The notes beneath the pieces were generated by a model that worked only from the letters and a program-made list of their open reading frames with translations, did not search any database and had not been told where the DNA came from. From the sequence record PQ462667.1: a DNA stretch of 64,000 nucleotides. One strand, given 5' to 3'. Below are positions 1-64,000 of this stretch, piece by piece. A program made the translations under genes and the position numbers. Each line of letters opens with the position of its first letter. Position 1 is the stretch's first letter. The DNA is from Escherichia phage HMD-P3.

Positions 1-225
1 TACAGCCAGGCGCCGTCGCCACTGAGCCAATCCCCCATATTTGAATGAAAAGTAAGTCGGTTAAACTCAAGGTGGAATATTTCAGGATTTCCTGACTTTA
101 CCCCTAAAGGCAACTCGCCTAATTACTTCTCATTCAGATATGTTTCCAAATTAGATAAATATTATATCAAGTTTTATAGTATTGGGCAAGTCAAATTTTA
201 AAGAACTTGCCCAATGCTGTATTAG

Positions 226-501
226 TTAGTCGAACTTAGGAGTGACAGTTAAGGAGAACGGAAGTTCAAAAACTTCTTCGCCCTCATCACTAACAGTGAT
301 TACACGACCTTTAAGTTCAGACATTGAAATATCAATATCAGCTTTTGCATCTGGAGCCATGCCAGCTTCAACACATTTAGCTTTAATTTCCGGCAGAAGT
401 TCTACATCGTAGAAATAAAGCCATTCAATCTCACCTTCCCAGCCTTCCCAGGATTTACAGATTGCACTTTCAATACCAGCTGCTATAACACGATTTTGCA
501 T
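226..501 (-). CDS. hypothetical protein (91 aa)
   Basis: Intact ORF in the minus-strand early block; no recognisable motif. Confidence 0.45.
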   Translation of the reverse strand: MQNRVIAAGIESAICKSWEGWEGEIEWLYFYDVELLPEIKAKCVEAGMAPDAKADIDISMSELKGRVITVSDEGEEVFELPFSLTVTPKFD

Positions 502-591
502 TCGTTAACTCCTTCATCAATTTATACAACTATTATACCAGAAATTTAAAGCAAAAGGCAAGTACATTTTTAAAAATTCTGTTTGGAGGAG

Positions 592-798
592 CTAAACTCC
601 AGATTCTTCAGCCAAGTCTAGACTAATAAGAGATATAGCCATAATTGCCGCTCCATGTTCTTTTTCTCCAGTCTCTTTAGCTAGAGTTATAATGTCAAGA
701 AATTGCTTATGAAAATCTGCAACCTCTTGAGTTATACCTGCCTCAGCAATCATGCCTTTAAGCATGAAACGTTGTGCTGTAATTTCAGGATTAGCCAT
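592..798 (-). CDS. hypothetical protein (68 aa)
   Basis: ORF co-oriented with neighbours; start overlaps the stop of a possible small upstream ORF (TAATG-type coupling). Confidence 0.4.
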   Translation of the reverse strand: MANPEITAQRFMLKGMIAEAGITQEVADFHKQFLDIITLAKETGEKEHGAAIMAISLISLDLAEESGV

Positions 799-973
799 GT
801 TGTTTCTCCAGTTTCATCTTTAATAATCTACAAATAAAATCAATGTCTTCATCCGTGCCTAGATCTCTGTCTTCAAGAGTTGCCTTGAAGTTTTTAGTCA
901 ATTCCATGAGGATAACTTCCCTAGAACGACGTGTTGGCGGAGGTGGATGTCTATACATCTTATTTCCTTAATT

Positions 974-1050
974 TGGTAGGGGTGGTGGGATTCGAACCCA
1001 CAAAACCTGAATTTTAAGTCCAGTACCTATGCCAATTCGATTACACCCCC
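974..1050 (-). tRNA. tRNA, anticodon loop CUUAAAA (anticodon possibly UAA, isotype uncertain)
   Basis: Minus-strand sense GGGGGTG...GTGGGTTCGAATCCCAC...CACCCCTACCA: acceptor stem, T-arm with GGTTCGAATCC, encoded CCA, 5-bp anticodon stem CTGGA/TTCAG. Confidence 0.7.
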
Positions 1051-1151
1051 ATGTAATCAGTTTATTAGTTGATACATATTATAGCCTAGTGAAAATCCTA
1101 CTACTAGTCCTACAAACCAACCAATATAATAATCTTTTAGTTTCACAGGTA

Positions 1152-1337
1152 TTATCCTCGTTCAATATCTAGGGAAATACCGCAGTTAGGATTAATACCT
1201 GTACCCTTGCAATTTGGGCAAACCCAGATATTGCAAAAAGTATCTCCTGCTTCTGCATCAGAACTTTCACCAATTCCCCTACACTCAGGGCAGGCACATT
1301 CTTCTAGCTCTTGCTTGAGTTCTTGAAACTTAGACAT
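1152..1337 (-). CDS. small DnaJ-type zinc-finger protein (61 aa)
   Basis: Two CxxCxGxG motifs (CPECRGIG, CPNCKGTG) plus further Cys pairs. Confidence 0.45.
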   Translation of the reverse strand: MSKFQELKQELEECACPECRGIGESSDAEAGDTFCNIWVCPNCKGTGINPNCGISLDIERG

Positions 1338-1346
1338 AAAGTCTCC

Positions 1347-1535
1347 TTAGTCAATTACTTTTGAGGCTTCAAGGTAGTCGATATAGTGTACGTTTTCTAC
1401 CGTAATCATATAATCAGCCACTTTATCCATAGCTTGGGCTTCAGAGGTAGCTCTGGCTAACCTATATCCTTTTTTATATTCATCCGGGTATTCTCTATCT
1501 TGAATAAACACAACATAAACTATATATAGATCCAT
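1347..1535 (-). CDS. hypothetical protein (62 aa)
   Basis: ORF between tRNA genes, co-oriented; no motif. Confidence 0.35.
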   Translation of the reverse strand: MDLYIVYVVFIQDREYPDEYKKGYRLARATSEAQAMDKVADYMITVENVHYIDYLEASKVID

Positions 1536-1553
1536 TTGTGACCTCTATTTAAT

Positions 1554-1631
1554 TGGTGGCTCCCCGAGGATTCGAACCTACGTACCTTCCGGTTATGAGC
1601 CGGGTGCTCATACCATATGAGCTTGAGAACC
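1554..1631 (-). tRNA. tRNA-Met/Ile2-like (anticodon CAT)
   Basis: Sense GGTTCTC...CCGG-CTCATAA-CCGG...GGTTCGAATCC...GGGAGCC-A-CCA; anticodon loop CUCAUAA; acceptor pairs with two G-U wobbles; T-stem has one bulge. Confidence 0.7.
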
Positions 1632-1637
1632 AAAATC

Positions 1638-1726
1638 TGGCGGAAGAAGTGGGAATCGAACCCACAAGGCTATATTTCAAACCGACAGATTAGCAATCTG
1701 CTGCAATACCGTTATGCTATTCTTCC
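1638..1726 (-). tRNA. tRNA-Ser (anticodon GCT), type II with long variable arm
   Basis: Sense GGAAGAA...GCAGA-TTGCTAA-TCTGT, long variable arm GGTTTGAAATATAGCC, T-arm GTGGGTTCGATTCCCAC, acceptor TTCTTCC-G-CCA. Confidence 0.8.
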
Positions 1727-1747
1727 GAATTTATAAGATATATTATA

Positions 1748-2317
1748 TTAGAAATTTAGCTTCATAGCAAGAAAATTTTTCAAGTTTTCGGTAGACATCT
1801 CATCCACATCTACAGGAGAAACAAATCCATTTAATTGTCTAGCAAACTTTTCACCAGCAGGATCGTTGTCCCCAACAGCTACTAATTTGAAAGGTAATAA
1901 TTTCAGTTGCTTTAATAACGCTTTTCCTGGAGAAGAACCCAGCATTGCCAGGGCTGGATAACCAGCATTATGTAATGCAACTGCCTTAAATACAGATTCA
2001 GCAATCAATACTACTTTTTCATCTCCATTGAGAGTTTCTAGTCCCCATACACACTGTGTAGTGGAGTAGGTAAAATATTTAGCCTCAAAGGGGCACTTAC
2101 CATGCCCTTTTGGAGCAGAAGGATTATACGTCTGATAGCCCCGCAACATCCCAGAGAAGTCATACAATGGGACTGTTAGCCACCCTTCCGGGCTTAACCA
2201 GCAATGATATTTATCTGTATCAAATCCTCTAGATAAGAGGTGCTGTGTTAGCTCATCAACATTCATATTTGGTTCCTCTCTCAAATTTATAGATATATTA
2301 TACAGAGAATTTAGCAT
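1748..2317 (-). CDS. Toprim-domain protein (189 aa)
   Basis: C-terminal half VVLIAESVFKAVALHNAGYPALAMLGSSPG...KLVAVGDNDPAGEKFA matches the Toprim E...DxD pattern of DnaG-type primases; no zinc-binding or helicase-interaction region. Confidence 0.55.
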   Translation of the reverse strand: MLNSLYNISINLREEPNMNVDELTQHLLSRGFDTDKYHCWLSPEGWLTVPLYDFSGMLRGYQTYNPSAPKGHGKCPFEAKYFTYSTTQCVWGLETLNGDEKVVLIAESVFKAVALHNAGYPALAMLGSSPGKALLKQLKLLPFKLVAVGDNDPAGEKFARQLNGFVSPVDVDEMSTENLKNFLAMKLNF

Positions 2318-2340
2318 TCAAGCAATCAAATTTTTTAACT
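2283..2340 (-). promoter_or_regulatory. T5-type early promoter (minus strand)
   Basis: Reverse complement carries the recurring ...tttgattgcttgaatgctaaattctctgtataatatatctataaattt... architecture shared with about 10 other intergenic copies. Confidence 0.55.
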
Positions 2341-2441
2341 TTTTAGAGGAAAATCATAGGGCACTTAAGGGTAGCAGATAAGTGGTGAGGACCAAAATTT
2401 GTGACTCCACTAAAAATCCGGGGGCAATTTTTAAAGACCCC

Positions 2442-2470
2442 TTGACATTTTTGTTGGGGTAGTGTAAAGT
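2442..2470 (+). promoter_or_regulatory. sigma70-type promoter (TTGACA, 17-bp spacer, TG-extended TAAAGT)
   Basis: cTTGACAtttttgttggggtagTGTAAAGTat directly upstream of the plus-strand cassette; differs from the T5 early promoter family used elsewhere. Confidence 0.55.
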
Positions 2471-2532
2471 ATATGTTATGGATGAGTGATCAAAGAGACA
2501 CACATTTTCTATATACTAGGAGGTGTCAAAAA

Positions 2533-3525
2533 ATGACAGAAGAAGTAGCTAAGAGTCCTGAGACCGTCGCTAGCGTTGCAGCAGAACTGCACCGTCACGA
2601 GGAATCAGATAAGAAAAAGTGGGAGAAGGTCAGAGCCTACGAAGAAAAACATCGTGAACACGATGAAGATGATGAAGAAGATGACGATGATGAACATTGT
2701 CATAAATATGGAAAACATAAAATGCAAGAACCAGTAAACGTATTCACTAGTGGCTTCCCTGGCCTAATGGGCGGTTACCCAGCAAACGCAGGTGCTTTTG
2801 GTGGTGAAGGTATGGGTCTATTCGGAGCTATCCTAATCGGTGCTCTATTAACAGGCGGATTCGGTGGTTTCGGTGGATTCGGTGGACGTGGTGTAGTTGG
2901 TGATGGTAGCGCAGTTGATGCAGTGCTTCAGAATCAAGATACCGCTAGTATTCTAGCAGCTATTAACACTACTCGTACAGAAGCTAATCAGGGTACTGGA
3001 GCTGTTTTAAGCGCAGTTAATAATGGTTTTAGCCAGACATCCCAAAACCAGAGCCGTGATACTCAGTCTGTACTAACTACGATCTATGGTACGGGTGCTA
3101 ATCTGTCTAATCAAATCTGCCAGGAAACTCGCAACGTTATTCAGGGTCAGTTCGATCTTTCTCGCCAGATTGATCAATCTTTCGCAGCTAACCAGATAGC
3201 TCGTGCACAAGATAAGTTTGATTCTGCACAGATCGCTTTCCAGCAGACTTTACAAACTAATAACCAGTTTGCAGCTGTTCAGGCTCAGATGTGTGCTAAC
3301 CAGAACTCTCTGGAACGTCAGATCGCTGAATGTTGCTGTGAACTTCAGACTGCGATCGCTGGTGTAACTACTGCACGTATCCAGGACGAGTTAGACGCAT
3401 GTCGCCTACGTGAAGCAATCGCTGCGGGTAGTGGTGCTAACGGTCAGGTAATTAATCAAATCGCTTTAAGTCTTGGTGCTATCACTCAGACTCTGGCTGG
3501 TCTGCAGGCTAAACTGCCGGCTTAA
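2533..3525 (+). CDS. low-complexity protein: acidic/His-rich N-terminus, glycine-zipper hydrophobic segment, Q/N/A-rich C-terminal domain (about 330 aa from the RBS-supported start)
   Basis: Strong RBS (AGGAGG) 7 nt before ATG at 2533 (the track ORF begins at 2473 without an RBS); segment GLFGAILIGALLTGGFGGFGGFGGRG; CCC and further Cys in the C-terminal part. Confidence 0.55.
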   Translation: MTEEVAKSPETVASVAAELHRHEESDKKKWEKVRAYEEKHREHDEDDEEDDDDEHCHKYGKHKMQEPVNVFTSGFPGLMGGYPANAGAFGGEGMGLFGAILIGALLTGGFGGFGGFGGRGVVGDGSAVDAVLQNQDTASILAAINTTRTEANQGTGAVLSAVNNGFSQTSQNQSRDTQSVLTTIYGTGANLSNQICQETRNVIQGQFDLSRQIDQSFAANQIARAQDKFDSAQIAFQQTLQTNNQFAAVQAQMCANQNSLERQIAECCCELQTAIAGVTTARIQDELDACRLREAIAAGSGANGQVINQIALSLGAITQTLAGLQAKLPA

Positions 3526-3546
3526 TATTAAGGGGAGGAGCCCATT

Positions 3547-3963
3547 ATGAGTAAATATGGTTTTGTAAATAACGGACTTAATCAAAGTATGGGCTCCCAG
3601 CAGCCCATTCCAGGTCTGGATAACCCCTACTTACAACAGTTGCAACAGCGTTTAGCAGAAGCGCAACAGATGCAGCAACAACTCCAGCAAAATCCTAGAA
3701 GTGTGAGTCCTATACAAATGATGCAGCAAATGAGCGGGCAGTCGCAAATGCCTCAACAAATGCAGCAACAGATGCCGCAGCAGCAAGTTCAGCAACAAAC
3801 CCAACAACCGCAGGTTTCTGCGGAAGGACAGGCAGTACTAGCCCTTTTCGAAGACTTCGCAAAGACAGAGGATGGGAAGCAGCTTGTATCACTTATGGGT
3901 AAGTTTAATAGCTTCTGCCAAAGCCAAATTGCAAAAGCTCAAAATAGCGGTGATAACTCCTAA
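3547..3963 (+). CDS. glutamine-rich low-complexity protein (138 aa)
   Basis: RBS GGGGAGG upstream; about 35% Q in the central region (QQMQQQLQQ..., PQQMQQQMPQQQVQQQTQQPQ). Confidence 0.5.
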   Translation: MSKYGFVNNGLNQSMGSQQPIPGLDNPYLQQLQQRLAEAQQMQQQLQQNPRSVSPIQMMQQMSGQSQMPQQMQQQMPQQQVQQQTQQPQVSAEGQAVLALFEDFAKTEDGKQLVSLMGKFNSFCQSQIAKAQNSGDNS

Positions 3964-3972
3964 GGAGGAATT

Positions 3973-4167
3973 ATGTGTTGCAGAAAATCTGTTTCGTGCT
4001 GCCCAATGCCTGTAGCACGTTGTTGCTCTCCAGCAATGTTTACGCAAATACCGGCGTTCAATCCGTTTGCCTTTAAGCCTACTCTTATCCTGCCCCCTAG
4101 AGTAGATTTTCAGTCAAGATTGGCCTCCCGTATGGGTGGTTGCTGTACACCGAGAGTGTGGTTCTAA
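3973..4167 (+). CDS. small cysteine-pair-rich protein (64 aa)
   Basis: RBS AAGGAGG upstream; four CC dipeptides (MCC, SCC, RCC, GCC). Confidence 0.4.
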   Translation: MCCRKSVSCCPMPVARCCSPAMFTQIPAFNPFAFKPTLILPPRVDFQSRLASRMGGCCTPRVWF

Positions 4168-4180
4168 ACCAAAAAACAAA

Positions 4181-4215
4181 AGCCCCTGCCGAAAGGTAAG
4201 GGGCTTTTTCTTTTG
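4181..4215 (+). terminator. rho-independent terminator
   Basis: Stem agcccct/aggggct with 11-nt loop followed by tttttctttt. Confidence 0.65.
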
Positions 4216-4219
4216 CCTT

Positions 4220-4259
4220 AAATACAGAAAAGCCCGCGCTCTCAGAGGAAACGCGGGCT
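4220..4259 (-). terminator. rho-independent terminator for the SPFH gene
   Basis: Perfect 8-bp stem agcccgcg/cgcgggct; on the minus strand it is followed by a U-run (revcomp of acagaaa). Confidence 0.6.
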
Positions 4260-4283
4260 TGGTTAGAAGATTACGTGTAACTA

Positions 4284-5231
4284 TTACTTGTTACGCATAT
4301 CCATGATCATTTGACCATCGTAGCCAGTACCTACCACAGTCTGAGGCACACCACCTTGATACTTCTGAGCACGAATCATTTCAACTTCCAGTTGCTTCCA
4401 GCGAATCATCTCAGGAGTAATGGTACGTTGCAATGCGGCGTTAGCTTCAGCTTCTTTTTTAGCTGCGTACAGTTTAGCATCTGCGTCACGTTCATTAGCA
4501 ATAGCTTGGTTGTTGCGAGCTTCACGATCTGCTTCTGCTTGTTTAACTTTTTGCTGTGCTTCCTGTTCAACGCGGGCAAGTTCAGCTTTCGCAGCGTTAA
4601 CTTGCTCTTCACGAACTTTGGTATTCTGTACCTGTTCCATGATTACCGGTGGCAAAGTAATATCCTGAAGAAACACCTGCTTAACTGTGTAACCATATGG
4701 GCGTGCATACTCTTCAACTTCCTGTTGAATTGCAGTTTGCAATTGAGCCTGAATTTTAGCATCAAACAAATCTTGTGCTTTAGGTACAGACTTACCAAAC
4801 TCACGAATAGTAGACAGTAATTTTTCAGTTACATATTTGTCTAATGCTTGATCCTGGGTACCTGCATTAATACGGTTAATCGGTGCCTTAGAACCATCAA
4901 ACTGCAACATAACAGTCAGGTCAACAGTGGATTTAAACTTATCCTGACTAGGAACCTGAAGTTTATCTAATTTTAGAGCAATATCTTTAGTACTAAAAGT
5001 ATCGAAAGAAGCAAAAGGATTTACAATATGAAAGCCGGGTAATACTGGGCTAGGGTCAACTTTACCCAGGAAAGTCTGGGTTTTAACAGTACCGTCTTGG
5101 ACAACAGTATAAGAGTTAAGAGCCAGAACTAAACCTACCAAACCAACTGCAGCACCAATACCCCAACGTTTGATATTACGCATTAATTTTTGCTCATAAG
5201 TCAGTTCTTTAGTGTTTTTAGTAGCAAACAT
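4284..5231 (-). CDS. SPFH/band-7 (prohibitin/HflK/C-like) membrane protein
   Basis: N-terminal TM helix (WGIGAAVGLVGLVLAL), central SPFH-like region, C-terminal charged coiled coil (EQVNAAKAELARVEQEAQQKVKQAEADREARN...). Confidence 0.65.
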   Translation of the reverse strand: MFATKNTKELTYEQKLMRNIKRWGIGAAVGLVGLVLALNSYTVVQDGTVKTQTFLGKVDPSPVLPGFHIVNPFASFDTFSTKDIALKLDKLQVPSQDKFKSTVDLTVMLQFDGSKAPINRINAGTQDQALDKYVTEKLLSTIREFGKSVPKAQDLFDAKIQAQLQTAIQQEVEEYARPYGYTVKQVFLQDITLPPVIMEQVQNTKVREEQVNAAKAELARVEQEAQQKVKQAEADREARNNQAIANERDADAKLYAAKKEAEANAALQRTITPEMIRWKQLEVEMIRAQKYQGGVPQTVVGTGYDGQMIMDMRNK

Positions 5232-5265
5232 ATATTTCCTTTGTTTTAGTTACAGTTAATAAAAT

Positions 5266-5340
5266 TGGCCGAGGTGACAGGATTCGAACCTGCATAAAGG
5301 AATTTAGAAGACTCCTGCCTCTCCCTTAGACTACACCTCG
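5266..5340 (-). tRNA. tRNA-Arg (anticodon TCT)
   Basis: Sense CGAGGTG...GGAGT-CTTCTAA-ATTCC...GCAGGTTCGAATCCTGT-CACCTCG-G-CCA; anticodon loop CUUCUAA. Confidence 0.8.
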
Positions 5341-5832
5341 TTTAAGTATTTTTAAGAACTCTCGTAAAAACTCTTAAAAATACAGACGATACCGGGAGAG
5401 TCATAAGTCTCACTCATTAAGTATTTCAAGACAAAATACGGTAACGTCTACTATTTTCCAGTTTAAGTCAGGGTGACTTAGTGGTTATGTCCTGCGGTAT
5501 ATTGAGGACTCGGTTAGGCTCGGGGTCATGACTTCCCGCCTTTTGCTGCTACTCAACAGGAGTTATCGCGAATTACCTGTGCTATTGTGCACCATTAGTG
5601 ACATCTCTCATGCCAGCATTTCCCACTTTGTGGATAGCTTGAAAAACTACTCCGATATGGAGAAAGAACTTCACTATCCTAGAATACCTTCTAAAGTTCT
5701 TCTTTAGCCTGGACATAGTTAAATCGTAATAAAACTATTCAGCAGACTGGTTGGTTAGTCTGGAACCAACTACCGCGTGGTTTAGGCAGTGCGCAACTAA
5801 CCTCGGAAGCTTTTACTTTAAAAGCATCAGTT

Positions 5833-5914
5833 ATCCAGTTCTTACCGACCATAGGATTCGAACCTACATCTTCCACCAGTTACGGCTTGATAATACCAAT
5901 TATACTAGGACGGC
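5833..5914 (-). tRNA. tRNA-like element (perfect T-arm, imperfect acceptor, anticodon arm not resolved)
   Basis: Sense contains GTAGGTTCGAATCCTAT and acceptor-like GCCGTCC/GGTCGGT with one mismatch; no clean cloverleaf by eye. Could be a divergent or degenerate tRNA. Confidence 0.4.
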
Positions 5915-6129
5915 AGTGTTACTACATAAGTGATTTCCACACCCCACTATTTATAAATTAGAGAAGAGTTTAGGGGAGAGGTTTCAGACGCCTCATTTTA
6001 CACGTTCTAGCCACTAACCGGGATTGCCGCCCCCTGTGTACTAGTTTTACAACTAACCCACCGACTCTATTCAATGCGCTTCGGTTGGGATTATGCATTC
6101 AGCGTAATCGGCTCGCTGTTCCCTAATTT

Positions 6130-6178
6130 ATGAATATATTATACAGAATTTAAAGGCATTTAGCAAATAAATTTTTAA
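6130..6178 (-). promoter_or_regulatory. T5-type early promoter (minus strand) upstream of the tRNA-containing transcription unit
   Basis: Reverse complement aaaatttatttgctaaatgcctttaaattctgtataatatattcataaatt closely resembles T5 PN25 (-35 TTGCTa, -10 TATAAT, A/T-rich upstream). Confidence 0.6.
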
Positions 6179-6618
6179 TTAAATTCGCCAGCAATCTGAG
6201 CAGCAGTACCACCATCATAACGCCCAGGAAATTCTTCCTTAATCGCTTTCATCAGCATACCTTTTGTAATTCCAGGGTTTAGCTTAACTAATTCTGCAAA
6301 GTATTTACGAATCTCAGTATCAGATAACTGAGGAGGCAGATACTCCTGCAACCACTTATTTAGAATGTATTCATACTGAGCAGACTGCAAGCTATAGCTA
6401 TCAAGATCTTGACCATGAAGTTTAGCTTTCATCTGGTTAATGCTTTTTAGTTGAGCTTTGAGATAAGACACAAATTGTTCAGAAGTGATGAAATCTTTAT
6501 CAATACGCTGAAGATCCCCGATTATGGTCTGATAACTTTTAGCGACTTCTTTATCAGAACCATTAAACTTAGAATCCTGCAAAGCTCTACGCAAAACATC
6601 TAAAATATTCTCTTCCAT
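6175..6618 (-). CDS. GatB/YqeY-domain protein
   Basis: C-terminal YLPPQLSDTEIRKYFAELVKLNPGITKGMLMKAIKEEFPGRYDGGTAAQIAGEF matches the GatB/YqeY pattern. Confidence 0.6.
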   Translation of the reverse strand: MEENILDVLRRALQDSKFNGSDKEVAKSYQTIIGDLQRIDKDFITSEQFVSYLKAQLKSINQMKAKLHGQDLDSYSLQSAQYEYILNKWLQEYLPPQLSDTEIRKYFAELVKLNPGITKGMLMKAIKEEFPGRYDGGTAAQIAGEFN

Positions 6619-6788
6619 TATTTCATTCCTAGCGCTTGGTTAAAAGATTGTTCTGTCATAACTGCTGAGACTTTGGCGAAATCAAACTTTTTAGGGTTCG
6701 TAGTGATTTCAGCAACGTTAGAAGTTTTAACAGTTTTCGTAGTACGAATACCGCGAGTGTTAACACCAATAATTACAACTGATTTCAT
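6618..6788 (-). CDS. possible small ORF (56 aa), translationally coupled to the GatB/YqeY gene
   Basis: ATG preceded by GAGAGG; stop overlaps the downstream start (ATGAAATAATG); below the 60-aa track cutoff. Confidence 0.3.
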   Translation of the reverse strand: MKSVVIIGVNTRGIRTTKTVKTSNVAEITTNPKKFDFAKVSAVMTEQSFNQALGMK

Positions 6789-6807
6789 ACTTCGCTTCCT
6801 CTCATTA

Positions 6808-6862
6808 ATTTATGGAAGTATTATACGGAAATTTAAGTAGTTAAGCAAGTAAATTTTTAAGT
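6808..6862 (-). promoter_or_regulatory. T5-type early promoter (minus strand)
   Basis: Reverse complement cttaaaaatttacttgcttaactacttaaatttccgtataatacttccataa. Confidence 0.55.
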
Positions 6863-7324
6863 TTTAGTGACAACAGGTTTATAGAATGTATGTCCCTTAA
6901 TTTTAGTTGTTTTCTTAAATTTCTTTGTCCAGTAAGGTTTATCTTTACCACTATGGAAGTATAGTGCTCCATGTGTAGGATCTTGTGGTAAATCAACGTA
7001 GTATATCACTCTAGCTAAATTCTTAGCGGTTTGCCAAGCCTCATCAGTTTTATCAACTTTTGGTCTCTTAGATACCCAAGAGAACTGGTTAGACTGATAT
7101 ACTACTTTACAGTAGGAATCTGGGAATTTACCGGAGTTTACACGGTTTTTAGTAACATGTGCAATCGCCGTCATTCCCTTTATGCCCTCACCACGACTTT
7201 CGAAATAGATATTTTTAGCAATGCAATCTATTTCTTTTGCATCGTGCGATGCCTGACTACTAAAGCTGAAGGTAAGGGCAGCTACTAAAAGCAAAGCTGC
7301 CTTCATTCTTTTTACTCCTGCCAA
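6857..7324 (-). CDS. secreted cell-wall hydrolase, SleB-like
   Basis: N-terminal signal peptide (MKAALLLVAALTFSFSSQA); core IAKNIYFESRGEGIKGMTAIAHVTKNRV...VVYQSNQFSW matches the SleB-type cell-wall hydrolase signature. Confidence 0.65.
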   Translation of the reverse strand: MAGVKRMKAALLLVAALTFSFSSQASHDAKEIDCIAKNIYFESRGEGIKGMTAIAHVTKNRVNSGKFPDSYCKVVYQSNQFSWVSKRPKVDKTDEAWQTAKNLARVIYYVDLPQDPTHGALYFHSGKDKPYWTKKFKKTTKIKGHTFYKPVVTKT

Positions 7325-7629
7325 TCATATTCAACACGATTGGGATTTTCTTTATACCCTAAGTCAAGCAAATCATTACGCATATTTTGCTTAGCTACTG
7401 GGTTCGAGGTTACTAGTACCACTTTCTTTGGTCTCTGCCCAAATTCTAATAGTAAACGAAGAATTTGATAACCTTCCATACCATCTACAGCCAAGTCATT
7501 ATCCATATAAACGAAATGGCCTGTGGTATCAGTTTTATTCAGAAACTCTACAGCGGCTTCTGGGGTTCGAATGATAATGTCCATTCCGTGAAGATTACGC
7601 ACATCATCAATCAAAATATGAAAAGTCAT
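7312..7629 (-). CDS. hypothetical protein, possibly receiver (REC)-like fold (105 aa)
   Basis: Acidic motifs in REC-like spacing (ILIDDVR, VYMDNDL, VLVTSNP); weak, by eye only. Confidence 0.35.
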   Translation of the reverse strand: MTFHILIDDVRNLHGMDIIIRTPEAAVEFLNKTDTTGHFVYMDNDLAVDGMEGYQILRLLLEFGQRPKKVVLVTSNPVAKQNMRNDLLDLGYKENPNRVEYDWQE

Positions 7630-7647
7630 AATAGCCTCGTTTCATCA

Positions 7648-7705
7648 ATTTAAAAATATATTATACATATAATTTAGTAGATTAGCAAATACATTTTTAA
7701 ATTGT
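7648..7705 (-). promoter_or_regulatory. T5-type early promoter (minus strand)
   Basis: Reverse complement aaaaatgtatttgctaatctactaaattatatgtataatatattttt. Confidence 0.55.
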
Positions 7706-8071
7706 GAAACTAGTAAACCGATAAACAGCCTAGAGGCGCCACAGGCCATACCTTATGAGCCATGTACCTTTGATCTAGGGTTTTAATCATCAACGAATAC
7801 TTTGCATCTTTTAGCTTTAGAAGTTTAGAAGTTTGAGTTCTTTAAACTTTTCAGCTTTCATACTTAAATGTTGATCTTTGAAGTTGTGTCGGTAATATCA
7901 ACGACGCTTTGTTTTTACGTGTCAGCTTAAAAGGCTGGTGTAATAAACATAATCTCCAATAGATTATACTTTATAGTATGGTCAGCGGTCCTATTTAACC
8001 TCGTATTTCAACCGCTGCTGCGAGGTAAGATGCTTGGGCTTTCGTCTACCGATTTACTAGCTTTTAAATTA

Positions 8072-8710
8072 TTACTCTACTTCAATGAAGGTAGAGGCGT
8101 TAGACTCGGACAGAACAAAGTCAACATTTGTTGCAAAGTCCTGATATTCCTCGTCATGCTGCTTAATCAGCTTTTCCAGTTCCAGCGGATCAATCAAGAA
8201 TGGAGTATTCTTGAGTTCCAGCAGGTTGAGCTGCATTTTAACTTCATCTTCGGAAGTTTTCTTATCGCGAGTAGCCATGCTATCCTGCAAACGCTCATAT
8301 TTAGCATCAAACTGTGCTTTCTGCGTATTAAACTTAACCGTAGCGGCATGGAACTGCTTACGCATGTTAGCAAGCAGTTGAGCTTTAAGTTCCATAGAAC
8401 GCTTAGCTTCAATTGCTTCCGCAACAGTCATCTTACGAGAGCCAATCTCAACGATTGTTTCTGCATTGCTCTTAATCAGAGCAGATTTGATACTATCACG
8501 CTTAGACATCATATCCAGCAGAGACTGGAAATCAGTCTTAATACGAGTAGACAGATCGGCTACTTCGATTGCAGCGCCAACTACAACCTGGTTTTTATCC
8601 TTACCTTCACCAACAGCGATCAGAAGCTGCTGTTCAGTAGCTTTACGGATTTTAGCTTCCAGAGATTTGATAGTTGCCAGAGCACGAGTTTTAGAAATAC
8701 GAGTAGTCAT
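8072..8710 (-). CDS. hypothetical protein (212 aa)
   Basis: ORF with RBS; overlapping plus-strand ORFs are shadow frames; followed by a roughly 440-bp non-coding tail. Confidence 0.55.
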   Translation of the reverse strand: MTTRISKTRALATIKSLEAKIRKATEQQLLIAVGEGKDKNQVVVGAAIEVADLSTRIKTDFQSLLDMMSKRDSIKSALIKSNAETIVEIGSRKMTVAEAIEAKRSMELKAQLLANMRKQFHAATVKFNTQKAQFDAKYERLQDSMATRDKKTSEDEVKMQLNLLELKNTPFLIDPLELEKLIKQHDEEYQDFATNVDFVLSESNASTFIEVE

Positions 8711-8763
8711 TATTTGCTTCCTTATATGAAGTTTGAGATTTGAATTTGTTTGAATTTGGTCTA

Positions 8764-8946
8764 TTACAGACCAATTGCCAGCAGAGTGCGCAGAACAGTA
8801 TCGTTACTGTTATCAATTTTAGGATTAGCACGATTTAGTAGATTAAAGATTTTCTGGATACCTGATTGACGTTCAGCCATACGACGGATACCCAGATTAC
8901 GAGTAGCTTTCTTACCATTTTTACGAACATTTTTAGATACTGGCAT
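8764..8946 (-). CDS. small basic protein (60 aa)
   Basis: Lys/Arg-rich N-terminus; T5-type promoter immediately upstream (8962-9018). Confidence 0.4.
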   Translation of the reverse strand: MPVSKNVRKNGKKATRNLGIRRMAERQSGIQKIFNLLNRANPKIDNSNDTVLRTLLAIGL

Positions 8947-9016
8947 ATTTGTTTTCCTTTTATTGTTTTCTCAAATTTATGAATATATTATACAGAATTT
9001 TGGAGCCGGAAGCAAA

Positions 9017-9718
9017 TCAAATTTTCATTTTTTCGATCATAGCTGCAACACAATAGCTCTCAACTAAGGCATCAAATGCAGGATCATGCTTAACCGGATA
9101 AATCCCATAACGAATAGTGTCCATCTTCTCCATTTTAGCTATTGCCCAGCTAATACCTTCGGTCTCTAGAGCTTTATAACTGTATCCAGCTTGCATCCAG
9201 AGATTACGAAGAGATCGAACATTGCCCAAATTCCAGAATTTCCACGGAACTACTTCTTCATTGGTTCCAGCATGGAACGTGTTTGCAGAGTAGATAGTCA
9301 TATCAAACTCTGGGCCATTGCCATAATACAAAGCATTTTCGCCTAGAGCCAACTCCATAATATTTTTAGCCATAGAGAAGGCAGCATAGTTTGAGCCAAG
9401 TTTATTAGTGCAATGATGTTTACCATTTTGGAAGGCAATCAGTTTTGGATTACGCTCGTTCATAGCTTCCATAATGTGGATAGCAGACGGGCTATTTTTA
9501 GCTTGATCCATCCAGAATGCTAGAGTAGATGCTGTAACTTTGGCACCAGAATTAAGTTGATCTTGCACATCCAAAGTAACAAATACTAGATCAGGGTCTT
9601 TATCAATCCCATGCATAGCTACAAAAGCGAAAGAAGGCATTGCGATATGAGTAGTACCACAATCTCCTGGAGTTCCTAGAGATTCAATATCTAGCATACC
9701 AAATGGTTTTACTTTCAT
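9017..9718 (-). CDS. putative DnaQ-like (DEDDh) 3'-5' exonuclease
   Basis: N-terminal Exo I-like GMLDIESLGT and C-terminal Exo III-like HDPAFDAL (H-x4-D-A); middle motif not clearly seen. Confidence 0.45.
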   Translation of the reverse strand: MKVKPFGMLDIESLGTPGDCGTTHIAMPSFAFVAMHGIDKDPDLVFVTLDVQDQLNSGAKVTASTLAFWMDQAKNSPSAIHIMEAMNERNPKLIAFQNGKHHCTNKLGSNYAAFSMAKNIMELALGENALYYGNGPEFDMTIYSANTFHAGTNEEVVPWKFWNLGNVRSLRNLWMQAGYSYKALETEGISWAIAKMEKMDTIRYGIYPVKHDPAFDALVESYCVAAMIEKMKI

Positions 9719-9746
9719 AAGTTATCCTTTATTGTGTAGAAAACTA

Positions 9747-9968
9747 TTAAAGAGCTGTCTCTTTAATAGACTCCCACTTCTTGGGGTCTTTAAAACCAGG
9801 GAGCATATCCTCACTGACATCCCAGTTCTCCTCCATATAGAGGTCATCTAAGTCTAACTCACCCACTGCTAAATCCATTACCTCATGACTAGAAAGTCGT
9901 GTATAATCCCTAGCGGACTTATGAGTGCTAGCACGGTTAAAATCATTCTTTGCTACAAAATTACGCAT
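9747..9968 (-). CDS. hypothetical protein (73 aa)
   Basis: ORF co-oriented in the operon; no motif. Confidence 0.4.
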   Translation of the reverse strand: MRNFVAKNDFNRASTHKSARDYTRLSSHEVMDLAVGELDLDDLYMEENWDVSEDMLPGFKDPKKWESIKETAL

Positions 9969-10009
9969 AGTTTCTCCGATTAAGAGGGGCTTTCGCCCCT
10001 ATTTATCTA

Positions 10010-10525
10010 TTACTTCGCTTTACGCTTGCGAGCTGGTTTAGCAGATTTACGAGCAGAATCACCCGTGAACTTAATGCCTACACCGTAACACAGAGCACGA
10101 ACATTATCTTTACTATACTCTACACCAAAGATATTTGGCTTAACAGAACCAAACTGTCCACGAGTATCACGCAATACATCTGCTGTTGGTTTACGCTTCT
10201 GGTTAACTGCCTTCTCATAGTCTTTCATAGACATACCATTACGAGAGAACAATTCAGCCCCAGCGTTGAAGCTCAGGGAAACTGGGACAGATTTGTGGCC
10301 GTAATTTTCTACATACATAACCATTTTGTAGGATTTACGGGTGGCATTTTTAGCTTTAGGCTTCTGACGAATCGGAGCCGGATTATTCAGTGCTTGCGCA
10401 GCCTGAGCATCGGTAGGATGCTTACGCAGGTGACGTTCCAGACGAGCTTTGCGATTAGCCTCAGTCTTCGGGAAAGTTTTAACTGCCGGAGCTGCTTGAG
10501 TTTTTGCGTTTTTCTGCTTAGCCAT
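10010..10525 (-). CDS. hypothetical basic protein (171 aa)
   Basis: Lys/Arg-rich termini; T5-type promoter upstream (about 10548-10606). Confidence 0.5.
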   Translation of the reverse strand: MAKQKNAKTQAAPAVKTFPKTEANRKARLERHLRKHPTDAQAAQALNNPAPIRQKPKAKNATRKSYKMVMYVENYGHKSVPVSLSFNAGAELFSRNGMSMKDYEKAVNQKRKPTADVLRDTRGQFGSVKPNIFGVEYSKDNVRALCYGVGIKFTGDSARKSAKPARKRKAK

Positions 10526-10608
10526 TATTTGTTTTCCTTTTTGTTTATCAATTTATGAAGTATATTATACGAGAATTTGAAGCGTTTAGCAAATGAATTT
10601 TTTAAAAA

Positions 10609-10887
10609 TTATCTACCAACCATCTTAGCTTGTTCGGCATCTGAGACATATTGATACGCCCCTTTATTATACGCTGGAGCAGTACACATTTTCTTACGCT
10701 CAATCTCTTCTTGAGCTTTTCTTTCGCGTTCAGCTAACTCTTCGTCCAGATAAACTAAACGTTGCTCTGGAGGAGGTGGAAGACGTGTTTCTGGCTCACC
10801 AATATTAGCCTTTCTTATTTGACGAGGTGATTGTGCACGTTTTCTCAATGGCTTAAATCCTAATGAATTTGAGTTATAAATCCGCAT
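10609..10887 (-). CDS. hypothetical protein (92 aa)
   Basis: ORF with T5-type promoter upstream (about 10900-10960). Confidence 0.45.
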   Translation of the reverse strand: MRIYNSNSLGFKPLRKRAQSPRQIRKANIGEPETRLPPPPEQRLVYLDEELAERERKAQEEIERKKMCTAPAYNKGAYQYVSDAEQAKMVGR

Positions 10888-10963
10888 AAAGCCCTCCTCA
10901 CTTTCAATATGAATATTATACTAAATTAGAGGGCTTTAAGCAAGTGAATTTTTAATTTATTTA

Positions 10964-11440
10964 TTACATCTCAGCCATTTCAGCTTCAGTAATAACTGTA
11001 TTACACAATGCATCTACAGCTTCATTACCACTAATACCAGAATGTCCTTTGACCTTAATAAAGGTAGGGTTAGTGTTATGAAAGTTGATATACTGCTGTG
11101 TTAATTTAAATGCTTCCTGCCAAAGTTCTAGATTAAGAGGAACTTCACCATCTGCTTTCTTCCATCCTTTCCTTTGCCAAGAAAACATCCAACTTTCCAT
11201 GCCATTTTTGCAATAAGCAGAGTCAGTATAGATAGCAATTGGTCTATTATCTTTTTTAACAGACCAACGTAGAGCTTCTACAATAGCTGTGAGTTCCATC
11301 TCATTATTTGTAGTTTTAGGATTATAACCAGATTTAGAACCTAAACGATCGTCGTTATCATCATAGACAATAAAACCCCAAGCACCTGGACCTGGATTAG
11401 ACTTACAAGCACCATCTGTGTAAATGTGGAAAACGCTCAC
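10964..11440 (-). CDS. rnhA: ribonuclease HI
   Basis: N-terminal IYTDGACKSNPGPGAWG and downstream TNNEMELTAI...IYTDSAY...GHSGISGNEAVDAL match the RNase H fold motifs. Confidence 0.85.
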   Translation of the reverse strand: MSVFHIYTDGACKSNPGPGAWGFIVYDDNDDRLGSKSGYNPKTTNNEMELTAIVEALRWSVKKDNRPIAIYTDSAYCKNGMESWMFSWQRKGWKKADGEVPLNLELWQEAFKLTQQYINFHNTNPTFIKVKGHSGISGNEAVDALCNTVITEAEMAEM

Positions 11441-11985
11441 TTATTAAGTTCCTCTACTGGTGGGTAATAGTTGGTATAGAAATCTTCTATAACTGCTTCG
11501 CTACCATGAAGTGTTTTTCTTAGTTCATTAGCCTTTATGACCGCACTTTCTAGATCTAAGTAGTCAAAAACACCCCCGTAAATATTTTTACCATTATTAT
11601 CAATTACCTGTACTTGCCATTTCTGTAGTTGTTTGTTCCAGTGTACACCTAGATATCCAGATTTACTCGATGCGGTACAATTTCTATTATTAGACTGGCT
11701 TGTAGCTTCTCTTAGATTTATCCACCTATTATCTGACCTAATTCTATTTTTGTGGTCTATTAAATCAGGTATTGATCCTGTCATGTATAGAAAGGCTAAC
11801 CTATGTGCTAAATAATCTATTTTATCTATCTTAATAGTTATATAGCCATCTTTTCTTAGGTATCCAGCGGGCGAACCTGCTTTTCCTCCCCTACCACGAC
11901 TCACCTTATTAGTAAATATACCAGTATCTGGATCATAGATTAGTATTTCTTTTAATCTTTCTTGGCTAGGTAGCTTTTTACTCAT
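11437..11985 (-). CDS. HNH homing endonuclease with AP2-type DNA-binding domain
   Basis: HNH motif DHKNRIRSDNRWINLREATSQSNNRN; C-terminal GYLGVHWNKQLQKWQVQV...GGVFDYLDLESAVIKANE resembles an AP2 domain; free-standing between rnhA and the next gene. Confidence 0.75.
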   Translation of the reverse strand: MSKKLPSQERLKEILIYDPDTGIFTNKVSRGRGGKAGSPAGYLRKDGYITIKIDKIDYLAHRLAFLYMTGSIPDLIDHKNRIRSDNRWINLREATSQSNNRNCTASSKSGYLGVHWNKQLQKWQVQVIDNNGKNIYGGVFDYLDLESAVIKANELRKTLHGSEAVIEDFYTNYYPPVEELNK

Positions 11986-12361
11986 CTAACCATCCTATGT
12001 CTATACTAAGTAGTGCTTTTATTCCTGTAATACCTGTACCATAAGTATTATATCGAATAGCACTTCTGCTCTTTACTTCAAGTATATTTTCATGCTCTGT
12101 ATTTTCTAGAATTTCTGTAGATATACCTAAATATCCTAATTGATCTTCCTCGTCCCAACCCATATCTTCTAGAAGATTTAGACGTAACTCTACCTTCTCA
12201 TCTCCATTTCCTACAGAGTAGTGGTCTTCTAAAGTCCTGAATTTAGAAGTGATAGAATCTAGTATTAATAATACCTGTTCCTTAGTAATAGTTTCTTTAT
12301 CACCCTGTAAGTAATTGGAGTAATTCAGAAGGGCTTGTTCTAATTCAATTTCTTTACTCAT
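11978..12361 (-). CDS. hypothetical acidic protein (127 aa)
   Basis: ORF overlapping the HNH gene start by 8 nt; promoter with a palindrome upstream. Confidence 0.5.
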   Translation of the reverse strand: MSKEIELEQALLNYSNYLQGDKETITKEQVLLILDSITSKFRTLEDHYSVGNGDEKVELRLNLLEDMGWDEEDQLGYLGISTEILENTEHENILEVKSRSAIRYNTYGTGITGIKALLSIDIGWLDE

Positions 12362-12387
12362 TTTATTATCCTTTTGTACTTATTGAG

Positions 12388-12440
12388 TATATTATATTTG
12401 AAATTGTACTCAATAAGCGAGTACAATTTCAAATATAATA
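12388..12440. promoter_or_regulatory. perfect 17-bp inverted repeat (7-bp spacer) overlapping a promoter
   Basis: tatttgaaattgtactc-aataagc-gagtacaatttcaaata; the right arm runs into a TATAAT element on the minus strand. Confidence 0.5.
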
Positions 12441-12460
12441 GCCCCGAAGGGCTACTTAAG

Positions 12461-13300
12461 TTAAGAGGACATCTTAGCTTTAAGAGCTGGATGTGGATCA
12501 TATCCTTCCAGCTTGAAAGACCAGGCCGCAGTATTATTCTCTAATAAATCATAAAGATCTACAAATTCTGGCATTACTAGAGCTGGCAAAGGACGTGGTT
12601 TACGTTTCAATTGCTCCTCTACTTGCCCTATATGATCACTATAAATATGTGTATCTCCACCACTAAAGATGAGATAACGAGGTTTTAATCCAGTCAGTTT
12701 TGCTAGGATATGTGTTAGTAAAGCATAACTAGCAATATTGAAAGGTAGACCTAGAAAACAGTCTACAGAACGTTGTGTCCATTTAAGATCTAAGTATCCA
12801 TCATTACTTACGTAACATTGGAAACCATAGTGACACGGTGGTAATGCCATCTTATCCAGTTCAGCTACGTTCCATGCAGATACTAGGTGTCTACGACCAT
12901 GTGGATTATTCTTGAGACCCTCAATGAGTTCTAGGATCTGATCTCGTCCACCAAAGTTGCGCCATTGTTTACCATATACTGGCCCCAGATTACCTCTGTC
13001 ATAACCCATGCTTATGGCTTGGTCTTCATAATTTGGAGTCCAGATAGTCCACTGTCCTTCGTCACGCCCAAATGTGAATACTCGTAGATCATGGAGATTT
13101 GTAGATCCAGATAAAAACCATAGGAGTTCTCCAACTACCGATTTCCAAGCTAGACGTTTAGTGGTTACAGCTGGAAATCCTTCACGTAGATCGAACTTAG
13201 CATAGGAATCGAAAATCGAAACTGTGCCTGTCCCCGTACGATCGTTACGTGGTTCACCTAGTAAAATTACATCTGTTAGAATTTTTAAATATTGTTGCAT
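12461..13300 (-). CDS. thyA: thymidylate synthase
   Basis: Catalytic region ALPPCHYGFQCYV plus conserved TGTGT and WxxW motifs; 279 aa. Confidence 0.9.
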   Translation of the reverse strand: MQQYLKILTDVILLGEPRNDRTGTGTVSIFDSYAKFDLREGFPAVTTKRLAWKSVVGELLWFLSGSTNLHDLRVFTFGRDEGQWTIWTPNYEDQAISMGYDRGNLGPVYGKQWRNFGGRDQILELIEGLKNNPHGRRHLVSAWNVAELDKMALPPCHYGFQCYVSNDGYLDLKWTQRSVDCFLGLPFNIASYALLTHILAKLTGLKPRYLIFSGGDTHIYSDHIGQVEEQLKRKPRPLPALVMPEFVDLYDLLENNTAAWSFKLEGYDPHPALKAKMSS

Positions 13301-13833
13301 TAATAAGTAACCAATTCCTGTACAAATCGCAGGCTGTTATCACTGTTTGCGCCAGTTGCGTAAACTAAACGAGTAGATTCATAGTTGTAATCTAGAATCG
13401 TATTATCCAGATGTACATCTGCCTCTAGTTTTTGATTACTAAAGATTGTGGATACGAAAGCACTTTCAATATGACCATGAATATACATTTCGTACAGTAA
13501 TGTTGCGCCACCTAAAACCACTGTCTGTTGATCTTTTAAGAATGTAGGTAATGTATCCCCAATCTTAGAAATTGGAGTGTAAATACCATGTTTAATATCA
13601 TCAGGCAGAGGACGATCCGCACGAATAAAGAGGTCAGATTCTCCAATCATACGTTGCCGAACAACTTCTGGAAGTGCTAAATAAGTACCCGCACCAATGA
13701 TGATGTTATCTGGGTTCAACACGTCCAGTTGAGAGTAGAAAGCATCTAGTTCTTCTTTGAAGGAACCCCATGGAAGTTTACCTCGGAGGCCGAACTCCCC
13801 ATTCGGCCCAACTGCATATAATGCCGTTATCAT
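13300..13833 (-). CDS. frd: dihydrofolate reductase
   Basis: N-terminal MITALYAVGPNGEFGLRGKLPW and VVLGGATLLYEM fit the DHFR pattern; ATGA overlap with thyA. Confidence 0.8.
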   Translation of the reverse strand: MITALYAVGPNGEFGLRGKLPWGSFKEELDAFYSQLDVLNPDNIIIGAGTYLALPEVVRQRMIGESDLFIRADRPLPDDIKHGIYTPISKIGDTLPTFLKDQQTVVLGGATLLYEMYIHGHIESAFVSTIFSNQKLEADVHLDNTILDYNYESTRLVYATGANSDNSLRFVQELVTY

Positions 13834-14975
13834 AAGAAATCTCCAAATTCATTGCCCAGATCTTTCAGAGTATCAGTAGAGGTCTCAGTTACCTGACCTA
13901 CACGGTATGCTGCACCAATCTGGATTTCTTGTGGAGCAGGCTGTAGAGAAGTAGTATCCAACCAGTTCATGATCCACGGAATAGGGTTTTTGGTAATTAC
14001 TGGTAAGTGACTAGGCCATTCTACACCAATGTGCATAAATGCGTTACGTCCCACAAAGTACAAATACTCTTCTAGAAGTTCTGCGTTCAAACCAATCAGG
14101 CTACGACCTTTGAAAATGAAATGACCCCATTCAATTTCAGTTTTCAGAGTTTTCAGGAGCTGTGCTGGTGCTTTAGCCACTGCTTCATCTACCAGATCTT
14201 TGTCAAATTGCTGAAACATAATCTGGATGATTGCTTTGGACATCTGAGTATGCAGAGCTTCATCTTTAGCGATTAATTGCAGATTTTTAGCAATACCTTG
14301 CAGAATATCGTTCTCTGCTAATGCAAAGGTACATGCAAAGGATGCGTAAAACTGCATTGCTTCCAGACCATAGATCGCAAAGTAAGCGTCTAATAGTTTA
14401 GCCTGAGTTTCACGTTTAACTTCAGGGAACTCAGTTTCTGGGTATGTATTGTCGCCACGATGATCGCGTACTGCGATGAAATACTGACCTAACTGGTACA
14501 GTTCATCGAATAGTTCAACAGAATCAGCGATGCGTGCGAATGCTTCTTGGTTTTTGGTTACAGAATCAATAAATTCTGCTGGATCAGTTAACACATTACG
14601 AATAATATTGCTATAAGCACGACTATGCAGATCTTCAAAATAGCTCCACTGCTTGAGCATACCTTCCAATTCTGGACGACTTACAAGCGGCATAATAGCT
14701 GCTTCAGGAGCACGACTGATAAAGGAGTCGGTTTGGGTTTGCCATGCTAAGTTCAGGAGTGTAATTTCCTGAATTTCACGCGGAAGGTTAGGCCATTGTT
14801 TCTTATCTGCTTCCAGACTGATTTCAGTTTCAGTCCAAAATTGAGAGCGTTGCAGTAGTGCCAGACGTTCTAGTTCTGGATGTGCTACACGTACGTAATC
14901 TGCGATACCGAGAGAATCTCCCAGGAAAAGGTCAGCGTTAGTATGATCCCAATTCAGGTTTAGTAAAGTAGTCAT
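13830..14975 (-). CDS. nrdB: ribonucleotide reductase class Ia, small (beta) subunit
   Basis: 381-aa ORF immediately downstream of nrdA, acidic/aromatic C-terminal tail; call rests mainly on context and length. Confidence 0.8.
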   Translation of the reverse strand: MTTLLNLNWDHTNADLFLGDSLGIADYVRVAHPELERLALLQRSQFWTETEISLEADKKQWPNLPREIQEITLLNLAWQTQTDSFISRAPEAAIMPLVSRPELEGMLKQWSYFEDLHSRAYSNIIRNVLTDPAEFIDSVTKNQEAFARIADSVELFDELYQLGQYFIAVRDHRGDNTYPETEFPEVKRETQAKLLDAYFAIYGLEAMQFYASFACTFALAENDILQGIAKNLQLIAKDEALHTQMSKAIIQIMFQQFDKDLVDEAVAKAPAQLLKTLKTEIEWGHFIFKGRSLIGLNAELLEEYLYFVGRNAFMHIGVEWPSHLPVITKNPIPWIMNWLDTTSLQPAPQEIQIGAAYRVGQVTETSTDTLKDLGNEFGDFL

Positions 14976-14989
14976 TGATTTTCCTCTTT

Positions 14990-15050
14990 CTCACTATTTC
15001 AGGAATATTATAGCAAATCTGGTAGAGATTAGCAAGTAAAATTTCAAAGA
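14990..15050 (-). promoter_or_regulatory. T5-type early promoter for nrdB
   Basis: Reverse complement ...ttttacTTGCTAatctctaccagatttgcTATAATattcc (17-bp spacer). Confidence 0.55.
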
Positions 15051-15081
15051 AAAAGGAGACCCGAAGATCTCCTTGTTTTTA
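15041..15081 (-). terminator. hairpin terminator downstream of nrdA
   Basis: Stem aaggaga/tctcctt with 8-nt loop, flanked by A/T runs on both sides. Confidence 0.5.
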
Positions 15082-17517
15082 TTAAATAGTACAACCACCG
15101 GATGCACAACCGGCTGCTTCTTCTCCAGCACCTCCACCATTTGCGGTATTGAAGTTAGCATAATACCAAGTTTTCCACCCATACTTAACAGCAGTCATGA
15201 AATCACGAACTACTACTGGGCCAGGAATGATTTCATTCTCAAACTTGGTGTAGTCATAGTACATATTCGTACTGATAGACTGACTGAAGAATTTCTGCAT
15301 AGTTGCTACCCATTTGATCCACTCGATACGATCTACATCATAAGCCAGTTTATAGCTCATTAACGTTTCCCAATCGGTTGCGCCTGGAGCAATTGCAATT
15401 ACTTTATTTACTGCACTACCTTTAATAGATACAATCTTACGGGGTGGTTCGATAGAGTTAGTAACACCTAACAGAACAGAAGAACTTTCCCCTGGCATCT
15501 GAGCAGTCAGAACAGAGTTACGCATACCATATTTCAGAATATCTGCACGCAGAGACTCCCAATCCATTTCTAGACCTACGGATACCAGTTCATCAACAGT
15601 TTTCTTGTACGTGTCGATTACCAGAATTCCTTTAGATGGTTTAGTACGATCAAACCACTCACATGCACCCTGTTCTTTAGCTAGGCGTACAGAGGCTTTA
15701 TGCAGGAAGTAAGACAGTTTTTCAGCTTCACGGTGAATCCAGTTACGGGCTTCAATACCTTCATAAGCCAGACCTTCTGCCGCCATTGCACCTGCTGCGT
15801 TCATCAGGCCAATACCAACATTACGACGTTTCTTAGCCGTATATTCCATAGTTGGGAACGGATAATCCTGAATTTCAATAATTGTATCAACGAATTTCAG
15901 GAGGATGTAGCAAGTTTTTTCCCACTCAGCCAAAGATTCCATGCGCCCAAGTACAACACCACCTAAGTTACACAGAGATACTTCACCAATATCCTCCGGC
16001 TTCATTTGATCAAGCTGCTCTTTTGTCTTGTACAGCTCTGTAATGTGATGGAACGGGCGTGTAGGCTGAGTAATTTCAACACAAAGGTTTGTCATACGGA
16101 TCGGATCAAGGAAGTTACCGTGACGATTAGATTCCCCGATGTGATGAGCATACATACGTCCTGTTTCCATTCGGATACGTAGCCAAGTATCTAGGATTTC
16201 TTTTGCAGAGACTTTAGGAGCTGCTGGAACTGTTTTTCCTTCGTGGTCGATCTTTGTAAGAGATGCCACACGTTTCTCCGCTGCCACGTAGATTTCTTCA
16301 AATTTAGCCTCGTCATCACTATAAAACGCTTCATGAACTTCTGGAGCATAGAAGTATGACATTAGCGTAATATCTTCGTTTTTCAGATAACGTTTTAACA
16401 AAAGATTGTTGAAGCTCAGAGAGTAATCCATCTTATCGATTTTATTCTCATCTGTAGCACGTTGTTGCTTAACCTGCATCAATTGAATGATTTCAGGGTC
16501 GAAGTATGGATAAGACACTGTAGCAGAACCACCACGAGTTTGCTGAGTATTGGCCTTTACTGAGCGGTCAATGTGTCGATAATATGGCAGTTTTCCGGAA
16601 TGCGGGAATGCCCCATTTCGCACCGGATCAGCAATTGATCGGCTTTCAAGATGATACCCGATTCCCGCTCTGGCTGCGACCATTTTGAAGACGATGTGCT
16701 CGGCGGTGTCGATTGAATCCAACGTGTCAGTGGAATCCACGAGGCAGCAACTAGCAAATCCACGGTCACTAGAGCGCAGACCAACCAGTGGCGGCGTAGG
16801 AACGTTAATTTTGTGGAGCGACATTGCGTTGTAGAGGTCGATTGCATCTAGAATTGTCCAGTTAGGTTGAGATAGCATCGCCATTGCCATACCCATGTAG
16901 GCAAACTGCGGAGTTTCATAAATTTCACCAGTGGCTATGTTACGGCGGGAATACTTATCAAAGAACTGCTTCAGCCCACCACTAGTAAAAAGACGGTCAC
17001 GATCATGGTCGATAACCTGATTCAGAGCTTCAAATTGCTCATCGGTAATCCATGCACTCATGTCTTCCCATGCACCTACGCTAACCATATGGTCATGGAA
17101 GAAACGCAGAGAAGGCGGTTCGAAGGAATCATAAAGGCGTTTACGCATTTGCGCAAGACGTAATTCCTTTGCTGGCACATCATATGCTGGATTATCTTTG
17201 ATAAGACTTTCAGCAGCTTTAATTAATGCATCCATCAGAGTGTCGGAATCTACAACCCCTTTAGGCAGAGTTTTTTGAGCAGCCATAGTAATGGCTGACC
17301 AACTTACATCAACTGTTTTGCAACCATACTCTGCCCAACCATTGATTTTTTCAGGAGCAAAGTCTTCTACAGTACCGTCACGTTTAATTACTTTTTCAAT
17401 GCGATGGCTCATTTGGCTTTCCTTTTTATAGTTATCAGGATTTAAGGAATATTCTACTTTATTATCGGTCATTAGGCAAATAAAATTTTCTGATAGAAAA
17501 GGCCCGAGTATTTTCAT
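15082..17517 (-). CDS. nrdA: ribonucleotide reductase class Ia, large (alpha) subunit
   Basis: 811 aa; N-terminal ATP-cone-like region (VIKRDGTVEDFAPEKI), C-terminal redox Cys pair (CASGGCTI). Confidence 0.9.
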   Translation of the reverse strand: MKILGPFLSENFICLMTDNKVEYSLNPDNYKKESQMSHRIEKVIKRDGTVEDFAPEKINGWAEYGCKTVDVSWSAITMAAQKTLPKGVVDSDTLMDALIKAAESLIKDNPAYDVPAKELRLAQMRKRLYDSFEPPSLRFFHDHMVSVGAWEDMSAWITDEQFEALNQVIDHDRDRLFTSGGLKQFFDKYSRRNIATGEIYETPQFAYMGMAMAMLSQPNWTILDAIDLYNAMSLHKINVPTPPLVGLRSSDRGFASCCLVDSTDTLDSIDTAEHIVFKMVAARAGIGYHLESRSIADPVRNGAFPHSGKLPYYRHIDRSVKANTQQTRGGSATVSYPYFDPEIIQLMQVKQQRATDENKIDKMDYSLSFNNLLLKRYLKNEDITLMSYFYAPEVHEAFYSDDEAKFEEIYVAAEKRVASLTKIDHEGKTVPAAPKVSAKEILDTWLRIRMETGRMYAHHIGESNRHGNFLDPIRMTNLCVEITQPTRPFHHITELYKTKEQLDQMKPEDIGEVSLCNLGGVVLGRMESLAEWEKTCYILLKFVDTIIEIQDYPFPTMEYTAKKRRNVGIGLMNAAGAMAAEGLAYEGIEARNWIHREAEKLSYFLHKASVRLAKEQGACEWFDRTKPSKGILVIDTYKKTVDELVSVGLEMDWESLRADILKYGMRNSVLTAQMPGESSSVLLGVTNSIEPPRKIVSIKGSAVNKVIAIAPGATDWETLMSYKLAYDVDRIEWIKWVATMQKFFSQSISTNMYYDYTKFENEIIPGPVVVRDFMTAVKYGWKTWYYANFNTANGGGAGEEAAGCASGGCTI

Positions 17518-17562
17518 ACCCAGGCCCTATATATTACCAGTCTAGCTTTTTAGCTTATTCAA

Positions 17563-17778
17563 TTACTTTAGCTCTCTAGCTACTTCTTTTAATAGAATAT
17601 CTATGGAGGTGCTCAGCTCGTTATAATTGAATGGTTTATTTGGATTTGAGGTTACAATTTTCCACGCTAGGGTTGTCTTAGGACTTTCTTCCCCTTCCTT
17701 ACGTGTAATCATATTAGCAGCACTCAGTGAAGTACGATGTATTTTAGTTTTACGGCTCAGATGAACGACGTTTCCCAT
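17563..17778 (-). CDS. hypothetical protein (about 71 aa from the internal ATG)
   Basis: Track ORF 17563-17847 overlaps the phoH 3' end; an in-frame ATG in a TAATATG arrangement with RBS GGGGAAGG gives a coupled start. Confidence 0.35.
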   Translation of the reverse strand: MGNVVHLSRKTKIHRTSLSAANMITRKEGEESPKTTLAWKIVTSNPNKPFNYNELSTSIDILLKEVARELK

Positions 17779-17779
17779 A

Positions 17780-18541
17780 TTACACCTTCCCCATGTCTTT
17801 AAAAATATCATAGAATGCTTTAGACTCAACAGAACGAACGTTATCAATCAATTCGATCATTGAGAATGGGGCATTTTCGTATTTCTCATAGACTTCCATA
17901 AGGAGCGCTAGACCTGAGTCACCTTTAATGTCTTTCTGAGCTATATCTCCGCAGATAATTAAACGGCAGTCTTGCCCTACACGAGTTAGGAGACAAATCA
18001 TTGCCTCAACGGAAATATTCTGAGCTTCATCGACAATTACATAGGAGTTGTTGAAAGTTCTGCCACGAGCATGTTCGATAGCCAAAAATTTAATTTTCTG
18101 ACGTTCGACATATCCTTTATATGCATGATCGCCGATGGCCCATTTCATACCATCAGCTATTGGCTCCAACCAAGGCTCTAGCTTTTCCGCTAGATCACCA
18201 GGAAGCATACCAAGAGACTTACCTAGAGGTTCATTAGGACGTACGAGGATCACTTGCTCAATATCTGAGTGAATGTCTACGAGTTCCTGAGCTGCAAGAA
18301 CGGACGGAATAAAGGTTTTACCAGTACCTGGCTCACCTATACCTACAGTCACTGTGTTGTTCTTGATCATATTGATATATGATTTTTGCTCGCGGTTTTT
18401 ACCTACTAGGGATTTAGCAACTGGGTTAGCGTAATCAGTAGAAAAATCAGCCTGAATTACGTTATTCTCATATTTGTTGCCACGCTTTCTTGAACCATTG
18501 CGGTTCTCTCTTTTTTGACGTGCTTTTCCCATAAATAACAC
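17780..18541 (-). CDS. phoH: PhoH-like ATPase
   Basis: Walker A GEPGTGKTF and Walker B-like VIVDEAQN; track start is GTG. Confidence 0.85.
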   Translation of the reverse strand: MLFMGKARQKRENRNGSRKRGNKYENNVIQADFSTDYANPVAKSLVGKNREQKSYINMIKNNTVTVGIGEPGTGKTFIPSVLAAQELVDIHSDIEQVILVRPNEPLGKSLGMLPGDLAEKLEPWLEPIADGMKWAIGDHAYKGYVERQKIKFLAIEHARGRTFNNSYVIVDEAQNISVEAMICLLTRVGQDCRLIICGDIAQKDIKGDSGLALLMEVYEKYENAPFSMIELIDNVRSVESKAFYDIFKDMGKV

Positions 18542-18826
18542 TCCTATAGTGTACTTCGCTAACAGAGGATCAACAAAAAGATCTTGTTTATCAACTTACA
18601 AATATATTATACCAATATATACAGTAAAAAGCAACTACAATTTTAAATAAGCCTATGATATTGCATTTAAATAAAAAATTTGCTTGCTTTTAACGTGAGA
18701 TGTGTGATACTAGATAATCATTTTATATCGCGTGCACGAGTGCGTGATTATACAATTTTTAATAGAGATTGGCAAATAAAATTTTTTGACTCAGATCATG
18801 TTACAGAACTTTATAGTAAAATATTG

Positions 18827-18855
18827 TTGACATCCGCCCTCGAATGAGTTATAAT
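18827..18855 (+). promoter_or_regulatory. consensus sigma70 promoter (TTGACA-17-TATAAT) for nrdD
   Basis: TTGACAtccgccctcgaatgagtTATAAT, then RBS GAAGGAGAG and ATG at 18885; lies in a divergent promoter region with further candidate -10 elements. Confidence 0.65.
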
Positions 18856-18884
18856 AGTAGTCTTAGTTAGAGAAGGAGAGTATA

Positions 18885-20759
18885 ATGAATCGCAATGAAG
18901 AACTAAAGTATAAAGAAATGCAGGCGTTAATTAGAAACTGCAAAGAGATTATCGAAGGGTCAGCAGATGAAGAGCTGCTGTTTAATAATGCTAATAAACC
19001 CTCAGAACGTTTCCCTACACAAAGGGATATGCTTGCAGGTGAATTGAGTAAGTATCTGATTCTAGAAGAAATGCCAATTCAGATTCGAAATGCTCATATG
19101 ATTGGGGATATTCATTTCCATGATGCTGATTATGCTGCATTAGGCATGACTAACTGTTGTCTGGTAGCTCTGGAAGATATGCTGAAGAATGGTATGAAGG
19201 TTGGTAATGCTGAAATTAGCACTCCAAACTCTATCACTACTGCGGCGGCTATTACTGCTCAGATTATCACTCAGGTTAGCTCTCATCAGTATGGTGGTAC
19301 TTCTGTAGATCGCCTTGATGAAGTATTAGCCCCTTATGTTCGTAAATCCTATGACAAAAATCATGCGTTTGCAAAACGTTGGACTAAGGATGAAGCCAAA
19401 GCATCAGTAATGGCTACGGAGATGACTGAAAAGGAAGTCTATGATGCCTGTCAGGGTCTAGAGTATGAAATCAATACGATGTTCAACTCTAACGGTCAGA
19501 GTCCATTTATTACCTTTGGTTTTGGTCTAGGAACTTCTTGGGAAGCACGTCTAGTACAGAAAGCAATACTGAAAGTACGCATGGATGGTTTAGGTATCAA
19601 TAAACGTACAGCTATCTTCCCGAAACTGGTATTTGTACTTCGTGATGGAGTAAATATGAAACCAGGAGATGTTAATTATGACATCAAGAAGTTAGCTATG
19701 AAATGTACTGCTGAACGTATGTATCCAGACTATATCAGCTATGATAAGGTTGTGGAAGTTACTGGGGACTACAAAGTTTCTATGGGTTGTCGTTCATTCC
19801 TAGCTGCTACAGAAGATGGTGAAACTGCCGGTCGTAATAACTTAGGTGTTGTTTCTGTAAACTTGCCTAGAATTGCTATCGAAGCTGAAGGAAATATTGA
19901 CCTATTCTTTGATTTGCTTGAGCTACGTGTAGATACAGCGTTAAAAGCGTTGGAGTGGAGAGTTGATCGCTTAAAATACATTCAAGCTAAAGCTGCACCC
20001 ATCCTGTATATGTCAGGAGCCTTTGGACTGCGCTTGGAGCCTGATGAATATGTATTCGATCATTTCTATAACCGTGCTTCTGTATCTCTAGGGTATATTG
20101 GTTGCCATGAAATGCTACAGTTTATGTTTGGCAAAGATGTAGACACAATGTCCGAGACCTGCATCAAGTTTGTTCAGCGTGTATTGCAGTACATGCGGGA
20201 TAGAGTCGATCAGAAGAAGGAAGAAACTAAATTAGGTTATAGCCTGTATGCTACACCATCAGAATCCCTATGTGACCGTTTTTGTCGTCTAGACCGTGAA
20301 TATTTCCCAGAGCATGAAGATATTCTGTCCAAAGGATACTACACTAACTCGCACCACCTTGATGTAGAACGTAAAGTTGCTCCCAATGTGAAATTTGATT
20401 ATGAATCTAACTTTACTCCGATTGCTTCTGGTGGGTGCATTTCCTATGTAGAACTACCGGATATGAAACGATTCCCAGATGCACTGGAATGGGTTATTAA
20501 TTATGCTGCTAGTAAGGTTCATTACTTCGGTATTAATACCCCAGTGGATTCTTGTGGTAAATGTGGATTCTTAGGTGAAACAATAGCATCCGAAGATGGA
20601 TTTAAGTGCCCTATCTGTGGTAATCATGACCCCGAAACTCTTGAAGTAACTCGTCGAGTTTGTGGGTATCTTGGAAATCCGGGTGCTCGTCCATTTAACC
20701 CCGGCAAACAGCACGAGGTGATGGGCAGAGTGAAGCATCAGGATATTCGAGCTAAGTAA
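18885..20759 (+). CDS. nrdD: anaerobic ribonucleoside-triphosphate reductase (class III)
   Basis: C-terminal glycyl-radical motif TRRVCGYLG; C-terminal Zn-ribbon Cys pairs (CGKC...CPIC); 624 aa. Confidence 0.9.
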   Translation: MNRNEELKYKEMQALIRNCKEIIEGSADEELLFNNANKPSERFPTQRDMLAGELSKYLILEEMPIQIRNAHMIGDIHFHDADYAALGMTNCCLVALEDMLKNGMKVGNAEISTPNSITTAAAITAQIITQVSSHQYGGTSVDRLDEVLAPYVRKSYDKNHAFAKRWTKDEAKASVMATEMTEKEVYDACQGLEYEINTMFNSNGQSPFITFGFGLGTSWEARLVQKAILKVRMDGLGINKRTAIFPKLVFVLRDGVNMKPGDVNYDIKKLAMKCTAERMYPDYISYDKVVEVTGDYKVSMGCRSFLAATEDGETAGRNNLGVVSVNLPRIAIEAEGNIDLFFDLLELRVDTALKALEWRVDRLKYIQAKAAPILYMSGAFGLRLEPDEYVFDHFYNRASVSLGYIGCHEMLQFMFGKDVDTMSETCIKFVQRVLQYMRDRVDQKKEETKLGYSLYATPSESLCDRFCRLDREYFPEHEDILSKGYYTNSHHLDVERKVAPNVKFDYESNFTPIASGGCISYVELPDMKRFPDALEWVINYAASKVHYFGINTPVDSCGKCGFLGETIASEDGFKCPICGNHDPETLEVTRRVCGYLGNPGARPFNPGKQHEVMGRVKHQDIRAK

Positions 20760-20794
20760 GCTAATCAGCCGGGTTGCTAGTCGACCTGGCTTTT

Positions 20795-20858
20795 ATTTTA
20801 TTTGCTTTCAGCCAAAAATTTATATATAATAGATTTATAAATTTGAGAGGAGAAAGAT
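20795..20858 (+). promoter_or_regulatory. T5-type early promoter
   Basis: tttatttgctttcagccaaaaatttatatataatagatttataaatttgagaggag, PN25-like. Confidence 0.6.
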
Positions 20859-21239
20859 ATGGAATTAAAGCCCTATATAGTTGAATCTACATGTGGTAGT
20901 TTCCATCTGGGTGTGGATAATATTGCTGAGGCTGTCTTTGCTGCTACAGGTGATTACTCGCATATAGAGGGTGTTGCATACCCTACCATTATTGGCGATT
21001 GGGTGGGAACAAATCTAGATGTATCGCCTTATAACCCATATTGCTTGTTTGATGAAGACAGAGATGAAGTAAAATGTAATCTTGAATTTGTGTATAATAG
21101 AGTGTTAAAAGTGTACCAACGTAGCCCCAATGGGTACGAAGATATTACTTGGAGTATTAAACAGTATCTTAAAGATATATACTCTAGTTTTTCTGACGAA
21201 GACCTAGAAACAGTTGCAGTGGAGTTTAATAATGACTAA
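20859..21239 (+). CDS. hypothetical protein (126 aa)
   Basis: First gene of the operon after the promoter; no CxxxCxxC, so not NrdG. Confidence 0.5.
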   Translation: MELKPYIVESTCGSFHLGVDNIAEAVFAATGDYSHIEGVAYPTIIGDWVGTNLDVSPYNPYCLFDEDRDEVKCNLEFVYNRVLKVYQRSPNGYEDITWSIKQYLKDIYSSFSDEDLETVAVEFNND

Positions 21240-21438
21240 GAATGTGAAACACCTTAAATATCGCTTAATTTACAACGGACGTATGGAAACAGAAGATCTG
21301 GCCCAGTTAGCTATTAATTCTAATGAGGTTACAGTACGCGCGCTGGCAATTGAAAAGTTGCGTGCCTCTTATGAAAATCGTGTTATGGAACTAGAGGAGA
21401 AACTTTATGGCATTCTCGAAGCCGATGCTACCAGATAA
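21214..21438 (+). CDS. hypothetical protein (74 aa)
   Basis: Overlapping start/stop with neighbours. Confidence 0.4.
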   Translation: MQWSLIMTKNVKHLKYRLIYNGRMETEDLAQLAINSNEVTVRALAIEKLRASYENRVMELEEKLYGILEADATR

Positions 21439-21628
21439 GGGTTTAAACGCCGCTTTGGAAAACGCATTAATGCAGCGCTGGGAAACTGGCTATAAGGATG
21501 GTGTTGAATCCTGCGCTACTATGCTAGAAGTTATTGCTAATACCTTAATGGAGAAAGGCAATAAAGAATTAGCTGAGCTATTAGACAGTATTGGGCAAAA
21601 CTTCAGAGAACAGGTGAAAAATGCGTAG
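21407..21628 (+). CDS. hypothetical protein (73 aa)
   Basis: Overlapping start/stop with neighbours. Confidence 0.4.
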   Translation: MAFSKPMLPDKGLNAALENALMQRWETGYKDGVESCATMLEVIANTLMEKGNKELAELLDSIGQNFREQVKNA

Positions 21629-22436
21629 ATTAATTATTATTAGTGGTGCAGGTTTGAGTGTTGAAAGTGGTGTACGAGCTTTTCGTACTGATACTGCTAG
21701 CGGTAAAGCATTGTGGGATGATTATGATCTAGAAGAAGTATGTAATATTCATGCCTTTCGCGGTAATTTTTATCATAAAACCCATATGTTTTACAACAAG
21801 CGTCGTGAAGAACTAAAAACTGTTGAACCCAATCTTGCGCATTTGCGTATTGGTGAATGGTATAAACAATATCCAGGTCAAATAGTAAACTTGACTACCA
21901 ATGTTGATGACCTTATTGAGCGTGCTGGCGTTCCACATAGTGACATTCTGCACATTCACGGATATTTAAAAGAGGTTGTTGTAGCTGATAACTACAATAG
22001 TAGCAATAAACGGATTATTGATGTAGGATACAATTCTATTGATCCAGATGATTATAAATGGGTTAAACCTAATGTAATCTTCTTTGGAGAGCATGCTCCA
22101 GCATATGCGGAGATGTACAATGTTTTTGATGGTATTACCAGTCAAGATATGATCATTGTGGTTGGTTGCTCCAACCAAGTAATTAACTTCTACTGGGAAT
22201 TATTTCCTGTTCTTAATTTGACTGCTGCTAAGCTAATGGTTGTTAACTACTATGATAGTGCCCTAGCGGTGGAACCGGGCTATCAAGGTATGACTCGTAG
22301 TGAGATGTATCAACTGGAAGAACGTGGTATCCCTTACTGGAGTAAAGGTGCGGTAGATGCTTTCAGTGATCCTGATTTTATTGCTCGTGTAGAAGCTCAT
22401 TTAGGGGGTAGACCTTATGTATCAGGAACTAAGTAA
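21621..22436 (+). CDS. Sir2-family NAD-dependent deacylase/ADP-ribosyltransferase-like protein lacking the zinc ribbon
   Basis: Sirtuin motifs in order: GAGLSVESGVRAFR, TTNVDDLIERAG, HIHG, VIFFGE, IIVVGCSNQV; the CxxC...CxxC zinc motif is absent. Confidence 0.8.
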   Translation: MRRLIIISGAGLSVESGVRAFRTDTASGKALWDDYDLEEVCNIHAFRGNFYHKTHMFYNKRREELKTVEPNLAHLRIGEWYKQYPGQIVNLTTNVDDLIERAGVPHSDILHIHGYLKEVVVADNYNSSNKRIIDVGYNSIDPDDYKWVKPNVIFFGEHAPAYAEMYNVFDGITSQDMIIVVGCSNQVINFYWELFPVLNLTAAKLMVVNYYDSALAVEPGYQGMTRSEMYQLEERGIPYWSKGAVDAFSDPDFIARVEAHLGGRPYVSGTK

Positions 22437-22929
22437 TACTCCAATTATTTTTCTAGACATTGATGGGGTGCTCAATTCGAGCATCTCCCACCATCATGCA
22501 CCTGATAATGAAAAGATTTTCTTTGGAAGTGACTGGGTTTTCAAACCGCTTCTCAAGGCTTTTCAGGACTTTATTCGTCCTTCTCCAATAATGATTGTTG
22601 GAGTATCATCTTGGTTCTCTGTCAGAAATGAGATGGAGAACGTTCAGATTATGACCGGATTAGGTCTTATCGATCGCTTTCTTGGTACAACGGATTTTAC
22701 TGGTGGTGGATTATCTAGGGGTAATTCTGTTCTTCGTTTCGTCGAAAAGCATAAGCTCAAACATTGGTGTGTACTTGATGATGCGGGTGCTATGATGTAT
22801 CAGTATCCAACGGTTATAGTCAACGGTAGAACTGGGATAAATCTTCAAGATTTAAAAGCTGTTAGCTATATGCTAGAATTTAGCCCAGATCTTGAAATGT
22901 GTAAATCCTTACAACAATTTAAGGTGTAA
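22417..22929 (+). CDS. HAD-superfamily phosphatase-like protein
   Basis: HAD motif I FLDIDGVLN near the N-terminus and a late acidic motif WCVLDDAG. Confidence 0.5.
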   Translation: MYQELSNTPIIFLDIDGVLNSSISHHHAPDNEKIFFGSDWVFKPLLKAFQDFIRPSPIMIVGVSSWFSVRNEMENVQIMTGLGLIDRFLGTTDFTGGGLSRGNSVLRFVEKHKLKHWCVLDDAGAMMYQYPTVIVNGRTGINLQDLKAVSYMLEFSPDLEMCKSLQQFKV

Positions 22930-22931
22930 AT

Positions 22932-23360
22932 ATGTTCAATAATGTATTCTCTAAAGAAGCTAACCCAATTTTGGTTAACTTTTGGCGTACTCTCCCGGCT
23001 AGCCTGTATAATGAGGCTATTAACTCCTTGAAAATATGGTGTGAGAATAACGAAATCTCTTTTGCTTTTAAAGATGATGTTGATGAGGCCCCTTGTATTG
23101 GTTTAAGTGTGCAGGTAGAGGAGGGTCTTGAAGAGATTGTCGGCTGGAAAGAGTTAGATGAAATGGGCTTAGTTTTTGCGTTAAACTATAAGCTGTTTAT
23201 GCCTGCTAAGCATCGCCTCGTTGTTAACTATAAAACTAGTGAATCTCCTGGTTTTCAGGTTAATGAACGTTATGGTTGGTCTTACTCACCGGAAGAAGTA
23301 AATGAGGGGATTCAGAAACTTCGACGTTTCGGGTATATAATCCCAGGTTTAACTGCTTAA
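22932..23360 (+). CDS. hypothetical protein, paralog A of a tandem pair
   Basis: Shares ...SF-F...D-PCIG...W-EL...GL--ALN...F-P...W-Y-P...L-R-G...PGL with the next ORF. Confidence 0.5.
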   Translation: MFNNVFSKEANPILVNFWRTLPASLYNEAINSLKIWCENNEISFAFKDDVDEAPCIGLSVQVEEGLEEIVGWKELDEMGLVFALNYKLFMPAKHRLVVNYKTSESPGFQVNERYGWSYSPEEVNEGIQKLRRFGYIIPGLTA

Positions 23361-23369
23361 GGAGGCAGA

Positions 23370-23759
23370 ATGGAACAAGTATATTGGCGTCAGATTGACC
23401 CTAGTTTGGTGAAACGTGCGGAGAAGCTGCTACAACGTTGGTTGGGGGTAAGACAAGCCTCCTTTACTTTTCCGGAACAGCAAATAGATGACCCCTGCAT
23501 TGGTGTTTTCCTGTCTGGATATGCCGGGGAATGGGAATTGGATTGGAATGAATTGTCTGCTATGGGCTTGATTGTTGCCCTAAACTTCTCTATATTCCAT
23601 CCACGTGGTTTGGCCATATGTCGTGTGCCGGATGATGGTTGTTCGCCCCATCTTTTACAGGTGGAAGATGATATTTGGGAGTACACTCCAGATATTCTCA
23701 AAGAAGCTAAAGAACAATTAAACCGTGTTGGGATCTATGTTCCGGGGTTAAGTGACTAA
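23370..23759 (+). CDS. hypothetical protein, paralog B of a tandem pair
   Basis: Paralogous to 22932-23360 (conserved PCIG, MGL-ALN, VPGL motifs); hairpin plus T-run downstream. Confidence 0.5.
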   Translation: MEQVYWRQIDPSLVKRAEKLLQRWLGVRQASFTFPEQQIDDPCIGVFLSGYAGEWELDWNELSAMGLIVALNFSIFHPRGLAICRVPDDGCSPHLLQVEDDIWEYTPDILKEAKEQLNRVGIYVPGLSD

Positions 23760-24380
23760 TGATTTTTATTAGCTGAACTCTGATTACCGAGTCATTTTGG
23801 CTCGGTTTTCTCTATGCTCAAGGACACTGATAGCACCTTTGGGAAAATTTTACTTGCAGGATGCCCAAAATCTTGATATAATATTTATATTGAATTGAGA
23901 GACATTAGTAAAAATTGATTTTGCTAATTTTTCTTGTTTACAATCCGCGATACGGAACAGTTAGGCTGCCCCATTAAGGGTTGTTTTAACTGTTACGTGT
24001 TAGTTTTTAAACAAATAATTAATAGAATACTTAGCGATCTACATCCCGTAGGAACCCTGGTAAGGCCTCGAAGCAACCTAGTGTGAGGTGGTTGTGAAGT
24101 GAGACGGGAAGAGTGAAAAACTCTGAGAAGTGATGACGTAAGGTATACTGCATCTAGTATGAGCTAGTATATGAAGCATTAGGTGAGCAAATCTGGCTTA
24201 GCGGCCATCCTCAAGGATTTGTGCGGTATAGTGAAGCGGCAGTGTAGCGTGAAAGGGGAAGTTGCCACCCCCCTTCAGTATTTGCGATTAATTGTTGAGA
24301 AATTGACAGTAACAGTTGTTCTATTCTTTCTGAATAGTCCTAAAGAAAACTTATTTCATTTCCAACACAGGAGTATTGTT

Positions 24381-27170
24381 GTGTTCTCAATCCTACAAGG
24401 TCATGCAGGATTTCATCGCGATTTAGCCACAGGCAATTGGCGGGAAGTTAAAGCAGAAAACTATCTTTTTGCTAAAAGATTTTCCTCAAAGCATCCTGAA
24501 GGTAAACCAGCTTCAATGCCCTTCAAGTTTGATGTAATTGATGAAGTTGATCCTCAAACCCTAGTAGAAATGCTCCCTCTTATGAGACGTTTAACGTCTG
24601 ACCCTCATATCGTTGCGGTACGAGGTCGATGTCTTGCACCTAAAAATAATGTGCGACGTAAGAAGGGCAACTTTAATGTATCTAACCCAAGTCATATAAT
24701 TGCAATGGACGTGGATGGTATTGTAGATACAGGTGGTTGTAACAAGTTTGATCTTGTTGGCATGGCTCGACATATTATTAGAATGTTAAATAGTATTAGT
24801 GAGGATATGTTTCCTCTTGATGCAGGGTTTATCGCTCATGCATCGTCTTCGGCTGGGCTAAAACCAGGTATCCGAATGCACTTAATACTAGAATCTAATG
24901 TTAAAGTAACTCAGGGTCAAATCAAATTCTTATTTACATCTATCAACGAAAGTAGTAGACAAAAGTATGGCTTTGATATTGCCGACTTAGCTTATTACTC
25001 TTCCGTACAGCTCCATTATTTTGCAGATCCGTTATTTACTGATGGTATAGTAGATCCGTTTAAAGCGGAGGGTGCTTCACGTCTGGTATTTGTTAAGGGT
25101 TCTAAGGTAAACTTACCCAATAATCTGGTTGATTATGAAACAACTAGAGGTGAGTTTAAAGAGGAGTTTTACTCTTTACTCGACCAAATTAAGGGTAAAA
25201 AAGCTGCCTCTGATAAAGTAGAGGAAACTATCAGCGAACTAGAAGAAGCTGAGGATGGAGTGTACCTACGTATCATACCTAAACTCTATCACAGAGCTTT
25301 AGAGGATGGTGTTGATTTTGCGTGGCTAGAAAAAGAAATCCGTCCAGCCTTATCAGAATATATTGCAACTAAAGATAATAGTCGTAATATTCAAGATTAC
25401 TTTAATAACGGTCGTAAACAGGCTCTGAAAGCGTTTGTTAATAATTCTAAACGCGATATACCTGATGTTTTAAAAGGTATTCCACTTAAAAAGCTAGAAA
25501 CTAATTCTTTAGAAACTGATAACTTCTTGAAATTAAATACTGTACCACCAGAAGGTTATATGACTTTTGTAAAAGCAAGTCTAGGTACAGGTAAAACTAC
25601 GGCGGTTGTGCGTTGGTTAGATTCAGGAGTTATTAAGGGTAATTTCTTAGCAATTACCAATACTCGAGCACTGGTATCTTCAAATGCTAAGAAATTTAGT
25701 GCAGGACAATATGATAAGTCTGTAGATATGCTTAATTTTAAGCGTGGCGCTATTGACCGTATGTCCACAACTATTCACTCTTTGCATAAGTTCAAGAGTT
25801 TTATTGGTCAAATCGATGCAATCTTTATCGATGAATGTGATGCTGTAATGAATGACCTATTATTCGCCCCGGTTGTTAAACAACGTCGTGAATGTATTCA
25901 GGTTCTTCGGGATATTCTTGCAACTGCAAAAATCATTATATTATCTGATGGGGATATTAGTGCTGAAACAATTGAAGCATATGGTTCTTTGATTGAGTTT
26001 GATAAACCGGTTGCATTTTATAATCACCACCGTAAGATGCTGTCAAAAGCTCATGCTTATGAATTCCCTGATGAATCCAGTATTTGGGTTGCACTTCAGA
26101 CTTCTCTAGAGATGGGTGAGAAGTCTATCCTAGTATCTGACTGTGGTCCAGATGAACTGAATGAGAAGGGTATGGCATTGCGTCGTAATACGGGTGCGTT
26201 AGTTAAGGAAATCCACTCAAACTCTACGTCTGATGTAGATATTCGACGTATTCTGGATTACACAACTAATGAGCTAATTGACCAACAAATTGATTGCTTA
26301 TTATGTAGTCCATCCGTAACGAGTGGTGTTGACTTTAACTATTTTGATAACGTATTCGTTATCACTAGAACCTCAAACCAAGCGCCAAACATGCGTTTTC
26401 AAGCAATCAGGCGCGACCGTGGCGCTCAGAACATTTATTATTTTATTGATAAATCTACGAGTGGATTCTCCGCAGGTTCTGAACAATATAACATTGATGA
26501 AGGTTGGCTGGAGTTAGCACAGCAATTATACGCACGTCGTAGGGAGCTGGAATCTAGGAACTATACTAGTACTTTACGTTATTACTTGCTTGATCAGGGT
26601 GCAACTATTGATATTTTCAGTGAAAGCTGGGGAACTATCGAAGGTGCAGGAAAAGAGTATACGGAAGAGCGAATCAAAGCTATTTTGTATTCAACTCCTG
26701 ATTATTGTGCTCCACGCCATGCAGATGCGTATGAGGCTAAACTACTTCTTGTTCGCTATTATCATCTTGAGTCTATTAAAGATGTAACAGTTGAGCACGT
26801 TGAACAATATATCAAGGATAAACCGAATGATCGAGCTGCATTCTTCCATAAGATGCACGAGATGTTCTGGGAAGATATTAAGAAGTGTTCAAATGTCACT
26901 ATCAAACCATTCATAGAAGCTCTGAAAGGTAAGAAGAAAGATTTCTTCCTTAAAACAGGTCAGAGTGCTAACCCAAAATATGCAAGAATGTATCTTGGTA
27001 TGATGGGTATTGGTAAGGATATGAACACTGAAAATATTGTAGACTGGTACAGAACCTATTGTAAAATCGAGTGTATGCCAATCCCGTATAAGTTTATGAC
27101 TGATGAGGAGAAACATATGCATGATGAAGCAATGGCAGAGCTAGGTGCTAGAAATGACAGTGAAGAATAA
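24381..27170 (+). CDS. putative replication initiator / origin-binding P-loop NTPase (helicase-like), about 929 aa
   Basis: Walker A FVKASLGTGKTTAV and Walker B IFIDECDAV in the central region. The track ORF begins at 24183, but the first 66 codons have atypical codon usage and no RBS; an in-frame GTG at 24381 follows ACAGGAG by 8 nt. Start is uncertain. Confidence 0.55.
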   Translation: MFSILQGHAGFHRDLATGNWREVKAENYLFAKRFSSKHPEGKPASMPFKFDVIDEVDPQTLVEMLPLMRRLTSDPHIVAVRGRCLAPKNNVRRKKGNFNVSNPSHIIAMDVDGIVDTGGCNKFDLVGMARHIIRMLNSISEDMFPLDAGFIAHASSSAGLKPGIRMHLILESNVKVTQGQIKFLFTSINESSRQKYGFDIADLAYYSSVQLHYFADPLFTDGIVDPFKAEGASRLVFVKGSKVNLPNNLVDYETTRGEFKEEFYSLLDQIKGKKAASDKVEETISELEEAEDGVYLRIIPKLYHRALEDGVDFAWLEKEIRPALSEYIATKDNSRNIQDYFNNGRKQALKAFVNNSKRDIPDVLKGIPLKKLETNSLETDNFLKLNTVPPEGYMTFVKASLGTGKTTAVVRWLDSGVIKGNFLAITNTRALVSSNAKKFSAGQYDKSVDMLNFKRGAIDRMSTTIHSLHKFKSFIGQIDAIFIDECDAVMNDLLFAPVVKQRRECIQVLRDILATAKIIILSDGDISAETIEAYGSLIEFDKPVAFYNHHRKMLSKAHAYEFPDESSIWVALQTSLEMGEKSILVSDCGPDELNEKGMALRRNTGALVKEIHSNSTSDVDIRRILDYTTNELIDQQIDCLLCSPSVTSGVDFNYFDNVFVITRTSNQAPNMRFQAIRRDRGAQNIYYFIDKSTSGFSAGSEQYNIDEGWLELAQQLYARRRELESRNYTSTLRYYLLDQGATIDIFSESWGTIEGAGKEYTEERIKAILYSTPDYCAPRHADAYEAKLLLVRYYHLESIKDVTVEHVEQYIKDKPNDRAAFFHKMHEMFWEDIKKCSNVTIKPFIEALKGKKKDFFLKTGQSANPKYARMYLGMMGIGKDMNTENIVDWYRTYCKIECMPIPYKFMTDEEKHMHDEAMAELGARNDSEE

Positions 27171-27387
27171 AAAATGGGAAACAAGGAAGTTCCCAGTAAA
27201 AGAACGTAAAGTTCCTGTTTACGACACTTCGGAAAAGCTATGTAGGGTGGTACCGCATAGATTAGTTGGCATCCCTAACATATCCGAGTGGTTACTTAAA
27301 CAACGGAAAACAAACGTGTCTCTTCGCATCGGCTTTGAGTTAGATAAAGTCTATGCTGAACTTGCTTCTTTGCTCAAGGAATCGTAA
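27145..27387 (+). CDS. hypothetical small protein (80 aa)
   Basis: ORF overlapping the end of the preceding gene; weak. Confidence 0.3.
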   Translation: MLEMTVKNKKWETRKFPVKERKVPVYDTSEKLCRVVPHRLVGIPNISEWLLKQRKTNVSLRIGFELDKVYAELASLLKES

Positions 27388-27452
27388 AAATTTATTTGCT
27401 TTCAGGAAAATTTTTCTGTATAATAGATTTATAAATTTGAGAGAGGAGTTTA
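27383..27452 (+). promoter_or_regulatory. T5 early promoter, near-identical to PN25
   Basis: aaaatttatttgctttcaggaaaatttttctgtataatagatttataaatttgagagaggagtt matches my recollection of T5 PN25 with very few differences. Confidence 0.75.
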
Positions 27453-27455
27453 AAT

Positions 27456-28160
27456 ATGGCTGGTTCTCGTAGAAAGAAACACATTCATGAAATCCCGGAT
27501 GAAGTCTTTAAAAAGGTTATAGAGCATCTGGAGAACGGTGGTACTAAGAAAGCAGCATGTGAAATGCTCGGCGTATCGTCCAATCCAACTATGGAAAGGA
27601 TGATTGAAGAATGGCAAGACCGCCAGATCCAAGTTGCCGAAATGAAGAAAAAGAAACGTGGCACACTTATTGAAGGCATCGAGTTAGCTAACGTTATTGA
27701 GCAGTATTTATCTGGTGATTCTTTTGAAGAAATTGCCGATCGTAATTATCGCTCTGTAGCAATGGTTAAATCTGTTCTGGAACGATACGGTGCTCTACTT
27801 CGTTTGAATGATATTGTAGATCCATTGAATCCTCCGATTATTCCTGATGATGCTGTAGCAGAAGAATTTGCAGTTGGTGAACTTGTTTGGGTTCCTGGAT
27901 ACCAGTGTATCGGTGAAATCAAAAAAGCAATGGATAATCCTGTTGGTTGCTACCGTGTATGGCTTCTATCAGAAGGCAAACAACAGAACGTCCATTATAT
28001 GAATTACGAGCTGGCTTCTGTTAAACATCTGGAAAAGTTAGGGGTAGACGTAAAATCTCTGGGGTATAAATGGACTCGTGAAGAAATTATTACGTTGATT
28101 AACGAAGCTGTTAAGGCTGCCCTGAAACTTGATAAAGAAAAAGGAAAACGCCGTGAGTAA
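27456..28160 (+). CDS. DNA-binding protein with N-terminal HTH (possibly T5 D5-like)
   Basis: N-terminal IEHLENGGTKKAACEMLGVSSNPTMERMIEEW resembles an HTH; downstream of the PN25-like promoter. Confidence 0.5.
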   Translation: MAGSRRKKHIHEIPDEVFKKVIEHLENGGTKKAACEMLGVSSNPTMERMIEEWQDRQIQVAEMKKKKRGTLIEGIELANVIEQYLSGDSFEEIADRNYRSVAMVKSVLERYGALLRLNDIVDPLNPPIIPDDAVAEEFAVGELVWVPGYQCIGEIKKAMDNPVGCYRVWLLSEGKQQNVHYMNYELASVKHLEKLGVDVKSLGYKWTREEIITLINEAVKAALKLDKEKGKRRE

Positions 28161-28383
28161 ACTAACAGATTTGCTTAAAGATGGAGATGTAAAATATCTC
28201 CAGCGTGATAGTTGGGAAAATAATAAATACTTTACAGTGGTTTTAGAATTTAACGTAGGGCAGGGTACAGTGACCGAACATGTGTGGGAGAACGGTATGG
28301 AATCCCCACTTATCCGTCAAGTAAACCTTACCCTAGACGAGGCTCTGGCCGACGATTGGGAGATCATTGAGCTAGATGTGTAG
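28129..28383 (+). CDS. hypothetical protein (84 aa)
   Basis: ORF overlapping the previous stop. Confidence 0.4.
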   Translation: MIKKKENAVSKLTDLLKDGDVKYLQRDSWENNKYFTVVLEFNVGQGTVTEHVWENGMESPLIRQVNLTLDEALADDWEIIELDV

Positions 28384-28489
28384 CAATTACAGAAAAATTT
28401 CAGTTGCTTAATCCTATAATTCTTGATATAATATTCTCATAGTTTGAAAGAACTATTCTGTTTAATTCTTAATTAAGGAAATATAAAAT

Positions 28490-28900
28490 ATGACTACTCC
28501 AACTCAGTGGACTGATGAACTGTTCGAAAAAATGTCTTCCGAATACGTTGCTCGTATGGAGCAATTCCCAGAGGATGAACGTCCGGGTGTTAGCATGGAA
28601 ATTGTTAGCGAAATTGCCCAGGAAAATGGTGTAACTCCGAACGGTTTTCGTATGAAGCTGACTAAAGCAGGTTTGTATATCAAGAAAGCTGCTGGCTCTG
28701 CTTCTAAATCTAGCGCATCTACTGGAGAAAAAGCTTCTGGTGGTTCTCGTACTTCCAAAGCCCAGGCGCATGCAGATCTTCGTTCAGCGTTCTCTGATGC
28801 TGGCCTAGCACCAGATTTTCTGGATGATGCAATTATCGACAAACTGACCGGTAAAGCGGCTGCTCATCTGGCAGAAGCAATCCGAGCTATCACTAAGTAA
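28490..28900 (+). CDS. hypothetical protein (136 aa)
   Basis: ORF with RBS (AAGGAAA) and its own promoter-like element (cttgatataatattctcat) upstream. Confidence 0.5.
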   Translation: MTTPTQWTDELFEKMSSEYVARMEQFPEDERPGVSMEIVSEIAQENGVTPNGFRMKLTKAGLYIKKAAGSASKSSASTGEKASGGSRTSKAQAHADLRSAFSDAGLAPDFLDDAIIDKLTGKAAAHLAEAIRAITK

Positions 28901-28936
28901 TTTTTAGATAAATCCACCAACAAAAGGAACACAGTT

Positions 28937-29233
28937 ATGACCAAAGCTGAAATTATCGCACAATGTGAAAAATTTGGTGAGTTTTATCTTCATTACGAGA
29001 AACTTCGTCAGAAAGGAACCACGTACCTTCAGGGTACGATGGAATTTGATCCAGCCCAAGATAAATATCTGGCTGAGCGTATTAAACGTGAACGTATTCG
29101 TAAAGCGAAAGATGATGAAATCCTTGTCTTCTCTCGTACTAATGATAGCTTCCGTTTTATTCCTGTCGAGAAAGTCCGTCGTGTGACTAGCCTCCAATCA
29201 GAGTTAGATCGTGCTTCTCCAGTAGGCCGATAA
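28937..29233 (+). CDS. hypothetical protein (98 aa)
   Basis: ORF with RBS AAGGAAC. Confidence 0.45.
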   Translation: MTKAEIIAQCEKFGEFYLHYEKLRQKGTTYLQGTMEFDPAQDKYLAERIKRERIRKAKDDEILVFSRTNDSFRFIPVEKVRRVTSLQSELDRASPVGR

Positions 29234-29283
29234 GAAACCAATTAGCCCCTATATGGGGCTTTTTGTGTATTTGGGATATGTAA

Positions 29284-29592
29284 ATGAGCGAACAGGTAAA
29301 TCAAAACTATGAAGGACACGTTGATGACCAGTCCATCATACTTTGGGAGAAGGAGGGAGAACAAGTAAGATTAACAGTATCTGAATTTCGTGGGAATCTA
29401 TACATGGGTATTCGTTACTGGCTTCTTGATATTAATGATGAATGGTTTCCAACGAAATCTGGCTTCTCTTTTCCTTACACCCTAGAAACAACATCACAGC
29501 TTTTCTATGCGTTTACACAGATTCTTAGCGAATCTGAGGTTTTACATGAAGTACAGAAACGAGCTGAAGAACTCAAAGCCAAGAATGCCTAG
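29284..29592 (+). CDS. PC4/Sub1-like ssDNA-binding protein
   Basis: VRLTVSEFRGNLYMGIRYW fits the PC4 C-terminal domain signature; a PC4-like protein is documented for T5. Confidence 0.55.
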   Translation: MSEQVNQNYEGHVDDQSIILWEKEGEQVRLTVSEFRGNLYMGIRYWLLDINDEWFPTKSGFSFPYTLETTSQLFYAFTQILSESEVLHEVQKRAEELKAKNA

Positions 29593-29604
29593 TTCTTGGC
29601 TTTT

Positions 29605-29676
29605 TCTTTATAAATGTATTTGCTTTCAACTCAGTTTTGTTATATAATATTTATATAAATTGATGAGAGGATCAAT
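29605..29676 (+). promoter_or_regulatory. T5-type early promoter
   Basis: tgtatttgctttcaactcagttttgttatataatatttatataaattgatgagagg. Confidence 0.55.
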
Positions 29677-29866
29677 TATGAACATAACACTTCCAAAAAT
29701 TCAAGCAAAGTTAAACCTAGTATCAACTGCTAGAAATAACTATCTAGATAACTTTGGTGGAATCAACGATAAAGCGTACAAAGATGCGTGGTTGAAAGAA
29801 GCGCAAGAGTTAGCCGATCTCACTACTCAGTATAGTAAAGAACTACAGGTAGAAATGAATGACTAA
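29660..29866 (+). CDS. hypothetical protein (68 aa)
   Basis: ORF immediately upstream of, and overlapping, the ligase N-fragment. Confidence 0.4.
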   Translation: MMRGSIMNITLPKIQAKLNLVSTARNNYLDNFGGINDKAYKDAWLKEAQELADLTTQYSKELQVEMND

Positions 29867-30830
29867 TGTAAAAGACTTTATTAAACGTTGTCAAGAAGCA
29901 TATTACCAGGGAATGTCTTTAATCTCTGACGAAGAATATGATCGTCTGATTAAAAGATTTCCGTTAGAAGAAGAGATCGGGCCTAAGGGTGATATTCCAC
30001 ATCTGTATCGTATGTATTCTTTACAGAAAGTTTATTATAATCGTGGAGATAAACCTCCGTTTAACCCATTAGGTCAGGTAGAAACTGATAAGTTAGATGG
30101 TTGTGCGATTTCTCTGTTATATATTAATGGCGAATTTGTTCAAGCACTAACTCGTGGTAATGGTATTCTAGGGAACGATGTCACAAGCAACGTAAGATTG
30201 CTGAACATTCCTAAAAAGATTTCCCAAAAAGTACCTACTCAAATCACTGGTGAAGTTCTAATTACAAAAGAAGTAGAAAATAAACGTAACTTTGCCTCTG
30301 GTGCTATTAACCTCAAAGATAGTGATGATTTCGTACAGCGTATCGGAGAAGGTGGTTTAATCTTCGTTGCATACGGTATCCAGTGTTCTGGTGAATCTGT
30401 AGGTATTACAGAAACGTATTTAAAAGATATGCTTTGGCTAGAGAATGAGAACTTCTTAACAGTTGTTAATGTGCGTTCCTTCTTTAAGTGGATTCCAACG
30501 GATGGTAAAGTTGTTCGTATTAATGACAACAACAAATTCTTCCGAGAAGGCTGGACTAATAAATTTCCTCGTGGAGCATTCGCTATTAAAGAGGATGAAG
30601 AAGGTGAGATTACTACTCTTACTAAAGTTGAATGGCAGGTAGGGGCTTCTGGTAAAGTAACTCCAGTTGGTTATTTCGAACCGGTAATTATTGATGATGC
30701 TACAATTGTTAAGGCGACTCTTAATAACGTTGATTATATTAACTCTCTCGATCTAGAGATCGGTTGCCAGATTCGAGTAATTCGTGCTGGTGGTGTAATC
30801 CCGTGCATAGTAGAGCGAGTATACGATTAA
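29859..30830 (+). CDS. ligA: NAD-dependent DNA ligase, N-terminal fragment (adenylation + OB domains)
   Basis: EEYDRLIKRF, adenylation lysine motif KLDGCAISLLY, TRGNGILGNDVTSNV and an OB-domain tail align to bacterial LigA. Confidence 0.85.
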   Translation: MTNVKDFIKRCQEAYYQGMSLISDEEYDRLIKRFPLEEEIGPKGDIPHLYRMYSLQKVYYNRGDKPPFNPLGQVETDKLDGCAISLLYINGEFVQALTRGNGILGNDVTSNVRLLNIPKKISQKVPTQITGEVLITKEVENKRNFASGAINLKDSDDFVQRIGEGGLIFVAYGIQCSGESVGITETYLKDMLWLENENFLTVVNVRSFFKWIPTDGKVVRINDNNKFFREGWTNKFPRGAFAIKEDEEGEITTLTKVEWQVGASGKVTPVGYFEPVIIDDATIVKATLNNVDYINSLDLEIGCQIRVIRAGGVIPCIVERVYD

Positions 30831-31029
30831 TACATAACCCTTTGCTACCCATCTACCATATCGGAATTATAAAGTGGTTATTGACATTTTCGCCGCTTAG
30901 GTATATACTATTATCATTCAGTTGAGGGATAGAAAGTTATGGCGAGGGTAAGCAAAGTTAGTTAAAATTGTAGTTGCTAAATGCTTAAATACTTGCTATA
31001 ATATTTATATAAATTGATAAGGAAGAAAT

Positions 31030-31812
31030 TTGATGAAAATCGAAATTCCAATACAATGTCCCTCTTGTGGTTCTAAGCTAGATCTTGTCAACGGACAATT
31101 ATTCTGTCGGAATAAGTCCAACTGTCCAGCGCAATCAAGTAAGTTAATTGAGAACTTCTGTACAAAAATGAAGTTAAAGGGCTTTGGCCCAAAAACTATT
31201 GAGAAGCTGGAGCTGACGAAGATTTCAGAACTATTCTACCTAACCGAAGAAGATTTGGTTAGAGCCGTGGGTAGCAAGGTTGCCGCTAAATTAATTAGCG
31301 AATTAAATACTAAAGTTCGCGGAGACATTGACTTTGGTTCAGTTCTCGGTTCTTTAGGAATCCCTCTAATTGGAGAGGTTGCAGCAAAGAAATTATCCCA
31401 AAATTGCACTAGCTTCCACGATGTGAAGGCTGACGGCAAGGCTGGAGAAAACTATAAAACCTGGCTAAATTCCCCACAAGGCAAGGATGTTATTGAATTA
31501 CCGTGGAAATTCTCAACTGGTATCAGAGGTGCAAAAGCTAATATTATCATTACAGATGAATTAGTTGCCCAGCCAAACGGAATCGCGGTATGTATTACCG
31601 GATCTTTGCAAGATTTTGCAAATCGAACGGATGCAACAAACTATTTAGAAAGTCTAGGATATACGGTTAAGAAATCCGTTACCAAAGACGTCAAATACCT
31701 AATCTGTGAGGATGAATCAAAACGTTCTTCCTCATCTTATAAGAAAGCCGAAACGAATGGGATAGAAATCCTGTCGATTAAAGAACTATTGGAGAAAAAT
31801 AATAATGTCTAA
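31030..31812 (+). CDS. ligB: NAD-dependent DNA ligase, C-terminal fragment (Zn finger, HhH, BRCT)
   Basis: CPSCGSKLDLVNGQLFCRNKSNCPAQ (LigA Cys4 zinc finger), helix-hairpin-helix segment, BRCT-like ICITGSL...; separated from the N-fragment by a 199-bp gap carrying promoters. Confidence 0.85.
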   Translation: MMKIEIPIQCPSCGSKLDLVNGQLFCRNKSNCPAQSSKLIENFCTKMKLKGFGPKTIEKLELTKISELFYLTEEDLVRAVGSKVAAKLISELNTKVRGDIDFGSVLGSLGIPLIGEVAAKKLSQNCTSFHDVKADGKAGENYKTWLNSPQGKDVIELPWKFSTGIRGAKANIIITDELVAQPNGIAVCITGSLQDFANRTDATNYLESLGYTVKKSVTKDVKYLICEDESKRSSSSYKKAETNGIEILSIKELLEKNNNV

Positions 31813-32572
31813 ACTGAACTGGAACGTAGAAGGTGTAACCGAGTCTCTGAAAGCAAAAGCCACTGCTCTGGGTGTTGCTGTAATCTCTCAAGAACAAGTA
31901 GCTGCTATCGCTGCTGAACTGGCTGCTGAAACTGGCAAAGACGTTACAGCTCGCTCTGTCGGCTCTAAACTGCGTAAAGAAGGTTTTGAAGTACAGAAAG
32001 CTAACGAAGTACAGAAATCCCCGTGGACTCCTGAGCAGGAAGCTGAACTGGTTGATTTCCTGAACGCTCATGCTGGTCAGTACACCTATGCTGAAATCGC
32101 TGCTGCTGTAGCTGGTGGTCAGTTCGGTGCTAAACAGGTACAGGGTAAGATCCTGAGTCTGGAAATGACCGCTTCTGTTAAGCCAACCGAAAAAGCTGCT
32201 GCTGTTCGTTCCTTTACTCCAGATGAAGAAACTGATTTTGTTAATCAGGTTGTTGCTGGTGCTACTATTGAAGCTATCGCTGCTCACTTCGGTCGTAATA
32301 TCAAGCAGATCCGTGGTAAAGCTCTGAGCCTGCTTCGTGAAGGTCGTATCGCTGCTATGCCGGTACAGGAAACTTCAAGTGCTAAAACTCGTGAAGATCT
32401 GTTAGAAGGTCTGGATCTGGTTAACATGACTGTTGCTGAGATCGCTGAGAAAACTGGTAAGTCTGAGCGCGGTGTTAAATCTATGCTGTCTCGTCGTGGT
32501 CTGGTTGCTAAGGACTATGATGGTGCCGCTAAGCGTGCTAAACTGGATGCAAAAGCTGCGGCTGCTGAATAA
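31805..32572 (+). CDS. protein with three tandem ~50-aa alpha-helical repeats
   Basis: Three repeats of the form (T)PE/DE..E.V.F.N...G.T..EIAA..G.....V.GK.LSL...; the third continues ...MTVAEIAEKTGKSERGVKSMLSRRGL (HTH/SAP-like); terminator downstream. Confidence 0.55.
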   Translation: MSKLNWNVEGVTESLKAKATALGVAVISQEQVAAIAAELAAETGKDVTARSVGSKLRKEGFEVQKANEVQKSPWTPEQEAELVDFLNAHAGQYTYAEIAAAVAGGQFGAKQVQGKILSLEMTASVKPTEKAAAVRSFTPDEETDFVNQVVAGATIEAIAAHFGRNIKQIRGKALSLLREGRIAAMPVQETSSAKTREDLLEGLDLVNMTVAEIAEKTGKSERGVKSMLSRRGLVAKDYDGAAKRAKLDAKAAAAE

Positions 32573-32588
32573 TCTGGTAAATTAAACC

Positions 32589-32622
32589 TAAGGGGAGGGG
32601 GCTATGCTCCTTCCCCTTTTTG
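32589..32622 (+). terminator. rho-independent terminator
   Basis: aaggggagggggctatgctccttcccctttttg: G/C-rich stem with T-run; the track ORF start at 32604 lies inside it. Confidence 0.6.
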
Positions 32623-32654
32623 CATTTAGAAGGCACGAAAGCGTGCAAAGGAGA

Positions 32655-34127
32655 ATGACCTTGTTTAACGTGCAAGCTGTAGTGTTGAAGATGCTTCTCG
32701 CTTCTGAACAGAAGCAAATAGCATTGGAAACATTCTCAAAACTGCATAAAGATCATTTTAATGACGCTTTCTCCTCAATTTACCAAGCCGTCCAGAATTA
32801 TTATAAAAAATATAACACAATGCCGTCCATTGACGCACTTATGCTTGAAGCTAATAGGAACGCCCGCCTTTCTCAAGCTCTAGTCGTCTTAGCTAACACT
32901 CAAATTCCAGAAGTGAGCATGGAACAGGCACTTGAAGTCCTAGAGGCTGAATATACACAGGATTTATTCCTGAAGCTTCTAGAAACAGACGTGCTTCAAG
33001 ATTTAACAATGCTGGATCAGGGAGAAATTCTCAACCGAGTTGCCTCCCTTCACTTAAAATTAGAAGAGAAAGTAACGAATACTGGAAAAGTATTCAACGC
33101 AGATAACATGCGTATTTTCCAGAGAGAAGAAGATACCAAACTGAACTTAATCGCTCTTGGTATTTGTAATGAGTTCGACGCTCAAATTGGTTTAGCTCGC
33201 ACAGAAACGTTACTGCTTGGTGGTTGGCGTGGTACTGGTAAATCCATTATCTGTTCAAACATACAGGTTCAGCAATATTTGAATGGAGATATTGCTCCAT
33301 ACTTCTCAATTGAGATGAAAGAACATGAAGTATTTAGACGTAATCTAGCCATGTTAGCAGGTGTATCAGCACTAGCAATGCGTAATAATACTCTAGAAGG
33401 TGCAGCTCTGTTGAGATTAGCCAGAACTAGAGCTAGAATGTTTAATGGTGGTGAAGAGCTTTTTGATAACTTCGTTAAACAGTACACAATGGCTAAGATG
33501 AGTGATTTCTACGATATGGAGAGTAAGCTAATAGAAGGATATGAGCTACATACTCCTATGATTATTGTTTATGACCCTGAGCTGTCTATTACAACAGTTG
33601 ACGTAGAACTAAATAAATTAGTTGCTAGATATGGAGATAAAGTTACAGTAGCTTTACTGGACTATATTAACCAAACCCGACTTCCAGATTCTAAAACCAT
33701 TGATATGTATGACTGGAAAGAACAGATGGTTGTTAGCTCGTCTTTCAAATCTATCTGCCAGAAACATAACGTGGCTGGTGTAGCTCCTTACCAGATCGAT
33801 CAAGATGGTAGAACACGTATGTCAAAGGGGATTCTTGATTCCGCGGATATGGCTGCTAATCTTAATGCTGCAAAAGCTGATAATGGTCAAGGTGCTATTA
33901 TGTTTGACTTCGTTAAGACTCGTTCTTCTGATAGCGTGAAGTTTATGCCTAAGATGAACTGGGAAACTCTGCGAATGGATAACACTACCAACCTAGCAAT
34001 GGAAGACATATCTCAAATGGAAGCTGAGTTCGTTATCCCTATTGAGAAGGATAAGCCGGCTCAACCTAAACGTGCTAAGAAAGACAAAGCTGAAAATTCA
34101 ACAGGTGAACAGGCCAGCGATATATGA
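32655..34127 (+). CDS. DnaB-like / RecA-fold replicative helicase
   Basis: Walker A LLGGWRGTGKS and Walker B-like VALLDYINQ; start set to ATG 32655 (RBS AAGGAGA; a TTG at 32661 is an alternative) rather than the track start inside the terminator. Confidence 0.6.
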   Translation: MTLFNVQAVVLKMLLASEQKQIALETFSKLHKDHFNDAFSSIYQAVQNYYKKYNTMPSIDALMLEANRNARLSQALVVLANTQIPEVSMEQALEVLEAEYTQDLFLKLLETDVLQDLTMLDQGEILNRVASLHLKLEEKVTNTGKVFNADNMRIFQREEDTKLNLIALGICNEFDAQIGLARTETLLLGGWRGTGKSIICSNIQVQQYLNGDIAPYFSIEMKEHEVFRRNLAMLAGVSALAMRNNTLEGAALLRLARTRARMFNGGEELFDNFVKQYTMAKMSDFYDMESKLIEGYELHTPMIIVYDPELSITTVDVELNKLVARYGDKVTVALLDYINQTRLPDSKTIDMYDWKEQMVVSSSFKSICQKHNVAGVAPYQIDQDGRTRMSKGILDSADMAANLNAAKADNGQGAIMFDFVKTRSSDSVKFMPKMNWETLRMDNTTNLAMEDISQMEAEFVIPIEKDKPAQPKRAKKDKAENSTGEQASDI

Positions 34128-35014
34128 GTAGAATAACAGAACTACTTGATCTGAAAGGCATTGAATATAAAGACACAGGTGGGGACATCCTCATCTGTTG
34201 TCTCAATCCAGATCATGACGATAAACACCCAAGTTTGCGTATTGATCCTGAAACAGGTATTATGCACTGCTTGAGTTGTGGCTTCGGTAAAGGTATACCG
34301 AGCATTTACCATTATTTTAATGAGACTCAGTACCGACAGTCCCCAAGGCTATCGCAAGTACGCAAAAAGATTTCAGAGATTAGGAATGGATCAACGAATC
34401 TTGCAATTCCTGAATCTGCTTACCTTTTCGAAGGTGATTTCCGAGGTATAAGTTCTAAGACCTTGAAGAAATATTTTGCTTTCCAACACCAAGCAGACTG
34501 GGAAGGCAGAATTGTATTCCCAATCACAGATGCTGTTGGACGCAATATCCTATTTTTGGGTCGTTCTATAAACAGTTCTGCCCCTCCTAAATACTTAGTA
34601 AAACCAAAACAAGTTTCACCACCGATTTTCCCTGTACGATATAATACTCCAGTTCTTATTCTAGTTGAAGGTATCTTTGATATGCTGAACCTAGAGGATA
34701 ATGGTATAGACTATGCTTCTTGCTGCTTTGGTACACATCAGTTTACTTCGGATAACATTGCAGATAAGTTCAGTCCTTATATTATTGCGGGTGTAAAAGT
34801 TGTTGTTATCTTACTAGATAATGATGCTTCTGGTAATAAGGCTGCACAAGCATTGGCCAAATTAATTCGTACAAAAACGCGTTTAACACCTGTAGTGGCT
34901 AACTTTCTTCTGCCTGAGGGTAAAGATCCTGGTGAGTTAAACAAAGATGAAATTGATATGTTAGCAAAACGTATTGAAATTTTAGTTGCTGAATCGCTTA
35001 AAGATTTGGTATAA
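34124..35014 (+). CDS. DnaG-type DNA primase
   Basis: N-terminal zinc-binding CCLNPDHDDKHPSLRIDPETGIMHCLSCG; Toprim VLILVEG...VVILLDNDASGNKAA. Confidence 0.8.
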   Translation: MSRITELLDLKGIEYKDTGGDILICCLNPDHDDKHPSLRIDPETGIMHCLSCGFGKGIPSIYHYFNETQYRQSPRLSQVRKKISEIRNGSTNLAIPESAYLFEGDFRGISSKTLKKYFAFQHQADWEGRIVFPITDAVGRNILFLGRSINSSAPPKYLVKPKQVSPPIFPVRYNTPVLILVEGIFDMLNLEDNGIDYASCCFGTHQFTSDNIADKFSPYIIAGVKVVVILLDNDASGNKAAQALAKLIRTKTRLTPVVANFLLPEGKDPGELNKDEIDMLAKRIEILVAESLKDLV

Positions 35015-35076
35015 TATATTGGTAAGTTAGAGAAGAAACACTGAAGTTATACTTACTTACCAAGAGGAGATTAAAT

Positions 35077-37644
35077 TTGAAAATCGCAGTAGTTGATAAA
35101 GCTCTAAATAACACTCGTTACGATAAACATTTCCAGCTATACGGCGAGGAAGTTGATGTATTCCATATGTGTAACGAGAAGTTATCTGGTCGTTTGCTTA
35201 AAAAGCATATTACTATTGGAACACCAGAAAACCCATTCGATCCGAATGATTATGATTTTGTTATACTAGTAGGTGCTGAACCTTTCCTGTACTTTGCAGG
35301 TAAGAAAGGTATTGGTGACTATACTGGTAAACGTGTAGAGTATAATGGATATGCTAACTGGATTGCGAGTATCAGCCCAGCCCAGTTACACTTTAAGCCC
35401 GAAATGAAACCAGTTTTTGATGCAACAGTAGATAATATCCACGATATTATCAATGGTCGTGAGAAGATTGCAAAAGCTGGTGATTACCGTCCTATTACTG
35501 ACCCTGACGAGGCGGAAGAATATATCAAGATGGTGTATAATATGGTTATCGGACCTGTCGCATTCGACTCCGAAACCTCAGCACTATACTGTCGAGATGG
35601 TTATCTGCTTGGTGTTTCTATGTCTCACCAAGAGTATCAGGGTGTATATATCGATTCTGATTGTCTCACAGAGGTTGCAGTATATTATCTCCAGAAAATT
35701 CTGGATAGTGAAAACCACACTATTGTTTTTCACAACCTGAAGTTTGATATGCACTTTTATAAGTACCATCTGGGACTTACTTTTGATAAAGCACATAAAG
35801 AACGCAGGCTCCATGATACTATGTTGCAGCATTATGTCCTAGATGAGCGTCGTGGTACTCATGGCTTGAAATCTCTAGCAATGAAGTATACCGATATGGG
35901 TGACTATGACTTTGAACTAGATAAGTTCAAGGAGGATTACTGCAAAGCACATAAAATCAAGAAAGAAGATTTCACCTATGATTTAATTCCGTTTGATATT
36001 ATGTGGCCTTACGCTGCAAAAGATACCGATGCCACCATACGTTTACACAACTTCTTCTTACCAAAAATTGAGAAGAACGAAAAGCTTTGCAGTCTGTATT
36101 ATGATGTTTTGATGCCTGGTTGTGTATTTCTCCAGCGTGTTGAGGATCGTGGTGTACCTATTTCTATTGATCGTTTAAAAGAAGCTCAGTACCAGTTAAC
36201 TCATAATCTGAATAAAGCTCGTGAAAAGCTGTATACTTATCCAGAAGTAGTTCAGCTAGAGAAAGATCAGAATGAAGCGTTTAACCCAAACTCTGTTAAA
36301 CAACTCCGTGTTCTTCTGTTTGACTATGTTGGCTTAACTCCAACAGGTAAATTGACGGATACTGGAGCAGACTCTACAGATGCAGAAGCTCTGAACGAAT
36401 TGTCTACGCAGCATCCAATTGCTAAGACTCTACTAGAGATTCGTAAGCTGACTAAGCTGATCTCTACTTACGTTGAAAAAATTCTTCTGAGTATTGATGC
36501 AGATGGTTGCATTCGTACTGGTTTCCACGAACATATGACTACTTCTGGTCGTCTGAGTTCTTCTGGTAAACTGAACCTGCAACAGTTACCTCGTGATGAA
36601 TCTATTATCAAGGGCTGTGTAGTAGCTCCTCCTGGGTATCGTGTAATTGCTTGGGACTTAACAACTGCGGAAGTTTATTATGCTGCTGTTCTATCTGGGG
36701 ATAGAAATATGCAACAAGTATTTATCAACATGAGAAATGAACCTGATAAATACCCTGACTTCCACTCTAACATCGCACACATGGTATTTAAGCTCCAATG
36801 CGAGCCTCGTGATGTTAAAAAGTTATTCCCAGCTCTGCGTCAAGCAGCTAAAGCAATCACCTTTGGTATTCTGTATGGTTCTGGCCCAGCTAAAGTAGCT
36901 CATTCTGTTAACGAAGCTCTTCTGGAACAGGCTGGTAAGACAGGCGAACCGTTTGTAGAGTGTACTGTTGCAGATGCTAAAGAGTACATTGAAACTTACT
37001 TCGGTCAGTTCCCACAGCTTAAGCGTTGGATTGATAAGTGTCACGACCAGATCAAGAACCATGGATTTATCTATAGTCACTTTGGTCGTAAACGTCGTCT
37101 GCATAATATCCACTCCGAAGACCGTGGTGTTCAGGGTGAAGAAATCCGTTCTGGATTTAACGCAATCATTCAGTCTGCTTCTTCTGATAGTCTCCTTTTA
37201 GGTGCTGTAGATGCAGATAATGAGATCATTTCTCTTGGCCTAGAACAAGAGATGAAGATTGTTATGCTGGTTCATGACTCCGTAGTTGCTATTGTTCGTG
37301 AAGACTTGATCGACCAATACAATGAAATCCTGATTCGTAATATCCAAAAAGACCGTGGTATCAGTATTCCTGGCTGTCCGATTGGTATTGATTCTGATTC
37401 TGAAGCTGGAGGTTCTCGTGACTACTCTTGTGGTAAGATGAAGAAGCAACATCCATCAATCGCTTGTATTGATGATGATGAATATACTCGTTATGTTAAG
37501 GGTGTATTACTTGACGCAGAGTTCGAGTATAAGAAACTAGCTGCAATGGATAAAGAGCATCCAGATCATAGCAAATACAAGGATGATAAGTTTATTGCTG
37601 TATGTAAAGATTTGGATAACGTGAAAAGGATTCTCGGTGCTTGA
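35077..37644 (+). CDS. DNA polymerase, family A, with 3'-5' exonuclease domain
   Basis: 855 aa, matching the T5 DNA polymerase length; exonuclease motif VAFDSETSALY; C-terminal polymerase region with RQAAKAITFGILYGSG (motif B-like) and VMLVHDSVV (motif C). Confidence 0.9.
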   Translation: MKIAVVDKALNNTRYDKHFQLYGEEVDVFHMCNEKLSGRLLKKHITIGTPENPFDPNDYDFVILVGAEPFLYFAGKKGIGDYTGKRVEYNGYANWIASISPAQLHFKPEMKPVFDATVDNIHDIINGREKIAKAGDYRPITDPDEAEEYIKMVYNMVIGPVAFDSETSALYCRDGYLLGVSMSHQEYQGVYIDSDCLTEVAVYYLQKILDSENHTIVFHNLKFDMHFYKYHLGLTFDKAHKERRLHDTMLQHYVLDERRGTHGLKSLAMKYTDMGDYDFELDKFKEDYCKAHKIKKEDFTYDLIPFDIMWPYAAKDTDATIRLHNFFLPKIEKNEKLCSLYYDVLMPGCVFLQRVEDRGVPISIDRLKEAQYQLTHNLNKAREKLYTYPEVVQLEKDQNEAFNPNSVKQLRVLLFDYVGLTPTGKLTDTGADSTDAEALNELSTQHPIAKTLLEIRKLTKLISTYVEKILLSIDADGCIRTGFHEHMTTSGRLSSSGKLNLQQLPRDESIIKGCVVAPPGYRVIAWDLTTAEVYYAAVLSGDRNMQQVFINMRNEPDKYPDFHSNIAHMVFKLQCEPRDVKKLFPALRQAAKAITFGILYGSGPAKVAHSVNEALLEQAGKTGEPFVECTVADAKEYIETYFGQFPQLKRWIDKCHDQIKNHGFIYSHFGRKRRLHNIHSEDRGVQGEEIRSGFNAIIQSASSDSLLLGAVDADNEIISLGLEQEMKIVMLVHDSVVAIVREDLIDQYNEILIRNIQKDRGISIPGCPIGIDSDSEAGGSRDYSCGKMKKQHPSIACIDDDEYTRYVKGVLLDAEFEYKKLAAMDKEHPDHSKYKDDKFIAVCKDLDNVKRILGA

Positions 37645-38134
37645 TTTCAAATTGCCCGTATATGCTTTACGGGCGTTTGTATCAATTGAGCAGGAAGGTG
37701 ATTATTCCGTAATTACAACAAGATATAATAAATATGTGCTAGATAACAGGAAGTTGCCTGGCACTTTTTCTCAACGTAGACTTATTCTATTTGAGAAACG
37801 GAAAGAATTACCGTACAAGCTCTACCCTATTAGAGGTAGAATATCAATGTTGTCTCAATTAGTTGGGTCAAAGCGTAGCCAATTTATAGATTCTGATGGA
37901 AATCTTATTAACTGGAAGAAAACTACGTTCTATGATGTTGTCACCTCTAAAGTTTTGCATTCAGCTAGAATTTATAACGGAAAATACCAATGCTATGTAG
38001 CTAAAGTTCCATATCCATTTGTATTATCCTATGTTCCAGCTTATATAAGCTATATTCTGGTAAATAATAGCCCTGTTATTTATCAAGTCCATCAAGAGGA
38101 GCCTGAAATTCCTAGACTTAGAATAAAATTATGA
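37637..38134 (+). CDS. hypothetical protein with atypical codon usage (165 aa)
   Basis: Sits between polymerase and helicase with ATGA-type overlaps at both ends; rich in AGA/AGG/ATA/CTA codons that are rare in flanking genes. Confidence 0.45.
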   Translation: MLDFKLPVYALRAFVSIEQEGDYSVITTRYNKYVLDNRKLPGTFSQRRLILFEKRKELPYKLYPIRGRISMLSQLVGSKRSQFIDSDGNLINWKKTTFYDVVTSKVLHSARIYNGKYQCYVAKVPYPFVLSYVPAYISYILVNNSPVIYQVHQEEPEIPRLRIKL

Positions 38135-39483
38135 AGGTTGTTATATCTAATAAAGCCTATTTCAAGCCCGATGATGAACTTTGGGATTATTGTAGTAAAC
38201 AAACCACTTATCACATAGAGACAATGACTAGTAAATACCCTATTATGTATAAGAATAGTGGTGTTGTTGCCAAAGAGATTAAGTGGATTCCTATTACGCG
38301 TCTGGATTTACTAGATGCTAAAGGAGTAAAATACGAATTAGTCGATAAACGTACATTAGCTCCTGTAGATATACCAAAACCTAAGTTCAAGCTGCGTGAA
38401 GAAGATCAGCTTCCAATATACGAAGAATGCGATGATACCTGTATTATTAATGGTAAGCCTGGATTTGGTAAAACTATCCTAGCCCTTGCACTTGCGTATA
38501 AATTTGGCCAGAAAACTTTGGTAATTTGTACCAACACATCTATTCGTGAAATGTGGGCTGCAGAAGTTCGTAAATGGTTTGGGTTTGAACCGGGTATCAT
38601 AGGTTCTGGGAAATACAATATTGATCCACCAATTGTGGTCAGTAATATTCAAACAGTGAATAAACATGCGAATAATCTGTCTAAAGTATTCGGTACTGTT
38701 ATAGTTGATGAAGTTCACCATTGTGTGGCCACAACTTTCACTAACTTCCTAGAAATATCATGTGCTCGCTATAAGATTGGACTATCTGGAACATTAAAAC
38801 GTAAAGATGGTCTACAAGTTATGTTCAAAGATTTCTTTGGATATAAGGTCTTTAGCCCACCGGTTAATAATACTGTTGCACCTACAATCCATAGGTACTC
38901 CGTGCCTGTTGAGTTATCAGGAAACCAAAACGTACCGTGGGCATTACGTGCTAATGATGTGTACAACCATCCTGAATATCGAGAGACTATTATAAATCTA
39001 GCACATTTATACGTGAACATGGGACATAAAGTACTCATTGTAAGTGACAGAACAGAGTTAATCCAAACAGTACTAGAAGCTCTTGCACAGCGTGGTGTTA
39101 CAACATATGAAATTATAGGGGCAACCCACTTAGATGACCGATTAAAAATTCAGGAAGATATAGCAAAAGGTGGACCTTGTGTACTTGCAGCAGCTCAAAG
39201 TATCTTCTCTGAGGGTATTTCTCTAAATGAGTTGTCTTGTTTAATAATGGGAAGTCTCATTAATAATGAATCTCTCATTGAACAGCTTGCAGGACGTGTT
39301 CAACGTATTGTCGATGGTAAACTCGACCCTATTGTTGTAGATTTAATTATGAAAGGCGGCACTGGACTAAGACAGGCTTCTGGACGTATGGCAGTATATC
39401 GTAATAACGGGTGGAAAACTATTACTATGACTCCGGAGAAAGCAGTTCAATTAGCTAAAATTGCATTTGGCAACAGCTCATAA
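38131..39483 (+). CDS. SF2 DEAD/DEAH-box helicase (T5 D10-like)
   Basis: Walker A GKPGFGKT, DEVH box VIVDEVHHC, helicase C-terminal domain; 450 aa. Confidence 0.8.
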   Translation: MKVVISNKAYFKPDDELWDYCSKQTTYHIETMTSKYPIMYKNSGVVAKEIKWIPITRLDLLDAKGVKYELVDKRTLAPVDIPKPKFKLREEDQLPIYEECDDTCIINGKPGFGKTILALALAYKFGQKTLVICTNTSIREMWAAEVRKWFGFEPGIIGSGKYNIDPPIVVSNIQTVNKHANNLSKVFGTVIVDEVHHCVATTFTNFLEISCARYKIGLSGTLKRKDGLQVMFKDFFGYKVFSPPVNNTVAPTIHRYSVPVELSGNQNVPWALRANDVYNHPEYRETIINLAHLYVNMGHKVLIVSDRTELIQTVLEALAQRGVTTYEIIGATHLDDRLKIQEDIAKGGPCVLAAAQSIFSEGISLNELSCLIMGSLINNESLIEQLAGRVQRIVDGKLDPIVVDLIMKGGTGLRQASGRMAVYRNNGWKTITMTPEKAVQLAKIAFGNSS

Positions 39484-39489
39484 ATGATG

Positions 39490-39625
39490 TATAATATATA
39501 CATAAATTTGAGAGAGAAAGTTTCGGATTGATAAGAAAGTCCGAAGCAGAAAAATAAAAATTTTAGTTGCTAAATTCTCTCGAAATCTAGTATAATATAT
39601 ACATAAATTCGAGGAGAAAACAAAA
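39490..39625 (+). promoter_or_regulatory. two tandem T5-type early promoters
   Basis: tataatatatacataaatttgagagag and tagtataatatatacataaattcgaggag about 100 bp apart, separated by a small hairpin. Confidence 0.5.
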
Positions 39626-39703
39626 ATTAAATTCTTCGATTATGAAAAGCTATACTTACTAGCTAGAGGAAATTCCGACCTAATTATTAAGCTATTCAAA
39701 AGA

Positions 39704-39988
39704 ATGCTTACAGAGCCTGATGCTCACCAATTATTGGTCGGTTCCTCATTCATTTTGAATGAATCAACAATAGTTGATAATCCAAATAAATTGTCTAATA
39801 GACAACTGGCAGAATATCTAGGAATTTTAAGTCTACGAAATTATGCCGAATACAAGTTTACAAACGATCCTAGTTTGGACATACAATATGTTCCAGTATG
39901 GATACCACGTTTAGTAATCGACACTAACCCACTAATCGCAATTAACAAATCGAAATTAATCTTTAAAGAGGAAATAAAATATGGCTAA
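39704..39988 (+). CDS. hypothetical protein (94 aa)
   Basis: ORF overlapping the next start. Confidence 0.4.
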   Translation: MLTEPDAHQLLVGSSFILNESTIVDNPNKLSNRQLAEYLGILSLRNYAEYKFTNDPSLDIQYVPVWIPRLVIDTNPLIAINKSKLIFKEEIKYG

Positions 39989-40754
39989 GTCTTGGGGCGA
40001 AACTACTGGCGGTTCTAACGATAAAATCGAATTCCTGAAGTTCAACAACGGTATCACTCGTGTTCGTATCGTTTCTGGTGTTCTTCCACGTTATGTCTAT
40101 TGGCTGACTAATAAAGATGGTAACGCAGCTCCTTTCGAATGTCTCCGTTTTAACCGTGACAAAGAGAGTTTTGTTCGTGGTAAAGCTGATCCGGTTCATG
40201 AGATGGGCTTCTTCGAGAAAGAGCTGGATAAAGATGGTAATCGTGTTCCGCTGAAACCGAAGAAAAACTATATAGCTTTTGTTATCGACCGTTCTGATAA
40301 CAAACTGAAAGTAATGGAAGTCAAGGCTACTATTCTGAAAGGCATCCAGTCTATCATGAAGCAGTTGAATCTGGCAACTCCGTTTGATATTGATATTTCT
40401 ATCGAGAAAAAAGGTAAAGGTTTCGATACTGAGTATGATGTACAGCAGATTGCTGCTATGCAGTTCCAGATTAAGCTGCAAGATCCTAACAGTGCGGAAT
40501 CTAAGCAATATGCTGCGGATGTAGATCTGATCGGTGAAGCTATGTGTGACGAAGATGGCGACATCATTAAGTTCGAAAAAGTTCCTTCTCTGGAACAAAC
40601 CTATCCGGTTCCTACCTATGAAGAGCAGAAAGAAGCAATTCAAGCCTTCATGGAGGGGCGTGAGAATAAAGATGATGATGCCAAATCTGGTAATAGCAAT
40701 GCAGGTTCCCAGAAAGGTATTGACTCAGAAGCTGCAAGCGATCTGGACGACTAA
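39981..40754 (+). CDS. putative ssDNA-binding protein
   Basis: Position in the replication module; Gly/Ser-rich linker and acidic C-terminal tail (SEAASDLDD) typical of phage SSBs; codon usage of a highly expressed gene. By analogy only. Confidence 0.5.
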   Translation: MAKSWGETTGGSNDKIEFLKFNNGITRVRIVSGVLPRYVYWLTNKDGNAAPFECLRFNRDKESFVRGKADPVHEMGFFEKELDKDGNRVPLKPKKNYIAFVIDRSDNKLKVMEVKATILKGIQSIMKQLNLATPFDIDISIEKKGKGFDTEYDVQQIAAMQFQIKLQDPNSAESKQYAADVDLIGEAMCDEDGDIIKFEKVPSLEQTYPVPTYEEQKEAIQAFMEGRENKDDDAKSGNSNAGSQKGIDSEAASDLDD

Positions 40755-40790
40755 TAAATAGAGGGGCTTCGGCCCCTTTCTTTTTAACCA

Positions 40791-41768
40791 ATGAGAATAT
40801 TATTTAGTGCTGATCATCATATCAAACTAGGACAAGATAAGGTTCCAAAGGAATGGCAGAAGCGTCGCTTCCTGATGCTAGGAGAACGGTTAAATGATAT
40901 ATTCCATAATCATAACTGTGATCTTCATATTGCTGGTGGTGATATACTTGATATTGCCGACCCGTCGTCAGAAGAAATAGAACTGCTTGAACAGTTCATG
41001 TCAAGACTTGACCATCCAGGCAAAATCTTTACTGGAAATCATGAAATGTTAACTAAAACCATTTCATGCCTATATCATTATGCAGGAGTTATTAATAAAG
41101 TAACGAGCGGGAAGTGGGAAGTAATTACCAAACCATATCGTTCCCCTGAATTTGATATTGTTCCGTATGATGAGATCCATAAGTCTAAGTGGAAACCATC
41201 TGAATCAAAACTATGTTTCACGCATGTTCGTGGTGAAATCCCTCCACATGTAAAACCAGAAATTGATCTAACTAAGTACAACTGTTATGATACTGTAATT
41301 GCTGGCGATTTACATTCTTATACTAATAGCCAGACTATCGGATCTACTAGACTCCTCTACCCAGGCTCTCCATTAACTACATCGTTCCATAGAGAACGCA
41401 CAAAAGGTACAAATGGTTGCTTTATCATTGATACCGATACATTAAAAGTAGAATGGATTGAACTTGGTGATTTGCCACAACTGATTCGTAAAACAATCGG
41501 AGCTGGTGAAGAGATGGAACCTAGCGATTATGATCGTGTAGTCTATGAAGTTACTGGTGACGTTGTTCAATTAAAGTCTATCAAAGACTCTGATTTATTA
41601 GATAAGAAGATTAACCATCGAGTTACTAAAGACGCTAAGTTAAATCTTGTTGATCTTGATATGTTAGGTGAACTTGAACTTTACTTCCGTGAAGTCGAGA
41701 AGCTATCTCAAGGCGACATTGATAGAATCTTGGCTAGAGCTGCGAAATATGTCAAAGATTACAATTAA
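40791..41768 (+). CDS. SbcD/Mre11-like nuclease (calcineurin-like phosphoesterase)
   Basis: N-terminal ILFSADHH and later GGDILD, GNHE phosphoesterase motifs; paired with the downstream SbcC-like ATPase. Confidence 0.75.
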   Translation: MRILFSADHHIKLGQDKVPKEWQKRRFLMLGERLNDIFHNHNCDLHIAGGDILDIADPSSEEIELLEQFMSRLDHPGKIFTGNHEMLTKTISCLYHYAGVINKVTSGKWEVITKPYRSPEFDIVPYDEIHKSKWKPSESKLCFTHVRGEIPPHVKPEIDLTKYNCYDTVIAGDLHSYTNSQTIGSTRLLYPGSPLTTSFHRERTKGTNGCFIIDTDTLKVEWIELGDLPQLIRKTIGAGEEMEPSDYDRVVYEVTGDVVQLKSIKDSDLLDKKINHRVTKDAKLNLVDLDMLGELELYFREVEKLSQGDIDRILARAAKYVKDYN

Positions 41769-43587
41769 GACACTAAAATTTAGTAACGTTATGTCTTACG
41801 GTAAGGACATCGTAATTCATTTCGATAAGAATCCAGTTACTCAACTAATTGGTGGCAATGGGCTAGGGAAATCCACTATTGCTACTGTTATTGAAGAACT
41901 ATTCTATAATAAGAACTCACGCGGTATTAAGAAGGATGCCCTGTTCTCTTGGTCTTCTCCGAAGAAAGAGTATGATATGCATGCTTACTTCTCAAAAGAT
42001 GAAGATGAGTATGAATTGCATAAAGTAGTTAAATCAACTGCTAAAGTAACTCTTATTAAGAATGGAGAAGATATTAGTGGCCACACGGCAACTCAAACAT
42101 ACAAGATGATTGAAGAGATTATGGGTGGTGACTTCCAAACATTCACCAAACTGATTTATCAATCAGTGGGTTCCAATCTAGACTTTCTAAAAGCAACAGA
42201 CGCAACACGTAAGGCTTTTCTTGTTAACTTGTTCAATCAAGAACAGTACAAAGAAATGTCAGAAACTATTAAGGCTGACCGTAAAGAAATAGCAAATACC
42301 TTAAATAATTTGCAGGGCCAAATGGCTGTAATTACGAAAATCCTTAATGGAAAGAATAACCTGGGAACTTTGCAAGAACCAGTCGAAGTGCCTGAGTTTG
42401 ATGAAGAGCCATTAGCACAAGAACTTACTGAATCGAAAATTAAGGCGGCATTAGCCAAGTCTCAAGAGGCTAATATTACTAAATTGCGTAATTTGGACAA
42501 AGCTGTACAAGTTGCCGAACAATCTTTCGAGCCTTTCAAAAATTTACCCGCGCCCACTGACCAAAATGAAGAGATCTCGAGTGTTACGCGTGACCTAACG
42601 ATTGTGACCTCACGTGCGGGCGAAGTCAAGAAACGTTATCAGAAGTTCAAGCAAGAAGCTTCAAATACTAAATGTCCTACTTGTGGTACTCATCTGGATA
42701 CAACTGCTGCTCAAAAAGCAATGGATATGGCCAGAATAGAATATGACCCACTGTTCAAAGAGAAGCAATCTCTTGAAGCTAAGCTAGAACAGTTGAAGAA
42801 AGAACAACTTGAGTACGTTGCGTATACTAGAGCAAAGGATGCTTTGGATAAAGCAGTAGCAGCTAGAGATGAGTTCAAAAACTCAATGAGTGATGCTTCT
42901 TTTGAAGAACTCAATGTGCAAATCCTACAGGTGCAAATCCGACAATTAGAACAGGAAATCGCTGATGGCCGTTCTAAAGTTGCAATTGCCAAAGAGCATA
43001 ATGCAAATGTCGAATTAGCCAATGCAAAATATAAAGCGAAACTAGAACAGATTGAGAAAGCTGAGGCAGAAATGTCTGAGATTACTTCCAAACTGGATGG
43101 AGTATCAGAAGCTGTTGCTGATCTCGATATTCTGATCGCCGCATTGAAAAATCTGGTAGGGTATAAACTAGAACATAGTGTGAAAGTATTTGAAGAACTA
43201 ATTAATAAATACCTTTCTATTATGACTGGTGGTAAGTTCGCACTTGGATTTGAACTTGATGAAACGAAATTACAAGTAGTAATCTTCAATGATGGAAACC
43301 GTACTAGTATGGAGAACTGCTCTACTGGTCAGCAAAGTCGAATTAATCTAGCAACTCTGTTAGCTATTCGGATGCTACTAACATCTATTAGTAAAGTTAA
43401 TATTAATCTTCTATTCCTTGATGAAGTAATTAGCTTTATTGATACGAAAGGACTTGACACTCTTGTTGAATTATTAAATGAGGAAGAAAGTCTAAATTCT
43501 ATCATTGTTTCTCATGGGCATACGCATCCATTGGCCCATAAGATTACTGTCAAAAAAGATGCAGAAGGATTTTCCTACTTAGAATAA
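41749..43587 (+). CDS. SbcC/Rad50-like recombination ATPase
   Basis: Walker A GGNGLGKST, long coiled coil with zinc-hook CPTCG, Walker B LLFLDEV; start set at the RBS-proximal ATG 41749 (track start 41668). Confidence 0.8.
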   Translation: MSKITIKTLKFSNVMSYGKDIVIHFDKNPVTQLIGGNGLGKSTIATVIEELFYNKNSRGIKKDALFSWSSPKKEYDMHAYFSKDEDEYELHKVVKSTAKVTLIKNGEDISGHTATQTYKMIEEIMGGDFQTFTKLIYQSVGSNLDFLKATDATRKAFLVNLFNQEQYKEMSETIKADRKEIANTLNNLQGQMAVITKILNGKNNLGTLQEPVEVPEFDEEPLAQELTESKIKAALAKSQEANITKLRNLDKAVQVAEQSFEPFKNLPAPTDQNEEISSVTRDLTIVTSRAGEVKKRYQKFKQEASNTKCPTCGTHLDTTAAQKAMDMARIEYDPLFKEKQSLEAKLEQLKKEQLEYVAYTRAKDALDKAVAARDEFKNSMSDASFEELNVQILQVQIRQLEQEIADGRSKVAIAKEHNANVELANAKYKAKLEQIEKAEAEMSEITSKLDGVSEAVADLDILIAALKNLVGYKLEHSVKVFEELINKYLSIMTGGKFALGFELDETKLQVVIFNDGNRTSMENCSTGQQSRINLATLLAIRMLLTSISKVNINLLFLDEVISFIDTKGLDTLVELLNEEESLNSIIVSHGHTHPLAHKITVKKDAEGFSYLE

Positions 43588-43590
43588 AAC

Positions 43591-44073
43591 ATGGCTGTAG
43601 ATAGTAGAGAGAAAGGTAAACGCGGTGAATATCAGGTAAGAGATATTCTACGTGAGCGTACAGGTCTTGAGTGGGAACGTGTTCCTGGCTCTGGTGCTTT
43701 TGGCCAGAGCCACGGACTGAAAGGTGACATCTACCTTCCACCACAAAGCGGACACATTAGTAAATACTGCTTCGAAGTTAAGTGGTATAAAGATGATAAT
43801 ATATCAAGTAATTTATTTAATGTTGGTGAATCCACTCTAGAGAAGTGGTGGCAGCAGTGCTCACGTGAAGGTGAGCAGATGAACTCCAAACCTGCATTAA
43901 TATTCAAAAAAGACAGAGGACAGTGGTTAATAGCTTTGGATAGCTCAGACCCGATGGTTGACAACTTAATGAGTCGTACCCATATGGTGTTAAATAAGAA
44001 AGACATGGAAATCGTAATTGGTTTATTTGAGCCGTGGCTACATCATGCATCTGTTGAGGACTTAATTAAATAA
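43591..44073 (+). CDS. putative PD-(D/E)xK-type nuclease / resolvase-like protein
   Basis: Motif arrangement E...GDIY...FEVKWYK compatible with a PD-(D/E)xK core; weak. Confidence 0.4.
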   Translation: MAVDSREKGKRGEYQVRDILRERTGLEWERVPGSGAFGQSHGLKGDIYLPPQSGHISKYCFEVKWYKDDNISSNLFNVGESTLEKWWQQCSREGEQMNSKPALIFKKDRGQWLIALDSSDPMVDNLMSRTHMVLNKKDMEIVIGLFEPWLHHASVEDLIK

Positions 44074-44948
44074 TGAGTAAATCCTGGGGAAAATTTATTG
44101 AAGAAGAGGAAGCTGAAATGGCTTCCCGTCGTAACCTAATGATTGTTGATGGAACTAACTTAGGCTTTCGCTTCAAGCATAATAACAGTAAAAAACCATT
44201 TGCCTCAAGTTATGTTTCCACTATTCAGTCTCTAGCAAAATCTTATTCCGCTAGAACTACAATAGTTTTAGGAGATAAAGGGAAGTCTGCATTCCGCTTA
44301 GAGCATCTCCCTGAGTATAAAGGGAATCGAGATGAGAAATACTCGCAGCGTACGGAAGAGGAGAAAGCGTTAGATGAGCAGTTCTTCGAGTATTTGAAAG
44401 ATGCTTTCGAACTATGTGAAACTACATTCCCAACATTCACTATTCGTGGTGTAGAAGCAGATGATATGGCGGCTTATATCGTTAAACTCATTGGACATCT
44501 TTATGATCATGTTTGGCTAATTTCTACCGATGGTGACTGGGATACTTTATTAACTGATAAAGTTTCTCGCTTCTCTTTCACAACACGTCGTGAATATCAT
44601 CTTCGTGATATGTATGAGCATCATAATGTTGACGATGTAGAGCAGTTTATCTCTCTGAAAGCAATTATGGGTGATTTAGGAGATAATATCCGAGGTGTTG
44701 AAGGTATTGGGGCAAAACGCGGATATAATATTATTCGTGAATTTGGTAATGTTCTGGATATTATTGATCAGCTTCCATTGCCTGGAAAACAGAAATATAT
44801 ACAGAATTTAAATGCTTCGGAAGAATTGCTTTATCGAAACCTAATTCTGGTTGATTTACCTACCTACTGTGTGGATGCTATTGCTGCTGTAGGTCAAGAT
44901 GTATTAGATAAGTTTACAAAAGATATTTTGGAGATTGCAGAACAATGA
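44073..44948 (+). CDS. flap endonuclease / 5'-3' exonuclease (T5 D15-like)
   Basis: N-terminal NLMIVDGTNLGFRF and downstream acidic clusters typical of the 5' nuclease family; 291 aa matches T5 D15. Confidence 0.9.
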   Translation: MSKSWGKFIEEEEAEMASRRNLMIVDGTNLGFRFKHNNSKKPFASSYVSTIQSLAKSYSARTTIVLGDKGKSAFRLEHLPEYKGNRDEKYSQRTEEEKALDEQFFEYLKDAFELCETTFPTFTIRGVEADDMAAYIVKLIGHLYDHVWLISTDGDWDTLLTDKVSRFSFTTRREYHLRDMYEHHNVDDVEQFISLKAIMGDLGDNIRGVEGIGAKRGYNIIREFGNVLDIIDQLPLPGKQKYIQNLNASEELLYRNLILVDLPTYCVDAIAAVGQDVLDKFTKDILEIAEQ

Positions 44949-45391
44949 TTAAAATTAAATTAACTCATCCAGATTGTATGCCTAAGATTGGTTCCGAAGA
45001 CGCCGCAGGTATGGATCTGCGTGCATTCTTTGGTACTAACCCTGCTGCAGATTTACGTGCTATTGCACCAGGTAAATCCCTAATGATTGACACCGGTGTC
45101 GCGGTGGAAATTCCGCGAGGTTGGTTCGGTTTGGTAGTTCCTCGCAGCTCTCTAGGTAAGCGTCATCTGATGATCGCAAATACCGCAGGAGTGATCGACT
45201 CAGACTATCGTGGAACTATTAAGATGAACCTTTATAACTACGGTTCTGAAATTCAAACTCTGGAAAATTTTGAAAGACTTTGCCAGTTGGTAGTAGTACC
45301 ACACTACTCAACACATAATTTTGAAATTGTTGATGAACTAGGAGAAACTGATCGTGGAGAAGGTGGATTTGGAAGTTCAGGAAGTAAATAA
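44945..45391 (+). CDS. dut: dUTP diphosphatase
   Basis: dUTPase motifs AAGMDLRA, PRSSLG, GVIDSDYRG, GDRGEGGFGSSG. Confidence 0.9.
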   Translation: MIKIKLTHPDCMPKIGSEDAAGMDLRAFFGTNPAADLRAIAPGKSLMIDTGVAVEIPRGWFGLVVPRSSLGKRHLMIANTAGVIDSDYRGTIKMNLYNYGSEIQTLENFERLCQLVVVPHYSTHNFEIVDELGETDRGEGGFGSSGSK

Positions 45392-45412
45392 TCTACATAT
45401 CAAATAAATAAT

Positions 45413-45450
45413 AAACCCCAATGGACAAAATCCATTGGGGTTTTCTTTTA
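45413..45450. terminator. bidirectional rho-independent terminator between convergent dut and tail-fibre genes
   Basis: Perfect 10-bp stem ccccaatgga/tccattgggg, 5-nt loop, T-run on plus and A-run upstream. Confidence 0.75.
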
Positions 45451-47604
45451 TTGTGATACTAGTTGTACCTTTAATTGCTCAAGCTCTTTCTCCAGATCTT
45501 CAATCCTTTTAATAAGATCTTGCACAACATGCATAGTGTCAAGAAGCATTGGAGTTGTATCTAATTCCTTTTGTTCCTGCTCTACTCCGTCATCATTATA
45601 GAATCTTCTGGTCTTTACATAGAGGGGCTCTATAGTCTCTACTTGCTGCGCAATAACCCCACGTCGGATACGAGATTTTTCATCGTTATTATATATAAAG
45701 GACTGGAATTCTAATCCTTTTAATACCTCGATGGACTTAGTTGCATCTATAGCTTTAATATCATGCTTTAAACGAGAATCAGATATAGCATTTAACTGCA
45801 GAGTATACGTTGCTGCGCCATTGGGCCACCAAGAATAGAAATAAATACTATTATTGTTTGGCTGAATTTTTAAACGTACACCATATTTGTTATCCGCGTC
45901 TCCCGATACGTGCCAGCAAGAATCAGCAAAGGAACCCAAGTCATTATGAATTAATCCAAAATGTGCAGATGTTTTATACCCCGCAGTAGAATACTGGGAA
46001 CCACTCAAAATACTATTAAAATTAAATGTACTGCCTATATTCGCTTCGCTCTGAGAAAAAGTACCTTGTACCCAGCCTGTCTGAGACCACGCCATACCAG
46101 TTACTAGTCTAGCTTCAAAACGATCCGCTACAAAATTCCCAGTATCTACAAGCTGGGCGGAACTCGATTTACCAGTAGATTTATTTTCTATTAGTAGCTC
46201 AGTAGAGTAGTTGCCATCAATAGTAGCTTTAGCACGTAATGTACTTACAGCTTCACTACTAGTACCTACTTTATACTCAGATAGTACACTCCCGCCATAA
46301 ACAGTAGTACTAGCAGAAGGTTTGACAGCATCGCCATTAATGACACTCCACGAGGTATTCGCAGCCACGAATCCACCAGAAGCACGGATTACCCATACAC
46401 CGACAAAGTTTCGTGTAAGGATTTCGTCCTGTGCTGCACCGTAGATAGGGCTTGAGTGTGAGGCGTCAAAATTTAATGTATTATAGCGCCCAGTTAATGC
46501 AATATTTCCTGTACTGGGGATCGCATCCCCATCCCCATTAGGAAAAATCCCATTATTAACAAAGAATGCACCGGCAGCAGCAGACCCAAATACCTGAGCG
46601 TAGCTAGTACTTGAGTAGCTAGGAACAGTACCTGTTATATTAGGCGCAGCTGATTCAAATAGCTGACCATTTGCACTACTATTCCCACCATCACCACGAC
46701 CGTAAAGAGCACGTATTGATCCTTGTTGCACACCGTTCCGATCTGGCACACGGAAAGTAGTTGTGCCATCACCCAAGGAGTATCTGCCACGCTGAAATTT
46801 ATCTGCTAACCAAACTGAATCATCTATGGCCCCAACCATTTGTGCATATGCCCAAAGTTCAGGCCAATCAGCCCTATTAAGGAGCTGTCCGTCAGAAACG
46901 ACTTCGTATGGCTGAATATACGCACGACTATCTCGGAGGTGAAAATCACCAACACCGTAGTTCATAACACCATTCATGGTAGGTCCAACTGTACCAGTGT
47001 TAATCTTATTCTCTACCCAACGCTTAGTAACAGCATCATAATCATTAACGGGATCTCCAGCAAGTGGAGTAGACCCAATAGGGCGTACATTTAGCCACGC
47101 AGCGGCTCGGTCTGCTAAATCTGATAAATTATTTTCAGATAATAGACTTTCGTCTTTTGTTGGCACATTATAACTTTGTCTAAAAGCTTCTTTTGATACT
47201 ACTCCAGTACCTCCTTGTTCTATAGAAAGTGCAGTGGTTAAACCTGTTAAAGATTTAATAGTTGAGTTGGCACCATCCATGTCTATACTAGCAAATCTTG
47301 ACCATGCAGTCCATGAATTGTAAAAAGATCTACTATATATCTCATTACTATTATAAGGTAAGTAAATTTGAGTACAAGAAGTTGATAAACTGCTTGCATT
47401 ATTTTTTAAGACTAGTAATGTACCTGCAGCTGCAACAGGATAGTTAAGAGAAGTAGGAGAGTTAGCATTTCCAGATTGCCAGTACTTTCCATACACCCTT
47501 CCATCAAGTGTATTTAAATCTGTTCCTGCAGTAATTAAACCATATACAGGTAATGCGGCTACATCAGTAGCCTTTAAGTTAATTTTATCAATTCTAAGAG
47601 CCAT
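45448..47604 (-). CDS. tail fibre protein with C-terminal intramolecular chaperone (S74-type autoproteolytic) domain
   Basis: C-terminal SDSRLKHDIKAI...GVIAQQVETIEP...LEKELEQLK is the hallmark of the tail-fibre/endosialidase intramolecular chaperone; the upstream part is Gly/Ser/Thr/Asn-rich. Confidence 0.75.
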   Translation of the reverse strand: MALRIDKINLKATDVAALPVYGLITAGTDLNTLDGRVYGKYWQSGNANSPTSLNYPVAAAGTLLVLKNNASSLSTSCTQIYLPYNSNEIYSRSFYNSWTAWSRFASIDMDGANSTIKSLTGLTTALSIEQGGTGVVSKEAFRQSYNVPTKDESLLSENNLSDLADRAAAWLNVRPIGSTPLAGDPVNDYDAVTKRWVENKINTGTVGPTMNGVMNYGVGDFHLRDSRAYIQPYEVVSDGQLLNRADWPELWAYAQMVGAIDDSVWLADKFQRGRYSLGDGTTTFRVPDRNGVQQGSIRALYGRGDGGNSSANGQLFESAAPNITGTVPSYSSTSYAQVFGSAAAGAFFVNNGIFPNGDGDAIPSTGNIALTGRYNTLNFDASHSSPIYGAAQDEILTRNFVGVWVIRASGGFVAANTSWSVINGDAVKPSASTTVYGGSVLSEYKVGTSSEAVSTLRAKATIDGNYSTELLIENKSTGKSSSAQLVDTGNFVADRFEARLVTGMAWSQTGWVQGTFSQSEANIGSTFNFNSILSGSQYSTAGYKTSAHFGLIHNDLGSFADSCWHVSGDADNKYGVRLKIQPNNNSIYFYSWWPNGAATYTLQLNAISDSRLKHDIKAIDATKSIEVLKGLEFQSFIYNNDEKSRIRRGVIAQQVETIEPLYVKTRRFYNDDGVEQEQKELDTTPMLLDTMHVVQDLIKRIEDLEKELEQLKVQLVSQ
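45451..45795 (-). other. intramolecular chaperone domain (predicted autocleavage near SDSRLK)
   Basis: Domain limits estimated from the last ~115 residues of the fibre ORF. Confidence 0.6.
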
Positions 47605-47613
47605 TTTAATTCC

Positions 47614-47919
47614 TCATGCCCACATGCGAACAGGTGTTTCTGGGTTTACTATAAACTTATCTAGTATAGAGAGATCAAAATCATCAATATTCATAATACG
47701 CAGATTAACGTGATATCCTTCTTGCACTACATACTCAATATCTTCTATATTTTGATACTCTGTTAAGGGTTTTACAGGCTGACTAATAATACCTATAAAA
47801 TCAATACTAACATTTTCACAGTATAAACTACCTGTTTCTTCATCTAAACTAAAGCCAAATTTTATCAAATTAATTTTCATTTCATCAGCATTAGTAAATT
47901 TTAGATATAAATCTTTCAT
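47614..47919 (-). CDS. hypothetical protein (101 aa) between the two fibre genes
   Basis: Stop lies 9 nt upstream of the next start; AT-rich. Confidence 0.45.
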   Translation of the reverse strand: MKDLYLKFTNADEMKINLIKFGFSLDEETGSLYCENVSIDFIGIISQPVKPLTEYQNIEDIEYVVQEGYHVNLRIMNIDDFDLSILDKFIVNPETPVRMWA

Positions 47920-47964
47920 TATAGGATCCTTAATTTATGGGAGCATTATATAATGCTCCTGTAC

Positions 47965-50060
47965 TTACCGTAAGCCATTAATCTGATCATTATTTAAGGC
48001 CCTATACCATACTCGGAAATTCTTAATATGATATACAAATTTAGAAACGGTATAAGGTGGTGGTGTACCTAACCTAGACGGAGTACCTGTCAAACTCACG
48101 GGAGTACTAGTAGATTTAGCAGTTTTACCATTAAAATAGTTGCTTATTTCATCTCCAACTATTTTTTGGACATAGGTCATAGGAGGTAAACTTTCTATAT
48201 CTGGAATAGATAAGGTTGGCCCACCACTAGATCTATATGTTATTATAGTGGCACTATCACTGCTATTACAGCGGCAGATAATGTCATTCCTAGAGCCTCT
48301 TACTTGCATAACTTCTACATAACTAGTATAAGGCCGTACTTTACAATTAAATTCAAAAGATACTGTACGCTCAAAGTAGTCCGCTAGGGTTCTATAGCCG
48401 GCATTATCTGGTATACACCACCATTCATCTGCTGTTCTAGTAGTAGTGGTATCAGTGCTATTACGGATGTAAGAAGTTGGAGCTATGCCTTCCTCAACCT
48501 GTATACCCCAGATGTAGAAACCAGAAACACCATCCCCCGGATAGACGGTAACACCAGTAGTTTTAGCCATCTGGAGTCTAAATATAGTATCTTTACTTGT
48601 AGTGGCAGCAAAAGAAAGCCAAATTCTATATATACCTCCAGTTAGTCTCTCATATCCCCCTCTAATATTACTAGCAGAACCACTTGTAGTAACAGTTTCA
48701 TTTTTAATATCAAAAAACATGCCCGCTGTTGTACCGGAAGCTACACGTAGGTATACTAAACGATTTGCAGTATCATCTTTAACATAAGCAGAATAGCAAT
48801 AAAAAGTATCAGCAGTCAAAGATATAAATTTATCTTTGGAATAATGCTCGCTGTCATTGGTATTCTCGGTAAACTTAGTCATTAACATTTCGCCAGTCGG
48901 ACAAGCCGAAGCATTAGGAGTTGTAATAACTGTACTACTTCCAGTAATTTCTTCTGAATTAGTATATAAATTAGTGCACTGGGACTCCATTAATAAACCT
49001 TGCTTTTCAAATCTAGGTTCATTAATATCTGCAAAACACATTTTACCACTTTTATCTATATAACTGGCGGTAGTTGAGCGAGTAAAATTTGCAGATTTTG
49101 TTGGTAATTCCAGAGTTACATCATTAATTGTTGCTAAATCGTAAGGGGCCATACCAGATAATAATCTCATATCATCAGTTAAAGGTACCCAAACATCCGG
49201 ATAGGGGACAGGTTCATATATAATAATACTAGCAGCAGAGGCAGCAGCAGCGGCTTCAGAAGCTTTAGCATTAATTTCAGAAGCTTTAGCATTAGTCTCT
49301 GAAGCTTTAGCATTAGTCTCAGAAGTTTTTGCTGCTGTTTGTGAAGCTGCTGCTGCATTTTTACTTGCTAATGCATCAGCGGCACTTCAATTTAATGATA
49401 CGGCGACCACCGAGATCTACACCTGAGGAAACACTCTTTCCCTACACGACGCTCTTCCGATCTAGCTGCCGCTAATTCGGAAGCTTTAGCATTAGTTTCA
49501 GAAGTCTTAGCATTAGTCTCAGAAGTTTTTGCTGCTGTTTGTGAAGCTGCTGCTGCATTTTTACTTGCTAATGCATTAGTCTCACTAGTTTTAGCATTAG
49601 TCTCGGAGGCTTTAGCTTTTGTTTCACTAGTCTTAGCATTAGTTTCTGATACTTTTGCATTAGTCTCTGAGGTTTTAGCCTTAGTTTCACTAGCTTTCGC
49701 ATTAGTCTCAGATACTTTAGCTGCTGCGGCTGATTCTGCAGATCTATCCGCTGATGCAGCAGATTGAGTAGCAGATGTAGCGGACTGAGTAGCAGAAGTT
49801 TCAGAAGCTCCAGCAGAAATAGCTGCTTCCTGTTCAGAGTTCTTAGCGTTAAGCTCCGAAGTTTTAGCCGCTATCTCAGAATCTTTTGCAGCTGCAGCAG
49901 ACTTAGCTGCTGCTTCAATAGAAGATACTAACTCACTTGCAGTAATAGAGCTAATAGAATTACCTAGAGTTACTGTATATCTAGGAAACTTACTAGCAGT
50001 AGCTTTAGTATCATCAATATTTAATATTTGTTGTACAATAATTTTAGTAGTTACTGCCAT
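47965..50060 (-). CDS. L-shaped tail fibre protein (LtfA/pb1-like), frame interrupted in this assembly by an adapter-derived insertion
   Basis: N-terminal part (49392-50060) has SETNAK-type fibre repeats. The frame of the 401-aa ORF 47965-49170 is open upstream through 49171-49380 and encodes the same repeat sequence, so the two track ORFs are fragments of one gene split by the artefact at about 49377-49463. Confidence 0.55.
49394..49463. other. Illumina TruSeq-type universal (P5/i5) adapter sequence (contamination / assembly artefact)
   Basis: AATGATACGGCGACCACCGAGATCTACAC + 8-nt index CTGAGGAA + ACACTCTTTCCCTACACGACGCTCTTCCGATCT; its translation gives the ORF tail ...RVGKECFLRCRSRWSPYH; flanked by duplicated sequence. 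Confidence 0.95.
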
Positions 50061-50482
50061 TATTTAGTTACCCCATCACTGATAAATACTTTACCCTCCA
50101 TTATACGAAAGGAGCTAATTGCAGATCCTATAATATCTCTAGTCATAATTATATCATAGTATCCCGCAAATCTCTGACGAGGATTATATTTATCTCTATC
50201 TTTAGATGCCTTAGCTCCTATATTTTCCACAGATTCTACTGGCAAACTTATAGCTACAGCCCCCTGAGCAGCATCAATAATATTAGTAGTAAAGGATGCT
50301 AATATCTCCGCATTCTCATCTAGGCTATTTTTTATAGTACCCCTTAGAGAGTACCCAGTTAAGTTAACAGGGGTATTTGTAGGTGGATAAGTACTATCAT
50401 CAACATCTAAGAACTGCATCATTAAACCATAAGGTACTTTTTCATCTATTACTAAGTCTATAACTCTATTTTCAGTACTCAT
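50060..50482 (-). CDS. putative collar protein (T5 p132-like, 140 aa)
   Basis: 140-aa ORF directly upstream of the fibre gene, the position and size of T5 p132; call by synteny. Confidence 0.5.
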
Positions 50483-50485
50483 TAT

Positions 50486-52558
50486 TTACCTTATATGAAT
50501 GTACCCGTTTTGCAGGTCTATCTTCATTCTGTAATAGGCTTCCGGGTTAGATGATAGTGCGGCCGCACGATCATATATAATATTCACACCAATTTGAGAT
50601 AAGAAAGCATTACCAGCAACTATTTTACTAGCGGTTACAGTACCATTAACTATCATATCTCCGTGTAAGACCATAGCAGGACTAACCCATGCCGAACCAT
50701 TCCATTGTCTAGTAAATGCTGTTTGCGGAGCATTACTATTAAACTCAGTTAATACATCGTATTTAACAGGTGGGGAACCAAAATTACTTTGGAAGAAGGA
50801 GTTAGCACGACTATCGTCCCATCCTCCTAATCCGGCCACTCCAAGAGAATACATGCCCGGGCCTCTCTGGCCATCCGCACCAATAGTACCTTCAGTACCA
50901 CTCCACTGAACAACGTCTGCCCAGCTAGTACCTTCTAGTAACTTATTAGTAACAGGGTCTAGAGTACCAGTTGTAGCATAAATATTCTGAGTCATATCAG
51001 TACGGTTAGGCGGTGTTTTAGACCAGCCAGGTGGTGGGTAATCCTGCTCCAATGGTTTTGCTGGTAAACTTTTACCAAGTTTATAAACAAATACTGTTTG
51101 TTTACCTTGCATACCAGTTCCAATATCTACGTCACCATTAGGAGTTCCAATAACAACCCCGCTAGAAATACGAAGAGTATCCCCATCATAACGTATCCAC
51201 TGAGTAGCATTACCTATATCTAACTTTGGCTTAGCAGAAGTGTTATCCATTCCCATCCAGATACCAGATTTTGTATCTCCCCAAGTTTTACCTTGAGTAT
51301 AGATTGCCGGATTATCTTGGCCAGTTAGATTAGTCATTACAAAGTTAGCAGCATTGATAGTTTTAGTTATAACACTACCATCAACGTTAACTATCTTTTT
51401 AATAGGATCGAAAGATATTGGTGCTTTTCCTTCGGCATCTAGGAGGCCTATATTAATAGCACCAGTAGTAGCATCGATTAAAAATGTTTGCTTCCACGTG
51501 GAGCCATCTTTAATCTTACCTTTAATATACGCATAGTTTACTTCTATACCAGTTTCATTAACAAAACTATTGTCAAGAGGGGTATCCTCATTTAGTATAA
51601 AAGTCTGTACTACAGAATCTGTTACATCTTGAGCATTTGGCCCCCACGCTATAGAGGAGACTTTAAATTTATGCTCAATTTTCCACGGGAACGATATAAT
51701 AGTTGCCGCTTGTGCAGCACCTACGTTAATTTTTTGGGCCTTAGTCCATCCAGTTCTTGCAAATTCTGCGGAGTCTATATAAGACACGACAAATTCACGA
51801 ACATTTGCTCCAGATCCCTTATTCCAATCCCATTGCACACGTAAATCATAACGTTCTTTACCATCTGCAATTCTTGCAGCCTTGAAGGTAATATTGCTAG
51901 GAGCAGTGGGTGGTACAAAGTTATATTCTACAGTAAGAAATTTAGAAAACTCAAAGTATCCAGAGGAATCTACAGTTACACCATCAGGCATAGTAACTTG
52001 CCCTGATATACGTACTTTATAATCTCCAATAGGAACACCACCAAATCTAATAGTCGGAGATAGTGGGCCTATATAATACTTTATCCATGGGCTATTTGAA
52101 GGTTGAGTACTTTTTAACTCAATAGTACAATAACTAGCTTCTCCTGTAGTTTCTATAACTACTATAGGAGCACCTACGCCCACATCTACTGGATCAGCTT
52201 CTGATCTAGCGGCAGTAATAATAGGTTTTCTCTTAGTACTAAAGGTAGTTTTATTGGATAAGTTTATACCAATTTTAGCCTCTAGTAATTCAGAATCTAT
52301 AATAGAATCATAAAAAGCCCCTTGAACTTCATAAGAGGTTGAAGGGGTTAGATTATTAATCATTACGAAGAAAGTATCTATACCAGTATAATCACGTCTA
52401 TCTATACTTTCTCCTAACTTTAGCCAAAAAGATCTACCAATAACATCATAGTCAGTATATATAGAGTGCTGGACATACGCCATTGTATATCCAGTCATTA
52501 TACTATTTAAGACCATTTTGGCTGGTGCATTATTCGAAATCATTAAATGGATGCCCAC
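50486..52558 (-). CDS. tail/baseplate protein (T5 pb4-like, 690 aa)
   Basis: Large beta-rich Gly/Thr/Ser-rich protein between the hub-like protein and the collar; by synteny and length. Confidence 0.55.
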   Translation of the reverse strand: MGIHLMISNNAPAKMVLNSIMTGYTMAYVQHSIYTDYDVIGRSFWLKLGESIDRRDYTGIDTFFVMINNLTPSTSYEVQGAFYDSIIDSELLEAKIGINLSNKTTFSTKRKPIITAARSEADPVDVGVGAPIVVIETTGEASYCTIELKSTQPSNSPWIKYYIGPLSPTIRFGGVPIGDYKVRISGQVTMPDGVTVDSSGYFEFSKFLTVEYNFVPPTAPSNITFKAARIADGKERYDLRVQWDWNKGSGANVREFVVSYIDSAEFARTGWTKAQKINVGAAQAATIISFPWKIEHKFKVSSIAWGPNAQDVTDSVVQTFILNEDTPLDNSFVNETGIEVNYAYIKGKIKDGSTWKQTFLIDATTGAINIGLLDAEGKAPISFDPIKKIVNVDGSVITKTINAANFVMTNLTGQDNPAIYTQGKTWGDTKSGIWMGMDNTSAKPKLDIGNATQWIRYDGDTLRISSGVVIGTPNGDVDIGTGMQGKQTVFVYKLGKSLPAKPLEQDYPPPGWSKTPPNRTDMTQNIYATTGTLDPVTNKLLEGTSWADVVQWSGTEGTIGADGQRGPGMYSLGVAGLGGWDDSRANSFFQSNFGSPPVKYDVLTEFNSNAPQTAFTRQWNGSAWVSPAMVLHGDMIVNGTVTASKIVAGNAFLSQIGVNIIYDRAAALSSNPEAYYRMKIDLQNGYIHIR

Positions 52559-55392
52559 TCCACAGACTGTTCTCCATCATCTCCTTCTGCTCTAATACGA
52601 AAATATAGTTTTCTATTGATCCCTAGAGCACCACTGTTATGAAGAGCAAAATCTGCCTTATTATACATTAATAAATAGTCATAAGTATACTGATTTTCAA
52701 TACGTACACTTCTTAGCATTCTATTCTGAGAATCATAGATCTCCAGAGTATAGAATATACTTTCTATTATATCTTCTTCTGGTATCCTATCCCAAGCTAG
52801 TCTTACATCTGGGCCTACAAACTCAGTTACATCCCCAGAAGCCATATTAGTTACCCTAAAATTAGATACTACACTTAGGTTTTTAGCAGAGTTAAGTTCT
52901 ATAGATAATGTTACTGGAGAACTTCTTCTACCGTTTATATCCACGGCCCTTATTTCAAATATTGCTAAACCTGCAGGCTCTCCAATTATCTCTTGGACCA
53001 TGCGTTCATTGGGATTTGTTTCTAGTTGCTGCACGATATAGGGTTCAGCATGACCTGAATGCACGATAGAGTAATAAACTACGTTATTAGTTAAACTTGG
53101 AAGCCAAGATAGCTCACCATTTTTTCCTATAGAGCCAACTAAACCACCGGGTGTAGGGGTATATTTAAAATCTCTAGGAGGAAGAACATTGTTACTAATA
53201 TCTGGTATATCATTACCACTATTATCTACTTGATCAGAGTTGATAAATACATCTTCCCCATACTCTTGTAGAGTAACATTTATCTTTCCTTCCCTAGAGT
53301 TTTCGACTTCATCTACTAAAAAGTATTTCTTATCCCATCCGTAACGGTCGTATGTAAATGCAATGGCATCGTTAGGTTCAATACCAATGAATTGATATGG
53401 TAAAGAAAAAGAAAGGGTTCTAGAATACCTAGATTTCTTAAGTTCTCTGTCTGCAAAACTTCTAGCAGTATAGTAGTTAGTTATATTTGCAAAAGATAAT
53501 TGTAATTTTTTGTCTAAATTTTTATCTTGCTCTTTATATCTAGAGTTATAAAAGGTAATAGAGTTAGTTTTCCAGCTAAGAGCTGGGTCTACGATGGATG
53601 CTTGAACTGAGTTGAACTTATTTCTACCAGTAGTATCTGATAGCTCTAAATCACCATAAGTATCCAGAAAATTAATCTCTAATGGAGTATTAGAATACTT
53701 TTCCACAGTAATTCTATACTGACCAGATAAGTTGTTAATAGCTCCACCATAGGACTCTAGCAAACCTTGCACATTTTTGAATACTGATTCAGATGTATCT
53801 AGAATAGTATTCATTTGTACTATTTGTCTATTTTCTGCTAATGGATCAGTCCACCCAATGTACCTCCAGTACGGCTGCCAGGATACTTGGTAAGATTCAT
53901 CTATAATATCTAGGATAGCAGCTTCCTGTATCAATTGTTGAAGAGGGAATTGATCAATAGTAATATTAGCACCGTATCTATCTGAAGTTAAGTAATCAAG
54001 TGTTTGCCAGATACCATTTAAACTAGTGCTATTAGCAGTTACTCTACCATCAGAGTGGTAGATTTTTACCTTCTTACCCTGAATCTCAGCACTAACTTCT
54101 GGAATCTCAGTTCTATTTTCATTAATAGTAAAGCGCACTACCGCATAAGCAGTATCTAATAGTTTATATCTAGCATCCCAGTACTCAGGCCCATTACCGT
54201 TCATACTTTGAAGATAGAACCCACGCTCCTTCGCTATATTTACTAATACTTCAGAAGCCGTTTGATCGGCTTTTCCATGATAAGTCCAAATCCTTATATC
54301 ACCATTACCATCGTTATATTTATATTCCTGGCCATGCACAGAAGGACTACTAGAAGATATTCCTGATGCTATTCTTTGCATGGTGTCTCCTGCTACTTTT
54401 TTAACACCGAAGCAGGTTCTAGCAGAGCTATCATTAGAGTCCATACAAATCATAGGATTATCACCAAAGGAAAAGTCAAGAAAACCGTCTATCTCTCCTT
54501 CAGCAAAAGCATATACTACATAAACTATATTAGGATTGTGTAATTCCGTATCCGCAAAAATAGGTATTCCCGGTATTTTCTGTACACCATAAACTACTGG
54601 TATATACTTAGCAGCAAGGTTAAAATCTATATCTACTTCTTTAGTAACAGTCTCATAATACTTTTTAAGACTATAACTTCTAGATAGTCCAAATAGCTTT
54701 TTCTTAGATTTTAGCTTGTATCTTTCTTCCTGTACCTGATACTTTGCTAGAATAGAGATACTTTTATTGGCATGAAAGAAACCGTAATCTTCTTGGTACT
54801 CAAGTCTTTTAGCCCCGTTAGATGGAAGTAATTGCCCTGCTACAACTTCAAGCCCTCTATGAGAAGCATCATCAGTAAATCTACCATTAACCCTATCAAA
54901 ATCATAGAATTGGTTAGAACAATTCCAAGTAATTGTGGAGGTTCCAACTCCCGAAGTACTAATATTATCCTTAATACCTCCACCAGTAATTCTACCTCTA
55001 AAGTATAATAAAGGCCCGTTTGTGTCTGGGTCTACAGGTAAAATAGAACCATCCTCTGTAATAATTGCTTGGTGGATTGATACTGTTCTATCTAAAAAGG
55101 ACACACCATTCTGCACTAATTTCAGTACTTCATCCTGCGCTGTACCCGTAATAGTAAAAGATAGACTGCCAATAGATAAATCTCTGTTTTGTTTATGTGC
55201 GCTAATAGATTTAACTTTACCAGCCTGATACAAAATACCATTATATAGTACATCTCTAAAATAATCAGTTAAATAAATAAAAGCAGTACTAGTACCAGTA
55301 GAGCTAGGCAACTCTAGAGAAATTAGACTAGCAGTTTTTATTCTGCTATTATTTTTTAAGTAGTTTCTAGCACTATCTAATATTTTTTTCAT
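52543..55392 (-). CDS. baseplate hub / tail tip protein (T5 pb3-like, 949 aa)
   Basis: 949-aa ORF immediately downstream of the Dit-like gene; by synteny and length. Confidence 0.6.
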   Translation of the reverse strand: MKKILDSARNYLKNNSRIKTASLISLELPSSTGTSTAFIYLTDYFRDVLYNGILYQAGKVKSISAHKQNRDLSIGSLSFTITGTAQDEVLKLVQNGVSFLDRTVSIHQAIITEDGSILPVDPDTNGPLLYFRGRITGGGIKDNISTSGVGTSTITWNCSNQFYDFDRVNGRFTDDASHRGLEVVAGQLLPSNGAKRLEYQEDYGFFHANKSISILAKYQVQEERYKLKSKKKLFGLSRSYSLKKYYETVTKEVDIDFNLAAKYIPVVYGVQKIPGIPIFADTELHNPNIVYVVYAFAEGEIDGFLDFSFGDNPMICMDSNDSSARTCFGVKKVAGDTMQRIASGISSSSPSVHGQEYKYNDGNGDIRIWTYHGKADQTASEVLVNIAKERGFYLQSMNGNGPEYWDARYKLLDTAYAVVRFTINENRTEIPEVSAEIQGKKVKIYHSDGRVTANSTSLNGIWQTLDYLTSDRYGANITIDQFPLQQLIQEAAILDIIDESYQVSWQPYWRYIGWTDPLAENRQIVQMNTILDTSESVFKNVQGLLESYGGAINNLSGQYRITVEKYSNTPLEINFLDTYGDLELSDTTGRNKFNSVQASIVDPALSWKTNSITFYNSRYKEQDKNLDKKLQLSFANITNYYTARSFADRELKKSRYSRTLSFSLPYQFIGIEPNDAIAFTYDRYGWDKKYFLVDEVENSREGKINVTLQEYGEDVFINSDQVDNSGNDIPDISNNVLPPRDFKYTPTPGGLVGSIGKNGELSWLPSLTNNVVYYSIVHSGHAEPYIVQQLETNPNERMVQEIIGEPAGLAIFEIRAVDINGRRSSPVTLSIELNSAKNLSVVSNFRVTNMASGDVTEFVGPDVRLAWDRIPEEDIIESIFYTLEIYDSQNRMLRSVRIENQYTYDYLLMYNKADFALHNSGALGINRKLYFRIRAEGDDGEQSVEWASI

Positions 55393-56003
55393 AGACTTTC
55401 CCGTAAATTTAATGAGATGTTGGAATATGTTCCGTTATTATTTAGTGTAGACCCAAAAGCATCACCATTCATGAGTTTTGTTCTAAATAGTATTCCATTA
55501 AATACTGGCTTCTCCGCTCCAGTAGTAGTTATAAATAAATCAGGGTATAAGTTTATAGACCATGTATTACCTGATTTGTTAAATGATGTTATTTTATATA
55601 CTTTTGGGTGGTTAGACAGCTTAAATAGATCCCCCGGTTTTGGAGTACCTGTAAGAAGTCCTTTTGTATCCATAGTTATATTAGAACCCTTCTGTCCAGC
55701 GGGTATACTTACTAGACTAGTATTACCTCTAACTCTAAAAGCTTCGTATTGTGGTAGTATAACATCAATATAACCACCAGTCCTTTTGTATTCTAGAATA
55801 AAAGCATCTAGAACACTATATTCATCTGGAAATAATTCTGGATAAGAAATATTTATACCCCAGTATTGAGCAGATACCTTAACTTCGTTAACTTTACCAT
55901 TTGGTAACTCATCACGAATTACTGGGTCATTATCAATCAGGTTAACACTTTCGAATCCTAAGCCTGAAAGTTCTGGATTCGTGTATGGGTCTGGTAATCT
56001 CAT
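55389..56003 (-). CDS. distal tail protein (Dit, T5 pb9-like, 204 aa)
   Basis: 204-aa ORF directly downstream of the tape measure gene. Confidence 0.6.
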   Translation of the reverse strand: MRLPDPYTNPELSGLGFESVNLIDNDPVIRDELPNGKVNEVKVSAQYWGINISYPELFPDEYSVLDAFILEYKRTGGYIDVILPQYEAFRVRGNTSLVSIPAGQKGSNITMDTKGLLTGTPKPGDLFKLSNHPKVYKITSFNKSGNTWSINLYPDLFITTTGAEKPVFNGILFRTKLMNGDAFGSTLNNNGTYSNISLNLRESL

Positions 56004-56070
56004 AGTTAATTTCTCCTCTTTAATAACAATATTATAATAGTATTAGAAAATTTTATCAAGAAATTTTTAT

Positions 56071-56106
56071 TTTTCCATAAAGAAAAGGAGGACTCAAAGT
56101 CCTCCT
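56071..56106 (-). terminator. hairpin terminator/attenuator downstream of the tape measure gene
   Basis: 8-bp stem aggaggac/gtcctcct, 4-nt loop, followed on the minus strand by a U-rich run. Confidence 0.5.
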
Positions 56107-56112
56107 CCAGTT

Positions 56113-59100
56113 TTAAGAATTTCCTAATGTTTTCAGACTAGCACCGTTCTCATTCAGAGCTAATTCTACTGCGTCTCTCAGAGCACCACTATTACTAGAA
56201 GCAAACTCTCTAAAACTTGCAGCATCCATAGCACTAATATTCAGGATGATAGGTCTTCCTGAAGTTGAGTTAGATGAAGTTTTTAGCTCATCATTAGGTG
56301 TAGATTTCATAGGAACCATAGGGGTAACTACTTCTGTACCATGTTCACCCATTTGATAACTAACCCCAGGGTACATATTACCACCCTCAGCACGAGGAAC
56401 GAAAGAATTAGCACCACCTATACCTTTATCGCCTCTGATATAAGATAATTCACCAGCATTAGCAGACATAGACACATCTATATTCTTCTGACGCTCTCCT
56501 AAGGTTAGGTAACTAGTTGTATTTGCTCCAGAATCCACAGAGGGTATAGAGGATGCACCAGAAGCAGCGGCTAAGGATAGTGCGCCTGCAGCAGCCGCAG
56601 TGGCCATCATCGTTAACCCTAATGGTAAGAACGGACGGGTAGCTGCAGCGTTCATCATAGCTACGGCTGTAGATATGATTATTTGCTTTTTAGCTTCTCG
56701 CTGTTGTATCTTAGTCTTTTCTGCCTCCAACTTCTTGATTTTAGCTTTAGATTCCTCAGACTTACCATCACGCTTCTGTTCTGCTGCAATAGCCTGGTCT
56801 ATTGCACTTATTTGCTGGTTAGCGGAATATGCCATCATCTGTCCCACCATCTGCATACCTGCAGATATGGTTGTTATACTATCCAAGCTATCTTGTGCAT
56901 TAGCCACCACTGCTAAGGAGAAATTACCTATGCTGTTAGCCAATGCTGTAGAAGCAGAATCCACTTCTGACATCTTAGCTATAGCCTGATCATACATAGA
57001 CATTCTATTCTCAAAATCAGCAAACTCCTTATCAGCACCAGATAATCCATAGGTAGGAGTGAAGGTACCCCCTAGTGAGGATACGACTGATTTGTACTTT
57101 TGATCCTCTCTTTGCTTTTTAAGCTGTTCTAAGGCTGCTGAAGTTTTATAAATCTCATTACGATATTTAATTTCTTCTTCAGTATTATCTTTAGACAGCT
57201 CCAGCTGCTGCTGCAGAATAGATAACCTTTCAGTGAGAATCTGTGACTGACCAGTGACATTTCTCTGCGTTTGGCTAACCTCTAAGGCATCCATAAGGGC
57301 GGATACATGAGTAGCAGTAGCTTGCTTTTCTGCTTCCCACTTCTCTCTCTCTAGCTGTGCCTGTGCACGTCTAGATTGTTCCAGTTTAACCTGGCTATCA
57401 GCCTGTTTAGCGTATAGCTTAGTTTTTTTCCCCTCTAACTCTAGTTCAAGATCTAACTGTGCTAGACGATACTGAGTATCAGTCATAGTACGGTTATTTA
57501 AAAGGGCTATTTCTTCGTCAATGCCAAGAATTTTATCTGTTTGATCCTTAACCTTTTTAGCGGTTTCAAATCCTTGAGCTTTAGTGTTGAGAATTTCCGT
57601 TTCTATTTTAGCTACTTGTTTTAATGCTTCAGGATCATTTGGATTTATAGCTAATAGTGTTTTTGCTGCACTAAGCTGTTCCTGTTGTTGACGCAGTAAT
57701 ACTTCCCTAGCTGCTGCCTCTGCCTTAGCCTTGTCCTTAGTCTGAGCGTAAACCTCATCCTTACGTTTAGCTACCTCTAGTGCATTCTGCTCAGTTTTAT
57801 CCATAGCAGTTACATATTCTGCTAGGCCTTTCTGAGCATTCTTAATTTGATCTAGGCTTGTGAAACCTAGATTTAGATCCTTAACTAGAGTATCTGCACT
57901 TTGCCCAGTTATTTTAGAAGTATCTTCTATTGCCTTTACAACACTGTTTAGGTCACTAGAGGCTTTCTTAGCGTTAGTAATACTACTTGCCGCCATTTTT
58001 ATGTTATTTGCAGTATCACTAGAACTTTTCTTCAGGAAGTCAAAGTTCTTCTGTATCTCTGCGGCAGCTTTGAGGTTCTTAGGATCAATTTCGAATACTC
58101 CTTTTTCTCCCGGGATAGCAGTGGCAGCATACTTCATTTTAGCTCCTAACTGCTCAGCCAGATTGCCATTACGTAACAGAGCTTCCCCGGTATCCTGTAC
58201 CGCCTGTCTTAGAACCTTCTCGGTTTTGGCTCGTTCTTCTATTTCTTTGTTTTGACGAGCCAACTCATTAGTAAGCTGTACTACTAACAGATTACTCTCA
58301 TCTGTAGGAAGACCACCAAAAGCAGTCAATGCATTGACAAAAGGAGCAGTAAATGATTGTTTTGCTTTAATATCATCCAATTGCTGTTTAATCTCTTGAG
58401 CTTTCTTAATACGTTCTTCACTTTCTTTAAGATATGTATCTAGGTCTTCTTGAGCCCCTACAGCATTCCCTATTAAAGCTGTAACGTTTTCAGATGGAGT
58501 AATTTTAGCGGATGCACTACGTGCCATTGCAGAAACTCTTGATTGAGAAGCCTTAGTTTGGTATAAGAAAGTATTAAGTGTATCCATAACAGGATTTAAG
58601 TATGTAGCAGCACTTTGTTGTAAACTTCTTAGAGCTGAGTTAGCATTGGCAGCAAATTGTTCCCAAGAGGTTGCCTTAAGAGCATCATCCAGGTATCCAA
58701 ATCTACGAGTAGACTCTGCAATAACCTCATTTGCATATGCTTGTTGTCTCTGGTAGGTAGTCAGGCTATCTACAGTATATTTAATGCCGGTACTAGTAGC
58801 ATTTAACTGTTTAACATAATTTGCATACGCATCGTTAAGACGAATAGTAACACCAAGTTCATCCAGAAGTTCAATTTCTTGTTTTGATACACCCTTAATT
58901 ACACGGTTAAGTGCATCAGTCATATCAACACCAAGAACAGCAGCAGCACGACGTGCTACTAAACCAAACTGCTCCAATTGTTCACTGTCAAATCCATAAG
59001 CGGAAGCAGTAGATGCTTGGCGCATAGCTTCTTCAAAGGATATAGCACCATTAGTAGCGTTTTGTAGTGATAAAGCTAGTGTCTGTACAGGTGTACCTGT

Positions 59101-59775
59101 TATGGTACCAACAATAGTGCCAAACTGCTCTAACCTGTTTAGCTGATCACCTACTTTTAGGTTCTCAAAAGCAGTCTGTAGGACGTATACGTTAGAAGCA
59201 AAGGCTGCGTATAGTATAGGTAGACGACCACCGATCTTAGCCATTGCCGCAAAATCACGAGTAGCTCCGCGTGCTGAACCGGAAGTATTACCTAAAGCTC
59301 TAGAAGCCCTACCAGCAGCACCAGCAGTATCATTAAAACCTCTAGATGTACCACCTAAAGCTCTATTAGTATCGTATAGCCTATCTTGAACTTTCTCTGT
59401 TGCAGCTGCAACATCATTACCCATTGCTTTAACAGATCTAGAGACTCCATTAAACCCAACCTCTAGTTTATCCGCTACTTCGATCATTGCAATAGCTAGA
59501 TCATCTAACTTAACACCAATACTATCAATGGATTTAGTGATACCAGCCATACCCCTACTAGCTTGCATTTTAGTAAGACTTTTTGCTGCTCTATCCGCTG
59601 CCCTCTCAATGGAGTAAAGGGTTTTGGGCATTTTACCTAACTGCTCGTTTGTCAGTTCGGAAGCAGCAGCAGCGTTTTCTAACGCATCAGATACGTTTTC
59701 AATAGACTTTGCAGTACGAGTTGCCCCCTTCTGCTTAACGTCTATTAGTAATTCTCGTATTAGCTTATCAGTCAT
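56113..59775 (-). CDS. tail tape measure protein (T5 pb2-like, 1220 aa)
   Basis: Very long Ala/Gln/Lys/Glu-rich coiled-coil protein with C-terminal hydrophobic and Gly-rich segments; located between the chaperone pair and Dit. Confidence 0.85.
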   Translation of the reverse strand: MTDKLIRELLIDVKQKGATRTAKSIENVSDALENAAAASELTNEQLGKMPKTLYSIERAADRAAKSLTKMQASRGMAGITKSIDSIGVKLDDLAIAMIEVADKLEVGFNGVSRSVKAMGNDVAAATEKVQDRLYDTNRALGGTSRGFNDTAGAAGRASRALGNTSGSARGATRDFAAMAKIGGRLPILYAAFASNVYVLQTAFENLKVGDQLNRLEQFGTIVGTITGTPVQTLALSLQNATNGAISFEEAMRQASTASAYGFDSEQLEQFGLVARRAAAVLGVDMTDALNRVIKGVSKQEIELLDELGVTIRLNDAYANYVKQLNATSTGIKYTVDSLTTYQRQQAYANEVIAESTRRFGYLDDALKATSWEQFAANANSALRSLQQSAATYLNPVMDTLNTFLYQTKASQSRVSAMARSASAKITPSENVTALIGNAVGAQEDLDTYLKESEERIKKAQEIKQQLDDIKAKQSFTAPFVNALTAFGGLPTDESNLLVVQLTNELARQNKEIEERAKTEKVLRQAVQDTGEALLRNGNLAEQLGAKMKYAATAIPGEKGVFEIDPKNLKAAAEIQKNFDFLKKSSSDTANNIKMAASSITNAKKASSDLNSVVKAIEDTSKITGQSADTLVKDLNLGFTSLDQIKNAQKGLAEYVTAMDKTEQNALEVAKRKDEVYAQTKDKAKAEAAAREVLLRQQQEQLSAAKTLLAINPNDPEALKQVAKIETEILNTKAQGFETAKKVKDQTDKILGIDEEIALLNNRTMTDTQYRLAQLDLELELEGKKTKLYAKQADSQVKLEQSRRAQAQLEREKWEAEKQATATHVSALMDALEVSQTQRNVTGQSQILTERLSILQQQLELSKDNTEEEIKYRNEIYKTSAALEQLKKQREDQKYKSVVSSLGGTFTPTYGLSGADKEFADFENRMSMYDQAIAKMSEVDSASTALANSIGNFSLAVVANAQDSLDSITTISAGMQMVGQMMAYSANQQISAIDQAIAAEQKRDGKSEESKAKIKKLEAEKTKIQQREAKKQIIISTAVAMMNAAATRPFLPLGLTMMATAAAAGALSLAAASGASSIPSVDSGANTTSYLTLGERQKNIDVSMSANAGELSYIRGDKGIGGANSFVPRAEGGNMYPGVSYQMGEHGTEVVTPMVPMKSTPNDELKTSSNSTSGRPIILNISAMDAASFREFASSNSGALRDAVELALNENGASLKTLGNS

Positions 59776-59787
59776 ATTTTATTTTTC

Positions 59788-59823
59788 CCAATAAAAAAGG
59801 CTCTGGGCAAATCACCCAGAGCC
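59788..59823 (-). terminator. hairpin terminator/attenuator immediately upstream of the tape measure start
   Basis: Perfect 9-bp stem ggctctggg/cccagagcc, 7-nt loop, followed on the minus strand by TTTTTTATT. Confidence 0.55.
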
Positions 59824-59858
59824 AAGCCTCATCGTGGAACGCCCATTGGAGGAAACTT

Positions 59859-60227
59859 TTACCGTGCTCGAGATCTAGCATGTGGCTTAACGTTAGGAAT
59901 CCTTCCGTTTTGCGGTTTATGCTTCTCAGCACGTTTACGTGCAGCATCTACAGCTTTAGCATCAAATATATTGATAATGTGTAGAACAAATTCTTTTTCT
60001 ATAGGATCAGTAATCCCATAAATATCAAATAAAACACCTAATGCAGCCTTATCCTTACCTATAAAAATAGGAAAGTCACCTGGTATAAAGCAGTCAATTA
60101 GACTGTTATAAATATTCATACTAACAGATACAATAGGCGGAAAATCTTCGAGTTCAACGGGCATAGCCTTAGGATCAGGTTCTATACCCATGGACTCGCA
60201 AAGTATTAAATATTGTTGTTTAGTCAT
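59859..60227 (-). CDS. tail assembly chaperone, downstream ORF (T-like)
   Basis: 122-aa ORF just upstream of the tape measure gene; no obvious SD before its ATG; its frame is open for 29 codons upstream, overlapping the end of the preceding ORF. Confidence 0.45.
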   Translation of the reverse strand: MTKQQYLILCESMGIEPDPKAMPVELEDFPPIVSVSMNIYNSLIDCFIPGDFPIFIGKDKAALGVLFDIYGITDPIEKEFVLHIINIFDAKAVDAARKRAEKHKPQNGRIPNVKPHARSRAR

Positions 60228-60288
60228 TTTAGATGCTGAGCTTTTAATGCACTTATCAGCAAAGTCAGCAACAGCATCTAGGAGTTCT

Positions 60289-60693
60289 TTACGCTTTTGG
60301 GCTACGAAAAGTGTCTAAGTGGAACACTGTCTGGTTGATCCAAGAATCAAACGCAGCAGAGTTCTGCATAAGCATTACAGCATTATCACGACTGAATGGA
60401 ACTTCAGTAGCAGGATCAGCATCTGTTTCAATCAGCATCAGTTTTTCAACGTCACCTACAGTCAAACCAGTCCAACCTTTAATAGCTGCATCAACAAAGG
60501 CTTCAATGAACTTATCATCATCCTGTACCTGAACCAAAGTACCGTTAACCCATTCATCGCGTTTAGCAGAAGAAATAACACGTTTAGAGGTAGCACGAGA
60601 CATATAGTTAAGTTCTAGTTTAAAGTTCGGCATACCTGGGTAGGAAAGAGTAATAGTACGAGTATCAAGAGTAATATCTTTTAAATTAATCAT
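60289..60693 (-). CDS. tail assembly chaperone, upstream ORF (G-like)
   Basis: 134-aa ORF at the conserved chaperone position; ATGA-type overlap with the upstream gene. Confidence 0.45.
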   Translation of the reverse strand: MINLKDITLDTRTITLSYPGMPNFKLELNYMSRATSKRVISSAKRDEWVNGTLVQVQDDDKFIEAFVDAAIKGWTGLTVGDVEKLMLIETDADPATEVPFSRDNAVMLMQNSAAFDSWINQTVFHLDTFRSPKA

Positions 60694-61589
60694 TTTTTAA
60701 TTTCTCCAAAGAAATCTATTCTCACTGGGTCTGAAGAAGCAGTAGGTATAATATCCCACTCAACTCTATACACATCTGAGAACTCTAGGCGTTTTGTAAT
60801 ACGTGCTGAAGGAAAATCTATAGAAATATTATTATTTCTTATCGTTAAAGGTACATCTATCTCCGGTTCTATATTATAAACCATATCTCCTGCAAAACGT
60901 TTTAAGTAGTACAGAGAAATGGTTGCCGAAGCATTCATTTCAGTTACATAGGCTCTTTTATTATTATAAATTTTATTTATATCAAAAACACTCTTATCCT
61001 CTCTCCAGGAGCACTGCTGTTGGAAAGATAAAGAGGCAGAAATAAGACCGGGTAAGATGCTGCCATTAGTAGAAGCTATTACTGGGCTGTAAGACATTAC
61101 TTCACCCTGTATAATAGAAGCTGCTTCTCTATACGTAGATACTTCTGAGAATTTCCCAGACTCAATACCAACATTAAGAATTGGTATATTCTTATCTAAA
61201 GAAAAATCTACCGTAGATACATAGCAGTTTTCAAAATATACACAGTTATTATCTTTATTTACTATATAGATATTGAACATAATAGGTTCAATATTACTAC
61301 TATATAGTGGTAGTAAGAAAGTATTACCTTTTCTATCAAAACCTAACCATTCAAAGAAGTTAGCCTCAGTAAGAGTATTACTGAAATTTACTGCTAGAGA
61401 GATAGAAGAGGGGGTTTGAGCATTTATAATAGAGTCTGCATAGTTAGTTCTACGATGAACAGTCCTACGAAGAGTCTTGAATTCCTCGTAGGAAGTCTGT
61501 ATATCATAGTTTGATAGGGCATCAAAATGAAATGCCCTACCATCATACTCAACTATAACTTTTGACTCTCTCATTAGAGAGTAATACAT
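60690..61589 (-). CDS. tail protein (299 aa)
   Basis: ORF between the major tail tube gene and the chaperone pair; by synteny. Confidence 0.5.
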   Translation of the reverse strand: MYYSLMRESKVIVEYDGRAFHFDALSNYDIQTSYEEFKTLRRTVHRRTNYADSIINAQTPSSISLAVNFSNTLTEANFFEWLGFDRKGNTFLLPLYSSNIEPIMFNIYIVNKDNNCVYFENCYVSTVDFSLDKNIPILNVGIESGKFSEVSTYREAASIIQGEVMSYSPVIASTNGSILPGLISASLSFQQQCSWREDKSVFDINKIYNNKRAYVTEMNASATISLYYLKRFAGDMVYNIEPEIDVPLTIRNNNISIDFPSARITKRLEFSDVYRVEWDIIPTASSDPVRIDFFGEIKK

Positions 61590-61593
61590 TTAA

Positions 61594-63003
61594 TTAGCCA
61601 CCAGAACCGGTAACTGTAATGCTCTTAGTACCTTCTACACCAGAACCGTCTTTAGCTACAGCTTTAACAGTAACTTCTCCAGTCTTAGTAGTGTCCGCAG
61701 TTAATAGACCAGATTCTGGATCAATTGTAGCTGCATCACCACTAGAAATAGACCAAGTTACAGCACTATTAGTAGCATCTGAAGGAGTTACTTCAACAGA
61801 CATTTGTAGAGTATTGCTATTCTCCACTGAAGCTGCATCACCAGCAGATTTAACTGTGATTGATTCAACTAGTTTTGGTGGAGTTTTAGCGCCATCTCCT
61901 GTAGCAATCAGATTAGCCACAGTGGTTTTAGTATACTTGTTAGAGAAACCAAGATAACCCTCATCACCAGTATCCAAATCTGTAGGAATAGCTTTAAACT
62001 CTACTGAAGTACCAAGTACATCATCAGTCTCAATAGTAGGAATGTTAACGTGTGCCTGTTTAGCAACCAACACAGCTGCCGGGCGTTCATCATCATACTC
62101 ACCACCAAGGATAAGTGCAATTTCAAACTTGTTAACTACCTTCAAGGTTTTGATAAGATCTTTATACAGTTCCATAGAACCAAGAGATTTATCATTTAGA
62201 TAGGCAGTTAGTGAACCAGTTAATTCAAATGCACCCGTAAATGAACCAATCGGAATATTTACACGGGACATAATATTCGGGGTTAGGTACGTGATGTTGT
62301 TATTAATGGTGAAAGTACCGCCAGTAATAGGGATATCATATGCCTTATCAGAATCCATATCCTTAATCTTCAGGATAGTCAGTTTGTTCTTAATATAAGA
62401 ACTCTGAATAGTCATATAAGTTTCATCATCAATACCTACAGTATCAGGATCAAATGGTTGCTCATCCAGAGGAATAAGCTGAGTACCATTACCAGACCAA
62501 GTTACACGACCAATATCCTCAATATCAACGTTAACTTCTGCCTGATTAATCTGACAGGAATCGATATAACTCCATGCTTTGTCAGTCAGGATGTAGATAT
62601 GCAGCATTGCCAGCTCGTGGTACGCATTATCTTTAAAGTTAACCATAAAATTGGTTTCGTTATTATGTGCTCCTGTATCACCTTCCAGGTTCAGAGCTTT
62701 ACCACTAGAAAGAGCGTGCCATAACATATAGTCAGGAACAATCTGTTTATTAGTAGTTTTATCTTTGTATGGCAGGATATAAGTAGAGAAACTCCACTCA
62801 GCCGCGTTTAAAGAGTCATTAAAACGTTTAGAACCACGAGTTGGACGCGGACCAGCTTCATTAACAGTAATATCTGTTGAGTTACTGTCCTGACCCCAAG
62901 AAATATCATCCTGAACTAGAATCTCTTGCGTGTTGGTCTTATTATGACCAGTCTTAACCGTAGACACGAAGATTCGAGTATTACGTAATAGTTGTAAAGA
63001 CAT
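61594..63003 (-). CDS. major tail tube protein with C-terminal Ig-like (Big_2-type) domain (T5 pb6-like)
   Basis: 469 aa; C-terminal ~90 aa (ITVKSAGDAASVENSNTLQMSVEVTPSDATNSAVTWS...VTVKAVAKDGSG) resembles a bacterial Ig-like decoration domain. Confidence 0.75.
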   Translation of the reverse strand: MSLQLLRNTRIFVSTVKTGHNKTNTQEILVQDDISWGQDSNSTDITVNEAGPRPTRGSKRFNDSLNAAEWSFSTYILPYKDKTTNKQIVPDYMLWHALSSGKALNLEGDTGAHNNETNFMVNFKDNAYHELAMLHIYILTDKAWSYIDSCQINQAEVNVDIEDIGRVTWSGNGTQLIPLDEQPFDPDTVGIDDETYMTIQSSYIKNKLTILKIKDMDSDKAYDIPITGGTFTINNNITYLTPNIMSRVNIPIGSFTGAFELTGSLTAYLNDKSLGSMELYKDLIKTLKVVNKFEIALILGGEYDDERPAAVLVAKQAHVNIPTIETDDVLGTSVEFKAIPTDLDTGDEGYLGFSNKYTKTTVANLIATGDGAKTPPKLVESITVKSAGDAASVENSNTLQMSVEVTPSDATNSAVTWSISSGDAATIDPESGLLTADTTKTGEVTVKAVAKDGSGVEGTKSITVTGSGG

Positions 63004-63029
63004 TTAATTATTTTCTCCTAATCTGTAAC

Positions 63030-63515
63030 TTATCTGCGAAGTGACCTACGTGGAGGCTGATACCTCACTGTTACATTTATTTCTGCTAAACCATATGGGG
63101 CCAGTAGACCCTCATCTGTACTAACTGATGTAATGATCATATCAGTTGCCTCACATGGGAAGGTCGATCCATTAGGTTTACTAACAGTATATTCTAAATT
63201 TCCACCTGTGTCAATAACGGTTTTTATATCCGCTACGAGTTTTTCAAGTTGCTCTTGAATGTCTGTTTTCTCTTTATCGTACACCAGGATTGGAAGTTCT
63301 AAAAACATCCACTGTTGGCCCGAAGGAAGATACTGCCCAGTTTCAGTTCCGATATGAACTGCCACATAAGGAAACTCTCGTATTTCCTCAAATTTATAAG
63401 TTTGACGAGAAACGTTTCCATATAGGTTATTAAAATATTCGTCAGGTTGAGAACCATCCAACTGTTTAGATATACGGTCAACCAGAGCTTGTGCAATACT
63501 TGTTCTATGATCCAT
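63030..63515 (-). CDS. tail completion / head-tail joining protein (161 aa)
   Basis: ORF upstream of the major tail gene; by synteny. Confidence 0.45.
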   Translation of the reverse strand: MDHRTSIAQALVDRISKQLDGSQPDEYFNNLYGNVSRQTYKFEEIREFPYVAVHIGTETGQYLPSGQQWMFLELPILVYDKEKTDIQEQLEKLVADIKTVIDTGGNLEYTVSKPNGSTFPCEATDMIITSVSTDEGLLAPYGLAEINVTVRYQPPRRSLRR

Positions 63516-63518
63516 TTA

Positions 63519-64000
63519 TTATGTTCCTTGATTAACCTTGATTTTATATCTAGAGTGAATCAGGTCTCTTGCAGCTTTTGCTATAGCCTCTCCAATAAGT
63601 TTTTGGGGGTTTCTAGCACCAGGATAAGGTCGTAGAGATAGTCTCCTGTAGGTAGATACTGCAGGGTTGAACACAGAATATGGACGAGTCATATAATTAT
63701 ATGTTACGTTCAATTCAGGGGAGCCTTTACTAGCATCAGAATCGCGGAGCATAACATCCTTAATTTTTAAAGAGTTTGCAAAGCGACCAGTTCTATATTT
63801 TAGTGGTGCTCCTGTCTTCTTCATATCCTTTATTAAGTACTCTTTAGCAACTATCTCTAATATAGCCTTCATATTGCTATTAGACACAAAACGTCCGGAA
63901 GCACCTGTTATTGCACCTGAGTATCCATCCTCTACGTCTCTAGGATCACCAAAGTTTACATCTACTCTGCCTGTAGAACGTTTTTTACCTACCGCAGATT
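63519..64000 (-). CDS. structural protein, partial (runs off the window end)
   Basis: The frame of track ORF 63519-63887 (GTG start) stays open on the minus strand through position 64000, so the true start is probably outside the window. Confidence 0.45.
   Translation of the reverse strand, partial: SAVGKKRSTGRVDVNFGDPRDVEDGYSGAITGASGRFVSNSNMKAILEIVAKEYLIKDMKKTGAPLKYRTGRFANSLKIKDVMLRDSDASKGSPELNVTYNYMTRPYSVFNPAVSTYRRLSLRPYPGARNPQKLIGEAIAKAARDLIHSRYKIKVNQGT

Follow-up and report, generated by a model that had tools for sequence, protein, structure and literature searches.

The window analysed in this study is the whole stretch of 64,000 nucleotides from Escherichia phage HMD-P3. Its 1.1-kb region of interest shows 97-98% identity with T5-like (Tequintavirus) phages infecting Salmonella and E. 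coli. On the minus strand, the genes for the tail tube protein, a p140-like protein, two small proteins (ORF1 and ORF2), and the tape measure protein follow one another, and the gene order of the T5 RefSeq record is identical. The features of the locus are as follows.

61594-63003, minus strand: tail tube gene.
60690-61589, minus strand: p140-like gene (299 aa).
60289-60693, minus strand: ORF1, a T5.143 homolog of 134 aa and the putative G form of the tail assembly chaperone, the product of standard decoding.
60292-60314, minus strand: 23-nt overlap, the stretch in which a transition from frame 0 to frame +1 must occur, bounded on the 5′ side by a +1-frame TAG (60317-60315) and on the 3′ side by the ORF1 stop codon TAA (60291-60289).
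60304-60309, minus strand: proposed +1 shift site UUU_CGU (TTT for Phe129 at 60309-60307, CGT for Arg130 at 60306-60304).
60295-60301, minus strand: CCCAAAA (C_CCA_AAA in the ORF1 frame), a string highlighted in an earlier reading of the sequence; it lies outside the conserved signal.
60228-60288, minus strand: linker of 61 nt, annotated as intergenic, which is coding in the +1 frame (KELLDAVADFADKCIKSSASK) and would be part of the predicted G-T fusion.
59859-60227, minus strand: ORF2, a T5.142 homolog of 122 aa and the putative T part, with matches to PHROG 3914 and PHROG 313.
59799-59823, minus strand: hairpin with a T-run, resembling an intrinsic terminator, separating the chaperone genes from the tape measure gene.
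56113-59775, minus strand: tape measure protein gene (pb2 homolog, 1220 aa), the neighbour that defines the chaperone position.

Two small ORFs therefore have the major tail (tube) gene on one side and the tape measure gene on the other, which is the position of a G/G-T pair. The records of T5, Sugarland, and KEY have the same hairpin, labelled there as a putative rho-independent terminator; it belongs to the context of the locus and is outside the recoding signal. The tail assembly genes of dsDNA phages have a conserved frameshift, exemplified by G and G-T of phage lambda (Levin 1993; Xu, Hendrix and Duda 2004; summarised in PMC5009743). In the T5 RefSeq record, T5.143 and T5.142 are both named 'tail assembly chaperone' and are annotated as separate CDSs. 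No joined or fusion CDS was found in this record or in 12 other annotated records drawn from 909 matching phage records. The Sugarland paper describes both T5 and Sugarland as having no predicted frameshift signal, on the authority of Zivanovic et al. 2014. No description of a chaperone frameshift in the T5 family was found in the literature searched. According to the PRFect paper, no general motif for forward shifts has been identified so far. Are the two ORFs of T5-like phages really expressed as two separate proteins?

A chaperone function of the two proteins is suggested by their synteny and position, by the PHROG and RefSeq names, and by the G/G-T-like architecture. A single profile of 258 positions, PHROG 313 ('tail assembly chaperone'), covers both proteins, ORF1 matching at positions 12-139 (E=1.7e-33) and ORF2 at positions 170-258, while ORF2 also matches PHROG 3914 ('tail assembly chaperone', E=1.7e-56). 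In Pfam, no match was found for the proteins of the window or for their relatives, the nearest being a sub-threshold Phage_TAC_5 match in one relative (E=0.01). The PDB profile search gave nothing meaningful but one irrelevant weak match, and the single-sequence AF2 model of ORF1 had a pLDDT of 34 and was unusable.

It was assessed how the two parts are arranged in nature. ORF2 homologs were sought exhaustively with HMMER among 1.84 billion representative proteins, the stop-to-stop product of the ORF2 frame being the query. They formed 147 clusters, all of them short (67-178 aa) and with called starts that vary, and in none of these was a natural in-frame G-T fusion present. Thus, the split is the rule. 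Two long outlier matches (P0006 and P0134) turned out to be repetitive, unrelated proteins. When the phage collection was searched by tblastn with a trial fusion, 909 matching records were obtained, reaching phages of Klebsiella, Erwinia, Proteus, Aeromonas, and Vibrio at about 30% identity, and all full-length matches among the matches listed were in two pieces. A search for homologous proteins with the fusion sequence gave no match, despite 1214 word-sharing candidates. Sequencing error was discarded as the cause of the split, since more than 900 records share the arrangement.

ORF1 ends with the C-terminal sequence ...HLDTFRSPKA before its TAA, and ORF2 extends from the ATG at 60227 to a TAA at 59861-59859. 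The codons of ORF2 start one nucleotide 3′ of those of ORF1, and ORF2 is therefore in the +1 (equivalently, -2) frame. A previous sequence-only reading had described this frame relation, an ORF2 frame open for 29 codons upstream of the ATG as far as the TAG at 60317-60315, and an overlap of about eight codons with the 3′ end of ORF1. All of this was borne out by reading the minus strand, the overlap being 23 nt long (60314-60292), and the overlap string which had been quoted, tagacacttttcgtagCCCAAAAGcgtaaagaac, is exact. The same reading had recognised no Shine-Dalgarno sequence for ORF2, and this holds; the 25 nt before the ATG (GTGCATTAAAAGCTCAGCATCTAAA) hold no GGAG, GAGG, or AGGA. In contrast, ORF1 has a GGAG upstream. 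Thus, as at G/G-T loci, the second ORF does not share the frame of the first, runs open across the latter's 3′ end, and lacks a start signal of its own. The fusion of about 280 aa that had been envisaged is possible, and it would have a length of 277 aa if made at TTT_C. The chance of a 29-codon open stretch at this base composition is about 0.14 by a hand estimate. The open stretch alone is within chance; the conservation of the frame relation, the motif, and the coding signature, which are described below, exceeds chance.

The simplest alternative is that ORF1 and ORF2 encode two independent proteins, ORF2 being translated from the ATG at 60227 or by reinitiation after the ORF1 stop codon, with a fortuitous open frame upstream. 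This would agree with the two CDSs in all GenBank and RefSeq records inspected, with the denial of a predicted signal in the Sugarland paper, and with the chance estimate for the open stretch. Moreover, a protein started at the T5-like ATG would include the conserved core of ORF2. Against this stand the missing Shine-Dalgarno sequence and the properties of the linker. Among 30 distinct T5-like sequences, the variable sites of the linker are distributed as 5/1/15 over codon positions 1/2/3 of the +1 frame (Fisher p=3e-5 for position 3 versus positions 1 and 2), resembling the distribution in ORF2 proper (9/3/26) and that in ORF1 in its own frame (3/1/11). In all lineages, the linker can be aligned as a protein up to the Phe codon. 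The position of the T5 ATG is occupied by Ile in Sugarland, by Val in KEY, and by Leu or Phe in Vibrio phages, and in a sister clade with ORF2 in the -1 frame (see below) the first Met comes after the most conserved ORF2 motif. None of ATG, GTG, and TTG occurs in the T5-like linker before 60227. Together with the textbook -1 cassette that the sister clade has at the same codon, these points render the two independent proteins improbable. In T5-like phages, initiation at the ATG may nevertheless be an additional route beside the fusion. As an example of a linker-encoded peptide, ELLDAVADFADK can be given.

Where, then, would the ribosome change the frame? I collected loci from fetched representatives and from IMG/VR scans with two sub-alignments. 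This gave 126 loci, 121 of which were usable; Aeromonas phage AhSzw-1 (L008), whose ORFs are broken at the chaperone position, was set aside. The +1 set consists of 53 loci in 12 lineages below about 60% identity and down to about 30%: Tequintavirus, Epseptimavirus, Sugarland, Erwinia KEY, the contig L121, Proteus, four Vibrio groups, and two metagenomic groups. At every one of the 53 loci, ORF2 is in the +1 frame and opens inside the 3′ end of ORF1. An in-frame TTT_CG(T/A) also lies inside the overlap at all 53, that is, in two metagenomic lineages and in each lineage of cultured Demerecviridae. A comparison with related phages had been proposed in the sequence-only reading as a check of its idea; the overlapping open frame is kept in the relatives, with TTT_CG(T/A) as the conserved element. 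The shortest overlaps, those of Vibrio phage D28 (L012) and L121, have only 11 nt and read TAA ACAACTTTCGT [TAA] and TAG ACTCCTTTCGT [TAA]. Their zero-frame codons are AAC AAC TTT CGT or GAC TCC TTT CGT, among which TTT (as TTC) is the sole codon that can re-pair in the +1 frame.

At this site, the zero-frame UUU is followed by C (60306 in the window), which would allow tRNA-Phe to re-pair on UUC, as in the UUU_CGN class of shift sites; this is invariant in the +1 lineages. The Phe codon is TTT in all 12 +1 lineages, versus a genome-wide TTT usage of 59% (0.59^12 = 0.002). The A-site codon is CGT in 35 of 39 unique contexts and CGA in the other four, CGA being the codon of Vibrio lineages, and none other was seen. 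CGT is the commonest Arg codon in the genes of the window (403 of 818), and it is also common in E. coli (PMC3498833, codon table). Thus, a slow A-site codon is no explanation for the shift. The E-site codon is ACT in the window and varies among the lineages (ACT, AAC, ACC, TTG, AAT), with no general preference for UCC.

The genes of the window contain eight in-frame TTT_CGN dicodons in all, seven besides the site itself, versus 13.2 expected. This was tested as a genome-wide sign of shiftiness, and the avoidance was not significant. Since the dicodon is present at seven other gene positions, it is tolerated and is probably weak alone. No SD-like element was found within 12 nt upstream of the shift site (CACTTAGACACT). 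No downstream structure common to the +1 lineages was found either, RNAalifold giving no consensus and the z-score of the T5-like sequences being about 0. The Arg after the Phe is invariant in the +1 lineages, while the sister clade has Thr at the same position. Thus, the CG is tied to the +1 mode and not to the G protein, although the invariance of Phe-Arg could partly be a protein constraint on the C-terminus of G.

The sequence-only reading had highlighted another slippery sequence, CCCAAAAG, and the TTT_CGT lies nine bases upstream of that string. The comparison does not sustain the proposal. The string is polymorphic in T5-like phages, many of which, T5 included, have CTCAAAAG; Sugarland has TCAAAAC, with which no Lys re-pairing is possible; and the Erwinia, Proteus, and Vibrio lineages lack it. 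C_CCA_AAA is the only X_XXY_YYZ heptamer here. As a -1 heptamer it was rejected, as its frame stops after five further codons (...PKSVKNS*) and the heptamer is not conserved; a -1 heptamer of the common form does not lead into ORF2, which is in the +1 frame.

A +1 shift at this place might still occur by a slip of tRNA-Lys from AAA (60297-60295) to AAG, giving the junction ...FRSPK|RKELL. At AAA_G, which is in the overlap two codons ahead of the stop codon, this tRNA could re-pair perfectly. On the other hand, Sugarland has AAA_C, and the overlaps of KEY, Proteus, Vibrio, and L121 end before this position. The stretch from TTT through the ORF1 stop codon (21 nt, nearly all of it in the overlap) has one variable site among the 30 unique T5-like sequences. 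This site, nearby and upstream of the Lys codon, is CCA or TCA, which means Pro or Ser in frame 0 and a synonymous change (GCC/GCT) in the +1 frame. Because the change is synonymous only in the +1 frame, it is as expected if the stretch is already read in this frame in a functional fusion. In addition, the +1-frame residues directly after the Phe align across the clades. Thus, a shift at the Lys codon seems very unlikely, and a shift at the Phe codon is preferred.

The direction of the shift had been left as +1 or -2, giving G and a G-T fusion. The +1 part is strongly supported by the comparison, whereas the -2 part lacks support from re-pairing. Arithmetically, a -2 ribosomal shift equals a +1 shift, and T5-like phages have a run of four T (CTTTTC) on which RNA polymerase might slip during transcription instead of a +1 slip of the tRNA. 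After a -2 shift, however, neither tRNA-Phe (facing CUU, ACU, or AAC upstream) nor tRNA-Arg would re-pair, and most lineages have just three T (AACTTTCG). A run of three T is far too short for polymerase slippage. In the case of the influenza motif, the shift was shown to be +1, and no peptide compatible with -2 was detected (PMC3498833). I consider a -2 shift or polymerase slippage to have hardly any likelihood.

At 69 marine metagenomic loci (IMG/VR contigs, e.g. L025, L017, and L030), ORF2 was found in the -1 frame. All 68 usable -1 loci have A_AAT_TTT in the overlap (GAA AAT TTT ACN in the ORF1 frame), which is a canonical X_XXY_YYZ heptamer. A hairpin begins 4-9 nt downstream of the heptamer. 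In its main register, 79% of cells pair, versus 24-40% with the partner slid. Double-sided changes were found in 30 cells versus 15.9 in shuffles, and none of 500 shuffles reached the observed value; for example, the pair 23-36 is C-G in 15 sequences and A-U in 13. RNAalifold gave no consensus for the -1 clade because the hairpin occupies differing registers, while the explicit structure test worked. In most of the loci checked, the -1 ORFs are followed by a long ORF running off the contig, as a tape measure gene would.

The Phe of the heptamer is the Phe of TTT_CGN, which ends the conserved ...DL-x-(N/T)-F motif of ORF1. When fusions deduced with a shift at TTT_C (+1) and at A_AAT_TTT (-1) are aligned, they are free of gaps through the junction and the linker (...ELLxxLExY.K...) to the YLxxCEQLGxEPDP motif. 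A shift-prone sequence is kept in the overlap of relatives in both the +1 and the -1 clades, as expected of a G/G-T pair. Neighbour-joining placed the -1 clade as one monophyletic group inside the +1 lineages, next to its sister, the +1 loci L018 and L028. This suggests that the direction changed once while the recoding codon remained unchanged. The -1 clade and the T5-like phages share homologous G and T proteins, equal synteny, and predicted recoding at the same Phe codon, but the former has A_AAU_UUU, a hairpin, and ORF2 in the -1 frame.

The geometry of the frames, a conserved motif, a linker with a coding signature, and the collinearity with the -1 sister clade together point to a slip at UUU_C, and it is probable that the chaperone ORFs of T5-like phages are joined into a G-T fusion by a +1 shift there. 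ORF1 would be the G part and ORF2 the T part of a tail assembly chaperone pair of the lambda type. Most ribosomes would reach the ORF1 stop codon and produce the 134-aa G form. In a minority, when UUU (60309-60307) in the P site holds peptidyl-tRNA-Phe and the A-site codon is CGU (60306-60304), tRNA-Phe (anticodon GAA) would slip one base in the 3′ direction, from UUU to UUC (60308-60306), so that C60306 would not be read as a codon start. Decoding would resume at GUA (60305-60303) and go on in the +1 frame through the linker and ORF2. The predicted product is a G-T protein of 277 aa (60693-60307 joined to 60305-59859) with the junction ...HLDTF|VAQKRKELL..., and ORF2 is probably not made as a free protein but only as the C-terminal part of this fusion. 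The efficiency of the shift is probably low, around a per cent or a few per cent. A weak site would suit a ratio of G to G-T like that of lambda, which is 30:1 (PMC5009743).

The predicted pair resembles lambda G/G-T in that a pair of ORFs directly precedes the tape measure gene, in that the second ORF overlaps the 3′ end of the first, lacks start signals, and would serve as a C-terminal extension added by low-level recoding, and in that neither product is expected in virions. Unlike in lambda, the T5-like shift would be +1 and not -1, the site has neither an X_XXY_YYZ heptamer leading into ORF2 nor a downstream structure, no similarity to a curated Pfam TAC family was detected for the T5-like proteins, and the fusion is a prediction from sequence. 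The comparison strongly supports the existence, in the chaperone genes of T5-like phages, of a +1 recoding site (UUU_CGN) that is conserved throughout the family and missing from the annotations. The G/G-T frameshift is near-universal, and T5, a model siphophage, has counted as an exception, which would disappear if the reading is true. The "T" protein and the "intergenic" linker would then have to be re-annotated within a product of 277 aa.

Among known +1 sites, that of prfB (RF2) is similar in that the tRNA in the P site moves +1 to a codon with which it pairs better or equally well. The T5-like site differs from it in having an A-site CGT in place of a stop codon, no SD-like stimulator upstream (where the sequence is CACTTAGACACT), and no autoregulatory logic. 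UUU_Ynn is particularly liable to +1 shifts in bacteria (PMC5009743). The YopN-TyeA fusion of Yersinia is, like the predicted G-T, a case of a bacterial +1 shift on UUU and a pyrimidine that fuses adjacent ORFs with no adjacent stop codon (PMC5009743, PMC4914553). Unlike the Yersinia site, the T5-like site is conserved across a phage family, would be tied to an essential assembly function, and has specifically CGN in the A site.

The closest likeness is to PA-X of influenza A virus, which is made by a +1 shift on UCC_UUU_CGU at about 1% with the slip on UUU_C (Firth et al. 2012, PMC3498833). Related sites prefer CGN in the A site, and the UUU_CGN class, described as active in eukaryotes, is predicted in amalgaviruses, fijiviruses, and chronic bee paralysis virus (PMC3498833). 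The T5-like site has the identical core UUU_C, the potential for tRNA-Phe to re-pair on UUC, CGN in the A site, no 3′ structure, and probably a low efficiency. It differs in that the host and the ribosome are bacterial, CGU is abundant, and the E-site codon is variable (ACU in the window). I lean slightly towards a broader view, that UUU_CGN is a minimal +1 cassette spanning kingdoms, that Demerecviridae would represent its first programmed and essential use on bacterial ribosomes, unaided by rare codons, SD-like elements, or RNA structures, and that the family has switched between +1 and -1 at one Phe codon.

If the +1 shift is real, UUU_CGN also acts as a programmed signal in bacteria, in this case beside an abundant A-site codon, a point of relevance to the role of CGN, and frameshift predictors would gain a concrete +1 motif of phages. 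Tail assembly is then predicted to be lost when engineering or codon optimisation turns TTT into TTC or CGT into AGA at this site. The two sister clades, +1 and -1, would be a matched pair, a natural experiment on the direction of slippage and its evolution. Among the loci compared, L121 is the sole one with TCC in the E site, and it carries the full UCC_UUU_CGU of influenza A virus.

The most compact version of the proposed +1 shift site was found in L121, a homologous locus on a 122,024-bp contig (IMGVR_UViG_2595698685). As in influenza PA-X, the full motif TCC_TTT_CGT is present (around 1801-1814), and the stop codon of ORF1, the upstream chaperone ORF, lies directly 3′ of it (TCC TTT CGT TAA). 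The window, which is part of the genome, has three tRNA genes:

974-1050, minus strand: tRNA-Leu(TAA) gene
1638-1726, minus strand: tRNA-Ser(GCT) gene
5266-5340, minus strand: tRNA-Arg(TCT) gene

Neither a tRNA-Arg(ACG) gene nor a tRNA-Phe gene exists within these 64 kb.

Is there also a signal for a -1 shift in ORF1 of HMD-P3? One candidate was considered:

60295-60301, minus strand: C_CCA_AAA, which in the frame of ORF1 is formally a canonical -1 heptamer

If ribosomes shifted -1 at this site, SVKNS would take the place of the C-terminal Ala of ORF1 (...PKSVKNS*). Since the site is polymorphic, reading CTCAAAA in T5 and many relatives, the heptamer probably has no function. In the sister clade having ORF2, the downstream chaperone ORF, in the -1 frame, the stimulatory hairpin was examined in the IMG/VR marine contigs L017-L092 (for example, L025:1807-1861). 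It was revealed that the ORF1 stop codon sits inside the 5′ arm of the hairpin (CAAGUAG...CUACUUG). RNAalifold found no single consensus in this clade, because the registers of the hairpin arms differ among the -1 sub-families; for example, the arms are GAGCAGAUCGA and UCGGUCUGCUU in L017 and CGCAAGUA and UACUUGCG in L030.

The homologous region of Aeromonas phage AhSzw-1 (L008, NC_047950.1 94046-96211) carries no annotation, and no long ORFs were found on its matching strand. This locus has ORF1-like and ORF2-like pieces without an overlap, while TTTCG is nevertheless retained. It is likely that sequence errors or decay in the record NC_047950.1 produced the disrupted arrangement. Among the representative proteins matching the ORF2 query, P0001 is a 98%-identical ORF2. 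P0006 (1455 aa) and P0134 (554 aa) are long repetitive proteins that match via multiple short stretches (YGVWNEVEHNFIENHF... repeats); these two appear to be tandem-repeat proteins that matched spuriously rather than relatives.

In T5 (L126, NC_005859), the 753-nt endonuclease gene T5.141 (95777-96529) separates ORF2 and the terminator from the tape measure gene. In contrast, HMD-P3 has just an 83-nt spacer (59776-59858) at this place, and thus the homing-endonuclease insertion of T5 is absent from the window. The following element lies in the spacer, between ORF2 and the start of the tape measure gene:

59799-59823, with a T-run to about 59789, minus strand: strong intrinsic-terminator-like hairpin of 11 pairs, including 7 G-C, followed by TTTTTTATT

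In T5, Sugarland, and Erwinia phage KEY, its counterpart carries a terminator annotation. The hairpin implies either attenuated transcription from the chaperone genes into the tape measure gene or separate transcription of the two.
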